A stretch of DNA of 51,249 bases from Promethearchaeota archaeon Loki_b31 (GCA_005222975.1 NJBI01000021.1:1-51249), one strand, 5' to 3'; positions 1 through 51,249 are shown, counted from the stretch's first letter. Program-made: numbers and translations. Notes: a model not told the origin generated them from the letters alone.

Positions 1-1
1 T

Positions 2-274
2 GAAATAGAAAAGAATAGATTAAAATCCTTAACAGAAAGACTACAGGGTTTAGGTCCGATCCAATTAGAATTATTAGCAAATATTCGGGCTTTTAAAGAT
101 TATTTTTATAATCATTTGTGGGAACTTATGAACAGGTTTTTTGTTAATCGAGTGCGTAGCAAATTTTTTAAGCACATTTCGCAGAAATACAAAGAGTTAA
201 GGAAAGAGCACAAAGTTAAAGAATTTTGGATGGAAAAACAAAAGGAACTAATAAAAAAAAAAAACTATGAATGA
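2..274 (+). CDS. 3' end of hypothetical protein (truncated by window start)
   Basis: Open frame 2 from base 2 (EIEKNRLKSLTERLQG...KKNYE) to TGA 272-274, overlapping the ATG of the next ORF by 8 nt. Confidence 0.6.
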   Translation, partial: EIEKNRLKSLTERLQGLGPIQLELLANIRAFKDYFYNHLWELMNRFFVNRVRSKFFKHISQKYKELRKEHKVKEFWMEKQKELIKKKNYE

Positions 275-2987
275 CAATAATGAATTAAATTGTCGTAAGG
301 ATAAAAGATGTCATAGCAATTTAAATAATAATGAATTTGAGGATAGTTTTATAGCTTTAACTGATAAAAAAATAATGGATGCTGATAATAATTCCGAACC
401 TGTTGATACTTTTTACATCCAACTCGATAGAAAAATCATTTCAAACGAACTTATACAACGCGATGTTAAGGGCAGACAATTTTCGCATGGCGAACAATTC
501 TTCAATTTTTTATATCTTCCCGATAAAATGACAAGTTTTCCGACTGAAATTAAAAATCGTTTGGAGAAATATTTTGAGTATTTGCTAACTACCGAGGATC
601 AAACTCTTGGAATTTACAACACCGATTCAAAGGTTTTTTCATGCTCGGATTTCCAGATTAAATACCTCCAACGAGGTCATCTTAGGGACGTTTATTTTGA
701 ACTTATAGATGATGAATTTATTAAAGAAGTTTCTCTTGATTCTGATGATTTGCCCCCTTATTTCAAGAACTTGTTTAATAAAACGGAGATAATTGAGAGA
801 TATATGGTTGAAAGTGAAGAACTTAATAGAGATCGCCACGATAGGCTAGAGAAATTATTATTGAACGATCTTGATAATGTTTTTGCTATTGAGCCTCCCG
901 TCTTTAACAAATCCGTTTCAATTGCGGGGCATATCGACTTTCTCTCGTTTAGTTTTAGAACTGAAAGATTTCGCCTTCAAATTAGCGATTACAAACCTGT
1001 AGACGCAGGTAGAGAATATGAATTTGTTAAATCTTTACCACAACTTTGTATGTACGCTTTGCTTTTAAATAGAATATTAAATGTTACAGATTCAGATTTA
1101 TTAGAATGCGTAATGTTTAACAAACATAAAGCAATTATTTTTAAACCTAATTTAATTAAAGTTCTACCCGAAATATTAGCCCCACATTACAATTTAGCAA
1201 GATTTGGGCAAGATCCAATAGATTTCCTCGGAAATGTTCGAGATTACATGTATCTCGATTGGGTGCTTTTATCGGGTTTAGAATCTCTTTATCAACCGCC
1301 TATGAATCGATTTAATACTATTGAATTAGAATTATTAAACGCTTTAAATTTAGACCTAAACGGTGGTGTTAACGATATTGCCCTCAGCCTAAACAATATA
1401 GCTCTTTTCCTAAAAAATAATTTATCATCTATCACTCCAGAGCAATCCGATTGTCTTGATAGTATTTTAACTTCCGTACAAATTTTATTAAATCAATCTA
1501 TTAAACCAGATGATTTATTTTATGAATTTTTTACAACTTATGATTTTAATCCAGATATATGGGAAACCTCTTTACCATCATCGTGCCATTCAAATTTAAG
1601 AATACTTTTAAAAATTAATAAATTGAAAATTGTTTTCTTAAGACTAAAATTCAAAATTGCGGGATATCAGTATTATACACTCGTTGCCCTTTATTCTTTG
1701 GAAAGAGCAACTAACAGCCAATTAACGTTTACTTTAATAAATTCTTTTGGATTTTCGAATTTAATATCAGGTATTACTTTTAATTTTTTAGATTCTCTTA
1801 TTAAAAAAAAGTTTATTGAGAAATTTGATGACAAATTTTATATTTTAACTAAAAAAGGAAGATTATTACTTTTTAATTTAAATGTAAAAAAAGATTTAAA
1901 TGTCTTGTTTGAGCGAAATTACTTATTATTAAAAAAAAGGTTTTATGCTCTTGAGATTTTAAAATACCTATATATAAATCATCGAAACGATGCATTAACA
2001 AATGAAATTAAGTCCAATATTCGTTCTAATATTAAGGGAAAAAATAATAGTTGTCTTGATCAGAACACATTAGACATAAATATCGCCTTTTTGATTGATT
2101 ATCAATTTATAAATAAATTAGGTTATTGTAATCCTGTTGTTGATCTTATTTTCAACTGTGATAGAACTGATTTAAGAGTTATTCCCTCTGAAATAAAATT
2201 TCTTGACGATATTTTGATAGCAATTCATTCTATGGATTTTGCCCGATTTTCATATATTTTTGATTATATAAATTCCATTAATAATAAAAATTCTCCACCT
2301 AATATTCTTTCTCATTCTTTAGATAAATTACTTTCTAATAATTTTATAGAGAAGCAAAATTCTTTCTATTTTTTAACTAAAAAAGGTGTAGATTATTTTA
2401 TAGAAAAAGATCTTCAAAATAATAGTGAATTGAAGTTTTTTTATAACATTAAAGATTTTGAAGATTATTATAAATATACTCTTTCTATTTTGGTTATAAT
2501 TAAAAATTATAACTTAATATCTCTTGCAAAAATTCAGAGAAAAATTAAATCTCAAAACCTAACTTCAAAATATGGTATTGTAAGTAAAGCTGCTCTTTTG
2601 ATTAACTTAAAAGCATTAATTACCATGGAATATATCTCAAAGGGTTCTAACTATCCATATCAATATTATTTAACTGATTCAGGAAATGATTTATTTAAGA
2701 AATCTGAATTTACATCTCTTATCAAAGGTATTAAACTTGATGATGTTGTACCAACTTTAGAAGAAATTCAAAATTTGAGACCTAAAATTAATGTCATTTT
2801 AAAATTTATTTCCTCTATAGAGAAACCTTCTTATATTATTATTCTTAAATCTATGAAAAGTTTCAAAATTAAAGAAAGCGAATTTAATTCTTTAATTGGT
2901 TTTTTAAAACGATGCAATTTTATAGAATTTCAAAACCATCTTTATATTTTAACTGAAGAGGGTAAAGAATATTTAAATAATTATTGA
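267..2987 (+). CDS. PD-(D/E)xK nuclease-domain protein with multiple C-terminal winged-helix repeats
   Basis: Motifs AIEPPV, IAGHIDF, ISDYKP, QLCMYA (RecB/Cas4-like); repeated wHTH wing motifs YILTKKG, YFLTKKG, YYLTDSG, YILTEEG. Confidence 0.7.
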   Translation: MNDNNELNCRKDKRCHSNLNNNEFEDSFIALTDKKIMDADNNSEPVDTFYIQLDRKIISNELIQRDVKGRQFSHGEQFFNFLYLPDKMTSFPTEIKNRLEKYFEYLLTTEDQTLGIYNTDSKVFSCSDFQIKYLQRGHLRDVYFELIDDEFIKEVSLDSDDLPPYFKNLFNKTEIIERYMVESEELNRDRHDRLEKLLLNDLDNVFAIEPPVFNKSVSIAGHIDFLSFSFRTERFRLQISDYKPVDAGREYEFVKSLPQLCMYALLLNRILNVTDSDLLECVMFNKHKAIIFKPNLIKVLPEILAPHYNLARFGQDPIDFLGNVRDYMYLDWVLLSGLESLYQPPMNRFNTIELELLNALNLDLNGGVNDIALSLNNIALFLKNNLSSITPEQSDCLDSILTSVQILLNQSIKPDDLFYEFFTTYDFNPDIWETSLPSSCHSNLRILLKINKLKIVFLRLKFKIAGYQYYTLVALYSLERATNSQLTFTLINSFGFSNLISGITFNFLDSLIKKKFIEKFDDKFYILTKKGRLLLFNLNVKKDLNVLFERNYLLLKKRFYALEILKYLYINHRNDALTNEIKSNIRSNIKGKNNSCLDQNTLDINIAFLIDYQFINKLGYCNPVVDLIFNCDRTDLRVIPSEIKFLDDILIAIHSMDFARFSYIFDYINSINNKNSPPNILSHSLDKLLSNNFIEKQNSFYFLTKKGVDYFIEKDLQNNSELKFFYNIKDFEDYYKYTLSILVIIKNYNLISLAKIQRKIKSQNLTSKYGIVSKAALLINLKALITMEYISKGSNYPYQYYLTDSGNDLFKKSEFTSLIKGIKLDDVVPTLEEIQNLRPKINVILKFISSIEKPSYIIILKSMKSFKIKESEFNSLIGFLKRCNFIEFQNHLYILTEEGKEYLNNY

Positions 2988-3042
2988 GATATTATTTTTA
3001 AAAAAAGAAAAGTTGAATTTTTAGACTTTTAATATTTTTAAA

Positions 3043-3564
3043 TTAAATTTCAGATTTAATCAAACTGATTATATCATAACCTTCTAATTTGTCTCGACCA
3101 TGTAAACTACCTGTAAGCTCAATAACAAATGCAATCCCAGCTACGCTTCCACCTGCCTTTTCTATTAGATTGCAAGCTGCTTTTGCAGTTCCTCCAGTTG
3201 CTAATAAATCATCAAATAATAACACTTTTTCACCTTCTTCAACGGCATCCTTATGCATTTCAATAGTGTCAGTGCCATATTCAAGTTCATAAGTCTCACT
3301 AATCGTCTCAGCCGGTAACTTTCCTGGTTTTCGTATCAAAACGAATCCAGCATCCAATTTATACGCTAAAACGCCACCCCACACATAGCCTCTAGCTTCG
3401 ACAGCACAAACCTTCTTGATTCCTTTGTCTTTAAAATGATTTATTAGTCTGTCACATGACTCTTTAAAAGAAGCATGAACCTTACACAAAGTTGTGACAT
3501 CTTTAAATTGAATTCCTTTTACTGGAAAATCTGGGACATTCCTTATATAATCTTCTAAATTCAA
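3043..3564 (-). CDS. apt: Adenine phosphoribosyltransferase
   Basis: IRNVPDFPVKGIQFKDVT, EARG, RKPGKLP, YELEYG, PRPP motif DDLLATGGT. Confidence 0.95.
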   Translation of the reverse strand: MNLEDYIRNVPDFPVKGIQFKDVTTLCKVHASFKESCDRLINHFKDKGIKKVCAVEARGYVWGGVLAYKLDAGFVLIRKPGKLPAETISETYELEYGTDTIEMHKDAVEEGEKVLLFDDLLATGGTAKAACNLIEKAGGSVAGIAFVIELTGSLHGRDKLEGYDIISLIKSEI

Positions 3565-3794
3565 ACTCTTTCAATTCCTTTTATTGTTAGTTTTAAATAT
3601 ATTATTATTTAAATTAATTAAAAATTATATTTAATTGAATCATCCATGCAATTAAAATCTAATAAATCGTATAATAATTAGAAAAAATTAAATAAACATT
3701 AATTTATAAAAAATATATTAGACGATTAAATATATTTAATATTAAATCAATTAACGCTTTATTTTAAACAGTAAAAGATTAACGGTGATATAAA

Positions 3795-4748
3795 ATAAAA
3801 GTACTCCTATTTGGCCCTGGTGGTGCGGGTAAAACTTCATTAATGCGGACTACTTGTTTAGGTTATAATTTCATGAAAGTGCTTAATCTGAAACCTACAA
3901 AAGGAATCTCGAGGGAAAATTTTATATTTAGGGGAATAATGGAACTTTCCATCTGGGATTTAGGAGGCCAAGAACTTTATATGGAAAGACATTTCTCGGA
4001 AAATAAGCGAGAGCTTGTATTTTCTGAAGTATCAGCTGCAGTTTTCATGGTTGATTCGGCAGCAGAAGAACCAAAACTAGAAGATACTTTTGGTAAATTC
4101 TTGAAATACCTTTTTGAATTTAGTCCTGAAGTAGGAAATGTATATGTCTTAATAAATAAAACTGATCTTCAAGAATCAAAGGAAGATGACATTTATGAAC
4201 TGTTAATTAAAGATCTTACAGATGATTTAAAAAGTAAAATTGCTTTTACACCCGTATCAGTAAAAGAGGGAAGTGCTCAACATCGATTGATCGAAATACT
4301 CGATTTCAAAATTCAACAGAACACATTAGCTTTACAAAGACTTGGGAAAATACGCCATTTATTAGACCAATTGAAGATCAATACACATTCAGAATTTCTT
4401 TTGTTTAACCAACCAGATGGTTTATTAATAGCATCCACAATAGGAAAATTTGAAAGTCCAAGTTTACAATTTATCAAATTCGAGATTGGTAGCTTAGATT
4501 CTAATATTTATCAAATTTTTTCAAAGATCATGGAACTTTCAGATTCTTCGATTTCTCCTTTAGAATTATCAACTGTTATATATGAGAGCGAACATAACTA
4601 TATTTTAGTGAAGGAAGTTAGCAATGGAACGGTACTGATGGTTGTTACAAAAGAGAAAACTATCGGAACTTTTAATGCGGTGATGAACGACTTAAACGGC
4701 GAAGATTTCCAAAATTTGAAAAAATTCCTTAGTAGGGACGACTTTTAA
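3795..4748 (+). CDS. Rag/Gtr-like small GTPase with C-terminal roadblock domain (start moved upstream to ATA 3795)
   Basis: P-loop GPGGAGKTS lies in frame upstream of the track ATG (3843); G2 KPT, G3 WDLGGQ, G4 NKTD; C-terminal EFLLFNQPDGLLIAST...YILVKEVSNGTVLMVVT roadblock-like. Confidence 0.85.
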   Translation: MKVLLFGPGGAGKTSLMRTTCLGYNFMKVLNLKPTKGISRENFIFRGIMELSIWDLGGQELYMERHFSENKRELVFSEVSAAVFMVDSAAEEPKLEDTFGKFLKYLFEFSPEVGNVYVLINKTDLQESKEDDIYELLIKDLTDDLKSKIAFTPVSVKEGSAQHRLIEILDFKIQQNTLALQRLGKIRHLLDQLKINTHSEFLLFNQPDGLLIASTIGKFESPSLQFIKFEIGSLDSNIYQIFSKIMELSDSSISPLELSTVIYESEHNYILVKEVSNGTVLMVVTKEKTIGTFNAVMNDLNGEDFQNLKKFLSRDDF

Positions 4749-5769
4749 TTAATTCTAAATCAATTTTATTAGAAAATATTGTTCTATTAGAATGTTCTTC
4801 AATAATGGAAAACAAATAATTGTTTGTATTTTTAATTACAGGCGTTATAAACAATAATTCTTCTTCGGGAAGGCATTTTTCAACTTTTTCGTTTAATACC
4901 TCTTTTTCAAAAAATTCTTTAATGTAAGTAATTCGGATGATGAGATCGTTGAATTCTTTTTTACTGTTATTCTTTACTAAAACTTCTATTTCCTGAAAAT
5001 TGTTAATAATATTTATATTCGTTATTTTAAATTGATCTTTTATTCCTAATTTTTGTTGAACAACTCTATCATAATCAAATAATCGAATTTTAGAAAACGA
5101 TTCATTTTGAGCGTTTATAACAATATGGTCAATATCGATTCCTTTAAATGTTAAATAAGAAATTGCTTTTTGCAATTTGAAAGAGGTCGCATCAGTTTGT
5201 TTAATTACCGATGAAAAATATTCCTCACAAGTAAGGTTAATTATAGCTTTTATTTCTTCTTTTATTTGATCTCCTTTTTTTATCTTATTGATTAATTTCT
5301 CCGTTTTAATAACTTCTAGTTTCGCAATTTCTGACTCGATTACATGATAAAGCGTATTTTCAAATTTGTCGATTAATTTTTTCGTTAATAAATTTAATAC
5401 TTCTCCCCCAAAAATATCCAAATCTGTTGGTAACACAAGTATCAACACAACTATTTCACCCAATTTTTGAAAAGACCCTGCTCTTCTTTTAACCCTCTTA
5501 GATTCAATAATAAATTTCTTCGCAAAATACATTTGATTACAGTATTCTAAATCGATTCGGTTAATTGTAGTTTTTTCTTTAAGTTCTAAAAACCAAATTG
5601 GATGGTATCTTATAAGACGCATTTTTCCCGAATCATCATCTAGCGACTTTTCTGGACAAATAAGAAGTGGGACATGGCCTATAGTCTCATCAAAATAAAA
5701 CAAAAGAGCCTCACACAATTCACTAAATGGACACTCTTTATTGGTGTTATTTGAGAGATTTTCTTTCAA
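4729..5769 (-). CDS. Longin/uDENN-like N-terminal domain protein with C-terminal beta-sandwich
   Basis: N-terminal ALLFYFDETIGHVPLLICP resembles longin/uDENN beta1-beta2; C-terminal IEVLVKNNSKKEFNDLIIRITY is Ig-like; TTG start after GAGG. Confidence 0.5.
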   Translation of the reverse strand: MKENLSNNTNKECPFSELCEALLFYFDETIGHVPLLICPEKSLDDDSGKMRLIRYHPIWFLELKEKTTINRIDLEYCNQMYFAKKFIIESKRVKRRAGSFQKLGEIVVLILVLPTDLDIFGGEVLNLLTKKLIDKFENTLYHVIESEIAKLEVIKTEKLINKIKKGDQIKEEIKAIINLTCEEYFSSVIKQTDATSFKLQKAISYLTFKGIDIDHIVINAQNESFSKIRLFDYDRVVQQKLGIKDQFKITNINIINNFQEIEVLVKNNSKKEFNDLIIRITYIKEFFEKEVLNEKVEKCLPEEELLFITPVIKNTNNYLFSIIEEHSNRTIFSNKIDLELIKSRPY

Positions 5770-5827
5770 TTTAAATCATCCTCTTCTTCATTAATTCAAT
5801 TACGATTAATTTTTGTGATTTTTATTG

Positions 5828-7132
5828 TTAATGAGAAGCGCACGATATGCAAGGATCAAATGCTCTTATCATTATTTGAATTTTTTCTTTGACAGAATCG
5901 ATATCTTCTTTTTCATATAGCTTTTTAGCATATTCAGTGATCATTTTGTTAAGAATAGGCAAATTTATTTCGGTTGCAATGAAAAGTTTTACTTGATCAA
6001 CGATTTTAGCTTTATTTAAATGATAATGATGCATTAGTATACCTCTTGGTGCTTCGATAACCCCTATTCCATTTGATTTTTTTATTGAGTTTAGTTGTTT
6101 AAGTTTTGTTTTACTTTTTAGTGAAGTAGTATTTAATATTTCAACACTTTTTTGAATTTCGTAATAACTTTCAATTAATTGTAAAAAGTTTAAAAATAAT
6201 AAATTGCTTTTCCATTTTTTTCCAAAATTGCTTATATATTTGGATATTTTATCTATCCCATAATTTTGATTTAACTTATAGCGCGCTATTGGTCCTGTTA
6301 AAATCTCATTTTTCGAATTTGACTTAAATGTAATCCCATAAAGATTAGAGTCTTTATCAAGATATTTTGAATAATTTTTCGCTTGAAAATCGTCGTAAGT
6401 TGTTTCATTTTGTTCAATTCTGAGGTCTCCTTCATACCTATCAAACCCCATATTATTTTTTAAGCCGAAATATATAGGATTAGAAAGATTAAATTCTGTA
6501 GGAGGATCAAAAGCAGAAAATAAATCTATAAAATTTTCAATTATAGTTTCTATGTAATAAATTCCCTTTTTTAGATATTTCTCCGTAAAAATTAAACTTT
6601 TTCGAGTAGGACTAAATATTAATCCTCCAGGAATCGGAGTAATTGGATGTAGCGCCCTTCCTCCTATTAACTTATTTATTTCTGAACCAATTTTTATTAA
6701 ATTAAAGACATTTGTCGTTAAATGAGGATTGTAATTAATTAAATTATAAGGTTCGTTAATTGTAGTATTAATTTTAAATATTTTTAATAAATCTGGAAAG
6801 GATTGGAAAAAATAATGCATAATGTGCGATTTTGTTAATTCTCCGGATAATAAAAATCTTCTGAGCAAAATTGATTGGTGTGATGGTTCTATTCCGTATA
6901 TATCTTCTATTGCTTTGCAACTTGCAATTGTTTGAGATGCGTAGCACAGTCCACAAATTCTAGATACTATTTTTGGAATATCTAATAACTTTTTGCCTAC
7001 TAATATATTTTCAAATCCTCTAAATACTGAAAAGTTCAATTCAGTTTGATAAATTTCATCATTTTTTAAATAAATGATTAAGTTTCCACAACCTTCTACC
7101 CTTGTGCATGCTTCTACAACTTTATCCATCAA
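5828..7132 (-). CDS. mvhA: Group 3-type [NiFe]-hydrogenase large subunit (MvhA/HydA-like), no C-terminal extension
   Basis: TRVEG, RGFE, RICGLC, HPITPIPGG, GPIAR, EAPRG, terminal RAFDPCISCASH-stop. Confidence 0.85.
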   Translation of the reverse strand: MMDKVVEACTRVEGCGNLIIYLKNDEIYQTELNFSVFRGFENILVGKKLLDIPKIVSRICGLCYASQTIASCKAIEDIYGIEPSHQSILLRRFLLSGELTKSHIMHYFFQSFPDLLKIFKINTTINEPYNLINYNPHLTTNVFNLIKIGSEINKLIGGRALHPITPIPGGLIFSPTRKSLIFTEKYLKKGIYYIETIIENFIDLFSAFDPPTEFNLSNPIYFGLKNNMGFDRYEGDLRIEQNETTYDDFQAKNYSKYLDKDSNLYGITFKSNSKNEILTGPIARYKLNQNYGIDKISKYISNFGKKWKSNLLFLNFLQLIESYYEIQKSVEILNTTSLKSKTKLKQLNSIKKSNGIGVIEAPRGILMHHYHLNKAKIVDQVKLFIATEINLPILNKMITEYAKKLYEKEDIDSVKEKIQIMIRAFDPCISCASH

Positions 7133-7893
7133 ACCTTCCCTCCTACATGTGATTTTGAGAACCTATAATATATCCCTTTATATTTTCTTAAATCTTTAGA
7201 AAGGTTAAAAAGGCTTAAGAAATTGATTAAATTCGAGGTAAACCCCTTTGAAACAGGACCTAAACATCCTTCACAGGGTAATCCTTGATTTATACAGAGA
7301 TGATCGCAGCCCTCTCGAGTAACAGGACCTAAACATAAAATCCCATCGTTCAAAAAACACGATAAATTTTCTTCCGGAAAACGAATTTCATCGTTTCTTG
7401 GAACAATCTTTTCTATTGTTAATGGTAAATCTAATTTTGCGTGGTTTTTTAAAGGACAAGTAGAACACATATTTTTTAAGCTTAGCTTGATTTTTTTGTT
7501 CTCAACTAACCTCAATAAACAATTTCCTAAAAGTATGGACGGAGGAGGACATCCAGGTATAATACCATCAACTTCTACAAACTTTGAAATAGGATACGAT
7601 TCTTTTTTATTTGAGAGACTAAGGATCCCCCCAAATGCTGAGCATGTACCTAATGCATATAGTTTTTTTGCATTTTTTCGTATTTCTTGAAGATATTTAA
7701 TTTGATTCTTTTCGGATACACACCCCTCTATTAGCGCTACATCGCATTCTTTGATCTCTAAATTGTCAGATATAAATGGAAAATATTCGATCTTCGTTCT
7801 CTCAAGAAATTGTGGAAATATATCTAGCGATATTAATGCTGATATACATCCAGTACAAGATGTCAAAGAGGCAATTAAAAATTTAAGCCTCAC
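7129..7893 (-). CDS. mvhG: [NiFe]-hydrogenase small subunit (MvhG-like)
   Basis: SCTGC, EG, GTCSAFGG, PGCPP, CSTCP, CLGPVTREGC..C....LPCEGCLGP; 4-nt overlap with large subunit gene. Confidence 0.85.
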   Translation of the reverse strand: MRLKFLIASLTSCTGCISALISLDIFPQFLERTKIEYFPFISDNLEIKECDVALIEGCVSEKNQIKYLQEIRKNAKKLYALGTCSAFGGILSLSNKKESYPISKFVEVDGIIPGCPPPSILLGNCLLRLVENKKIKLSLKNMCSTCPLKNHAKLDLPLTIEKIVPRNDEIRFPEENLSCFLNDGILCLGPVTREGCDHLCINQGLPCEGCLGPVSKGFTSNLINFLSLFNLSKDLRKYKGIYYRFSKSHVGGKV

Positions 7894-10429
7894 TTTTAAT
7901 ATCCTCCTTTAATAAATTATAGAATTTAGTAGAGATGTCAGCAAAAATCTGTCCTTCTACTCCATTTACACCCATCACTATTATCCGTCTGCTTAACTTT
8001 GGTCCTAGAATCTTTTTTAAAAGCCCAACTCTTTTTTTTAATTTTTCAATCCCATCAATATATCTACAAGAATCCTTTCTACAGCCGATAATCATAACTC
8101 CATCAAACCCCATTTCAAAAGATTTATTAATGAATTCAGTATCAATACGTCCTGTACAAGGAACAGAGATGATAAAAATATTAGGCTGATATAACAATTT
8201 TTTTAATCCTGCATTGTCAGCGGCAGCGTAACCGCACGATTGGCAACAAAAAGCGATGATTTTTGGTTTTTTATTGAATTTTGAGAAAATTTCGATCGTT
8301 TTTAAAATCTTTTCTGATGTATTTATATTCATTTCAATGGCATTAGTAGGACAAACACTAACACACATACCACAAGCTTTACATTTAAACTTATCAACAG
8401 TAATTTTTTCGGAGTTTATGCTTATTGCATTGTAAGGGCAAAAATTAACGCAGAGGCTACACAATCCACATTTTTCTTCATTAATCTCTATTCCAGTATA
8501 TTCTGTTATTAAATAATCATTTGAAAGAAGTGATATTACTTTTAACGCTATGTTATTGGTGGTTGCAATAGTTGAGTGATAATTTAATGGCCCAAATATT
8601 GTTCCAACACCATAAATACCAGAAGCTAAAGTTTCTTCACTCATAAAACCGTAATCATTTAAAGTGAAGTCCATAATCTTTCTTAGAGATTTCAGATCCT
8701 TATTTGGAATTAATTTAAGATTTAAAACAATCAAATCACTCTGAAACTCAATAGAATCCGCAATTACATAGTTAATATTCTCTCTTGTCTCAATTAATAC
8801 TTTATTAGCGTAAAGAAATCTAGGATGAGTAGATTTTAGTATTATCTCGTCTTTTTCTTTTAGTTTACTTAAATCGTAAAAAACATTAACTTCACAATCA
8901 GGGTTCTTTACTTTAATAACATCCATATACTTTAGGGATAAAATATCCGAATATTCACATAGATAGTTTGAAGGTCCTACTTCTTGAATAATTGATATTG
9001 TTTTCACTGGTTTCCCATCAGACAATTTTACGATCTTTCCATCAGTTAGGCCTTCTGAACATAAAATTCGTTCAAATTCTGCCGAAGTTATGACATTATT
9101 TCGTGGATTATAATTATATTCTTTTAAATTTGAATAAAGATCTGAACCAATAGCTATAATTTTTGCGCCTACTTTAATTCTTAATTCCTTAGGCTTTTCT
9201 ATTAAATTTATTGCTTTATTTACACAAGCGCGTTCACACACTCCACATTCAAGGCAGTTATTAATATCTTCATCTTCAATAACTGGGACATAAGGATAAC
9301 AGTATTGAAAAGGAAAGTGAATTATTTTTCTATTTGTTAATCCAAATTCATATATATTAACTTTCTCTCGAGCACACACATCAATACATTGCTTACAACC
9401 TGTGCATTTAGTTTCATCAATATAGCGAGGTTTTTTAATTAAACCTATAGTAAAATTGCCAACTTCTCCCGATACACTTATTATTTCCGTATTTGTCAAG
9501 ATCTCGATTTTTTTTTCTTTTACAATTTCCCCAATTAATTCAGAGATGAAACAAGCAGAACAATCTCCCATTTTAGAAACCTTTTGCCATCTTGCTACTT
9601 TTCCACCTAATGTAGGAGACTTTTCAATTAAGTAACACTTGATACCTGCCCTTGATAAGTTTAACGCCATGTTCATACCCGCAATCCCTCCTCCAAGAAT
9701 AGCGCAACTTTTTTCAACTTCAACTCTTTTTATCTTAATTGGTTTTTGAAGACTTACTCGATTAACTGAGGCTTCTATAAGTAATTGCGCTTTTTTCAGA
9801 GTTAAAAGACTATCAATGTGCTTTTTACTTGAATAATGTACCCAACAACATTGTTCTCTTATATTTGCAATCTCAATATTTGCATTATCAATTATATTTT
9901 GAAAAAGACGTTCAAATATATGTTGATGTGTTTTAGGAGAACAAGCAGCGATAACAATTTTATTTACGAAGTTATCAGTAATCCAATTATTAATTTTATC
10001 TTGATTTTTTTCTTGACATAAATTATCAAGGATTTTAACTGAGACTACATTATTTATTTTACTTACATAGTTTTCTAAGGAGTTAATGTTAAGGACATTT
10101 GAAACTTCTGTATTACAATTACAAATAATAACACCTATTCTATTTATTTCGCTCCCTTTTGATTTTAAATATTCTATTTCCTCTCCGGATAAAATTCTTT
10201 TGTTTAATCCTAATATCCTTAAAATTCTTTTACCGTCATCAGTTAAATAATATGATTTTTTATCTTTACTTACTAAATTATTAAGCTTTTTTAAATGAAA
10301 ATTTAATTGTCCTGTTTGTTTTATACCTAACTTCACCATTAATTCGGTATATGGGATAAAACCCTCTTCTTCGAGTATGTATAAGAGTTTTCTTCTCATC
10401 GGATGGGCTAAAATTGAATAAATATCCAT
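7883..10429 (-). CDS. Fusion of ArsR-like winged HTH + HdrA-like flavoprotein + MvhD
   Basis: N-term LAHPMRRKLL...QLNFHLKKL...YYLTDDG (wHTH); HdrA motifs AACSPKTH, ANIREQCCWVH, GGGIAG, DCSAC, two ferredoxin pairs; MvhD motifs AFCCQSCGYAAAD, VPCTGRID, DGVMIIGC...C. Confidence 0.9.
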   Translation of the reverse strand: MDIYSILAHPMRRKLLYILEEEGFIPYTELMVKLGIKQTGQLNFHLKKLNNLVSKDKKSYYLTDDGKRILRILGLNKRILSGEEIEYLKSKGSEINRIGVIICNCNTEVSNVLNINSLENYVSKINNVVSVKILDNLCQEKNQDKINNWITDNFVNKIVIAACSPKTHQHIFERLFQNIIDNANIEIANIREQCCWVHYSSKKHIDSLLTLKKAQLLIEASVNRVSLQKPIKIKRVEVEKSCAILGGGIAGMNMALNLSRAGIKCYLIEKSPTLGGKVARWQKVSKMGDCSACFISELIGEIVKEKKIEILTNTEIISVSGEVGNFTIGLIKKPRYIDETKCTGCKQCIDVCAREKVNIYEFGLTNRKIIHFPFQYCYPYVPVIEDEDINNCLECGVCERACVNKAINLIEKPKELRIKVGAKIIAIGSDLYSNLKEYNYNPRNNVITSAEFERILCSEGLTDGKIVKLSDGKPVKTISIIQEVGPSNYLCEYSDILSLKYMDVIKVKNPDCEVNVFYDLSKLKEKDEIILKSTHPRFLYANKVLIETRENINYVIADSIEFQSDLIVLNLKLIPNKDLKSLRKIMDFTLNDYGFMSEETLASGIYGVGTIFGPLNYHSTIATTNNIALKVISLLSNDYLITEYTGIEINEEKCGLCSLCVNFCPYNAISINSEKITVDKFKCKACGMCVSVCPTNAIEMNINTSEKILKTIEIFSKFNKKPKIIAFCCQSCGYAAADNAGLKKLLYQPNIFIISVPCTGRIDTEFINKSFEMGFDGVMIIGCRKDSCRYIDGIEKLKKRVGLLKKILGPKLSRRIIVMGVNGVEGQIFADISTKFYNLLKEDIKSEA

Positions 10430-10468
10430 TTTTGAGCTTTCCTATTGAATTTTTATTCTAAATTTATT

Positions 10469-10536
10469 TTGTTAAAAACTTTTTTTTGACAAATTATTTT
10501 TTCTTCATGATAATATATGTTGTAAAAATATATAAA
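10469..10536 (-). promoter_or_regulatory. Putative TATA box (10529-10536) and downstream imperfect palindrome TTGTTAA-N10-TTGACAA (10469-10492) for the wHTH-HdrA operon
   Basis: Minus-strand TTTATATA about 100 nt upstream of ATG 10429; inverted heptamer pair lies between the TATA box and the start. Confidence 0.5.
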
Positions 10537-10608
10537 TGTGTTAGAACTTGATCATGTGACCCACGAATTTCATAAATAAAAATAACGATTTTCAATTAAC
10601 TAAAAAAA

Positions 10609-10696
10609 TTGTTTAGATAAAAATTTTGACAATATTCCTTATCAATATGTTAAAAAATTATCTTGTCAAATTCTTTATATTTTAAGCTTATGACAA
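10609..10696 (+). promoter_or_regulatory. Promoter with repeated TTGACAA/TT(G/A)TCAA heptamers around TATA box 10674-10680
   Basis: Heptamers at 10609, 10626, 10639, 10663, 10690; TTTATAT follows TTGTCAAATTC. Confidence 0.55.
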
Positions 10697-10751
10697 TTCA
10701 ATTAGGTAAATACTTTTTTAAAAAGTTGAAATAAAAGAGGTGTATTATTAT

Positions 10752-11369
10752 ATGGAAGTTTTGGAATTGAAACCAGTAAAAAATAAAAAAATAATAGCGT
10801 ATATGTCCTCAAAAGAAAATGGCAGGTATTTTCAAAATAAAGATACATCAAAATTAACCGATTTTCTTAAAAAGAAAGATGTTAATTTTGTTACCGTAGA
10901 TTTTCAAGTAGATATGAAGGAATTTAAGAAAACACCTTTTGCACAAACATTAGATAAACTAGGAATACCTTATATTCAAGTAGATATTCCAGATTATGCA
11001 ATGGGATATCTTTACGAAGAAATTGTTGAAAAACAAGAACTTCAAAATGAATTATTTGAAGAATACGACAATATGAGCGATAAAGAATCTTTCAAAGGAC
11101 AAAGTCTAAAAAATTGGATCGACATGTTAAGCGAAGAAATTCAAGAAAAAGAGATTTTTTTAAGCTTAAAGCTAAGGCCACAGTGGATCGTAAAAAAAAT
11201 GTTAGATTTTGCAAATCATTTTGAAAATGAAGTTGTTTCTTTTGTACATTTTGTTCAAGAGGATATTTGCGAGGATATTTGCCCTCAAGTCGTAGCAAAT
11301 CTAAGAGATTTGGGAGTAAAAGTAATATCCTATACTAAAAAACATACAATTCAAAATATTATATTTTAA
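10752..11369 (+). CDS. Hypothetical protein, paralog of the 11394 and 15672 ORFs
   Basis: SD GAGGTG 10737-10742 favours ATG 10752; N-term MEVLELKPVK shared with next ORF; central helical segment shared with the 15672 ORF. Confidence 0.75.
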   Translation: MEVLELKPVKNKKIIAYMSSKENGRYFQNKDTSKLTDFLKKKDVNFVTVDFQVDMKEFKKTPFAQTLDKLGIPYIQVDIPDYAMGYLYEEIVEKQELQNELFEEYDNMSDKESFKGQSLKNWIDMLSEEIQEKEIFLSLKLRPQWIVKKMLDFANHFENEVVSFVHFVQEDICEDICPQVVANLRDLGVKVISYTKKHTIQNIIF

Positions 11370-11393
11370 ATAAAAAAAAGGAGTGAGAAAAAA

Positions 11394-12122
11394 ATGCCAG
11401 AAGTATTAGAATTAAAACCATTAAAAGATAAGCATCTAAAGCTTATCATGGTAGAAAGTGAGTTTCCAATAGATTGGTGGTTTGAAGTTCCTAAAGAAAA
11501 AAAGGAAGATTTGCTATGGTCTTTACATCTTATTAGCAAAGAATATCTTCAGCTCATTGATAATTTAATAGACAAATATTCACCTGATTTTGCTTTAGAA
11601 GAAAAACCTAATTTTTGGGATGACCCGTTAAACCCTAACGATCCTCTAAAAACCTTATTCAAAAAGAGGGGAATTCGGTTTAAACATGCTGATATCTCTG
11701 AAAATGCGGAATTTTATCTTTCTGCTGCATTGGATGAACACAGAAATATGCTACAAACACTTGAAGAGCGAATCAAAGAGATAATTACAGAAAAAGGTGG
11801 TGTTCCTTCCGAGGATGAACTTTTCCAACAATTAGTTATATGGAAGGAATATCTCAAAAAAGATTATGACTCACAAGAAGATGAAATTCGATATAAAGTT
11901 AGAGAGGCTTGGATGATGATGAATACTTTAAACCTTGCCAAGGAGATTAAAGGGAAAAAATTAAAGGGGTTATTTATTTGCGATTTAAGACACTTTGAAG
12001 GCCTTGATAAGTTAGCAAACGATTTAGGCATTGAAACAGAACAGATTAAAATCAAAAGAACTATTAAAACCGCAGAAATCGAAAAAGAGTATGAAGAAGT
12101 AGAAGTTGAGATATCTAAATAA
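11394..12122 (+). CDS. Hypothetical protein, possibly TraB/ChaN(EreA)-superfamily fold
   Basis: Intact 242-aa ORF with GGAG SD; PDFALEE, REAWM and GLFICDLRHFEGL resemble TraB-type motifs (weak). Confidence 0.6.
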   Translation: MPEVLELKPLKDKHLKLIMVESEFPIDWWFEVPKEKKEDLLWSLHLISKEYLQLIDNLIDKYSPDFALEEKPNFWDDPLNPNDPLKTLFKKRGIRFKHADISENAEFYLSAALDEHRNMLQTLEERIKEIITEKGGVPSEDELFQQLVIWKEYLKKDYDSQEDEIRYKVREAWMMMNTLNLAKEIKGKKLKGLFICDLRHFEGLDKLANDLGIETEQIKIKRTIKTAEIEKEYEEVEVEISK

Positions 12123-12175
12123 TTTTTTTTTAGTTATAATTTCTTTGAATTTTATAATTTAATAAATGATGTGAG

Positions 12176-13189
12176 ATGAGAAAAATTACTCAAAATAATG
12201 AAATTGGAAGTAAAATTGAAAGTATTCTTGGGAAAAAATCAATTATAGAATTAACGCCAATTAAAATAAAGAAAAAGGATACTTCAGATAAGATTTGTTA
12301 TTTTTTTGACACGGATGATAACGCTTCTCCGTTTGACATTAACATGGCTTACGACGCTGGTTTTGATATTGTTGTGCCAATAAGTAGAATGACTGCGGAT
12401 CAAGTTCCTAAACTTGTCCAGGATGCTATATTTTCACGTAAACCTAAAGCACCTACAGCATTTTTTATTGGGGGATCTAATGTAAAGGAAGGGGAAAAAA
12501 TCGCTAAGAAAGTTATTGAATCTTTAGTACATCCATTTGAATGTCCCGTAATAATAGATCCAAGGGGTTCTCATACTACTGCTTCTGCAGTTGTAGCTAA
12601 GACTTTATACGATGCTAAAAATATACATAAAATTAGTGATTTAAAAGGAGAAAAAGTCGTAATCTATGGGGCGGGTCCAGTTGCCAGAATTGCTGCCATA
12701 TTAGCAGCAAAAGAAGGGTTGAATACATTTTTAGTTGAAACTTGGGATAAATCGAACGAAGAATTTATAAAAAATCTTGCTAAAGAAGTAACCGAAGAAG
12801 CTGGGGAGAATGCAACCGAGATTAAAGGGATTTTTGCTCCTGAAAAAGAACAAAGATATGATGTTGCTAAAGATGCGCTTATTATCTGGTCTCTAGCTGC
12901 TGCTGGTGTTGAAATTTTATCAAGCGATCTAATGGAAAGGTTAGAAGGTAAGAAAATTGTAGTAGATATCAATTTAGTTCCCCCTTATGGAATCGAAGGA
13001 ATAAGACCAAAACACGATAATGAAGAAATATATCCAGGAATTTTTGGAATCGGAGCATTAGCATTAGGTCGTTTAAAAGCAAATTCGGAGGGAGAAATAT
13101 TAAAAGAAGCAACAAAAACTAAAGGTACAAAGGTATTTGATTATAAATATGCATTCGAAGTTGCTAAAAAATTGTTATCTAAGATGTAA
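12176..13189 (+). CDS. mtdB: NAD(P)-dependent methylene-H4MPT dehydrogenase (MtdA/MtdB family)
   Basis: SPFDINMAYDAGFD, QDAIFSR, FIGG, DPRGSHTTA, GAGPVAR, DINLVPPYGIEGI, GIGALALG. Confidence 0.85.
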   Translation: MRKITQNNEIGSKIESILGKKSIIELTPIKIKKKDTSDKICYFFDTDDNASPFDINMAYDAGFDIVVPISRMTADQVPKLVQDAIFSRKPKAPTAFFIGGSNVKEGEKIAKKVIESLVHPFECPVIIDPRGSHTTASAVVAKTLYDAKNIHKISDLKGEKVVIYGAGPVARIAAILAAKEGLNTFLVETWDKSNEEFIKNLAKEVTEEAGENATEIKGIFAPEKEQRYDVAKDALIIWSLAAAGVEILSSDLMERLEGKKIVVDINLVPPYGIEGIRPKHDNEEIYPGIFGIGALALGRLKANSEGEILKEATKTKGTKVFDYKYAFEVAKKLLSKM

Positions 13190-13243
13190 ATTCTTAAATT
13201 TTTAATTTTTTTTTATTGATTTATTAGTTTAGAGGGGAATAAA

Positions 13244-15517
13244 ATGGTCGAGAATATTGATGGGATTGTAAGTAAAGTAAGGATTAAAGATGCATTCAAA
13301 GAAGACGCAGGGAGAGGTATTGTAAGAATAGACCCCGAGATAGTTTCAAATTTAAATCTTAGGGTAGGTGATGTAATTAAAATCATCCATCCCGTAGTAA
13401 ATAAAAAAACTGTTGCTTCTTTGTCAACAGGAAAAAACGAAGATAAAGGAAAAAAGATTATTCGTATGGATCCCTCCCTAAGACGAAATTTAGGAGCCTC
13501 AATTGATGACCTTGTTGAAATTAAAAAAATCAGTGTAGATATTGCCAATACAATAACCTTTACTGGGTTAGATAATTCATTAATCCCGCGAGATCCTCAA
13601 GCCTTAGCTAGAAAATTAGAAAATAGGTCAATAACAAAAGGAGATAGCTTAAGCTTCTACGCTATGGCACGCAGAATTGACCTTGTAGTCGTTGATTACA
13701 CTCCTAATTCTGAAGCGGTTAAAATTCAACTTGATACAAAAATATTATTTAGTGAAAAATCAACTCAAGAAATTAACGAAATAAAAAAAAAAGAAATAAC
13801 CTATGAAGGAATTAGCGATTTAGAACAGAGATTACAAGAAATTCAGGGAAAAATAACATACGAGGATATAGGGGGTTTAGAGGATGCGATTCAAAAGATT
13901 AGAGAAATGATTGAACTACCTATTAGACACCCTGAACTTTTTGAAAGAATTGGAATTGATCCTCCAAAAGGAGTTCTACTCCATGGGGCTCCAGGTACAG
14001 GTAAAACATTACTAGCAAAAGCAGTAGCTTATGAGACTGATGCCTATTTTATAAATATCAGTGGACCTGAAATAATGAGCAAATTTTTTGGTCAAAGTGA
14101 AGAAAATCTTCGAAATAGATTTGAAGAAGCAAAAAATAACGCCCCCTCTATTATTTTTCTTGATGAATTAGATTCAATTGCTCATAAAAGGGATGAAAAT
14201 AAAGGTCAAGTAGAAGCAAGAGTTGTGGCTCAACTTTTATCTCTTATGGATGGTTTAGAAGGGAGAGGTGAAGTCATAGTCATTGGTGCGACGAATAAAG
14301 TAAATAATATTGATATAGCACTAAGAAGACCAGGGCGTTTTGACAGAGAAATTGAAATTAAAGTACCTGATACTAAAGGCCGCTATGAAGTTTTATTGAT
14401 CCATACTCGTGGAATGCCTTTAAATGAGGATATTGATCTAAATCTTATTGCTGAAAAAACCCATGGTTTTGTTGGTGCGGATATAAAATCTTTATGCAAA
14501 GAGGCAGCAATGCTTGCGATTAGGGAGATACTACCTAATATTGACTTAGATAAACCTATACCAGAAGAAATTTTAAATAAATTAATAATCAAAATGACAC
14601 ATTTTATTACAGCATTAAATAGTATTGAGCCATCTGCATTAAGAGAAGTATTCGTTACACAACCAATTGAAACTTGGGAAGATATTGGCGGATTAGAAGA
14701 CGCAAAGCAGCAATTAAGAGAAATTATTGAATGGCCATTTAAGTACTCGGGGTTCTATAAGCACATGAAATCGAGACCCCCTAATGGAATTTTAATATTT
14801 GGTCTTCCTGGGACTGGTAAGACATTAATGGCTAAAGCGCTTGCCCATGAAACCGAAGTAAATTTTATTTCAGTAAAGGGTCCTGAATTTTTATCAAAAT
14901 GGGTTGGTGAAAGTGCTAAAGCTGTAAGAGAAGTATTTCGAAAAGCAAGAACAGCTGCTCCTTGTATTATATTTTTTGACGAAATTGATGCTATCGCAGC
15001 AAGAAGATCAACATCCTCAAGTTCAAGGGTAATTGAACAAGTTGTAGCGCAATTTTTAACAGAAATGGATGGTTTAGAAGAATTAAAAGATGTTATTTTA
15101 ATAGCGGCTACAAATAGACCCGATATTCTCGATCCTGCCATTCTGCGTTCAGGAAGATTCGGAAGGCATATAGAAGTTCCATTACCAAATAAAACATCTC
15201 GAATTAAGATATTTAAAATACACCTCGCTAATCGTCCGATAGATAATAATATTGATATTGAAAAATTAGCAGAAAGGTTAGAAGGAAATACAGGAGCGGA
15301 TATAAAAGCAATCTGCGAAGAAGCCACACTTTTGGCCATTCGCAGAAGTGTTATTGACGATAATATAGATACCCAAGATCCTGATTCATATAAAAAGGTT
15401 AAAATTTCTCAAGCTGATTTTGAAAAAGCAATAGAAAAAGTACAATTAGGCGCTAATAAAGCTAAAAGGGCTTATAGAGAAACTATTAAAGAAACTGTCG
15501 AAGATATTTACAGATAA
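13244..15517 (+). CDS. cdc48: Cdc48/VAT-family AAA+ ATPase
   Basis: N domain ([10 protein letters not shown]), two AAA modules ([16 protein letters not shown]; [16 protein letters not shown]), [10 protein letters not shown]-terminal IYR. Confidence 0.95.
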
Positions 15518-15534
15518 AAAAAAATTAATTAAAC

Positions 15535-15605
15535 TTGTCAATGAAATTTTTTGAAAAATAAAATTATTAATTTATCAAAAATTTTTCTTATCAAATTCTT
15601 TAAAT
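15535..15605 (+). promoter_or_regulatory. Promoter with the same heptamer architecture as 10609-10680
   Basis: TTGTCAA 15535, TTGAAAA 15551, TTATCAA 15572 and 15588, then ATTC and TTTAAAT (15599-15605). Confidence 0.5.
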
Positions 15606-15671
15606 TTATCGCTTAAGAGTATTTAATTAGAAGTTATAAAAAAATTAAATAAAAATTAAAAGGTGTACATA

Positions 15672-15923
15672 ATGGTGATAAGTTTGGTTAATGAAGTAAA
15701 TAGTTTTGAAGAAAAAATCGTTCTATCTTCTAAAAGTGAATTTATATCTGCATTTGCTCGAGGTTACTTTGAAGCGGAGATAATTGAAAAAGAAACACAA
15801 TTAAATGAATATTTAAATGCTTATAATGCTATTCGTGAGAAAGACTCATTTAATAGACAGTATATAGAAACTTTAATATATTTATTAAAATCTGAAATAA
15901 TGGGAATCCAAAAAATGTTTTAA
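15672..15923 (+). CDS. Small helical protein, truncated paralog of the 10752 ORF
   Basis: ARGYFEAEIIEKETQLNEYLNAYNAIREKDSF aligns with AMGYLYEEIVEKQELQNELFEEYDNMSDKESF; SD AGGTG 15661-15665. Confidence 0.75.
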   Translation: MVISLVNEVNSFEEKIVLSSKSEFISAFARGYFEAEIIEKETQLNEYLNAYNAIREKDSFNRQYIETLIYLLKSEIMGIQKMF

Positions 15924-16019
15924 GAGGATTCCCTTAATTTTTTTAATATAGTTGCCTATTTTAAGAAAATAAATTAAAAAAATAAGAATTTTTTAAAAAA
16001 TATATTTTAATAATAATAA

Positions 16020-16868
16020 TTAAGCTTCTTTTTCGTGGAGTTTTCTCTTGGTTAAAAGATGTTGCTTAGCATGATGAGGCGTTCTCAATACTGTATCGTT
16101 AGATTTTTCTATTTCTCTGGCTTGTGTGCATAATTCAGCAGCTGTTTTCATCATTTCGTGAGATGCAGCTAATAAAGGCATATATTCGGCTCTATCTTTT
16201 AAAACAAAGCACGCTCTTCCCGTAATCTTAGAAACTGAAGCTGCTAATTCGAAAGCTGCAATAGCTTTAGCTTGGGCGTAAGGATTTGAAAAACCTGCTG
16301 CCTCTGTAGCGTTAGTGGCTTTAATCTCAATCTGAGGTAAAATAGGAGCCTTCCCTTCTAACATATCCATTATAACTTTATTTAATTCGTTAGTTATTAT
16401 ATTAAAAACACCAGTAATCGCAAGAACTTTTAATAGATCTGCATTGAAACAACTCATCTCGACAGCGTCTAGAAATGGACGCCTTGCTCCAATCATTGAG
16501 TCACAGCCTACTATTATATATCCCATGTTTTTTTCTTTAAATTCTTCGATAGCCTTTTTTGCTGGAGCATCAGAGATTACAATCGTAGGAATAATTCCTG
16601 CTAATTCTCTTGCTGCTTTCGGTCCTTTTAACGCCGCATTTGGGCTGGACATTAAGATTAATTCCGGTTCAAATTCCAATAATTTTTTCATTGTTTCTAC
16701 GCATTCCTCTGAGGGGTTCATCTTCGCTCCCGAGGTAACTTCTCGCACAATTATATTAGTAGATTCTGCCCTTTCATCCATTAAAAAAGCAAGTAATAAC
16801 GAAGAACCAATTGTCCCGTTTTTTTGAATACCAATCTTTAAAACTTTTTCTTCACTCATTTTTGACAA
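16020..16868 (-). CDS. mtd: F420-dependent methylene-H4MPT dehydrogenase
   Basis: DERA, TSGAKM, SPNAALKGP, DSMIGARRPFLD..EM..FNADLLKVLA, FSNPYAQAKA, AREIEKSNDTVLRTPH. Confidence 0.93.
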   Translation of the reverse strand: MSKMSEEKVLKIGIQKNGTIGSSLLLAFLMDERAESTNIIVREVTSGAKMNPSEECVETMKKLLEFEPELILMSSPNAALKGPKAARELAGIIPTIVISDAPAKKAIEEFKEKNMGYIIVGCDSMIGARRPFLDAVEMSCFNADLLKVLAITGVFNIITNELNKVIMDMLEGKAPILPQIEIKATNATEAAGFSNPYAQAKAIAAFELAASVSKITGRACFVLKDRAEYMPLLAASHEMMKTAAELCTQAREIEKSNDTVLRTPHHAKQHLLTKRKLHEKEA

Positions 16869-17036
16869 CTTTAAATTTATTGAAAATCAAAAAGATTCTA
16901 TTATGAATTTCTTAAATTGATAATTAATTAAAATTTTTAGCTTTTTTTCTTAGAAATTTTATATATTATTGCGCTCTATTAAGATTTATAATAAATAGTA
17001 GGATTTAAATTACAAAATAGAAATGTTGATTAAAAA

Positions 17037-17948
17037 ATGGAAATAAATGGAGTAGAAATTGAAGATACTTTCTGTGAAGCGTTTGGAGCTGTTTTTACTA
17101 GAATTTTAGTAACTGCCATAAATGAAAAATGGGCGAAAATTGTTGCTCAAATCGCAACTGGTTATGGGACTTCAACAATCCACTGCGATTCAGAAGCCGG
17201 TATAGATGTATTTGTTTCTGCTGAAAAAACACCCGATAAACGACCTGGAGTTGTATTGATGTTTTTTAAGACTAAAAAAGATAAAATGGACGGTGTTTTA
17301 TTGAATAGGATGGGTCAATGTGTATTAACATGCCCAACAACTGCTTGTTTTGACGCATTAAATGGTTCTCTTGTTCCAGAGAAAGAATTTGAAATAAAAA
17401 CAGGATATAAGCTAAAATTTTTCGGTGATAAATTTGAAGAAAAAATAGAAGGAGTCTATCCTTTTGAAGCGTGGAAAATTCCCGTTATGGACGGTGAATT
17501 TATCGTTCAAAGCACATTTAAAGTTGGAAAAGGAATCGCGGGAGGAAATTTCTTAATTTATGGTGAAACTCAAGAGGCAGCCTTAGAAGCTGCAGAAAAA
17601 GCAATTGATGCAATAAAAGATTTAGAAAATATAATAGCTCCTTTTCCTGGTGGGATCGCACGGTCTGGTTCAAAAGTAGGATCACAATATAGTTTTTTAA
17701 ATGCTTCAACGAACGATCCTCTTTGTCCAACACTGCGAGGAAAAATTGAGAATTCTTTACTCGGAGAGAAAGATAATTACGTGTACGAAGTAATCCTTGA
17801 CGGTGCTAATGAAGAAGTTATAAAAGAAGCTTTGAAGTTAGGGATTAAAGCGGCTGTTCAAGTCCCGGGTGTTTCAAAAATCAGTGCAGGGAATTATGGC
17901 GGTAAGCTAGGAAAATTTCAATATAGATTATATGATATTTTAGCTTAA
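17037..17948 (+). CDS. ftr: Formylmethanofuran--H4MPT formyltransferase
   Basis: MEINGVEIEDTFCEAF, TPDKRPG, RMGQCVLTCPTT, AGGNF, PFPGGIARSGSKVGS, ISAGNYGGKLG. Confidence 0.96.
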   Translation: MEINGVEIEDTFCEAFGAVFTRILVTAINEKWAKIVAQIATGYGTSTIHCDSEAGIDVFVSAEKTPDKRPGVVLMFFKTKKDKMDGVLLNRMGQCVLTCPTTACFDALNGSLVPEKEFEIKTGYKLKFFGDKFEEKIEGVYPFEAWKIPVMDGEFIVQSTFKVGKGIAGGNFLIYGETQEAALEAAEKAIDAIKDLENIIAPFPGGIARSGSKVGSQYSFLNASTNDPLCPTLRGKIENSLLGEKDNYVYEVILDGANEEVIKEALKLGIKAAVQVPGVSKISAGNYGGKLGKFQYRLYDILA

Positions 17949-17995
17949 ACCACTAAAAAATTAGGAATAATGTTTTAAAAGTAAATTTAAAAAAA

Positions 17996-19729
17996 TTATT
18001 TTAATTTTCTTTTTATTTTTCTTTGAGGTTCTTTTGGTATTTCTTTGGTTTCTTGAGGTTCAACTTTAGCATCTTCTTCCTTTACAACTTCTTTTTTAGA
18101 AGGCTTAGTTTTAGGTTTCTTCGATATTTTTTTAGAAGTAGGCTTTTTTGGGGTAGTGTCTTTTGATTCGATATATTTACCCTTAAATTTTTTATATAAT
18201 AAACCAATACCAGCCAAAACACCAATTGCAGCACCAAGCGCAAACCCAATCCATGGAAGAATGGGTGTTAATAAATCAGGGATTACCCTAATCTCTTGTG
18301 GAGCTAAACCATAATCTGAATTTAGATAAGTAGTTGCGTTATCAATGTCTGTCACAGAAATATAAACATACCAAACGCCCGTTATTAATTCTTCCGTTCT
18401 GACTAAGATATTCATGTCGGGCTTATACGCTCTTGAAAGATTATACCAATTATTTTCTGCGTCTAAAAGAGAAACTGTGATATAAGCAATCGTGTTTTCC
18501 ACATCAGAAACATCAAAAGTAAAAATTAAATCTTTGCCATAATTTATTGAAACACTATGATTCATACTTAATCCGTTAACTGAATAGCTATGAATTTCAG
18601 GAGCATTATTTTCAACATATAAGGAATCCGTATAGGAATCCGTTCCATTATATTGGTCTTCTGCTTCGATAATAATTTGATATTTTCCTATTGGATTATT
18701 TATACCTATCGAAAATGTTGTTGTAAAAGTCCAATTATTATTGTTAGTTAATTCAATAGGTGACTCTAATTCACCAGTAGAACTTTGAATTGTCATAGAG
18801 ACGGTTATATTTTCTGGTAAAGTAAAAATATCAACATCGGTAACATTTAACGTAAGAGTACAATCTTCTGCTCTCTTTATCGTGCTTGGTGAAAAAATTA
18901 TTGTCGAAACTTCTATTTCCGGTAAAGAATTTAAAGCTTTAAAAGGAAAATACGCTGCTGCTTTATGGATACTCGAAGTATCTGACATATTGATTTTTAT
19001 GTAATAAATCTTATTAGTATGATTAAATCTGTCGTCAATTTCAAAAGAAAAGTGCCCTAGATTATTGCCAACATCAAAAATATTATTTTGAAGAGTTTCG
19101 TTGTCACTATCAACAATTGTTACATTCCAATCAAAGTCATATGGTGGAGGTTTATCATTTACAATTTTGTAAAAATTTGCGGTGAGCGTTTCATTCACAC
19201 TATATTCTGAGATGTTACCAACAAATTCCAACAAATAATTGGTTATGATTGTGAAGTTAGTAATTGGAACTGGCGAACTTAAGAGAACATTAGTTTCGTT
19301 GTAAATTAAGAAACTTACATTGTAAAATCCTGTTGGGGCGTCGTATCCGGGGTTGTACGTATAAGTAAAATTGTTTCCAGGAACTGCTTCCATGTTAAAT
19401 TCTTCTACTACATTATTTAAATAATAGATTTGCATAACGGTGTAGTTTGGGTAAATAAATTTAGAAGCGTTGATATCAAATTTTATAGATTCAAATAACC
19501 TATAAATTGTAGTATCGTTTAGAAATATTGATGTATACTCTAAAGGGGGGTTTCCGTTATCAGAATTTTTTAAATCAAAAATACTGTTAAAATCACTGCC
19601 GTCACTTATTTTTTCGTTATTAAAGTACTCGGTATTAAAATTTATTGAAATTACACAAAAGTTAAACAATATAGCAGTAAAAGTAAATAATACCAAAAAA
19701 ATACTAATAAAATGTTTTTGTCTAATCAT
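17996..19729 (-). CDS. Membrane-anchored cell-surface protein with Ig-like domains
   Basis: N-terminal hydrophobic signal/anchor, beta-rich repeats (NSLPEI, NNAPEI), many N-x-S/T sequons, C-terminal TM and Lys-rich tail. Confidence 0.75.
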   Translation of the reverse strand: MIRQKHFISIFLVLFTFTAILFNFCVISINFNTEYFNNEKISDGSDFNSIFDLKNSDNGNPPLEYTSIFLNDTTIYRLFESIKFDINASKFIYPNYTVMQIYYLNNVVEEFNMEAVPGNNFTYTYNPGYDAPTGFYNVSFLIYNETNVLLSSPVPITNFTIITNYLLEFVGNISEYSVNETLTANFYKIVNDKPPPYDFDWNVTIVDSDNETLQNNIFDVGNNLGHFSFEIDDRFNHTNKIYYIKINMSDTSSIHKAAAYFPFKALNSLPEIEVSTIIFSPSTIKRAEDCTLTLNVTDVDIFTLPENITVSMTIQSSTGELESPIELTNNNNWTFTTTFSIGINNPIGKYQIIIEAEDQYNGTDSYTDSLYVENNAPEIHSYSVNGLSMNHSVSINYGKDLIFTFDVSDVENTIAYITVSLLDAENNWYNLSRAYKPDMNILVRTEELITGVWYVYISVTDIDNATTYLNSDYGLAPQEIRVIPDLLTPILPWIGFALGAAIGVLAGIGLLYKKFKGKYIESKDTTPKKPTSKKISKKPKTKPSKKEVVKEEDAKVEPQETKEIPKEPQRKIKRKLK

Positions 19730-19736
19730 TTTTCAA

Positions 19737-22502
19737 TCATCTTCTTAATAATCTGTGTTTAATCTCTTTATTTTTATATAGTAAAATAATGCCTATTGGA
19801 ATTAATATTGGAAGAATATAAAAGAAAACTAAATTGGAAGGTGATAATTCTAATCTTACTTCGAAGTAATATTGCACAACAGTTTCACCAGAGCTGTCTT
19901 TCAATTCAAATGTAAAAGAAACAATTCCAAAATCATAAGGATTTATACTAGGAATTACTTCAGCAACAATCCTATTAATCCCCGGTCCCAATCCATCAAT
20001 ATTGGTTTCTACAGGAGCTCCATTCATATATAGCGTAAAGGATTCAGATTGTTCTTGATTGTTTTGAATAATCATAATAAACTGAGCAGCAACGCCTTGG
20101 GAGATAATTTCAGGAAAAAATACGCTTAGTATTTCAAATTTTTGAATAATTTCAACATAAAATTGCTTAGTGTAGAAGACTGTAGAACCCTTCGAAATTT
20201 CCATTGTTACGTTAACGAGATGTGTTTCAGTATCAGCAAGATACAAATTATAATAGACGCTTTTGATTTCGTTTTTAAATAAAAGTGTTTCTTCTTTAAG
20301 AATTAAGGAATCATCTTCAAAGAAACTCACATTAAATGTTTGAGTGTTATTGGGTAGGAAATTAATTAAATTCATTGACACAAACGCACTTTCTCCACTT
20401 ACAATATAACTTTCATAAATTAAATTAGTATAGTCAAATGAATGCCCAATATCAATAATTATAGGAATTTCTAAATACGTAATGTTTCCGTTTTTGAAAT
20501 TAATGCTAATTGTATGGGGTCCTATAGTAGCTCCCAGGGTAGTAGTAAGGTTAAATGAAACATTAGTTAAAACTAGAGTATTAAAAGTAATATTTTGAAT
20601 TTCATTAATTATATTATCCCCTTCCAGGTAGACTGTTAAACTAACGTTGTTATTGCGGGTGTTATTGACGGGAATTGTAATATTTAAAACAGGACCTTGA
20701 TATAATATATCTGGCAAACCTTGGATCGAGTGATTTATCAATCCAGAAATTACACTAAACTGTTTTAGAATGTGTGCTGTGCCAAAATTCGAACAATTAG
20801 CAAATAATTGGAGATAATACCCGTGTCCTATTTCCAATGTATCGGTTATATTATATAACAAAGTTGTAGAATTTTCAGTAATTTGCTGTGTCGTTGTGTT
20901 CAAGATTACCTTTTCTGGATTTTTGAAGATATAACTAATAGTTGCATCGTCAATATTATATTCAATTGTAAATTGCTCATAATCTTCTGTTGTAACATTG
21001 TAATATTGATTAGATTTTATGAAAGAATAAATACTGGTAATGTTTAGAGTGTCTTGATTAAATATATAATCAGGAATTTCATTAGTTACGTTGTAAAACG
21101 AGTTTAGCGTTGTACTGTTATATATATCGTATGCGTTTAAATAAGCCTCACACAGTTTAAGGTTAGCATAGAAATTCTTGTCGTTATCTACTATTGATGA
21201 TTTATAAGAATTAACTGCTCCATCGTAAAAAGAACTTTCAAAAGTGTTATATAATTGCCAAGCTCTATCGTAATAAATAATATTACCAGTATACTCGAAT
21301 AATTTTAAGCATGCCGACATCATAACAGCATTTGGTTCTAATTCTATGGCGGTATCTTGTCCTGAAGTTCCCCAGTCAAAACCTCGATTTTTTTCATATG
21401 CCATGGACCCTGGATTCCATAATACTTCTAATTTTTCAAACAAGTAAGTCGCATTTTGTAAATAGAGGGAATCATTTTGCATTCCAGATTCAATCCAATA
21501 TTCTAATAGAGTTATAATTCCTAAAGCGTTAGTTTGTAAATGTTTATAAGTACTACCTGGTCCTGCATAAGACCAATCATCTTCACAATAATAAGAAAAA
21601 CCTCCTCCATTTGGAGCGTCCCATAACCCATCTATAAGTTTATTTATTGTAATATTTGCCAATTCAAGAGCTCTTTCCTGTATAACACTATTCGGATCAA
21701 TAACTTCGTAAATTCGTTGAATTTGAAGCATAGCTAATACCGCATACATATTACTTTCTGCGTATTTGTATGTTGTTGAGTTATGATCGTAAAACCCTTC
21801 ATATGTATCATCCCAAAATTGAGTTGAATCTAATAAATTAAAAATTTCTTCAATTGAATCCTTAGGGGAAATGCTAGTAATGTTAAAATTGTCGATGTCT
21901 TTGCCAATATTTTCAATTAATAGAAAGATCGGCATAAGATTGTCAGTTAAATATCTATTATCGTCAAACACTTGGCCCGTAGTGTTATCAACTGCCCTTA
22001 CGAAACCATAAACATCCTCTTCAGTACTGCTTTGATACCATAAAGGTGCCTCTTTTAATTTCAAATACGTATCAAATGTTTCAAATGCATTCGTATCATC
22101 TTTCAAAAGGGTTTTATACAAAAGTAAATTGTCAATAGGATATACTTTATCATCGGTTATAACTCCTAAATCATCACCTTCTCGAAAATATGTTTTTATA
22201 TCTAGGGCTAAATCTGATTCATATTTAGCTTTGAAAAAGTTCCAAATATCATCAAAATTAACTTTGAATGGGTCTTGAAAAATTTCTGGACCTGCTGCAA
22301 GATTTATTTCATCAACGTTAAATTCAACATTATCTTGAGAAAAAAACTCATTATGAGGATTAATCTTTTGAAAGTAGTTATCATTAAAGTATAATACATT
22401 AAATACGAACATAAATATGAAGAAAGTACATAAAATTAATTTAGTCTTTCTAAGTCCTTTATTTCCTTTCATTTTTAGAGCAACAACGTTGATAAAATTC
22501 AT
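19737..22502 (-). CDS. Cell-surface protein: (alpha/alpha)6 glycosidase/epimerase-like domain + Ig-like domains + C-terminal TM
   Basis: Signal sequence; repeats FWDDTYEGFY, LWDAPNGGGF, LFEYTGNIIYYDRA typical of six-hairpin barrels; C-terminal ILPILIPIGIILL. Confidence 0.7.
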   Translation of the reverse strand: MNFINVVALKMKGNKGLRKTKLILCTFFIFMFVFNVLYFNDNYFQKINPHNEFFSQDNVEFNVDEINLAAGPEIFQDPFKVNFDDIWNFFKAKYESDLALDIKTYFREGDDLGVITDDKVYPIDNLLLYKTLLKDDTNAFETFDTYLKLKEAPLWYQSSTEEDVYGFVRAVDNTTGQVFDDNRYLTDNLMPIFLLIENIGKDIDNFNITSISPKDSIEEIFNLLDSTQFWDDTYEGFYDHNSTTYKYAESNMYAVLAMLQIQRIYEVIDPNSVIQERALELANITINKLIDGLWDAPNGGGFSYYCEDDWSYAGPGSTYKHLQTNALGIITLLEYWIESGMQNDSLYLQNATYLFEKLEVLWNPGSMAYEKNRGFDWGTSGQDTAIELEPNAVMMSACLKLFEYTGNIIYYDRAWQLYNTFESSFYDGAVNSYKSSIVDNDKNFYANLKLCEAYLNAYDIYNSTTLNSFYNVTNEIPDYIFNQDTLNITSIYSFIKSNQYYNVTTEDYEQFTIEYNIDDATISYIFKNPEKVILNTTTQQITENSTTLLYNITDTLEIGHGYYLQLFANCSNFGTAHILKQFSVISGLINHSIQGLPDILYQGPVLNITIPVNNTRNNNVSLTVYLEGDNIINEIQNITFNTLVLTNVSFNLTTTLGATIGPHTISINFKNGNITYLEIPIIIDIGHSFDYTNLIYESYIVSGESAFVSMNLINFLPNNTQTFNVSFFEDDSLILKEETLLFKNEIKSVYYNLYLADTETHLVNVTMEISKGSTVFYTKQFYVEIIQKFEILSVFFPEIISQGVAAQFIMIIQNNQEQSESFTLYMNGAPVETNIDGLGPGINRIVAEVIPSINPYDFGIVSFTFELKDSSGETVVQYYFEVRLELSPSNLVFFYILPILIPIGIILLYKNKEIKHRLLRR

Positions 22503-22617
22503 AATAAATCTTTAAAATTATTTTTTAATAGTATAGTTTTAAAAAAAATGTTCTTCTCTTTAATATTTTTTTCTGAAAACCTCTGTTATTTAAGGATATT
22601 TCAACATTATTTTTTTC

Positions 22618-24102
22618 TTAATTTTTATTGATTATTTTCAGAATTTCTGAAATTGATACTCTCTTTTGATCCATAGTGTCCCTATTTCTAAGGGTAGCCG
22701 AATTATCATCTAAAGAATCGTAATCTATAGTTATGCAATAAGGCGTTCCTAACTCGTCTTGTCTTCTATATCTCTTTCCAATTGATCCTGCTGAATCAAA
22801 AAATGAAGTCTTTCGATTGTTAAGTATTTGTTTATGTACTTTTTTCGCCAATTTTACAATATTTTCTTTATTTCTTACTAACGGAAATACTGCAACGAGG
22901 TTAGGGGCAAGTTGAGGATTTAACTTCAAAATTATTCTCTCATCCTCAACAGTAAAGGTAGTTTCAAGGAGAGTGTATATAATTCTATCGGGACCAAAAG
23001 CAATTTCAAGAATTTGGGGGATTTCTTTTAAATTCGTATCCGTACTCATTGGAATTTCAAAATTTTGATTTGAAAAGCTTCCATGCCTTTTTAAATCGTA
23101 GTCTGTTCTATCGTGAATTCCACAGATTTCTACCCACCCATATTGTTTAGTGTTAATTTCTAAATCCCACGCATCGTCTGCATAGTGAGCCATTTCAGTG
23201 GGAGAATGTTGCCTAAATCTGATAGTTTCCTCCGGAAATCCCAATTTCGAGATGAGGTAATCTGCTAAAAATAGGCAATAGGCAAAAGCAGGTTTTTTAA
23301 GAACACCTGTGTTTATTGCTTCTTCTAGTGATATGCTACTTGGTATAACTATTTTACTTTCTTGCGATTTCCAGTCCAGTAATGGTAATTTAGTGTTCTT
23401 TATCTCTTCAAATTCTTCAAAATTCATTTCTTGCTCTTTCCCAATAAATAACTGGATTTCGAATTGTTCGAAAGCTCTCATACGAAGAACTTGTTGTCTA
23501 GGAGATATTTCATTTCTATAAGCCTTTCCGTATTGGAAAACTTTTAGAGGGTATTGCCTTCGTGCGTCCTGGTTCAAGCGATTAAACAATAGGTATGTTG
23601 TTGTTGCGGTTTCTGGTCGTAAATAAGCCGTAACATTGTTACCGACCGATGTTTTTAACATTAAATTGTATTCTTCAATTTTTTCAAACGGAGTATCACA
23701 TTTTAGACAAGTAAATCCATGTTGTTCTATTAATTTGTCCATGTCTTCAAAGGATAAGCCATCAATCGTTTGATCCGGAAGCTGTTCTTGGAGAAATTTA
23801 TTGGCTCTTATCATCGTATTACACTTTTTACAACGGATTACGGGATCAATAAAACGTTCTAAATGTCCTGATGCCTCCCATACGATTTTAGGTAAAATTT
23901 CAGGACATTCGACTTCACTAAAACCAAAAGCTCGGAGTTCGCGCCTAAAAATTGAAATTACATTATTTTTTAAAGCTTTTCCAGCCGGGCCGTACGAATA
24001 AAATCCCGCTAAGCCGCCATATATCTCTGGAAAGGGCCCCCAAATAAATCCGCGTCGTCGAAGTAATGAATTAAATGTATCAATATTGTCCTCGATCTTC
24101 AT
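22618..24102 (-). CDS. glyS: Glycine--tRNA ligase (alpha2, archaeal/eukaryotic type)
   Basis: RRRGF, EIYGG, WEASGH, YLRPETA, GKAYRNEISPR, AHYA, GSIGKRYRRQDELGTPYCITID. Confidence 0.95.
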   Translation of the reverse strand: MKIEDNIDTFNSLLRRRGFIWGPFPEIYGGLAGFYSYGPAGKALKNNVISIFRRELRAFGFSEVECPEILPKIVWEASGHLERFIDPVIRCKKCNTMIRANKFLQEQLPDQTIDGLSFEDMDKLIEQHGFTCLKCDTPFEKIEEYNLMLKTSVGNNVTAYLRPETATTTYLLFNRLNQDARRQYPLKVFQYGKAYRNEISPRQQVLRMRAFEQFEIQLFIGKEQEMNFEEFEEIKNTKLPLLDWKSQESKIVIPSSISLEEAINTGVLKKPAFAYCLFLADYLISKLGFPEETIRFRQHSPTEMAHYADDAWDLEINTKQYGWVEICGIHDRTDYDLKRHGSFSNQNFEIPMSTDTNLKEIPQILEIAFGPDRIIYTLLETTFTVEDERIILKLNPQLAPNLVAVFPLVRNKENIVKLAKKVHKQILNNRKTSFFDSAGSIGKRYRRQDELGTPYCITIDYDSLDDNSATLRNRDTMDQKRVSISEILKIINKN

Positions 24103-24301
24103 TTTTAATCAAAACTTTACAATAATAGTTTTTAGAATTATCGATAATATTTGTATTTTAAGATTATTCCTTAGTTTGGATGTAGCAATCAGTTTTGTGA
24201 TTCTAGTTTTATAATATAAATTTTTATATAACTTATCATATTATAATTTTAAGTTATTAAATCAAATTAATTTGTAGAATAAAATTGGTGTTTGATTAAA
24301 T

Positions 24302-25156
24302 ATGATTTTTCAAGGGAACTTCCAGTACTTCGATATTTGGGACGCAGTAGAGTCGGGCCTTTACTATGCAATAGTAGGTTTTTATTTTCTCATATTTGCA
24401 TATTTCCTTTTGATGAGATTTAGAACCTCTAAAAAATTTTATTGGTTATATTTTTCACTATTATTCTTGTGTCTAGCGGCAGGGAGAGTTTTTTTTATTG
24501 TTTATTATTTCTACATTCCAGAACTCTTAGGAACGATGACTAATTTAGAGTTAGTTGGATTACTTATGATTCTATATCGATTAGCTACATTTTCTACTTG
24601 GTTGGGTATAGCTTGTTTGATGGGCGTTTTTGGTACTCTGATTTTTCCTTCATATACTGAAGAAGTAAAGCCATCAGAAAAGGAGGATGTAAAATCCAAA
24701 GTTAAAACTCTTTTAAGAAAGAAGCGCGTTAAGATATCACTTAAGATCTTATTGGTCCTCTTCCCAATTGGAATTGGAATTCTCGCGCTTATTTTACCTG
24801 ACTCGCTTTTTATGGATCCCGATTTTAATGAAGCCCCTTATTGCGCAGGAATTGAATTAATAACTATATTTGGGTACCCCGCGGGCAGATTTGTACTTAA
24901 CTTTATTCTTTTACCTTTGATGGTATTAGTTATTCCGATCTTATTTGTGTATTTAGCTTTAAAAACATTTGGGGTCCTAAGAAGATCTTATGCTTTAAAC
25001 GCAATAGGGTTTTTCATCTATTTTTTTGGAAGAATAACTCAAGGTTTAATGGAAACATTGGGGTTTTATCATGTAAGAGCTATTTTGTCTCCTTTATTGA
25101 TCTTACTATCATTGTTAATAATTGTAATTGCCAACCATTACGAACAACTAAAATAA
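24302..25156 (+). CDS. Multi-pass (about 7 TM) membrane protein
   Basis: About seven hydrophobic segments, intact ORF. Confidence 0.75.
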   Translation: MIFQGNFQYFDIWDAVESGLYYAIVGFYFLIFAYFLLMRFRTSKKFYWLYFSLLFLCLAAGRVFFIVYYFYIPELLGTMTNLELVGLLMILYRLATFSTWLGIACLMGVFGTLIFPSYTEEVKPSEKEDVKSKVKTLLRKKRVKISLKILLVLFPIGIGILALILPDSLFMDPDFNEAPYCAGIELITIFGYPAGRFVLNFILLPLMVLVIPILFVYLALKTFGVLRRSYALNAIGFFIYFFGRITQGLMETLGFYHVRAILSPLLILLSLLIIVIANHYEQLK

Positions 25157-25296
25157 ATCTCTAAATTTTCTTTTACAATTCTTTTTAAAGAAAAATTTGA
25201 AAATCAAGACAAAAAAAATAGAATTTTTAGTAATGATTAATTAGATATTTTTAATCAGTAATAAGTAACCAAATTATAATTGGAAGAACTCATTTT

Positions 25297-26934
25297 ATGT
25301 CAATTCATGGCAATCAGCAAATCTTACCCTTATTTACTACTCGTCAAAGCTTACTACCAATTAAAGAATATGACGAATTAGCATTAGCATTTTATCTGTT
25401 AACAAAAAATTATAAACATAATGAGAGGGTTATATCATTTTCTAGATTATTATGGCCATTTCTTTGTGTTCAAGGTGCTATTGGCACACATATAATATTA
25501 GATGGCCTAGAGGTTTTTTCAAAAAAAGGAAAGATTTCTAATCCTCCAAGACAGCCTGTAATAGGGCACCTTTTGAGAAATGTTGAGAATCTTACGAAAT
25601 CTGAGCAATTAAACAAAATTATCGAAGTTTTATCTTATATTGATAAAGAAGCAGAAGAAATTGGCCTAGGTGAAGAATCAAAATATCAGAAGTTAAAAAT
25701 TAACTCATTAATTAATCCAGAATTCCTTCAAACTTTAGCAAAGTTATTACCCTTAGTAGAATTCAAGCCTGTTTCGGAATATATGCCTTTAGAGACGGTT
25801 TTTACGACTGAACAGGCTTTAGATGTTGCGGAAAAATATCGAAAAACAATTGATTATATGAAAGGAAATGCTTTAAGATGGAACACCCAGACTGAATTAA
25901 TTGGAAAAGAAGTAGACGAATGGTTTATTGATTTAAACGTTCAATTAAAAGATATAAATACCCGATACTCCTCTCAAATAAATAAGACATCCCAAATAAT
26001 TGACTCTAATCAGATGAAAGATCAAATTGCGTTAGAAAGCGATAAAAGCGATCAATGGAAGGTTAATGAAAAAAGGAGAGTAATTGAAAACATATCAGTA
26101 TTATTTAAAACAGTTGAAAGGCAAATAGAAGATATTATTAAAAAGAACAAATTCTATACTCAAAGTGAGATATTAAAGAGTAGAGTTTTTAATGATCTTA
26201 CTGAGCCTTTTGAGAATCACTTCAAGTATTTGATAAATGAAGGCAATAATTTTGTTAGTATGGTAACTTCACTAACTCAAAAATATATGGAATTAAAAGA
26301 ACGAGCGTTCCAAATTGATGAAGAAGCAAAGAAAAAATTGGAGGAGTTTGGTTCGTCATTAAATAGTAAGTTAAAAGATAGAGATAGAGATTTATCTACA
26401 TTTGAAAAAGAAAAGCAAGAAAAAATTTCGGAAATTGAGTCTATACGAATAAGGTTAGAAGAGTTGTATTCACAAATAAAAAAGATTATACATTTTAGTA
26501 ATGGAAATTGTCTACAAGAAGCAAAGGACTTATTATCTTGGTCATTAAGCGACAATCAATCAGAATTATTTTCTCGACCAATTCAGTGGATTTACATGCC
26601 ACTATATGTTATGTTTATTGAAAAGAAAGATACGATGGAAGAAAAAATGGAACTAATTCTCCCAGGTATCGTTACAAATGACCCAAATAATATTTATCAA
26701 GAAATTTCTGATACAATGGTTAATTTTAAAAAAACATTTAAAGAAAGAATTGAAGAAGACATGGCTTTAAGATCTAATTTTGAATTTTCGAGCGAAAATA
26801 AAAATCTTATTGATGATAAAAGTTTAGCCAAAAAAATTCAGCAAGGAATCTCGATTTTAAGAAGTTATGCTATAATAAATGATGAAATCGAAAAAACCAT
26901 AAGAAGTAATTTAAATTTAATATTAAAACCCTAA
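25297..26934 (+). CDS. Hypothetical protein with long central coiled coil
   Basis: E/K/Q-rich heptads in the centre, globular N- and C-termini. Confidence 0.75.
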   Translation: MSIHGNQQILPLFTTRQSLLPIKEYDELALAFYLLTKNYKHNERVISFSRLLWPFLCVQGAIGTHIILDGLEVFSKKGKISNPPRQPVIGHLLRNVENLTKSEQLNKIIEVLSYIDKEAEEIGLGEESKYQKLKINSLINPEFLQTLAKLLPLVEFKPVSEYMPLETVFTTEQALDVAEKYRKTIDYMKGNALRWNTQTELIGKEVDEWFIDLNVQLKDINTRYSSQINKTSQIIDSNQMKDQIALESDKSDQWKVNEKRRVIENISVLFKTVERQIEDIIKKNKFYTQSEILKSRVFNDLTEPFENHFKYLINEGNNFVSMVTSLTQKYMELKERAFQIDEEAKKKLEEFGSSLNSKLKDRDRDLSTFEKEKQEKISEIESIRIRLEELYSQIKKIIHFSNGNCLQEAKDLLSWSLSDNQSELFSRPIQWIYMPLYVMFIEKKDTMEEKMELILPGIVTNDPNNIYQEISDTMVNFKKTFKERIEEDMALRSNFEFSSENKNLIDDKSLAKKIQQGISILRSYAIINDEIEKTIRSNLNLILKP

Positions 26935-26951
26935 ATCTCTTTTAGAATAAG

Positions 26952-27617
26952 ATGAGTCGGAAAGGCAAAGGTTTGAAGAGGAAACTAGATTTTAAAAAGA
27001 AAGCCTTAAGAACTTATTTTTTACACATTGAAGAAAGTGATAAAAAGGGTGAAATTAGCAAGATCCAAAAAGAGATTCTCGATCAGGGAATGGTTTATCT
27101 CCAAATGAGATTACCTATCAACAAAATTACTAAGGAATATGAGAATTCCTTAAAAGAAAAGATTGAACATAAGATTTTTCACGCTAAAATCCGTGAAGCA
27201 ACAGAAAAGGACCTTGCAACCGTGAAAGATATCTATAATAGAGCTTGGTTAACATCTAATACTCCTTTTAGACCTATCGAAAAAGACACTCTAAAAAAAA
27301 TATTTAATGACCCAAGTACAGTTTTTCTTATAGCAAAGATTTACAATATTGATGGAGGATTTATTATTTTAGACTTTGAAGGTGAAAATAAAGAATTTGG
27401 AGTTATAGCGGGGCTTGGAGTTCTACCTCGCTTTCAAGGTAAGGGATTAGGTACGATATTAGGTATGGCAGCATGGAACTTTTTTAAAGAGAAGGGTTTG
27501 AAGGAATTAAGGTGTGAAGTTTATAAGGATAATCAAATATCTTATAATTTTATTAAAGGATTAAATTTCGAAGAATTTGGAAAAAAAGTATATCGCAAAG
27601 AAGATTTTGAGTTATAA
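26952..27617 (+). CDS. GNAT-family N-acetyltransferase
   Basis: IREATEKDL, LGVLPRFQGKGLG, N..SYNFIKGLNFEE. Confidence 0.9.
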   Translation: MSRKGKGLKRKLDFKKKALRTYFLHIEESDKKGEISKIQKEILDQGMVYLQMRLPINKITKEYENSLKEKIEHKIFHAKIREATEKDLATVKDIYNRAWLTSNTPFRPIEKDTLKKIFNDPSTVFLIAKIYNIDGGFIILDFEGENKEFGVIAGLGVLPRFQGKGLGTILGMAAWNFFKEKGLKELRCEVYKDNQISYNFIKGLNFEEFGKKVYRKEDFEL

Positions 27618-27702
27618 AATTATTACCCTATAAAACCTTTTTATTTTTTGATCATTTAATAATACTCAGTTGATTAATTCAATTAATAAAATCTAGCATA
27701 TC

Positions 27703-28350
27703 ATGACAGAATCAAAAATAAGTTTAAAGAAAAGAAAGGTTCGTAGCTTTATACTGGCGTTTGAAAAAAAAGATAAAACAGAAGAAGAAATCGAGAATGA
27801 ATTAGCTACAACGGGAATGGAGTATATTCAAATGAAATTACCCATTGCTAAAATTACCCCCGAATTTGAAGAGAGGCTTACAGAAAAAGTGGAGCATAAT
27901 ATACTTCGAGCCAAGATAAGAGAAGCTAAAGTAGAGGATTTAGAGAGCGTCAGAGCTTTATATAATAGAAGTTGGATGACTTCAAATACGCCTTATTCGT
28001 CAATTACACTTAATTCCTTAAAAACAATTTTTGAATATCCAGAAACAATAATTTTAATCGCTAGGGTATATGGATCCGATGCCGCATTTGTTATACTAGA
28101 CTATGAAGGACCAAAAAATGAATATGGTATAATTGTAGGACTAGGAGTAATGCCTCGTTTTCAACGTAAAGGACTTGGGACAGTTATAGGTATGGCAGCA
28201 TGGAATTATTTTAAAAAGAAAGGCGTCAAAGAGCTTAGATGTGAGGTGTATAAAGATAATATAGTGTCCTATAACTTCATAAAATCTATTGGATTCGAGG
28301 AATTTGCTAGAAAAGTTTATAAAAGTGAAGATTTTGATATTGACACCTAA
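27703..28350 (+). CDS. GNAT-family N-acetyltransferase (tandem paralog)
   Basis: LGVMPRFQRKGLG, ELRCEVYKDN; collinear with the preceding ORF. Confidence 0.9.
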   Translation: MTESKISLKKRKVRSFILAFEKKDKTEEEIENELATTGMEYIQMKLPIAKITPEFEERLTEKVEHNILRAKIREAKVEDLESVRALYNRSWMTSNTPYSSITLNSLKTIFEYPETIILIARVYGSDAAFVILDYEGPKNEYGIIVGLGVMPRFQRKGLGTVIGMAAWNYFKKKGVKELRCEVYKDNIVSYNFIKSIGFEEFARKVYKSEDFDIDT

Positions 28351-28406
28351 TTTTATTTATTTCTAAAACAATTAATTAATTTTTCATTAAGGAAGGTGAT
28401 TTTTTT

Positions 28407-29558
28407 ACGGTAAACTTAAGGAGCATTGAAATCGCCAAGGGTTTTTCAATATTAATAATTCTTTTTTCTAATACTATTAATTATTGGTTATATTTTGGGG
28501 ATGAACTAAAATATATTTATGGCTTTATTTTAACTATTATAGACGTTATTGGTCCATCCTTATACATTTTCTTGGTATCTTTCTCAGTTTCCTTTACGTT
28601 AAAAAAAAAAATGGGTCGCGTTCCTGAAAAATCGAATCGAAATAAAATCTTAAAACAGGGGAGTTTCCTAATTTTATTAGGAAGTTTTTATAATTTACTT
28701 TTAAATGCTACCTGTGGATTTCCTCAAAACATATGGCGTTGGAACATTCTTTTTTTTTTAGGGTTCTCTCAAATTATTTGCTATTATTCTTATAAAATGG
28801 TGAGATGGGCAAGACTAGTAATTGGGATAAATATAATGTTTTTAACACTAGGCATTCGAGAAGCGCTTTACTTTGGAAAAGATATTAATCCCATTATTGC
28901 GATAATATATTTCTTTATTGTTTCGCCCTTTCCAACTTATTCGTTATTACCTTATGCAGCAATTTCTTTTTTCTCAACAGTTTTTGGGGAGCTTATTTAC
29001 GAGTCAATCATGCTGGACTCAGATGTAGCTAATATGCGGTCAACTCTTTCAGTAATAAAATATAGTGGGGTTTTATTAATTATTGCTCTATTAGTACCCT
29101 TTATAGACATAGGGTTTATAGTTACTTTAGACAATTTTAACCCCGCTAAGTATCCCTTTATTGATGCGCTCTCTATTTTAATAACACATTTTATGCAATT
29201 CATTCCAGGATCGCCCTTATTTTTGCTTAAGGGCACGCCTTCTAATCTATTTTTTATAATGGGACTTTCATTGCTCATAATTGGGGTAACATATTACTTT
29301 TTTGATGTATTACATATTAATAACAAAATTGCTAAGATTTTATCTATATATGGGAAGTATTCTTTAACCCTATTACTCGTTCAATTCTTATTTTTACCTA
29401 TTTTTTATCAAAAGTTAACTTTTTTATTGTTTTTTCAATTTTCAATAGGTTATATCATCTTACTCGGGCTTTTAATATATTTCTGGGAAAAGTTTGGAAA
29501 ATCCATTCTATCCTTAGATTGGATGTTTAAAAAAGTAGGAGGAAAAATTAAGGCCTAA
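28407..29558 (+). CDS. DUF1624/HGSNAT-like membrane acyltransferase (start extended to ACG 28407)
   Basis: In-frame upstream extension encodes LRSIEIAKGFSILIIL...GPSLYIFLVSFS; WNILFFLG; many TM helices. Confidence 0.65.
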   Translation, partial: TVNLRSIEIAKGFSILIILFSNTINYWLYFGDELKYIYGFILTIIDVIGPSLYIFLVSFSVSFTLKKKMGRVPEKSNRNKILKQGSFLILLGSFYNLLLNATCGFPQNIWRWNILFFLGFSQIICYYSYKMVRWARLVIGINIMFLTLGIREALYFGKDINPIIAIIYFFIVSPFPTYSLLPYAAISFFSTVFGELIYESIMLDSDVANMRSTLSVIKYSGVLLIIALLVPFIDIGFIVTLDNFNPAKYPFIDALSILITHFMQFIPGSPLFLLKGTPSNLFFIMGLSLLIIGVTYYFFDVLHINNKIAKILSIYGKYSLTLLLVQFLFLPIFYQKLTFLLFFQFSIGYIILLGLLIYFWEKFGKSILSLDWMFKKVGGKIKA

Positions 29559-30987
29559 AGCTATTTGGTTCAGTTTCCTTCAAAGAATTTATTTTCCCTA
29601 ATACAAGATTTTTGTTATATTCGTCCTCTAATTCAGCGTAAAATTTTTTTGCCATTATAAAGTTAGTTAATGCTAAATCAAACAATTCCTTTGAAACATA
29701 AATATCACCTAAATCATTACGAATTTCTGCAGCCTTTTTTAAGTTATTTAAACTTTCGAAAATTTCTAAAGCTTCTTCGTAATATTGTATTGCTTTTTGT
29801 TCATTTTGAATGTAGTTTTGAAAAATTTTTGCGATTTCATATTTCATCTCAGCAATTTTGAGTTTATCTCCAAATTTTTGATATATCTCTGTAGAATAAC
29901 TATAATAATCGACAGCTTTATTATCTTCCCCTTTTAACGAATAAAACTTAGCTATTGTTTCTAAAACTATTCCTTCTTTAACATTTTCTCGAATTCCAAA
30001 TGTTCTTATTGCTTCTAAGCTGTTTAATAGGTAATGTTCTGCTTCTGAATCGTTATCCCATAACAAATGTAATTTTCCTAAATAGAGAAAGGATTCCCAT
30101 TCTAATTTTTTTTTTATAAAAATAGAAATTTGGTTTTTGATAGTATCAACAAGCTCTAATACATTGGTAAAGCTCTGATAGGATTGGTCATAATTCTCTT
30201 CTCCAAGATAATAATATAATTTCCCATACTTTATACGAGTTTGGATGATTCCATAAACATCGTTGGTTTTTGTAAAGAATTCCAGATTATTTTTCAATAT
30301 TTTGGTAACACGATCATAATCTTTTAAAGAAATTAGGATTTCAACTAAATTACTTGAAGTTTTTATTGCGTCTAATTCTAGGTTTTCTTTTTCGGTTAAA
30401 TTTAGCGCTTTTTGATAATATTTGTAAGAGCTTTTTAAATCATTGATTAAATAATAGACATTTCCTAAGTTATTCAAAACTTGAATTTTCTTCTTAATAT
30501 CTTCAAGATCTTCTAAAATTATAAGAGCTCTATCAAAATGATAGATTGCTTGATCAAAAAAACCTGTTTCTTCATGGATTAAACCTAATTCGTTATGGCA
30601 TATGGCTGTATTTAAGAATTCTTTTTCGTCAAGAAAGTTTTCTAGCGCCAACTCTAAATTTTTTAAGGCGTTAGGGAAATCTCTTTTTTTATAAAATAAA
30701 CTTGCTTTCTTTAATAAGAGATCTCCCATATTTTTTCCAAATCTTTCGCTCTCTGCTAGTTGATCTTCTAATTCGTTCAGCTCGCGTTCAACAACCTCAT
30801 CGTCGAGAATGTTGATATCGTAATAATCTTCTTCAATGTTGTTAGTATAAAATGAAGCCTCATCGTGAGAGTCTCTTACTCTTCTATTTAATTCGTTACC
30901 AAGGTCCGTAATCAAAGGTTTATTACAATTACGGCAATACGTCCAATATTGCTCAATTGGCTTCTTACAAAATGGACAATATTTCAT
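29548..30987 (-). CDS. Zinc-ribbon + tetratricopeptide repeat protein
   Basis: N-terminal CPFC...CRNC; repeated TPR units (LNNLGNVYY, YYEEALEIF). Confidence 0.9.
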   Translation of the reverse strand: MKYCPFCKKPIEQYWTYCRNCNKPLITDLGNELNRRVRDSHDEASFYTNNIEEDYYDINILDDEVVERELNELEDQLAESERFGKNMGDLLLKKASLFYKKRDFPNALKNLELALENFLDEKEFLNTAICHNELGLIHEETGFFDQAIYHFDRALIILEDLEDIKKKIQVLNNLGNVYYLINDLKSSYKYYQKALNLTEKENLELDAIKTSSNLVEILISLKDYDRVTKILKNNLEFFTKTNDVYGIIQTRIKYGKLYYYLGEENYDQSYQSFTNVLELVDTIKNQISIFIKKKLEWESFLYLGKLHLLWDNDSEAEHYLLNSLEAIRTFGIRENVKEGIVLETIAKFYSLKGEDNKAVDYYSYSTEIYQKFGDKLKIAEMKYEIAKIFQNYIQNEQKAIQYYEEALEIFESLNNLKKAAEIRNDLGDIYVSKELFDLALTNFIMAKKFYAELEDEYNKNLVLGKINSLKETEPNSFRP

Positions 30988-31109
30988 TACTAAGTGAACA
31001 CTCGAAGTATTTTATTTAGATTACTTTAATTAAAAATGAAAATTCGTTCATTTATAATTTTTTAAATTATGTTTTGAAACATAATTATTTTCCAATTTAT
31101 TAATCATTG

Positions 31110-32033
31110 CTATTTTATCCTAAGGTTTCGATAATTTCTTAGTTCTTTTTCTATTTCTTCCTCATTTAATCCTAATGATTTTAAAAGAATTTTTATTTGA
31201 ATAATTGAATTCTTTACTTTAAATTTTTCAGCAGTACTTAATGCTTTAATATATACTTCTTTAGCGGCATTCATTTTACCTCGGTAAACCAAAATCTCCC
31301 CAACATATCCTAACCCTTTTAAAATTAGTTCTGTATAATTTGAATCAATTGCAATATTAGTTCCTTTTTTAAAATATCTAATAGCCCGATCAAAATCGCT
31401 CCCTCTTTTTTTAAGGATGCCTAAATTAAAATAAGAAACGATACTGCCCCTATTATCATGTAATTCTTTAAAAATTTTGAGGGTTTTTTTGTATAATTCA
31501 AATACAACGTCCCAGTTCTCTCGTTTTTCGTGAATATAAATTAGATTACCTAAACAGTCCAATAAGTTGTAAATATCGTTGTTATCTGAACATAAAGCGC
31601 TACATTCAAGCAAGTTATCACACGCTTCGTCAAATTGATTTAATTTAATTAGATTGATCCCAATTCCTTTTAAGCAAGTAATTTGCTCCTGTACCTGATT
31701 AAACTCTTTATAAATTTCATGTGCCATATTGTAATAATCAATAGATTTCTGGTATGCTCCACTTTTGAAATGTAAAATTCCTAGAATCCCATAAACAGCA
31801 GCTTTTCCTAAATTATCTTTTTGTTTTTTGAAATGTTTTAAACAAACTTGTAAATTTTTTTCTGAGTTTGTGTATTGTTCAACTTCAAGTTGTAAGAATG
31901 CTAAATTACTTAATTCTTTAATATATTCTGAACGTTTACCGTACTTTTCTAATTCTTTTAATCTCTCTTCAGTTTCTTTGATTAATCTTTCGATTTCTTC
32001 TCTTGTTAGCTCAATATGTTCTTTAACGTGAAT
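31110..32033 (-). CDS. Tetratricopeptide repeat protein (start extended to ATT 32033)
   Basis: Frame is open 102 codons upstream of the track ATG and encodes further TPR helices (ELSNLAFLQL, AAVYGILGILHF). Confidence 0.8.
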   Translation of the reverse strand: MHVKEHIELTREEIERLIKETEERLKELEKYGKRSEYIKELSNLAFLQLEVEQYTNSEKNLQVCLKHFKKQKDNLGKAAVYGILGILHFKSGAYQKSIDYYNMAHEIYKEFNQVQEQITCLKGIGINLIKLNQFDEACDNLLECSALCSDNNDIYNLLDCLGNLIYIHEKRENWDVVFELYKKTLKIFKELHDNRGSIVSYFNLGILKKRGSDFDRAIRYFKKGTNIAIDSNYTELILKGLGYVGEILVYRGKMNAAKEVYIKALSTAEKFKVKNSIIQIKILLKSLGLNEEEIEKELRNYRNLRIK

Positions 32034-32151
32034 ATTTTTATGTCACCATTTAGTTTTATTGTTGTTTTATTTTAGTTTTTAATTCCTCTTTTATTAACTC
32101 TGTTTCATTCTCAGTCACTTTATATAATTAGTAGTTCTTTATACAATCTTC

Positions 32152-32595
32152 TTATAATATATCTTCTAAAATCATTGCAGAATCTTTTACATATTGAAAG
32201 CACTTCTTTTCAAAAAAATCATTTCGATCGTAGTAGTCTTTTCCTTCAGGTGTATTAATATCACAACCAAGCAATTCTTTGCAAATTATTGAGCCATGAA
32301 TTTCTTGAAATCGATTTGAAAATTCTCTTATAACCTGATACGTCTTTTCTTTCGCTTCTGTATGGTCATTTATTCCCATACCATATCTTAAACCAATAAC
32401 CATAAAAGCCCCAGACACTGCACCACATGTATTTTGTAAACGAGCCATTCCACCTCCAAATCCTGTAGATAATCTTAGAGCTGTATCTCTATCTAGTCCA
32501 TATTGAGTAGCAAAAGAACTTAATATTGATTGAGCACAATTAAAATCTCCTCTAAAGGAAGAAATAGCTTTTTCTATTCCGGATATTTCGAACAA
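32152..32595 (-). CDS. C_GCAxxG_C_C family putative redox protein
   Basis: FNCAQS, GFGGG, TCGAVSGA, ICKELLG, KKC. Confidence 0.9.
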   Translation of the reverse strand: MFEISGIEKAISSFRGDFNCAQSILSSFATQYGLDRDTALRLSTGFGGGMARLQNTCGAVSGAFMVIGLRYGMGINDHTEAKEKTYQVIREFSNRFQEIHGSIICKELLGCDINTPEGKDYYDRNDFFEKKCFQYVKDSAMILEDIL

Positions 32596-32707
32596 CTCCT
32601 TTTTTTTATAATTATTGCAATTTAAAGGTAAAAGAAATATAAAATTTCTTATCTATTATTTAATTAATGAATTAATTGATAATTTTTTAACAAAGTGTTG
32701 ATTTAAA

Positions 32708-33820
32708 ATGAAATTTAAAGCAAGATTGTGGGATTCACTGGAAGATAATAAAGTAAAATGTCATGTTTGCGCTAATGAATGTGTTATCCTACCCGAGAAA
32801 GTAGGAATTTGCAGAACCCGAAAGAATTTTGATGGAGAATTATATACTCTTATTTATGGATCTATGATATCTAGTGGAAGTTTAGACCCCATTGAAAAAA
32901 AACCTTTATATAATTTTTGGCCTGGTGCTACCGCTTATTCGATCGCTTCCATAGGGTGTTCTTTTAAATGCCAGAATTGCCAAAATTGGAATATAAGCCA
33001 AGCAAATCCTACTAATAATGGTAAAAATGGGTTTTACTCCTTAGAAGGACTAGAAAATCGAAAAATGTCTTTAATAGAAATGACACCAGAACAACTTGTT
33101 GAAAATGTTAAAAAAAGCGGCGCTACGACATTAGCATACACATATAATGAACCACTAATCTGGCACGAATGGATATTAGATACCACGGTATTACTTAAAC
33201 AAGAAAATATTAAAACTATTTTAGTTACAAATGGGTATTCTACGATAGAAGCTACAAAAGAGTTAATTGAGGTTGGAATTGATGCTGCTAATATCGATAT
33301 AAAATCTATGTCAGATGAGTTCTATAAGACAATATGTGGCGTTAAATCAGTACAGCCTGTTTTGGACACTGCAAAAAGATTTAAATCAAATGGAATTCAC
33401 GTGGAAATCACCAACCTAATCATTCCAGATTTGAACGATAGTAACGCTGAAATTGAAAAATTAACTAATTGGATTGTCGAAAATCTAGGAGTTGATACCC
33501 CTACACACTTCTCCGCTTATCATCCAGACTTTATGCAGCCATCTATGAAAAGGACTCCATTTGAAACATTAGATAATGCTTATAAGATCGCCATGAGAGC
33601 GGGTATAAATTATGTATATGTTGGTAATACAAGACACAAAAAAGGAGGCAATACTTACTGTCCAAATTGTAATCATTTAATTATAGGTAGAAGTGGTTAC
33701 AGATTTACCAAAATTGATATTACAGACACAAAACATTGCCCAAAGTGTCAATACGATTTAAGTAAAGATATTAAAGGAGAAATTAATAGAAAAGCATCTC
33801 AAAGATTTAGCTTCTTTTAA
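32708..33820 (+). CDS. AmmeMemoRadiSam-system radical SAM enzyme (PflA-like)
   Basis: CHVCANEC, DPIEKKPLY, GCSFKCQNCQNWNISQ, YTYNEP, YVYVGN, CPNC. Confidence 0.92.
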   Translation: MKFKARLWDSLEDNKVKCHVCANECVILPEKVGICRTRKNFDGELYTLIYGSMISSGSLDPIEKKPLYNFWPGATAYSIASIGCSFKCQNCQNWNISQANPTNNGKNGFYSLEGLENRKMSLIEMTPEQLVENVKKSGATTLAYTYNEPLIWHEWILDTTVLLKQENIKTILVTNGYSTIEATKELIEVGIDAANIDIKSMSDEFYKTICGVKSVQPVLDTAKRFKSNGIHVEITNLIIPDLNDSNAEIEKLTNWIVENLGVDTPTHFSAYHPDFMQPSMKRTPFETLDNAYKIAMRAGINYVYVGNTRHKKGGNTYCPNCNHLIIGRSGYRFTKIDITDTKHCPKCQYDLSKDIKGEINRKASQRFSFF

Positions 33821-33859
33821 TAATTTAGATGTAAAAAGAAAAAATATTAGAAAGTTAAA

Positions 33860-34531
33860 TTAAAAATATCCTGTAATTGAAACTCCTATGACTAGGAGTA
33901 AAAACCCTTGAAGTATGCAGAATGCTGCGATTATAAACGCGAAAATTGGCCATGAAATTGCCTTCGAAATTGACATTAAAGCTCCAATGTAAAATTTAAC
34001 TGTAAGTGCGACAAATGCAAACACTAAAATAAAAACAATTACTAATAGCACCTTTGGATTAATATAAACTGCAATCACTTGAACTACATGGTCAGGAATA
34101 GCCATTGAAGCAATAACAACGACAATAGAAGCTAATAAAATTCCTATAACGCTTGAAATTGGGAGATCGTTTAATGGTTTTAAAAGCGTTAGTGTTCCTA
34201 GAATGATAAGGAAAGTAGAAGTAAATAAACTTTTAGCGTCTTGAGTATTAGCAGCGTATGCTACGCTTGGCGCTTGATCGAGAATAAGCCCACCAACACC
34301 GCTAAGTAAACCAAAAATACCGATAACTATTCCTAAATATGTCAAAAATTTCAAGAACTTTGTAATGTCGAAGTTCCAATCCTCTACCTTTCTCTTTTTG
34401 ACAGACCCTCTCCTTTTAGTTTCATAAACTGCGTAGACTAACCACATAACGCCAAGAATTAACGTAAAGAATCCAGCGAATTCTGCTAAAGGTCTTAAAA
34501 AATTTTCTGTAAAATCAAATTGATATATCAA
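33860..34531 (-). CDS. Multi-pass membrane protein
   Basis: About six hydrophobic helices. Confidence 0.75.
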   Translation of the reverse strand: MIYQFDFTENFLRPLAEFAGFFTLILGVMWLVYAVYETKRRGSVKKRKVEDWNFDITKFLKFLTYLGIVIGIFGLLSGVGGLILDQAPSVAYAANTQDAKSLFTSTFLIILGTLTLLKPLNDLPISSVIGILLASIVVVIASMAIPDHVVQVIAVYINPKVLLVIVFILVFAFVALTVKFYIGALMSISKAISWPIFAFIIAAFCILQGFLLLVIGVSITGYF

Positions 34532-34667
34532 TAAATTTCACTCTTTTAAATTGTTTAAATTTGTTATTATGTTGAATATCACTAATTAAGTATTTATATT
34601 ATATCTAGTCCAATTTTTAAAAACCATAATATTTAATAAAATGTAAAAGTAAGACTTGTTCTATTTA

Positions 34668-36362
34668 TTATTGTATGAATGAAACCGTTTTTTTAATGTA
34701 ATCCAAATAGTTATTGATTTCTTTTTTTGTTGTCTCGTCACCCCAAGAATATTCTTTCTGCATAATCTTTGCCACTTTTTCTGCGGCTTCCGAAGCTTCT
34801 CGGTGGTGTATCCAGAGCGACATTTCTGTTCGTCGACAGAACATGTCTATCAAATGAGGTGTTAATTCGAATCTTAACACGTAAACAATTTCCGCCTTAA
34901 TAAAGTTGTTTTCTTCCATCACTCGTTCTTTTAGTGATTCATCCTCTTTTATCATATCGAGGATTTTAATGGAACCTTTTCCATATTGTTGATATAGGTG
35001 ATCGGCAATATCCTCATCTAAAACAATACCTGAATTTTTTAATTTATCCGGCCAATCTTCTTTCTTTAGACCTATAATAAATGGTTGCCTTGACCAATAT
35101 TTCTCTCTCTTAATATCGGGAAAGATTTTCTTTTTTTCAACATGCTCAAATAAATCTTCCGCCATAGCGCGCCATGTTGTTAACTTTCCTCCCGTTATGG
35201 TGAGTAATCCATTATCAGAGAAAAAAACAAGATGTTTTCGCGAGACTTCGCTTTCAGATTTTCCTTTTTGTATTATTAATGGTCTTATTCCAGCGTAGGT
35301 GGAAAGAATATTTTTATATTCTAATTCCGCGTTTGGAAAATAATATTTTAAAGTTTGAATTAAATAATCTGCATCCTCTTTATTGCAATATGGATTAGCT
35401 AATTTATCTTGATAATCTGTATCCGTTGTCCCTATAAGGGTGAAATCTTTATCTCTCGGTATGGCAAAGAGAGTTCTCCCATCTGAAATTGAGTTAATAA
35501 TAGTTGCCATTCGGTTCTTTACGTGCCTTCGCCTATATAATAGGTGTACTCCTTTAGTAGGACGAATTAGGGGTTGAGGGACTTCTTCGGGGCGCTTTTC
35601 TAATAATTTATCGGTCCAAATACCAGTTGCATTTACAACCAAAGTTGCTTTCACTTCAAAATCAAGATTACTTTCCATATCTCTACACTTTACGCCTAAT
35701 ATCTTCTCATTATCCTTAAGATAACCGGTTACTTTGCAATAATTTACAGCGGTTGCACCTCTTATTATCGCTTCTTTAAGTACTTCGATTGTCAATCTTA
35801 CATCGTCAACATTGGTATCGTAGTAGACGGCTCCCCCTAAATTTCCCTCTTTAATATACTCTGGTTCCATTTCAAAAATTTCTTCTGGAGGATACCATTG
35901 ATGCTTCTTAAAATTTTTAAATTCTGAATTAGTATCGCTTAAATAATCATAAATCTTAACTGCCCCCTTGATATCTCTTTTCTTATATTTCCCACCTTCT
36001 AGTTGTATAAAAAGAAATGGAATTGGTCTGATTAAATGGGGGATATGAGCGCGCATCCAATTTCTCTCTTGAGTAGCTTCCTTTACTAAGTCAAGATCTC
36101 CATGGGCAAGGTATCTTATTCCACCATGGGCTAATTTAGAACTTCTTGAAGATGTGCCTGCTGAAAAATCTTGCATATCTACTATAGCTACTTTAAGTCC
36201 CCTCATCGAGGCTTCTCGAGCTACTCCTACTCCCGTAATACCTGCCCCTATTATAAAAAAGTCGTAAGTTTCTTCTCTTAATTTCTTAATAAAAACATCT
36301 CTGTTTTTATAACTCCAAGCTTGATCAAATAATTTTTTTTCCAAATCTTCCATTTTAACCAT
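34668..36362 (-). CDS. glpD: FAD-dependent glycerol-3-phosphate dehydrogenase/oxidase
   Basis: IIGAGITGVG, GTSSRSSKLAHGGIRYL, VNATGIW, KGVHL, GTTDT, AGIRPL, GGKLTTWRAMAE, RRT. Confidence 0.92.
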   Translation of the reverse strand: MVKMEDLEKKLFDQAWSYKNRDVFIKKLREETYDFFIIGAGITGVGVAREASMRGLKVAIVDMQDFSAGTSSRSSKLAHGGIRYLAHGDLDLVKEATQERNWMRAHIPHLIRPIPFLFIQLEGGKYKKRDIKGAVKIYDYLSDTNSEFKNFKKHQWYPPEEIFEMEPEYIKEGNLGGAVYYDTNVDDVRLTIEVLKEAIIRGATAVNYCKVTGYLKDNEKILGVKCRDMESNLDFEVKATLVVNATGIWTDKLLEKRPEEVPQPLIRPTKGVHLLYRRRHVKNRMATIINSISDGRTLFAIPRDKDFTLIGTTDTDYQDKLANPYCNKEDADYLIQTLKYYFPNAELEYKNILSTYAGIRPLIIQKGKSESEVSRKHLVFFSDNGLLTITGGKLTTWRAMAEDLFEHVEKKKIFPDIKREKYWSRQPFIIGLKKEDWPDKLKNSGIVLDEDIADHLYQQYGKGSIKILDMIKEDESLKERVMEENNFIKAEIVYVLRFELTPHLIDMFCRRTEMSLWIHHREASEAAEKVAKIMQKEYSWGDETTKKEINNYLDYIKKTVSFIQ

Positions 36363-36482
36363 GTTTAGAAAATTCTGGACTATAAATAAGGTTTCTTAAT
36401 GTTTCTATTATCAATACTTTTGATTTTTAAGGCATAAAAAAATTGATATAGCTGTAATCTATATTGTTTTATATATTATAAG

Positions 36483-36923
36483 GTGATAAAAATGGTAAAT
36501 TTAGAATTATTAAATGAGGTTAAATTGAAATTATCTGATGGTAGTGCTATGCCCGGAGATTATTTCAAGCTTTTTGAAATATATAAACAGATTTCATCAG
36601 AACATGCGGGATTAAGAGATGAATTCGAAGATATGGCCATGTTAGATATGGACTTCTTAGGACAAATAATCATATCAGATGAAAACAAGAAATTTTGGCT
36701 TAAATTCAAAGAGGGAAAAGTGGATTATGGAGAGGGTGATGTCGATAACCCTTCATTAACCTTTACAACCAATATGGCGACTTTTACAGGAATTCTTTTT
36801 GGAACAATTGAAATTTCTGGCGCACATGAAGCCGGAGATGTTAGCTTTGATGGTGGCAGTGAAGCTCTAATGGATCTTCAAGCTATTACCTCCGTTTTGA
36901 ATGATTTTTTACAAAACATCTAA
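36483..36923 (+). CDS. SCP2 sterol-carrier domain protein
   Basis: FWLKFKEGKVDYGEGDVDNPSLTF...ILFG...AGDVSFDG pattern. Confidence 0.8.
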   Translation: MIKMVNLELLNEVKLKLSDGSAMPGDYFKLFEIYKQISSEHAGLRDEFEDMAMLDMDFLGQIIISDENKKFWLKFKEGKVDYGEGDVDNPSLTFTTNMATFTGILFGTIEISGAHEAGDVSFDGGSEALMDLQAITSVLNDFLQNI

Positions 36924-37592
36924 TATTTTATATATTTAATGCGGATCTGACATAATAATTTATGAGTTTAATTATTATTATTTGGTAATTTAGGATGATA
37001 TCTCTAAAATTTTATTTTTTTTTCGCTCGATTTCAACTCTTTTTCTAGCATTTTAATTTTAGTATCAATATCTTTCGTTTTAGTTTTCTTTTCTTTTTCA
37101 ATCGCTTTTAAATTATGGTTTAAGATTTTGTCCTTCTCTCTTTTCAAAGAATTGTATTCTGATTCCAATTTCTTTGTAATAGAAAGTAATTCTTTCTTTT
37201 TTGCTGTTAAATCATTAATATTTTTGAGGAGTTCATTTAATTTAGTTTGTTGATGAAGCAATTGTTCCCCAAGGTCTTTAATTTTAGGATCAAATTCTTC
37301 ATTACATTTATTTGTAAAATAGGTTTCTTTTTGTTTCGCTGTCTGTTCAATTTTCTCAATTTCTACTGCTATCTTATTAATGTAATCCCTAAGTTCTTCG
37401 TCTGACATCTTGATTTTCTTTGTTTTAATTATATACCATTTTTTAAGCAAAAATGATTAATATTTATATGAATCATAATTTGATTTTACTTAATTAAAGT
37501 ACCGATTGAACTCTATATAAATTTTGATTCTTCTTCTTTTTATACATAAGTAGATTTTTAACAAAACATCTAATATTTTATAAATTTAATGC
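36903..37592 (+). repeat. 40-nt direct repeat (36903-36942 / 37553-37592)
   Basis: GATTTTT(T/A)ACAAAACATCTAATATTTTATA(T/A)ATTTAATGC, 2 mismatches. Confidence 0.8.
37004..37450 (-). CDS. Coiled-coil hypothetical protein (likely starts at internal MSDEE)
   Basis: K/E/L-rich heptads throughout. Confidence 0.65.
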   Translation of the reverse strand: MLKKWYIIKTKKIKMSDEELRDYINKIAVEIEKIEQTAKQKETYFTNKCNEEFDPKIKDLGEQLLHQQTKLNELLKNINDLTAKKKELLSITKKLESEYNSLKREKDKILNHNLKAIEKEKKTKTKDIDTKIKMLEKELKSSEKKIKF

Positions 37593-37674
37593 ACACCCCA
37601 TAATTGCCCAGATGCTCGTTGTGCTCTATCTAATTGAAATCGTAATCAACCAAATAAACTTTTTTCATTGTATT

Positions 37675-38859
37675 TTAAGGAAAATTAGGGTTATCATTAT
37701 CAATAAATTCCATATATCTACTTATAAATTGAGATAATTGATTAAAGTTTGGAGATTTTCCAGTTCTTACAAAAATAGCCGTTAGAGCGTTGCCCATGAG
37801 AATTGCTTCAGGAGGGGTAAGACCACAAGATAACCCTAAAACAGTTCCCGAATGAAAATAATCGCCTGCGCCAACGGTAAATTTAGGTTTTGAAGTAAAT
37901 CCTTCAGTTATCCAATAATGATCTTCGACAGTAGAGAGCGTTGCGAAGTGAGGGGAATGAATTACTAAATAGGATAAATTCATTTCTGTATTAAGCCGTT
38001 TTCCACCGTCAATATAGTCAGTTGAATTTTCTTGATAAGGGGCGAAAGTTTTAACATTATCTAAAACTTTAGAAAGGAAATAAGCCTCCAGATCATTTGC
38101 GCTTAGCATAACTGGAACTCGTTGGTCTATTTTTTGAAGAATTTTTACCAAATCTAAAAGATCCTGCCTCGAACGTTTTCTTATATCGGCTATGTCTACG
38201 AAAAATATTTTTTCTTTTAAATTGGATATAGAAGGAAAGATCTCATCCAAGAAATGTTGCCATATATCGTTTAGATTTGGTATTAAAGCCCAATGTCCAA
38301 AACCCATAATATTAGATGCTTCTATTATCTTAACCAACTTACCCAGTTTTACATTATCCATTAGCGTTTTCCAATCAATGTTTAAAATGGGGGAAAAATC
38401 AGTTATCATAACTTTCCCATCGTCAAACTCTAAGCCTAACGTTTGACCGGGATTAGAAATCGGAATTGATTCTACTTCAGGTAGTTGGTAATAAAAACCG
38501 TTAAGTTTAGGATGTCCTAAAGCCGCAATCAAATATATTTTTACTCCAAAAGCATTCAAAGCTTGACAAGTTTTAGGAGCAAAACCGCCAAAGATCCTCT
38601 TTTTTAAGACTCTCTCAATATTTGCCGAACTTCCAGTAACATCAATTAATAATTCTCCAAAAGCCTTCATGCTCTCCATTCTTGTCCATTTTTTTGCACT
38701 CAATCTGCTCTGGACTAAAGAATAGAGAGAATCAACATACCCATCAAAACCTAAAAAACAAGACTTTTTTATTACAGTGGTTTGAACGGTTTCCAATTTT
38801 TTAGTTATTGAATCTAAAGTTTCTAAAGTAACATCGTAGTCGTTTAGCTTTTTATACAT
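37675..38859 (-). CDS. PfkB/ribokinase-family carbohydrate kinase
   Basis: GFDGYVD, LEFDDGKVM, anion-hole motif TVGAGDYFHSG. Confidence 0.85.
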   Translation of the reverse strand: MYKKLNDYDVTLETLDSITKKLETVQTTVIKKSCFLGFDGYVDSLYSLVQSRLSAKKWTRMESMKAFGELLIDVTGSSANIERVLKKRIFGGFAPKTCQALNAFGVKIYLIAALGHPKLNGFYYQLPEVESIPISNPGQTLGLEFDDGKVMITDFSPILNIDWKTLMDNVKLGKLVKIIEASNIMGFGHWALIPNLNDIWQHFLDEIFPSISNLKEKIFFVDIADIRKRSRQDLLDLVKILQKIDQRVPVMLSANDLEAYFLSKVLDNVKTFAPYQENSTDYIDGGKRLNTEMNLSYLVIHSPHFATLSTVEDHYWITEGFTSKPKFTVGAGDYFHSGTVLGLSCGLTPPEAILMGNALTAIFVRTGKSPNFNQLSQFISRYMEFIDNDNPNFP

Positions 38860-38980
38860 AAGTAGAGATATAATTTATTTCTAATAAATCACACTTCCAA
38901 TAATTTTTGAAGAATTATCTTTTATAAAAGAAAATTATGAATCAATAGGAGATGAAGTTATAATTCAGACAGCTATAAAT

Positions 38981-39619
38981 TTATTTTTTAAATACAAACG
39001 CAATCATATGTTCGATTCCGAATTCCTTAGAAGTTTGAATTTTGTGAAGGATTTTGAGATGTTTCATCCCTAACGGAGAAAATATCGTAAGAATCTCTTC
39101 TTCTCTGTAAGCACGTGAATACATTTTTTCATCCATTATTTCAACGATAACTTCTTTGTCCACATCTTCACCTTCAGCCCGGGGTTCATTTAGTGACAAG
39201 TATAATAAACCATTGTTTTTCAGTGATTTAACGATTCGATTTGCTACATCCTTGAATAACTGAGGGCTGAGTAAAAGCATGGAATAGCTTGAGAAAACAC
39301 CATCAAATTTTTTATCATAGTCTAAATCTGTCATTGATAATTCTTTGAAATTAGCTAAAGGACCATTTTTTTGTGCGATTTTGATCATCTGGGACGAAAT
39401 ATCAACCCCTAATACATTAAAACCCTTTTCTATAAATAGTTTAGCAAAAGGTAAGCCAGTTCCAGAACCTAAGTCTAAAATCGAACCGTTTTTAGGGAGT
39501 TCGTTGCAAAAATATTCGACTAATGGATTCAAACTACCATAATTTGCATCGTTGTATTTTTCTGCTACATTATTCCAAGCTTTTTTGTTTAACGAAATAA
39601 TGTTTAATTTTTCATCCAT
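38981..39619 (-). CDS. Class I SAM-dependent methyltransferase
   Basis: ILDLGSGTG, GVDISSQM, FDGVFS, LKNNGLL. Confidence 0.92.
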   Translation of the reverse strand: MDEKLNIISLNKKAWNNVAEKYNDANYGSLNPLVEYFCNELPKNGSILDLGSGTGLPFAKLFIEKGFNVLGVDISSQMIKIAQKNGPLANFKELSMTDLDYDKKFDGVFSSYSMLLLSPQLFKDVANRIVKSLKNNGLLYLSLNEPRAEGEDVDKEVIVEIMDEKMYSRAYREEEILTIFSPLGMKHLKILHKIQTSKEFGIEHMIAFVFKK

Positions 39620-39652
39620 ACATAGAAATTTAATTTCTACAACAAAATAAAA

Positions 39653-40630
39653 TTAAGCTTTCAGTAATTTTTGAAGAATTAATGGCATAGAATAAATATC
39701 CCAATAGTTATGTTCAATAATTTCTTTTACTAATCCCACATATCTCAAAGAATCTTCTAAATACTTTTTGTAGCACAATCCAACTAATCCACTTGGTAAC
39801 TCGTTATCCCTTTTCAGATTTAATAGTTTATCTTCCATGTTTGTTAGCGTGTAATTCTCAAAACTTCCTTTGTATTTCCTTCGGCAATTATGATATAGGT
39901 CTATATGGTGAAATTTTGTGTTAAACCTCTCGTAAGGCTCTTCCTCGTTAGTAATCATCGGATTTTTATCAAAAAAATACAGAAAACGGTTGGCAATGTA
40001 AGGAATGTCAAATGATTTTCCGTTATAGCTAATTAGACATTTAAACTTGGGTAAAATTTCCGTTTTAAAGTGTTCATAAATTGCGATCTCCTCTTCCAAA
40101 TCTCTTGCGAAAAGTATATGGATTTCAAATTTATCGTTTTTAAAATATCCTAAACCAATCATAATTATTGGGCTATCATACAGTCCTAATGTCTCAATAT
40201 CTAGAAAAAGTAATTCCTCCTTATCAAAACAAAAAGCAACATCTAAATCGTAAATATATCTATTTCTACACAGAAGGTCGTATTTTTTATTTTCAATTAG
40301 ATCCAAAATATGATGAGCAGATGTGTTGTATTTTAAATTAGTTCTCAAATCGTACAGAGATTTTACTCCTTTTTTATTTAATTGACGCTCTATAATTTCA
40401 CCAATAAAATAAACCGTCTTTAAGTTACCAAGAAGTTTGTTCCTTGAGAGAGTTAAATTTAAGTCGCATGAAAAAGTCTCTTCTTTCCATGTAATTTCCA
40501 TGAACTGCCCCATGCTATTTCTTACAATGGTGTGATTGCGGAATAGGTCTTCGATTTTCTTGTCCCTAAATTGATCTGCCAAGTGAGTTATATCAAATGT
40601 CTCGAAGTTATAGAAGTAGTCCATTGTCAA
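39653..40630 (-). CDS. YprB-like RNase H-fold exonuclease
   Basis: FLDIETLGL, SYNGKSFDIPY, HIDL, HNYWD. Confidence 0.88.
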   Translation of the reverse strand: MTMDYFYNFETFDITHLADQFRDKKIEDLFRNHTIVRNSMGQFMEITWKEETFSCDLNLTLSRNKLLGNLKTVYFIGEIIERQLNKKGVKSLYDLRTNLKYNTSAHHILDLIENKKYDLLCRNRYIYDLDVAFCFDKEELLFLDIETLGLYDSPIIMIGLGYFKNDKFEIHILFARDLEEEIAIYEHFKTEILPKFKCLISYNGKSFDIPYIANRFLYFFDKNPMITNEEEPYERFNTKFHHIDLYHNCRRKYKGSFENYTLTNMEDKLLNLKRDNELPSGLVGLCYKKYLEDSLRYVGLVKEIIEHNYWDIYSMPLILQKLLKA

Positions 40631-40712
40631 TAATAAATAAGGATCTTTATTTAATAATTCAAACTCTGAGAATTTATAATAAAACTAAATAAATAAGGAA
40701 AAACAAATTTTT

Positions 40713-42047
40713 TTAATAATCAATTTTGGGGATATAATCTTCATTTTCTCTGCGTGGAGGCTTGTATTTAAAGAATCTTCGAGATTCACTATCCTCAAGC
40801 ACATAGTTACTGCCCCCGCCATGGATCATACAATAGGGATCAAAGAGACCGATTTCATTTGCGTATTGTCTAGTGAAACCCCGACCACCCATAGTTCTAA
40901 AGCAATGAATGGCGCTTTCGAACCCTAGTTCCGTTGTACTAATTTTTAAGCCCATTGCATTGGCTGCCATTAATTTAGAACCCGCTAATTCGGGATGTTC
41001 GTCTAATTGCCTTACATATTGTATCATAGCAGAAATTAGTAAATTCAACTCGCGAATTTTTCGAGAGATTGGAAATCGTATAACTTGATATTGATGTAAT
41101 CTATGTTCAAATTGTTTACGCTGGAGGGCGTAGGCATGAGAATAAATCAATTTTTTCATGGTGTCACCTAATGCCTCGGCACTTATAACCAAACGTTCTT
41201 CTGTTAATTGATGAAACATAATATCTAATCCATGTCCTTTAAGTAGATTTTCTTTTGGAATTTCAGTTCTGTCAAATATCAATCGGCTAACAAACGCATC
41301 GGTCATGCCATATGTTCTAACCCGAGTACTTAGAAAGTTTTTTAACTTCTGATTCTCTGTATCGACAATAACAGCGGCTAATTGTCCTTTATTTAATCTT
41401 CCATATAAAATTATGTAATCAGCGATCATACCGTTAGTTATAAACAGTTTTTTACCTTTTGCTATTATTTTATCGTCTCTTTCTAGTAAAGCCAATTCCA
41501 TACTAAAAATATCAGACCCCGCGTTAAATTCAGTCATAGCAGAAGCGCCAATTTGACCATCTTTTGCGACAGGAGTTAAAAACTTTTCTTTTTGAGCTTC
41601 ATTGGAAGCATAATTCACAGGATTGCAATAAAGCGTGCCTCCTGCAAGTCGCCCCATCTCTACGCTATAATTTCCAGCAATATATCTCTCGCTATATTCG
41701 CTCCATCGGCCACCACATAAGGCATAGGCAATTAAAGCGTTCCTAGTAATCCGCCCTACTTCATAATCTTCTACGTTAAGAATTGTGGAATAATATCCTT
41801 TATTGGATAACTTTTTCATTATTCCAATAACTATTTCTTTCTTTTTGTCTTGAGTAGGTTCCTCAACAAGATAGTTTAATTCTTCTAATTTCCTTAGTTC
41901 TGGATCAAGTTCTTTCTCCATAAATTCATAAAGTTCTGCTAAAAATTCTTTTTCTTGAGCGTTAAGCACGGGATTATTCAGTAAATCTAATTCTGGTACA
42001 TATTTTTGAATTTTGATCTTTTCAAACTCTCTGATTCTTGTATCCAT
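40713..42047 (-). CDS. Acyl-CoA dehydrogenase
   Basis: AMTEFNAGSD, GKKLFITNG, ERL, RKQF, MGGRGF. Confidence 0.9.
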   Translation of the reverse strand: MDTRIREFEKIKIQKYVPELDLLNNPVLNAQEKEFLAELYEFMEKELDPELRKLEELNYLVEEPTQDKKKEIVIGIMKKLSNKGYYSTILNVEDYEVGRITRNALIAYALCGGRWSEYSERYIAGNYSVEMGRLAGGTLYCNPVNYASNEAQKEKFLTPVAKDGQIGASAMTEFNAGSDIFSMELALLERDDKIIAKGKKLFITNGMIADYIILYGRLNKGQLAAVIVDTENQKLKNFLSTRVRTYGMTDAFVSRLIFDRTEIPKENLLKGHGLDIMFHQLTEERLVISAEALGDTMKKLIYSHAYALQRKQFEHRLHQYQVIRFPISRKIRELNLLISAMIQYVRQLDEHPELAGSKLMAANAMGLKISTTELGFESAIHCFRTMGGRGFTRQYANEIGLFDPYCMIHGGGSNYVLEDSESRRFFKYKPPRRENEDYIPKIDY

Positions 42048-42221
42048 AATATCTCGATCATTTTTTTAATTTTTAAACTTTATTTTAGTTCTAATTAATT
42101 CTTTTGCGTATAAAATTTAAATTAATCATAATTAGAAATCTTTTAATCATAGTGAAATTAAAATATCATATCAATTAGATATATAAAATCAAATTATAAA
42201 AAAAGAGTTTAATTAAAAGAA

Positions 42222-43655
42222 GTGAATAAAAAAATGATTAAATTTAGTGATAAACAACTGAAAATCCCCAAAATGTCTAAACCTGTGTACTTAGCTACTG
42301 TAGGCATGTCAAAATTCGACCGTGCTTTCCCTGAAACTCGAACGGAGGAATTATGTGTCCAAGCGTTGATAGCAGCAGCTGATTTTGTTAAGATGACACC
42401 TTCTGAATTGAAAAGTTTCATTCATACTGCTTATTACGGTCATTTTGCGGATCACTTTGGAGATCAACTATTAGGAGAGGCAGTTATTCACGATAGGCTT
42501 GGTTTAGATCCATTAGGAACCATCGGTGTCAAAACGGGTGGAGCTACGGGAGGGTCAACTATGTGGGAGGCAATAAAAGCTGTTGCATCTGGGTATAGCG
42601 ATTGTGCTCTTGCCTTAGGTTGGGAGAGAATGGATGAAGTTCCAACTGACGAAGGAAACAACCTGATATCTTGTGCTGCAGACAAAGACTGGGAAACGCC
42701 ATTAGGTCATATTTATACGGGGTATTACGCTGTCATGGCTCAGAGATATTGGCAAATATTTGGTAAGGCAGAGGATTCTTTTAGAAATACTATGGCAGAA
42801 ATTGCTGTTAAAAACCGTGGTTATGCGAGAATGAATCCTTACGCACATGGGCCAATGAAAATCACCATTGAAGATGTAATCAATTCTCCTGTTATTGCTT
42901 ATCCATTACGTGCCTTGGATTGCTGTTTGATGAGCGTAGGGTCTGCTTGTGGCGTTGTTTGCGATGAAAAAACCGCATATGAAATAACTGATAATCCTCT
43001 TCGAATATGGATAGGTGCGGGAAGTCATACATTAAGAGTAGCAGATCGTCGTAATATGGAAATACCACTTTTACCAAACGAAAAACCAGGACAATACGAG
43101 AATCTAAGTAAAAGATTTCCTGGAGCAGATAGGTATCCTGGATTTAGCAGTTTTTTAGCTGCACGTGTGGCGGCTTATTATGCCTATAACATGACTGGGA
43201 TTGTTGATCCAATCGATGACCTTGATGTTGTAGAACTCCATGATGCCTTCACAATTAGCGATATTCAAACTTATGAGGATATAGGCATTACACCTTATGG
43301 AGATGGGCGTAGTTATATTGAGTCTGGTGAAGCATACCATACAAACCCAAACACTAAAAAACCAGGCAAATTACCTAGCAATTTATGTGGTGGATTAATT
43401 GGTTGCATGCATGCTGTTGGCGCAACCGGGCTTATGCAAATTGCGGAAATTGGATATCATATATGGAATCGATGGGACGAAATTCATGAACCCCAAGAAA
43501 AATGGAACGCTTTTGGTAGAGAAAAACCGAAAGATTGGACAAGCCTTCAAGTAAAAGGAGCAAAAAGAGGTTTAGCAATAAGTCATGCTGGTGTGGGCTC
43601 TCATGTATCATGTGCGATTTTAATGCATCCAAATCACTTAATTAAGGAGGAATAA
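42222..43655 (+). CDS. Thiolase-fold (SCPx/Ltp-like) protein lacking the N-terminal catalytic Cys
   Basis: TGGATGG, VKNRGYARMNPYAH, PLRALDCC, ELHDAF, GGLIGCMHAVGATG. Confidence 0.88.
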   Translation: MNKKMIKFSDKQLKIPKMSKPVYLATVGMSKFDRAFPETRTEELCVQALIAAADFVKMTPSELKSFIHTAYYGHFADHFGDQLLGEAVIHDRLGLDPLGTIGVKTGGATGGSTMWEAIKAVASGYSDCALALGWERMDEVPTDEGNNLISCAADKDWETPLGHIYTGYYAVMAQRYWQIFGKAEDSFRNTMAEIAVKNRGYARMNPYAHGPMKITIEDVINSPVIAYPLRALDCCLMSVGSACGVVCDEKTAYEITDNPLRIWIGAGSHTLRVADRRNMEIPLLPNEKPGQYENLSKRFPGADRYPGFSSFLAARVAAYYAYNMTGIVDPIDDLDVVELHDAFTISDIQTYEDIGITPYGDGRSYIESGEAYHTNPNTKKPGKLPSNLCGGLIGCMHAVGATGLMQIAEIGYHIWNRWDEIHEPQEKWNAFGREKPKDWTSLQVKGAKRGLAISHAGVGSHVSCAILMHPNHLIKEE

Positions 43656-43660
43656 AAAAA

Positions 43661-44260
43661 ATGCCTAAAACTGAAGAAGAAAAAGGTTCTGTTTCCATAA
43701 TTAATGGAAGATACAAACCAAAAGGAAAATTTCATATCATTGAGGCAAATCGACCAATATTTAACGAAGACACAGGAAAATTGGCTGGTGTTACAAATCC
43801 TAGAGACATGACTTATATCCACTCTTATGGTGGTGAAGCTATTTTTTTCGAATCTCTTAGTAAGGGGAAATTGATGGCTACAAGATGCGATAATGATAAA
43901 TGTGAATTCAAAGGATCAATCTACATGCCTTTCAGGATTTATTGTCCAGATTGCTTACGAAAAATGACTGCAATTGATTTTACTGAGAAAGCAAAGAATA
44001 GCGCCAAAATATATTCCTTCATTATAACCCATCGATCGGGAGCGTTTAATACGCTCAAATTACCAATCAAATTCATTAACATAGAATTTGATGGTGTAGT
44101 TACAATTTTAATGAGTTATCTATCGGTAGGAGAACCTGAACTAGAAAAACGCGTGGTACCCATTTTTCAAACAAAAAATCCCACTTATACTATAATGGAT
44201 CTTTCATTTGTTCCCGAAGGAACCTCAGAATCGGAATTGCCTGATGGATTTACTTTTTAA
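43661..44260 (+). CDS. DUF35 Zn-ribbon/OB-fold protein
   Basis: ATRCDNDKC...PFRIYCPDC followed by OB fold; directly downstream of the thiolase. Confidence 0.85.
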   Translation: MPKTEEEKGSVSIINGRYKPKGKFHIIEANRPIFNEDTGKLAGVTNPRDMTYIHSYGGEAIFFESLSKGKLMATRCDNDKCEFKGSIYMPFRIYCPDCLRKMTAIDFTEKAKNSAKIYSFIITHRSGAFNTLKLPIKFINIEFDGVVTILMSYLSVGEPELEKRVVPIFQTKNPTYTIMDLSFVPEGTSESELPDGFTF

Positions 44261-44385
44261 GTTTTAAAATTTTCTTATTTTTTTTAATTCCTTTTAAAAT
44301 GTTTAATGAGTATAATCTTCTTTTAATAGATGAAAATTTTAGTTTATTGAAATTAAAAGAAAAAAGTAAAAGAATTTAATATTTT

Positions 44386-45273
44386 TTATTGTTGATAAAG
44401 ATGTAATATTTTTCTCGCTTCTTCAGGCGTAGCAATTTCTCTCCCGGCTATTTTCGTAACTTTAGCTGCCCATTCTACTTGTTCCCACGAGCCTTTAGCT
44501 AATGTCCCATCGACTGTACGGATATTATCTTCTAAACCAACTCTTATGTGTCCTCCCATTGCTGCGGCGCACATTCCTGCTTGAAATTGATTTTTTGCAA
44601 CCCCACACACGCTCCAAGTAGCGTCAGGTGGTTTTAAATTAAGCAAATGAGCTAAATTTTCAAAAGAAAAGGGGACGCCTCCCAAAACTCCAAAAACAAA
44701 TTGGAAATGAAGAGGTTGATCCAGAATCACCTTCGCTTGTTTCCTAAGATGTAGAATGTTATACATGCCTCCAAAGTCATATACTTCGATTTCTGGTTTG
44801 ACTTGATTTTTTTTCATAGTTTTAGCGAATTTTTGAATCGTATCAAATGTATTCGCGAATATAGCTTTAGCACCAAGTCCAACGGCTCCTGTTTTATGGT
44901 CTCCAACAGCAAAGTTCATTGAATTGGAATTTAAGGAAGCAATTGGAGGTTTAAATGTTATAACAGGAGCTATTCTTTGTTTATCAGTTACTATTAAACT
45001 GATAGCAGAACTTAAGTTGATTAGAATATCTGGAGCCTTTTCTTTGATGTTATCTAATACAGCTTTAATTTTTTCTAATTCGTGCGTTGGATTGCCTTTT
45101 TCAGGGTCTCTTGCGTGGATATGCACAATTGCTGCTCCTGCATCGAAACATTTTTTTGCTTCATCCCCAAATTCTTCGGGGGTATATGGAACAGCAGGAT
45201 TTTGCGATTTTATCGTCGCAGCACCAGTGAGAGCGGCTGTTATAACTAGTTTTTTTGATAAATCTTCTGACAT
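44386..45273 (-). CDS. Beta-keto acid cleavage enzyme (DUF849/Kce family)
   Basis: ITAALTGA, NPAVPYTPEE, GAAIVHIHAR, SMNF, KPEIE, GGHIRVGLEDN. Confidence 0.93.
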   Translation of the reverse strand: MSEDLSKKLVITAALTGAATIKSQNPAVPYTPEEFGDEAKKCFDAGAAIVHIHARDPEKGNPTHELEKIKAVLDNIKEKAPDILINLSSAISLIVTDKQRIAPVITFKPPIASLNSNSMNFAVGDHKTGAVGLGAKAIFANTFDTIQKFAKTMKKNQVKPEIEVYDFGGMYNILHLRKQAKVILDQPLHFQFVFGVLGGVPFSFENLAHLLNLKPPDATWSVCGVAKNQFQAGMCAAAMGGHIRVGLEDNIRTVDGTLAKGSWEQVEWAAKVTKIAGREIATPEEARKILHLYQQ

Positions 45274-45372
45274 TTTATATACCTATTTTTTTCTCGTATT
45301 TTATTAAATTTATAAATTTTTTCTTATTTTTTTAATTCTTCGTAAAAATATTAAGATAAAAAAAATTAAATG

Positions 45373-45404
45373 GGTTAGAATTAAACTTGAGTTTAAGTTC
45401 AACC
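45373..45404 (-). terminator. Stem-loop just after the stop of the upstream BKACE gene, followed by a U-rich tract
   Basis: Minus strand GGTTGAACTTAAACT-CA-AGTTTAATTCTAACC then CATTTAATTTTTTTT. Confidence 0.5.
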
Positions 45405-45410
45405 TAATCC

Positions 45411-46310
45411 TTATAGTGAAACATGTTCTTGCTTTAGATGAAATATTTTTCTTGCTTCTTCACCTTGTGCTAGTTCTCTCCCTGCTATTTTTGCAACTTT
45501 AGCTGCCCATTCTACTTGTTCCCACGAGCCTTTAGCTAATTCACCTGAAATGGCACGAGTATTATCCTCTAAACCAACTCGAATATGTCCGCCCCATGCA
45601 GCAGCACACAATCCAGCTTGAAATTGTTGCTTAGAAACGCCACAAACACTCCAAGTAGCATTCGAAGGCTTTAGATCGAGCAGCAAAGCGAGATTTCTTG
45701 GTGTGAATGGAATCCCTCCAAGCACACCCCATACAAACTGGAAATGAAGTGGTTGGGTGAATGTGCCTTCTTGTTTATTTAGGAAAAGCATGCTATACAT
45801 ACCTCCAAGGTCGTAAATTTCCATTTCCGGTTTAGTTCCGGCTTTTTTCATCTCTTTCGCAAATTTCGAAATAGTTTTAAATGTATTTGCGAAGATGTTT
45901 CCTGCTCCCATACCAACTTTTCCTGTTTTGTAATCACCAACTGCGAAATTCATGGACGCAGTATTTAATGAAGCCAAAGGTGGTTTGAAAGTTTGGACCG
46001 GCGCTATTCTTTGTTTATCAGTAGCAACGGAACTAATTGCACTACTTAAGTTAATTATTAACTCGGGTGCTTTTGATTTTATATTATCTAACACTGCTTT
46101 TATTAAATCTAAGTCATGTGTTGGATTACCTTTTTCAGGGTGTCGAGCATGGATATGAACAATCGCAGCACCTGCATCGTAACATTTTTTCGCTTCATCT
46201 CCAAATTCTTCTGCGGTATATGGAACATTTGGATTATTACTCTTGGTCGTAATTGCACCAGCTAATGCTGCTGAAATAACTAACTTATTTTCTGGGTTCG
46301 ATTCTGACAT
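45411..46310 (-). CDS. Beta-keto acid cleavage enzyme (DUF849/Kce family), tandem paralog
   Basis: GAAIVHIHAR, KPEME, GGHIRVGLEDN. Confidence 0.93.
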   Translation of the reverse strand: MSESNPENKLVISAALAGAITTKSNNPNVPYTAEEFGDEAKKCYDAGAAIVHIHARHPEKGNPTHDLDLIKAVLDNIKSKAPELIINLSSAISSVATDKQRIAPVQTFKPPLASLNTASMNFAVGDYKTGKVGMGAGNIFANTFKTISKFAKEMKKAGTKPEMEIYDLGGMYSMLFLNKQEGTFTQPLHFQFVWGVLGGIPFTPRNLALLLDLKPSNATWSVCGVSKQQFQAGLCAAAWGGHIRVGLEDNTRAISGELAKGSWEQVEWAAKVAKIAGRELAQGEEARKIFHLKQEHVSL

Positions 46311-46515
46311 TTTTTATACCTAGTTTTAATAATATGGATTGTAATAAATCTCAAAAATTTGTTGTTGATTAAAAATTAAGTATCTTCCTATTTAAATTTT
46401 AAAAATATTGTAATTCTCAAAAAATTCTATTGAAAATTTTTTATACCTAATTCAATAATAATGATTATAGCTTTTTGAAAATTTTTTAAATAAAATAAAA
46501 AGGAAAAAAACAGAT

Positions 46516-47658
46516 ATGGATAAAGTAGGAATAGTTGGATGCACACAAACTAAATACGAAGCAGATAAAATCGATCAAACTTACTCCGAACTTGTTTTTG
46601 AAGTTGTAAAAAAGCTTCACAACGAATTAGGGATTACTAACGACGATATAGGGTGTGTAATTACTAGTTCCAACGATTTTAACGATGGAAGAACGATCGC
46701 AAACATGGCTATACAAGATGCTGTAGGGTCTGTTAGAAAAGCTGAATCTAGAGTCTCTGGAGATGGTGCTTTCGCCTATATTTACGGAGCAATGAGAATT
46801 TTATCAGAGTCATTCGATACAGTACTGGTAGTTTCACATTGTAAATGCTCTGAAGTTAACCAATATTTAGTAAACAATACTATTTTTGATCCTTATTATC
46901 AAAGACATTTAGGTTTAGATCAAATTTCATCAGCAGGTTTAATGGCTAACATGTATATGAATAAATATGGTGTAACTGAAGACCAAGCAGCTAAAGTTGT
47001 AGTTAAAAATCGAAAAAACGCTCTCAATAATCCTTATGCGCATTTACAGAAAGAAATTACAATTGGCGATGTTCTTAATTCAAAGATAATGGCACATCCT
47101 TTAAAAGAATTAGATTTCCCTCCTTTCTCAGATGGTGCAGTGGCTATGCTATTAGCAAAAGAAGATATAGCTAAAAAGATGACAGATACGCCCGTTTGGC
47201 TTAAGGGTTATGGAAGTTGTACTGACGCTTATTATTTAGGACATAGGAACATGACGGATTTGGTAGGTTTAGAATTAGCCGCTAAACAAGCTTATAAAAT
47301 GGCGAGTATTACTGATCCTATTAAAGAAATAGATGTTTGTGAAGTAAGCGAAAACTTCAGTACTCACGAATTGATGATTTACGAAGCACTAGGGTTATGC
47401 GCTCCTGGAGAAGGTGGTAAATTTATAGAGGGAGGGGAAACAGAGATGAATGGTTCTATTCCAGTAAATCCCTCTGGAGGAGTGTTATCAAGTAATCCCA
47501 TAATGGCAAATGGTTTAATTAGAGTAGCTGAAATTGCGTTACAATTAAAGGGTAAGGCAGATAAAAGACAAGTTCCTAACGCAAAAACTGGTTTAGCTTA
47601 TGGCATGAACGGGATATGTTCTCAGGGAAACTGTGTATTAATATTTGGAGGTGAATGA
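46516..47658 (+). CDS. Thiolase-fold protein, Ltp4-like
   Basis: ELGITNDDIG...DFNDGR...ESRVSGDGA resembles actinobacterial Ltp4 (from memory); VKNRKNA, DGAVA, VNPSGG. Confidence 0.85.
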   Translation: MDKVGIVGCTQTKYEADKIDQTYSELVFEVVKKLHNELGITNDDIGCVITSSNDFNDGRTIANMAIQDAVGSVRKAESRVSGDGAFAYIYGAMRILSESFDTVLVVSHCKCSEVNQYLVNNTIFDPYYQRHLGLDQISSAGLMANMYMNKYGVTEDQAAKVVVKNRKNALNNPYAHLQKEITIGDVLNSKIMAHPLKELDFPPFSDGAVAMLLAKEDIAKKMTDTPVWLKGYGSCTDAYYLGHRNMTDLVGLELAAKQAYKMASITDPIKEIDVCEVSENFSTHELMIYEALGLCAPGEGGKFIEGGETEMNGSIPVNPSGGVLSSNPIMANGLIRVAEIALQLKGKADKRQVPNAKTGLAYGMNGICSQGNCVLIFGGE

Positions 47659-47660
47659 AA

Positions 47661-48857
47661 ATGTCAAAGCACGATGTGGCCGTTGTCGGTATAGGTCAAA
47701 CTAAATTCAGAAGTAAGAGAAGAGATGTTAATATCCCTGAGATGGTATACGAAGCCGTTAAAATGGCTCTTGATGATGCTCAACTTGAACCTAAAGACAT
47801 TGATGCCATCATTATAGGTAATATTTAATTTCATCTCGAGATTAAATACTAAATGGACCATTTTGAAGGAATTAATTTCTCTGAATTATTCTGTGGAATT
47901 GAAGGAGCTCCTGGATATTTAAAACCTGTAGTTAAGGTTGCAACAGGTGGCACAACGGGTAGTTCCTTAGCTATATGTGGTTATCACAATGTTGCCTCAG
48001 GAATTTATAACAAGGTTTTAGTTGTTGGTTGGGAAAAATTAAAAGAAGGTGGAGCTACTACCGGTATAATAACAGCATTTGATCCGGTATGGGAAAGACC
48101 ATCTTTAGCTGGTGCTCTCGGTCCACTAGCCCTTATGGCAGGTATGTATTCTGCCAAATATGGAATAACAGCAGAACAAGCAGCAAAAGTTACGGTAAAA
48201 AATAGAAGTAATGCGGCAAATAATCCATTTGCACATTTACAGATGCCAAATATTACCATTGATTACGTTATGAGTTCTCAAATGATATCGTACCCTTTAA
48301 GACTACACGATGTTTGCCCTCAAAGCGAAGGCGCTTGTGCTCTCATTTACGCTAACGAGGAAGAAACTAAAAAGATAACCGATAACCCCGCTTGGTTCCA
48401 CGCGGTAGAAACTACCCACTATTACACTTTTGGTACTGATGAAGCAATGTTCGATCTCCCTACTGCTACACTTGCGTCTAAGAAAGCTTATAAAAAAGCA
48501 GGCATTAAAAATCCTGTAAAAGATTTAGATGTAGCAGAAATCTATGAACCGACATCTTGGAGCGAACTTTCATGGACCGAAGCGTTAGGGTTTTGCAAAC
48601 CTGGTGAAGGCGGAAAATTATTAGACGAAGGAATAACATTAATGAGTGGAGAGTTTCCTGTCAACCCCTCAGGGGGCGTCTTAAGCACAAATCCTATTGG
48701 AGCTACAGCATTAGTGCGATTAGCTGAAGCAGCAATTCAAGTTATGGGGCGAGGTGAAAAAAGACAAGTCCCCGATGTAGAAAAAGCTCTCGCAATGGGA
48801 TTTGGCGGAAGTCTTTGGACTGAAATTCTAATATTAGGAAGAGAACCTTTGAGGTGA
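47661..48857 (+). CDS. Thiolase-fold protein, Ltp3-like; two exons (47661-47822, 47853-48857), 388 aa when joined
   Basis: SD GGAGGTGA 47647-47654; exon 1 MSKHDVAVVGIGQTKF...DIDAIIIGN is a thiolase N-terminus in the same frame as MDHFEG... Confidence 0.85.
47823..47852 (+). other. Putative 30-nt bulge-helix-bulge (tRNA-type) mRNA intron
   Basis: Two in-frame TAA; central helix GGUA/UACU, 3-nt bulges AUA and AAA, 9-bp inner stem; canonical cuts give GGT AAT|ATG GAC. Confidence 0.75.
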
Positions 48858-48861
48858 TAAT

Positions 48862-49350
48862 ATGAGTAAAAAAAAAGGTCAAGAAAAAGTTTTTGAAATT
48901 AAATGGAAGACTAACTTACCGTATAGATATTCAATTGGCAAACTTGCAGTTAAATTTTTCGAGGAACTCAAGGAAAATAAAAAGATAATGGGAAGTAAAT
49001 GCTCAAAATGTGGTAAGGTAAATTTTCCACCAAGAGCAGTTTGTGCCGATTGCATGGTTGAAATGACTATCGACGATATGGTTGAATTATCCCCTAAAGG
49101 TACTTTGGCGGGTTTCACGGTAGTTAATTATCCTTTCACTGATCCTAACACTGGGGGCATGCGACCCTTTCCATATGGTTATGCACTATTTAAATTGGAT
49201 GGCGCTGATACTTATACAATGCACTTTATTAACGAAACAGATCACACCAAGATGAAAGTTGGGCAACGCGTTGAGGCCGTTTTTAAAGAAGAAAGAGAAG
49301 GTAATATAGGAGATATTAAATATTATAAGGTTATTAAAGAGGAGAAATAA
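48862..49350 (+). CDS. DUF35 Zn-ribbon/OB-fold protein
   Basis: GSKCSKCGKVNFPPRAVCADC, GQRVEAVF. Confidence 0.92.
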   Translation: MSKKKGQEKVFEIKWKTNLPYRYSIGKLAVKFFEELKENKKIMGSKCSKCGKVNFPPRAVCADCMVEMTIDDMVELSPKGTLAGFTVVNYPFTDPNTGGMRPFPYGYALFKLDGADTYTMHFINETDHTKMKVGQRVEAVFKEEREGNIGDIKYYKVIKEEK

Positions 49351-49367
49351 ATTTGGAGGGATAAAAA

Positions 49368-49817
49368 ATGAGCCAAGAAATTGAGAAAAAAGTATTTAGA
49401 GGTAGAATTAAAGTTCCTTATAAGCACACTGCTGGAGCCTATGTTGAAAAATTTATTACCGAAATTGGAAAAAACAATAAGATTTTCGGTGTAAAATGCC
49501 CAAAGTGCAAAAAAGTTTACGTTCCTCCCAAAATGATTTGTTTCGAATGTTTCGAAAAAATGGAAGAATGGATCGAAGTCGGAAACCAAGGAACCGTTAA
49601 AGGATTTACTGTTATCACACACTCAACACCAGTGTTGCCCTTAGAGCCACCTTTTGCTTATGGAATCATCACGCTCGATGGTGCAGATACAGATTTTGTG
49701 CACATAATAAAAGAAAGCGATCCAAAAAAACTGAAAATAGGTATGAGAGTCGAAGCTGTGTTTAAAGAGGTGCCACGAAAAAGAATATTGGATATAGAAT
49801 ATTTTAATCCAATATAA
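49368..49817 (+). CDS. DUF35 Zn-ribbon/OB-fold protein
   Basis: GVKCPKCKKVYVPPKMICFEC, LDGADT, GMRVEAVF. Confidence 0.92.
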   Translation: MSQEIEKKVFRGRIKVPYKHTAGAYVEKFITEIGKNNKIFGVKCPKCKKVYVPPKMICFECFEKMEEWIEVGNQGTVKGFTVITHSTPVLPLEPPFAYGIITLDGADTDFVHIIKESDPKKLKIGMRVEAVFKEVPRKRILDIEYFNPI

Positions 49818-49952
49818 GATAATTTATTTATAACTTTTTTTTATTTCTTACTTTATTAAGAATATAACCCTATATCTCCCATATCAACTTAATGATCGTG
49901 CAACTTTGTGATCTGATTCCCGTTGCACATAACTATTTAAGACTTAAAATGA

Positions 49953-50183
49953 ACTATTAAGAGAAATCTTCAAAAATTAATTAATCTCTGCATCCTTGAT
50001 TTAAGTTACAATAAGATTGCTGAGATTAAGGGGTTGAACTGCTTATTTAAATTGGAGCATCTTCTTCTCGACAAGAATTAGATAAAGGAAATTAAGGGGC
50101 TCGACCAACTCTGGAATCTAGAAATCATCGGTTTTGAGACCAACCTTATTACTATTTTAATAGAATATTACCCATGTCTTTAA
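49953..50183 (+). pseudogene. Leucine-rich repeat (SDS22-like) gene remnant
   Basis: Translates LINLCILDLSYNKIAEIKGLNCLFKLEHLLLDKN*IKEIKGLDQLWNLEII; internal TAG 50079-50081, no start codon. Confidence 0.75.
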
Positions 50184-50742
50184 ATCATTCATTCAATAAT
50201 GACATAACATAATTAAATCAATCAGTCAAAAAAGGTAAAGATTGCTTTGAAAAAAAAAAATAAAGAAATAATTGAGATAGTATTTAAGAATGAATCAATT
50301 TAGTCATGTATAAATGTTGAAGAAATATTTGAAACCCTATAGAAGCAATCCGTACAAGAAACTCTTGACATGTGTCTAAGCTCAGGATCAAAACTCTTTA
50401 CTCATTAAAAAAACTTCTTAAAACAAAAATGAACATGTTTAGTTTACTGACTATTTCCAATTTGAATTTGATTTCTGATCTCATTTAGTCTTTCTGGAAA
50501 ATAGCTAACTTAATTTAAAACTCAAAACACTGATATTCTTCTTAAGAAATTTATCAATAATTACAGGAATAGTGCTTAAAAAAATTTCTAGAAAAAATTT
50601 TTCAAATTTCCATATCCTAAAACATATTTCGAATATAGAACGCATTTCAAAAAAAGATGGAGAATCAAATAATTGATGATTTTAAAGATTTGAGTAAATC
50701 CCTACGACCTTTAAAGGGGATAGTATGTTATATTAGTGAAGA

Positions 50743-51129
50743 TTAAAATGTTAAATGATAAAATGGGAGAATTAGGTAAAATGCGTACAAAATGATTATT
50801 GTTAAAATATAAATAAGAAATAGAATGATGTATCGTAATTTTTTATTATTAAAGATGGATAGGGAGTCTAAAAACTTTAATGAAACAAATTTTGGAAGAA
50901 CAAATCCTGAATTTTTGTAATAGTTCTGAAAATCATAAGGATATTTCTTGCTTAATTTAAGATCCTCAAAATCGGAGTAGATAATCATAAGAAAGATAAA
51001 CTGTACCCAAGTAACAATATCTCCTATTCTGACACCATAAAAAATAAAAAATGGAAAAATCATAATTATTATTGCTAAATTTTGTGGATGACGAATATAT
51101 TTATAAATTCCTTGTCGAACTATTTTTTT
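50743..51129 (-). pseudogene. ICMT/PEMT-family membrane methyltransferase, 5'-truncated or frameshifted
   Basis: In-frame upstream IVRQGIYKYIRHPQNL and downstream ED..L...Y..Y......LP motifs; frame closed by TAA at an A9 run. Confidence 0.65.
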
Positions 51130-51249
51130 TTATGAGATCGCAAAGTCGTCTCACCCGACAATAATGCCCTCCGCAGCTCTAGATGTAATATTCTGATAGT
51201 AGTTTGAAGTATCCACATGTAACCCTTCGTAATGGCGAGACCTCGTACG

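Follow-up and report, generated by a model that had tools for sequence, protein, structure and literature searches.

The window, that is, the whole stretch of 51,249 nucleotides from Promethearchaeota archaeon Loki_b31 (GCA_005222975.1, NJBI01000021.1:1-51249), carries on its minus strand a cassette of three genes. The first is an 848-aa ORF (7883-10429), annotated in the database as 'hydrogenase iron-sulfur subunit', in which an ArsR/SmtB-like winged helix-turn-helix (wHTH) domain (aa 1-95, 10145-10429; PF24038, E 1.5e-11), followed by a low-confidence linker, precedes an HdrA-like core (aa 97-715, 8285-10141; 8RVU, 5ODC and 7BKB chains, E 1e-105 to 1e-89) and an MvhD/FlpD [2Fe-2S] domain (aa 721-848, 7883-8269; PDB MvhD chains, E 1e-20). 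The core is ordered as an N-terminal FeS domain, a FAD/TrxR-like domain with an inserted ferredoxin domain, and a C-terminal ferredoxin domain. An earlier note, made from the sequence alone, had placed an ArsR-like domain N-terminal to HdrA and MvhD; this was confirmed by the coordinates and by the matches to PF24038 (DUF7347 wHTH, aa 2-72, E 5e-10, above the cut-off), NF040770 (HdrA2-like body, aa 97-842, E 1.5e-165, whose 552 bits lie below the cut-off of 1100) and PF02662 (MvhD/FlpD, aa 724-841, E 2e-32, 112 bits vs a cut-off of 22.3). NF041778 matched the fusion protein with 353 bits, below its cut-off of 1400. The other two genes encode an MvhG-like NiFe-hydrogenase small subunit of 254 aa (7129-7893, minus strand; NF045875 VhuG, E 9e-34) and a large subunit of 434 aa (5828-7132, minus strand; probable ATG start at 7129), and the overlaps of 11 and 4 nt between the genes agree with the overlapping operon described in that note. 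Its statement that hdrB and hdrC are absent nearby was also correct, as no CCG-domain (HdrB/D) gene was found anywhere on the contig. Likewise, no hdrBC-type CCG-domain gene lies beside the cassette in three Asgard and two deep-clade loci. About 25 CCG-domain genes are present elsewhere in the genome, where HdrBC-like genes also occur.

Upstream of the cassette lies a divergent operon (10740-13189, plus strand), which encodes two paralogous Asgard-specific proteins (209 and 242 aa) and an MtdA/B-like methylene-H4MPT dehydrogenase. For both of these paralogues, the ESM Atlas returned Asgard hypothetical clusters only. The operon co-occurs with the cassette: its first gene occurs in about 78 of the 79 genomes that have the cassette and in 2-3 of about 42 that lack it, counts that come from related genomes and are hence non-independent. 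Moreover, an 83-aa paralogue of the 209-aa protein is encoded further along the window (15551-15923, plus strand).

The promoters of the cassette, of the divergent operon and of the 83-aa paralogue have in common a palindrome with the consensus TTGAYAA-N6-TTRTCAW and fixed spacing, whose association with the cassette promoter is newly recognised here. The distal copy (TTGATAAGGAATATTGTCAA, 10626-10645), which like the proximal one is shared by both operons, fits the consensus exactly, and no second exact copy exists in the 3.5-Mb genome. The proximal copy (10507-10526) has 2 mismatches here and one at most in several orthologous loci, and adjoins a predicted TATA box (10529-10536). A conserved half-site, TTGACAA (10663-10669), adjoins the TATA box predicted for the divergent operon, and a further half-site lies at 10487-10493. 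The site upstream of the 83-aa paralogue is degenerate in the window (2 mismatches), and has one mismatch or none in L021 and four near-identical relatives of it, as well as in L034, L036, L037, L065 and L072. A count of the TTGTCA hexamer in upstream regions was uninformative and was replaced by footprinting and a palindrome test. In the latter, 590 kb of diverse loci contained 64 sites with at most one mismatch, compared to 2 for the reversed control, and the N6 spacer gave 58 matches, compared to 0-3 for the other spacers within N2-N12. Of 47 diverse loci, 37 have a site in the 400 bp that precede the operon start (12 of the 15 that have an inserted frhB-like gene and 25 of the 32 that do not). 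The palindrome, as read from these loci, stays with the cassette promoter whichever genes sit upstream. In one Bathyarchaeia-type locus (L082), TGATAA/TGACAA half-sites are found upstream and the N6 palindrome is absent.

The domain at the N-terminus of the fusion protein is, by sequence and by modelled fold, a regulator-type wHTH, in agreement with the DNA-binding role proposed for it earlier. Its family profile matches PDB 1Y0U, a putative ArsR repressor (E 1e-6), and PF12840 (HTH_20) matches it below the cut-off, whereas PF24038 does so above. The AF2 model of the domain (pLDDT 87.7) has the topology a1-a2-a3-a4-b1-b2-a5, and its top Foldseek matches are YodB, CadC, NolR-DNA and MarR-type regulators. 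Residues T39, G40, N43, H45, L46, Y60, L62 and G66 are invariant, the recognition helix, with the xxNxHLxxL signature of ArsR-type repressors, is almost so, and the mean column conservation of 0.84 equals that of the catalytic domains. Structure prediction of two wHTH copies (aa 1-100) gave a median of 0.38 against a mark of 0.42, which speaks neither for nor against a dimer. No close homologue that stands alone was found, the matches being truncated fragments from contig ends; the nearest stand-alone wHTH proteins, from the host genome and the genome G101, have another recognition helix and a membrane domain. The fold and the recognition-helix signature are shared with Rex and with ArsR/SmtB sensors such as YodB, CadC and NolR, so that dimeric binding to an inverted repeat would be expected. 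However, these sensors use a small ligand-binding or thiol site, and sensing would here fall to a 750-aa FeS flavoprotein that is connected to a hydrogenase.

The wHTH is a candidate binder of the palindrome. Another possibility could be that the wHTH is a structural or protein-docking module, or a non-specific nucleoid tether, and that a different transcription factor occupies the site. In Asgard and eukaryotic proteins, winged helices often serve protein-protein interaction. A precedent is BamF, an MvhD-type adaptor from the HdrA-like system of class II benzoyl-CoA reductase, whose wHTH motif contacts BamI (bioRxiv 10.64898/2026.04.10.717634). A wHTH can thus play a purely structural part in systems of the HdrA type, which counts against the reading that we favour below, although the BamF motif is internal and the one studied here is N-terminal on the HdrA part, on a flexible linker. 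Moreover, two queries found no cassette in G101 (99% complete), where two 1-mismatch palindromes still lie upstream of the homologue of the 209-aa gene; the site may therefore be occupied by some other factor. Against this stand the sequence-level match to ArsR-type repressors, including the recognition-helix signature, and the structural neighbours, all of them DNA-binding regulators. In addition, linker residues 82-93 have pLDDT < 50 in the full-length model, the domain not being packed on the body, and the palindrome tracks the cassette promoter across a change in gene order. Note also that no further conserved gene for a DNA-binding protein was seen in the neighbourhoods examined. The Hodarchaeota locus lists none, the window has none close to the cassette, and an AsnC-type response-regulator gene lies downstream of the cassette only in two Thor/Hermod loci. 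We consider this alternative as a whole unlikely.

The rest of the cassette can be compared with MvhAGD-HdrABC, the H2:CoB-CoM heterodisulfide, ferredoxin reductase of methanogens, which has the same subunit families and cofactor order. Shared with it are the NiFe large subunit, the three-cluster small subunit and the MvhD [2Fe-2S], and with its HdrA the FAD motif, the N-terminal cluster, the CxxC and two ferredoxin domains; HdrA and MvhD are also fused in HdrA2 of Methanosarcina. The cassette differs in the added N-terminal wHTH, in the loss of the HA4 cluster and of neighbouring flavin-side residues, in the absence of hdrBC from the operon, and in its hydrogenase subunits, the small one being about 35 residues shorter and the large one having no C-terminal extension.

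Residue alignment to the solved HdrA 8RVU bore out the motif changes that had been noticed in the core: CVGSRD..YCSRVCC is replaced by EVGPSN..YLCEYSD, YMDIRAFGK by FYDLSKLK and GPKDI by GPLNY. The first of these changes (8945-8992, minus strand; IQEVGPSNYLCEYSD in place of CxGxRD..CSxxCC) abolishes the 4Fe-4S cluster of the thioredoxin-reductase domain, HA4, the sole HdrA cluster missing. The changed states at HA4, FYDLSKLK and GPLNY are conserved family-wide, with no decay. As also claimed, the FAD motif, the ferredoxin pairs and the MvhD cysteines are kept in an alignment of 39 sequences: GGGIAG and the MvhD-domain cysteines C729, C732, C758, C783 and C788 are invariant, and the N-terminal cluster (C103, C105, C138, C163), the CxxC pair (C290, C293) and the ferredoxin-domain cysteines (C342-C352, C392-C402, C654-C664, C683-C693) are invariant or nearly so. 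In the hydrogenase, the small subunit keeps its cluster cysteines (alignment to 5ODC_E), and RICGLC, RGFE, APRG and DPCxxCxxH are all conserved in the large subunit. Judged by sequence, the catalytic and electron-relay ligands are intact apart from HA4, which in methanogen complexes is the exit by which the high-potential electron reaches HdrBC (PMC9012536, PMC13580544). The best family matches of the hydrogenase subunits are to group 3, a placement by best matches and not by HydDB phylogeny, and the nearest solved relatives of the large subunit are 7T2R_D (NiFe-HydABCSL) and MvhA.

Three observations count against a working enzyme. Residues near the flavin are altered in the fusion protein, whose FAD binding is only predicted. 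The large subunit stops at the His of DPCxxCxxH in 27 of 28 orthologues, MvhA (5ODC_F) running 25 residues further, and thus has no C-terminal extension of the kind that a maturation protease removes in Mvh-type enzymes, as in sensory hydrogenases. Finally, it evolves faster than the fusion protein (43-57% vs 62-74% identity among distant loci).

A search across Asgard genomes, proposed together with the original observation, recovered the wHTH fusion cassette in 59 species-level genomes in strict synteny, with the small and large subunit genes 3' of the fusion in every locus of sufficient length. The fusion protein, of about 849 aa, forms > 120 clusters at 63-95% identity, with PF24038 in nearly all. 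That the fusion is a chance read-through, produced by assembly or gene calling, has a negligible probability, since the same 848-849-aa frame recurs in these independent genomes and clusters and in many samples. Of the near-complete genomes surveyed from the host's class, about two thirds carry the cassette, and no orthologue was detected in two single-contig genomes (4.4 and 6.0 Mb) of the sister family. A fraction of 0.26 of the sampled words was present in a marine-sediment metatranscriptome, a value that is not used here as evidence of expression. A deeper branch of the cassette occurs in Bathyarchaeia; there and in deep Loki relatives the wHTH is present together with the HA4 cysteines (C..C..CC) and GPK, and therefore the wHTH was fused before HA4 was lost. 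The host genome encodes a further NiFe hydrogenase, accompanied by HdrBC-like partners and Hyp genes, and in five genomes of 93-99% completeness no hydrogenase other than the cassette was detected. Imachi et al. list one NiFe hydrogenase, 'MvhADG-HdrABC', in MK-D1; the cassette is presumably missing from the cultured Lokiarchaeia, whose physiology would then have no bearing on it. Our search of the open literature, which did not cover subscription journals, found no published account of such an architecture, be it HdrA joined to a helix-turn-helix, a winged helix or DUF7347, or a heterodisulfide reductase joined to a DNA-binding domain, and to that extent the architecture is undescribed, as had been supposed.

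The cassette could be a dedicated one-component sensor of H2 or redox state, in which an Mvh-HdrA module without metabolic turnover reports to the fused wHTH, and the latter would control the divergent operon and its own gene. In support of this, the HA4 branch to HdrBC is lost and hdrBC is absent from the operon, the large subunit resembles that of regulatory hydrogenases in having no C-terminal extension, the second NiFe hydrogenase of the host could carry the metabolic work, and the palindrome favours a sensor just as it does an autoregulating enzyme. The sensory hydrogenases HoxBC and HupUV also resemble the cassette in a possible coupling to transcription control. However, they belong to group 2b, the cassette being group 3-like by best matches, and they act through the HoxJ/HupT kinase and the HoxA/HupR regulator, neither of which is part of the conserved module studied here, where the DNA-binding domain sits on the electron-transfer subunit itself. 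Moreover, the wHTH fusion predates the loss of HA4, Bathyarchaeia and deep Loki lineages having the wHTH on an HdrA that retains this cluster, both ferredoxin domains, and with them the full exit path, are invariant although a sensor would not need them, no second hydrogenase of any class was detected in the five near-complete genomes, and the identity of the fusion protein across Asgard lineages is typical for a core enzyme. A dedicated sensor is, in our opinion, rather improbable.

The data agree better with an enzyme that has an additional regulatory role. We give slightly less than an even chance to the cassette encoding a working soluble NiFe-hydrogenase/flavoprotein complex that is also autoregulating, like the 'trigger enzyme' PutA (proline utilisation A); BirA and NadR are other trigger enzymes. 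PutA autoregulates, with the redox state of the flavin as the proposed switch. The cassette resembles PutA in its architecture and operator-like sites: an N-terminal DNA-binding domain and a flavoenzyme in a single chain, and an operator-like site in its own, divergent promoter, which the wHTH would bind. PutA differs in its ribbon-helix-helix fold, its enzyme family and its signal. The interpretation first put forward stood as regards a real and widespread fusion, a regulator-type wHTH, a lost HdrBC branch and an operator-like site. What found no support was the repurposing from catalysis to sensing, because the wHTH fusion predates the loss of HA4, strong constraint still acts on the NiFe site and on the whole electron chain, and in the five genomes no other hydrogenase was found.

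In a regulating enzyme of this kind, electrons would pass between H2, the NiFe site, the three FeS clusters of MvhG, the [2Fe-2S] of MvhD and the FAD, and from there through HA3/HA5/HA6 to ferredoxin or another partner, rather than to a heterodisulfide. HdrA dimers would put two wHTH domains onto the palindrome, and the proximal site, abutting the TATA box, would be in a repressor-like position. The wHTH would be tethered to the HdrA N-terminal domain, the mobile, redox-swinging arm of methanogen complexes in which HA4 is the HdrBC exit (PMC9012536, PMC13580544, PMC13518236), so that H2 or redox status would alter DNA affinity. Our tentative proposal is that a NiFe-hydrogenase complex binds DNA, and that reduction of its flavin/FeS chain by H2 moves the arm and switches the winged helix on or off its operators; this reading does not depend on whether the complex has a metabolic role as well.

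Ideas on Asgard physiology and on the origin of eukaryotes give hydrogen metabolism a central place, and to our knowledge nothing is known of how Asgard archaea sense H2 or redox state. The proposed mechanism, if true, would be a direct, kinase-free link from H2 to transcription in Asgard archaea and Bathyarchaeia, controlling a small regulon beside Wood-Ljungdahl genes. In the literature, Asgard genomes are listed as having the 'MvhADG-HdrABC' type, whereas this cassette is devoid of the branch to HdrBC and includes a regulator domain, and metabolic reconstructions that count it as a heterodisulfide-reducing, bifurcating Mvh-Hdr would need revisiting. Binding of the conserved palindrome by the wHTH, if it occurs, would make the fusion protein the first flavoprotein linked to a hydrogenase that is itself a transcription factor, in a simple and testable system of one protein domain and one 20-bp site.

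The fusion gene (848-aa ORF, 7883-10429) and those of an MvhG/VhuG-like small subunit (254 aa, 7129-7893) and a NiFe hydrogenase large subunit (434 aa, 5828-7132), the last two recognised by profile matches, overlap head to tail on the minus strand of the window. Residues 2-72 of the fusion protein belong to the DUF7347 winged-helix family (PF24038, over the cut-off), with weaker matches to the ArsR-type HTH_20 and to HTH_24/45. Residues 97-842 resemble HdrA2, the HdrA-MvhD fusion type (E 1.5e-165, at half the curated score), and include an MvhD/FlpD match at residues 724-841. Beyond this cassette lies a minus-strand gene for a 346-aa protein without a Pfam match (4729-5769), convergent with a plus-strand Gtr1/RagA-like GTPase gene (3843-4748); in about half of the related loci the 346-aa gene, at 44-57% identity, comes some 50-60 bp after the large subunit gene. 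A 906-aa ORF (267-2987) has a winged-helix HTH_45 repeat region as its sole Pfam match, and its synteny with the cassette is absent in distant loci.

The search for this architecture and synteny across Asgard genomes, proposed in the earlier note as a check, found the full-length fusion at 59 Asgard loci (one genome per species), with the small and large subunit genes directly after it in every sufficiently long locus. The fusion comprises more than 120 protein clusters of about 849 aa at 63-95% identity, nearly all carrying PF24038, from MAGs labelled Loki/Promethearchaeota, Thor-, Hod-, Hermod- and Odinarchaeota, which rules out an accident of a single assembly. The main family collapses to a single representative under 50% clustering, and four further clusters at 36-40% identity, one of them from Bathyarchaeia MAGs, share both its wHTH-HdrA-MvhD build and its cassette. 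In the class survey (121 genomes, completeness ≥85%), about 79 encode an orthologous large subunit. Note that one locus filed as 'Candidatus Nanopelagicaceae bacterium' (DATKTW010000111.1) is 93% identical to the window over the whole neighbourhood and is probably a mis-binned Asgard contig. A description of the HdrA/wHTH architecture was not found in the literature searched (subscription journals excepted); publications on Asgard archaea name MvhADG-HdrABC or group 3c hydrogenases and leave the fusion unmentioned.

The HdrA motif substitutions reported in the earlier note agree letter for letter with an alignment to the solved HdrA 8RVU, and the retention it claimed for GGGIAG and for the ferredoxin and MvhD cysteines was borne out over 39 sequences. 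In these, the N-terminal-domain cysteines, the CxxC pair C290/C293, GGGIAG, the ferredoxin-domain cysteines (8 inserted and 8 C-terminal) and the MvhD cysteines are invariant or nearly so. Only the cluster motif of the thioredoxin-reductase-like domain (the HA4 [4Fe-4S] cluster) and flavin-side residues near it are replaced, and the replacement states IQEVGPS, FYDLSKLK and GPL are themselves conserved in the family. The high-potential electron passes from FAD through HA4 to HdrC/HdrB (PMC9012536, PMC13580544), and loss of this cluster therefore fits an operon without hdrBC; as the earlier note had stated, neither lies nearby, and no CCG-domain (HdrB/D) gene was found on the whole contig. Since deep relatives, including the Bathyarchaeia clade, have the fusion and keep four cysteines and GPK at the HA4 positions, the wHTH fusion came first and HA4 was lost later. 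Elsewhere in the genome there are about 25 CCG-domain genes and at least 10 further HdrA paralogues. Several HdrA paralogues and MvhD-like ORFs of this genome (contigs C17, C71, C90, C61 and C23) and of G101, another genome, contain in-frame TGA codons, and locus L088 (1699-3735) is one of these cases; the codons are consistent with selenocysteine-containing HdrA, already described in Asgard archaea (PMC11291895, PMC11227280).

Conservation of the wHTH equals that of the catalytic domains (mean 0.84); T39, G40, N43, H45 and L46 are invariant, as are Y60, L62 and G66 in the wing. Its AlphaFold model (pLDDT 87.7) has the topology a1-a2-a3-a4-wing-a5, and the top Foldseek matches are all DNA-binding regulators (YodB, CadC, NolR with DNA, MexR/MarR and the CggR DNA-binding domain), at TM 0.6-0.7 and weak E-values of 1e-3 to 1e-2; identity to the NolR-DNA structure is 30%. 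The family profile also matches 1Y0U, a putative ArsR repressor from an archaeon (E 1e-6); the alignment takes in the NxHLxxL helix. A rival explanation, counted against a regulator, is that the wHTH is a protein-interface module rather than a DNA binder, as in the MvhD-like BamF, whose own wHTH serves a protein interface. In the full-length model, linker residues 82-93 have pLDDT below 50, and so the wHTH looks tethered rather than packed on the body; searches for a free-standing close homologue returned only contig-end truncated pieces. The domain is attached to the HdrA N-terminal domain, which in methanogen complexes acts as a swinging arm with two redox-linked states. By analogy, such a swing might be passed on to the fused wHTH.

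The divergent intergenic region (320-390 bp), aligned over 15 loci whose encoded proteins are 62-87% identical, contains conserved blocks with the inverted repeat TTGAYAA-N6-TTRTCAA and one more half-site; a second operator-like site adjoins the predicted TATA box of the cassette. Across 590 kb from 50 diverse loci, the palindrome was counted 64 times at no more than one mismatch and its reversed control twice, and the N6 spacer gives 58 matches where spacers of 2-12 give 0-3. In 37 of 47 loci a site lies no more than 400 bp ahead of the operon start, and the exact palindrome at 10626-10645 is the sole copy in the genome. Where an FrhB/FdhB-like gene stands directly upstream of the fusion, two sites lie ahead of this FrhB/FdhB-like gene, near -93 and -260 (12 of 15 loci). 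Thus, the element's position goes with the operon promoter, not with its distance to hdrA. Sites also remain in front of the divergent operon where this has been relocated. The FrhB/FdhB-like gene, behind palindromes, occurs in loci L017-L020 and L039-L078 (Hod-, Hermod- and Thor-labelled lineages and many Loki) and adjoins a cluster of 1036-aa double-HdrA, FlpD and FrhB; its orthologue in the source genome, 63% identical, lies in another Hdr cluster (C90:10935-12035). G101 (99% complete), in which two queries found no cassette, carries two one-mismatch palindromes in front of its own homologue of the first divergent gene, and there this homologue comes after a selenocysteine-containing HdrA. 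This was counted as evidence against readout of the palindrome by the fusion wHTH.

The divergent operon encodes a 209-aa Asgard-specific protein (10740-11369), its 242-aa Asgard-specific paralogue (11394-12122) and an MtdA/B-like methylene-H4MPT dehydrogenase (Mpt_N, 12176-13189); the gene of a third family member, an Asgard-specific protein of 83 aa (15672-15923), is also preceded by an operator-like site. About 78 of 79 cassette-positive genomes carry the first divergent gene, versus 2-3 of about 42 cassette-negative ones, counts whose independence is overstated because the genomes are related. The three proteins, which combine near-perfect co-occurrence with the cassette and a common palindromic promoter element, may be either targets within its regulon or partners of the complex that have been overlooked. 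The MtdA/B-like gene and those for F420-dependent Mtd and Ftr (16020-16868, 17037-17948), all within 8 kb of the cassette, belong to the H4MPT branch of the Wood-Ljungdahl pathway.

Judged from its motifs, the cassette hydrogenase looks competent: RICGLC, RGFE, APRG and DPCxxCxxH are kept in 28 large-subunit orthologues, and the small subunit retains the cluster cysteines as in MvhG. The VEGCG of the window is peculiar to its lineage; the family has VEGHG as consensus. The last residue of nearly all large subunits is the His of DPCxxCxxH, and they are therefore without a protease-processed extension. The source genome has one other NiFe hydrogenase (C87:117000-127446; small subunit of 440 aa with an extension, large subunit of 438 aa), beside HypD and HypE, after which come genes of HdrC-like and HdrB-like proteins and of a flavoprotein, an FAD oxidoreductase cut by the contig end. 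This enzyme is a likelier candidate than the cassette for Hdr coupling. In five cassette-positive genomes (93-99% complete), no second group 1-3 NiFe enzyme and no group 4 (PF00346) or FeFe (PF02906) enzyme was detected.

The cassette has its kin among trigger enzymes and one-component regulators on the regulatory side and among Mvh-Hdr modules on the redox side. The earlier observation was confirmed; its interpretation, an Mvh-Hdr module turned from bifurcation into a direct H2/redox-to-DNA sensor, is supported in part. Because of the genomes in which the cassette is the sole hydrogenase, the intact exit path through the ferredoxin domains and a fusion older than the loss of HA4, the balance favours a functional enzyme with an additional regulatory role over a dedicated sensor.

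What the first reader, a model, noticed from the sequence alone, without database searches (positions are those of the whole stretch)
47811..47860. Probable bulge-helix-bulge intron inside an Asgard protein-coding (Ltp3-like thiolase) gene
Seen: the thiolase N-terminus (ATG 47661, strong SD) and the 334-aa ORF at 47853 are in the same frame, separated by exactly 30 nt holding two TAA stops. The RNA folds as a 4-bp central helix G47817-A47820 (GGUA) with U47847-U47850 (UACU), a 3-nt bulge AUA (47821-23), a 9-bp inner stem (47824-32/47838-46, one G-U) with 5-nt loop, and a 3-nt bulge AAA (47851-53); the outer helix is only short and weak. Known: archaeal splicing endonuclease EndA cuts after the 2nd nt of each bulge. 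Applied here, that removes precisely 47823-47852 and joins GGT AAT|ATG GAC = IIIGN-MDHFEG, matching the Ltp3-type segment VVGKAPDFFEG as I recall it. mRNA BHB introns are established mainly for crenarchaeal cbf5. Inference: EndA/RtcB-type splicing of a metabolic mRNA in an Asgard archaeon, possibly a wider class of hidden introns and a splicing-based expression switch conceptually like HAC1/XBP1.
Basis: partly seen in the sequence, partly recalled or inferred. Interest (0 to 1): 0.95.

Follow-up and report, generated by a model that had tools for sequence, protein, structure and literature searches.

The report
tRNA-type mini-intron in Asgard thiolase gene
A 30-base hairpin carrying stop codons splits an otherwise intact thiolase-family gene of a Loki-type Asgard archaeon, and comparison with relatives indicates it is cut out of the messenger RNA by the tRNA-splicing enzymes, which the papers I could search report for only one archaeal protein gene (cbf5).

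Summary
A thiolase-fold gene (47661-48857, +) is broken by exactly 30 nt (47823-47852) holding two in-frame TAA codons.

- **Site:** all uninterrupted orthologues read IIGN|MDHFEG with nothing in between, which is the product of the predicted cuts.
- **Spread:** the same 30-nt insert sits at the same site in 11 of 57 orthologue-bearing genomes of the order (7 of 8 genera), and in 23 further contigs.
- **Structure:** across 22 distinct copies, a 4-bp exon-intron helix, a 3-nt bulge and a 9-bp inner stem stay about 98% paired. Five pairs show compensatory changes, and RNAalifold finds the same fold unaided.
- **Exon constraint:** alleles with the insert use only GGY for Gly53 (20 of 20), while alleles without it mostly use GGR (17 of 20).
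- **Selection:** both exons are under purifying selection (dN/dS 0.12 and 0.08).
- **Enzymes:** the genome encodes two EndA paralogues and RtcB.

The best reading (about 0.8) is an HBh'-type bulge-helix-bulge pre-mRNA intron.

No RNA read covered the junction, so splicing itself is inferred. The HAC1/XBP1-like "switch" idea is untested. My own genome scan found a second clear case, a 31-nt insert in an ABC ATPase gene.

This scan had already noted such mini-introns on other DNA of this genome, and this same intron in another genome.

The parts
47647..47654 (+). Shine-Dalgarno sequence (GGAGGTGA) of the interrupted gene
   Evidence: Read directly; it lies 6 nt before ATG 47661.
47661..47822 (+). 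Exon 1: 54 codons, the N-terminus of the thiolase fold, ending ...IIGN
   Evidence: It matches Pfam Thiolase_N positions 1-52. It is conserved and open in all intron-bearing alleles, with dN/dS 0.12.
47792..47819 (+). Short tract directly 5' of the intron with 6 substitutions against the otherwise 98-100% identical genome G017; a probable recombination tract
47815..47816 (+). Weak outer helix h, 5' strand; it pairs with 47854-47855
   Evidence: U-G is kept in 22 of 22 copies and A-U in 12 of 22. The third base of Ile52 is A in 11 of 20 intron-bearing alleles against 1 of 20 intron-less alleles.
47817..47820 (+). Central helix H, 5' strand (exon: the Gly53 codon plus the first base of Asn54); it pairs with 47847-47850
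   Evidence: 97.7% of cells are paired. The third pair runs U-A, U-G, C-G with no mismatch. GGY is used in 20 of 20 intron-bearing alleles.
47821..47823 (+). 5' bulge (AUA); the predicted cut is after 47822
   Evidence: The cut position is set by the intron-less junction.
47823..47852 (+). The 30-nt intron, phase 0, with in-frame TAA at 47826 and 47850
   Evidence: The insert is 30 nt in every allele seen.
47824..47846 (+). Inner helix h' (47824-32 with 47838-46, 9 bp) and its 5-nt loop (47833-37)
   Evidence: 97.5% of cells are paired and 4 pairs show compensatory change. The helix is present in the minimum-energy fold of nearly all copies.
47847..47850 (+). Central helix H, 3' strand (intron)
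47851..47853 (+). 3' bulge (AAA); the predicted cut is after 47852, and the third base is the A of ATG
   Evidence: A, A or G, then A is conserved across the 22 copies.
47853..48857 (+). Exon 2: 334 codons plus the stop, the rest of the thiolase fold
   Evidence: Pfam Thiolase_C_1; dN/dS 0.08.
46516..47658 (+). Upstream paralogous thiolase-fold gene of the same operon (context)
   Evidence: The gene order is the same with and without the intron.
48862..49817 (+). Two DUF35 / ChsH2-type OB-fold and zinc-ribbon genes (48862-49350 and 49368-49817) (context)

Best explanation
The 30 nt at 47823-47852 are a bulge-helix-bulge intron of the relaxed HBh' class inside a protein-coding mRNA.

**The fold.** In the transcript, the last exon bases GGUA pair with intron bases UACU to form the 4-bp central helix. 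A 9-bp intron hairpin stacks on one side of it. One 3-nt stretch on each strand (AUA and AAA) stays unpaired.

**The reaction.** The heteromeric (alpha-beta)2-type splicing endonuclease EndA cuts after the second base of each bulge. RtcB then joins the exons and closes the intron into a circle. The mRNA now reads ...GGU AAU|AUG GAC... and encodes the full 388-aa thiolase-fold protein.

**What is shown:**
- the anatomy of the insert;
- the exact fit of the predicted cuts to the intron-less alleles;
- covariation of both helices;
- constraint on exon synonymous sites;
- purifying selection on both exons;
- presence of the enzymes in the genome.

**What is inferred:**
- that cleavage and ligation actually occur;
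- that unspliced mRNA yields only a 57-aa peptide;
- that the patchy distribution reflects exchange of intron-bearing segments by homologous recombination, together with losses.
For: 1. All uninterrupted orthologues, including one 97% identical, have IIGN directly followed by MDHFEG. The ten read-through residues are an insertion relative to all of them.
2. The insert recurs at the same site and is always 30 nt. It is in 4 of 27 orthologue-bearing genomes of the genus, in 11 of 57 in the order across 7 of 8 genera, and in 23 more metagenome or genome contigs.
3. Across 22 distinct copies the central helix is 97.7% paired and the inner stem 97.5% paired. Five pairs have compensatory changes, and 0 of 500 shuffles reach the covariation score. 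RNAalifold predicts exactly H, a 3-nt bulge and h' on its own.
4. The exon is constrained by the intron. Gly53 is GGY in 20 of 20 intron-bearing alleles and GGR in 17 of 20 intron-less alleles. GGC is always matched by G in the intron.
5. Among 110 divergent intron-bearing pairs, dN/dS is 0.12 for exon 1 and 0.08 for exon 2, and no allele is otherwise broken.
6. The genome has two roughly 200-aa EndA paralogues. One is closest to the Aeropyrum pernix catalytic subunit (E 3e-34). It also has RtcB. Asgard EndA is described as (alpha-beta)2 with the L1 loop that gives broad substrate range (PMC5829648).
7. The same geometry restores the frame in a 31-nt, frame-shifting insert in an ABC ATPase gene of this genome, where exon 2 starts inside a conserved motif without a start codon at its first codon.
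Against: - No RNA evidence. None of the four RNA or RNA-like runs laid had a contig over 47714-47906.
- The outer helix is only 1-2 bp, so the 3' cut site is not a bulge closed on both sides.
- In single-sequence folding the full central helix appears in only 7 of 22 copies. A competing 11-bp extension of the hairpin is more stable: mean minimum free energy -12.5 against -7.4 kcal/mol for the BHB fold.
- Two related copies have an A-G mismatch in the central helix.
- Exon 2 begins with a native ATG, so independent translation cannot be excluded for this gene alone.
Confidence: 0.8

Rival explanations
1. Split gene. The insert is a stop-restart cassette. Ribosomes end at the first stop in the insert and start again at ATG 47853, so the enzyme is built from a 57-aa piece and a 334-aa piece held together without a covalent link.
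For: - Exon 2 starts with ATG, and in most copies a stop codon abuts it.
- Both pieces are under purifying selection, which this model also predicts.
- Public gene callers already list 334-336-aa proteins that start at MDHFEG.
Against: - There is no Shine-Dalgarno-like motif in the 3' half of the insert, whereas the true start has GGAGGTGA.
- The stop next to the ATG is not conserved: it is CAA in L069.
- The model explains neither the covarying exon-intron helix, nor the fixed 3-nt unpaired stretches, nor the GGY constraint.
- The ABC ATPase insert of the same genome shifts the frame, and its exon 2 begins inside the Walker B/D-loop without a start codon at its first codon.
Confidence: 0.08
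2. Dead or dying gene. A small palindromic insertion (a footprint or miniature element) has inactivated the gene, and the structure is only that of a hairpin-forming insertion.
For: The insert is a near-perfect palindrome and carries stop codons. Its distribution is patchy.
Against: - Intron-bearing alleles from 7 genera keep both exons open, with dN/dS about 0.1.
- The length never changes from 30 nt.
- Compensatory changes keep the helices, and the exon codon co-varies with the insert.
- There is no other copy of the element in this genome or elsewhere in 42 genomes of the genus.
Confidence: 0.04
3. Translational bypassing. The ribosome hops over the 30 nt, as in phage T4 gene 60.
For: A stop follows soon after the take-off region, and a hairpin is present.
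Against: - No matched take-off and landing codons give the right frame. The only AAU near the 3' end (47852-54) would land out of frame, and G057 has none.
- This model does not explain the exon-intron covariation.
Confidence: 0.02
4. Assembly or sequencing artefact.
For: None found.
Against: The insert is present, with sequence variation, in independent assemblies from many studies.
Confidence: 0.01

Closest known systems
BHB intron in the cbf5 pre-mRNA of Desulfurococcales and Sulfolobales (Yokobori et al. 2009, PMC2738675, and the earlier work cited there)
   Same: - It is a short intron inside a protein-coding sequence.
- It has a relaxed bulge-helix-bulge motif.
- The hosts have a hetero-oligomeric splicing endonuclease.
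- Presence and absence are lineage-specific.
   Different: - The host phylum is different (Asgard/Promethearchaeota).
- The gene is different (a metabolic thiolase-fold gene rather than an RNA-modification enzyme).
- The size is invariant at 30 nt, with a 9-bp stem.
- The distribution is far more mosaic: at least 8 changes on the gene tree, with short recombination tracts at the site.
- It is one of several such introns in the same genome.
- Splicing is not yet shown by RNA data here.
Non-canonical (HBh') tRNA introns of Thermoproteota and Asgard archaea (PMC5829648; preprint 10.64898/2026.10.13.758758)
   Same: The motif class and size range are the same, and the same enzymes are presumed (EndA (alpha-beta)2 with the L1 loop, and RtcB). 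[quoted passage not shown]
   Different: The substrate is an mRNA, so the exon half of the motif is also a codon under protein constraint. No tRNA scaffold helps recognition.
HAC1/XBP1 unconventional mRNA splicing in eukaryotes
   Same: A short intron is removed from a cytoplasmic mRNA by a protein endonuclease, and in animals the exons are rejoined by RtcB.
   Different: The endonuclease is different (IRE1, which recognises two stem-loops, not EndA and a BHB). Regulation by stress is established there and is entirely untested here. No homology of the introns is implied.
Translational bypass in phage T4 gene 60
   Same: A short untranslated gap with a stop and a hairpin lies inside a coding sequence.
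   Different: It needs matched take-off and landing codons, which are absent here. It acts on the ribosome, not on the RNA.

Membership tests
Archaeal bulge-helix-bulge (EndA-type) intron | A 4-bp central helix formed between the exon and the 3' part of the intron | tested here: met
   47817-20 pairs with 47847-50. The helix is 97.7% paired over 22 copies, with the series U-A, U-G, C-G at one pair. Two related copies have one A-G mismatch.
Archaeal bulge-helix-bulge (EndA-type) intron | Two 3-nt bulges on opposite strands, each 3' of its central-helix strand | tested here: met
   The 5' bulge 47821-23 is closed on both sides. The 3' stretch 47851-53 is unpaired and conserved as A-R-A.
Archaeal bulge-helix-bulge (EndA-type) intron | At least one flanking helix (h or h') of 2 or more bp (classes hBHBh', hBH, HBh') | tested here: met
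   The inner helix h' has 9 bp, is 97.5% paired, and has 4 compensatory pairs. The outer helix h has only 1-2 bp (U-G in 22 of 22, A-U in 12 of 22), so the class is HBh'.
Archaeal bulge-helix-bulge (EndA-type) intron | Cuts after the second bulge base on each strand give a functional joined product | tested here: met
   The predicted join GGU AAU|AUG GAC equals the sequence of all intron-less orthologues.
Archaeal bulge-helix-bulge (EndA-type) intron | The host encodes a splicing endonuclease able to cut relaxed motifs, and an RNA ligase | tested here: met
   Two EndA paralogues (C13, C79) and RtcB (C84) are present. The broad specificity of Asgard (alpha-beta)2 EndA comes from PMC5829648 and was not assayed here.
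Archaeal bulge-helix-bulge (EndA-type) intron | The intron is excised in vivo (spliced RNA, circular intron) | tested here: inconclusive
   In four runs laid, no contig covers 47714-47906.
Group I / group II intron or intein | A ribozyme core of hundreds of nt, or an in-frame protein-splicing domain | tested here: not met
   The insert is only 30 nt, has stops in frame, and gives no Rfam match.
Miniature transposable element (MITE-like) | Many dispersed copies in the genome | tested here: not met
   BLAST finds no second copy in G000. The covariance model finds only the thiolase site, once per genome, in 42 genomes. The best weak hit inspected lies antisense inside an intact ORF.
Programmed translational bypass (gene 60 type) | Matching take-off and landing codons that restore the frame | tested here: not met
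   no in-frame matching codon pair exists.

The most novel reading that the evidence does not exclude
This intron would be one member of a genome-wide set of roughly 30-nt tRNA-type mini-introns in ordinary protein-coding mRNAs of Loki-type Asgard archaea. They would be spliced by EndA and RtcB, kept in place because the exon itself forms half of the recognition motif, and passed between species and genera by recombination of short intron-bearing segments. That would be a protein-enzyme-based mRNA splicing system in the closest archaeal relatives of eukaryotes, and it would offer the cell a possible point of control over enzyme expression.
Probability: 0.55. Interest if true: 0.9.

Novelty: new variant of a known kind. 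Interest (0 to 1): 0.8.

Why it matters
- **How rare this is.** In the papers I could search, EndA-type splicing inside an archaeal coding sequence is described for a single gene, cbf5 of some Crenarchaeota (PMC2738675). Nothing comparable is reported for Asgard archaea.
- **What would change.** If these inserts are spliced, Asgard archaea routinely cut and rejoin ordinary mRNAs with the tRNA-splicing machinery. That bears on how mRNA splicing and RtcB-dependent unconventional splicing arose in the lineage leading to eukaryotes.
- **Annotation.** Gene callers now report intron-bearing alleles as truncated 334-336-aa proteins. Metabolic reconstructions of Asgard genomes may therefore score working genes as broken.
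- **An evolutionary signal.** The exon-intron covariation seen here is a clean natural example of an RNA-processing signal constraining synonymous codon choice.

Tried and rejected
The DNA behind the 334-aa database proteins was reached instead with a degenerate DNA pattern.
- **RNA test.** One search for runs and one lay of four RNA or RNA-like runs gave no contig over the junction. Nothing can be said about splicing or expression from this. Two of the 'RNA' runs are probably DNA.
- **Rfam.** No family matches 47600-48000.
- **Mobile-repeat idea.** BLAST of the insert against the genome and a covariance model over 42 genomes found no further copies. The weak hits (E 0.2-1) are chance level. 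Eight of them gave no interrupted frame under my BHB and ORF criteria, and the one inspected by ORF listing lies antisense in an intact permease gene.
- **Homing-endonuclease neighbour.** The gene order is identical with and without the intron. The odd neighbours in L060 and L077 are an AIG2-like protein and an unassigned protein, not nucleases.
- **My genome-wide BHB plus ORF-merge scan is noisy.** It gave 2316 candidates with 5 or more inner pairs, and 85 after stricter filters. By junction motif only the thiolase and the ABC ATPase were convincing. It is too strict to recover cases with mismatches, so it is not a census.
- **Bypassing and assembly artefact** were considered and rejected (see rivals).
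- **Not tested:** whether the encoded protein lacks the nucleophilic cysteine. It looks so by eye.

Full report

- A thiolase-fold gene starts at ATG 47661 behind a GGAGGTGA Shine-Dalgarno sequence and runs open to 47822 (...IIGN).
- Thirty bases follow (47823-47852), with in-frame TAA at 47826 and 47850.
- ATG 47853 then opens a 334-aa frame in the same phase.
- Pfam places exon 1 at positions 1-52 of Thiolase_N and exon 2 on Thiolase_C_1.
- The gene sits in an operon-like row: paralogous thiolase, this gene, then two DUF35/ChsH2-type genes.
- The stated base pairs all exist. The outer helix has only two pairs.

**Is it an insertion, and where exactly?** A database search with the read-through translation found hundreds of orthologues of 388-390 aa. 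The best is 97% identical once aligned.

- All of them read IIGN directly followed by MDHFEG. The ten read-through residues align to a gap in every one.
- Removing 47823-47852 therefore gives the orthologous protein exactly.
- In this genome the boundary can slide by up to two bases, because AT is repeated at both ends. In relatives it cannot.
- Seven database clusters of 334-336 aa begin exactly at MDHFEG. This was the first hint that other genomes carry the same break.

**Recurrence.**

- In the window's genus, 27 of 42 species genomes hold the orthologue. Four (G000, G048, G057, G016) have a 30-nt insert at the same codon boundary.
- A degenerate pattern demands a purine before the ATG of exon 2, which excludes intron-less alleles. 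It found 13 metagenome contigs and 10 species genomes, all labelled Promethearchaeota or uncultured archaeon, and all with a 30-nt insert at this site.
- A census not biased by that pattern covered 154 genomes of the order. The orthologue is in 57 of them, all in one family, and 11 are interrupted. Every insert is 30 nt, and they lie in 7 of the 8 genera that have the gene.
- An assembly artefact is excluded.

**Structure.**

- Twenty-two distinct copies align without gaps.
- Five pairs show changes on both sides. The covariation score is 0.219 against 0.144 ± 0.011 in shuffles, reached by 0 of 500 shuffles. Sliding the partners by 1-3 columns drops pairing to 30-43%.
- RNAalifold, given only the alignment, returns the same central helix, 3-nt bulge, 9-bp stem and 5-nt loop.
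- The outer helix is weak: U-G in 22 of 22 copies and A-U in 12 of 22.
- By the scheme used in the Asgard tRNA-intron preprint (10.64898/2026.10.13.758758) this is class HBh'.

**The exon is constrained by the intron.** The third base of the Gly53 codon is the third pair of the central helix.

- Intron-bearing alleles use GGT (17) or GGC (3) and never GGR. Intron-less alleles use GGG or GGA in 17 of 20.
- Every GGC allele has G at the paired intron position, and no C-A combination occurs.
- The third base of Ile52 would extend the outer helix. It is A in 11 of 20 intron-bearing alleles and in 1 of 20 intron-less alleles.
- Presence and absence of the intron are interleaved on the gene tree, so shared descent is unlikely to explain this association by itself. 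It is what one expects if the RNA fold is used.

**The gene is alive.**

- Every intron-bearing allele that is complete on its contig keeps an open, conserved exon 1 and a full exon 2.
- Among 110 divergent intron-bearing pairs, dN/dS is 0.12 for exon 1 and 0.08 for exon 2.
- A pseudogene is thus excluded, and so is a model in which only the 334-aa frame matters.

**Enzymes.**

- The genome has two EndA homologues of 200 and 201 aa on different contigs.
- One is closest to the catalytic subunit of the Aeropyrum pernix heterotetramer (3P1Z_B, E 3e-34). The other is a more divergent paralogue.
- RtcB is present.
- This fits published work that Asgard archaea have (alpha-beta)2 EndA with the L1 loop linked to broad substrate range (PMC5829648), and that most Asgard genomes hold two paralogues.
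- ARAGORN finds only 23 tRNA genes in this 92%-complete genome, and 12 of them are called with an intron. This is in line with heavily interrupted tRNA genes.

**Distribution and history.**

- On a maximum-likelihood tree of 40 alleles, the intron needs at least 8 gains or losses, 6 of them forced by well-supported branches. The sampling of intron-bearing alleles was biased by the pattern search, but the interleaving is real.
- G000 and the intron-less G017 are 98-100% identical over 3 kb. The exception is six substitutions within 47792-47819, directly 5' of the intron. There G000 resembles other intron-bearing alleles.
- A distant genome (L071) is 75-85% identical elsewhere but 100% identical to G000 over 47837-48106, and it shares its intron.
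- I read these as short recombination tracts that carry the intron in or out. Which way the exchange went is inferred, not shown.
- No nuclease-like gene lies next to the intron-bearing alleles examined, and the gene order does not differ.
- The element has no other copy in G000. A covariance model finds it only at this site in 42 genomes.

**A wider class.**

- My own scan of the genome looked for BHB geometry that merges two open frames. It is noisy.
- It recovered this intron and one further clear case: a 31-nt insert at G000:C98:16601-16631 in an ABC ATPase gene.
- Excision by the same rule restores ...LDEPT|TGVD..., the Walker B/D-loop. Exon 1 matches Pfam ABC_tran positions 1-136 of 137.
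- The four closest relatives have an uninterrupted 355-aa gene. Five other genomes of the genus carry the same insert, with variation in the stem.
- That insert shifts the frame, and exon 2 begins inside the conserved motif rather than at a start codon. Only removal at the RNA level appears to make sense of it.
- Thiolase paralogues of relatives carry further roughly 30-nt inserts at other sites.
- Earlier agents of this scan reported about a dozen such inserts in this genome and this same intron in another genome. I used these as leads only. One of them claims RNA support for a different intron, which I could not check.

**What is missing.**

- No RNA evidence. Of 24 runs listed, I laid four RNA or RNA-like ones, and none has a contig across 47714-47906.
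- For single sequences, the full central helix is in the minimum-energy fold in only 7 of 22 copies. An 11-bp extension of the hairpin competes with it.
- Exon 2 of this particular gene begins with a native ATG. A two-piece protein therefore cannot be ruled out from this locus alone.

**Comparison with what is known.**

- The closest precedent is the cbf5 pre-mRNA intron of Desulfurococcales and Sulfolobales. It is a short intron with a relaxed motif, its hosts have a hetero-oligomeric endonuclease, and it shows lineage-specific loss (PMC2738675).
- This case differs in phylum, in gene, in its invariant 30-nt form, in its mosaic distribution with recombination tracts, and in being one of several in one genome.
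- Five literature searches found no report of BHB introns in Asgard protein-coding genes. Absence from this library is not proof that none exists.

**Verdict.** It is most likely (about 0.8) a spliced HBh'-type mini-intron. The regulatory 'switch' idea remains speculation.

Noticed in passing
G000:C98:16601-16631 (own genome, another contig; locus L099 702-732): A 31-nt BHB-shaped, frame-shifting insert splits an ABC ATPase gene between Walker B and the D-loop. Excision restores ...LDEPT|TGVD.... The four closest relatives have an uninterrupted 355-aa gene, and five other genomes of the genus carry the same insert.
   Followed up: yes
L084 (G023:C208), L081-L083 (G005:C71, G021:C39, G017:C11), L085 (G007:C52), L086 (G017:C45): Other thiolase paralogues of relatives carry roughly 30-nt inserts with stops at different sites.
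- L084 is a clean HBh' case: 9-bp stem, 30 nt.
- L081-83 look like an hBH type with a 5-bp outer helix (worked out by eye).
- L085 has 3 of 4 central pairs (worked out by eye).
- L086 has two inserts, the first of 29 nt.

   Followed up: partly
L075, oriented coordinates 362-904 and 935-1510 (upstream paralogous thiolase): In this intron-bearing locus the upstream paralogue is also split into two ORFs about 30 nt apart. This may be a further mini-intron.
   Followed up: no
window 47792-47819, and 47837-48106 compared with L071: Two short tracts have a different ancestry from their surroundings. One holds six substitutions against the otherwise near-identical G017. The other is a stretch 100% identical to a distant genome. 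Both suggest recombination around the intron.
   Followed up: partly
whole genome G000: ARAGORN calls only 23 tRNA genes in a 92%-complete genome, 12 of them with introns, some of which are doubtful calls. Many tRNA genes are probably too interrupted to be found.
   Followed up: no
proteins P0076-P0081 and P0083 (public databases): Public gene calls of 334-336 aa begin exactly at MDHFEG and some are named acetyl-CoA C-acetyltransferase. These are most probably intron-bearing alleles miscalled as truncated genes, but their DNA was not fetched.
   Followed up: partly
window 47853-48857 (residues around VATGGTTGSS): By eye, the position where paralogues have the nucleophilic cysteine (YCASG) is not a cysteine here. 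The protein may be a non-thiolytic member of the fold that works with the DUF35 partners. This was not tested.
   Followed up: no
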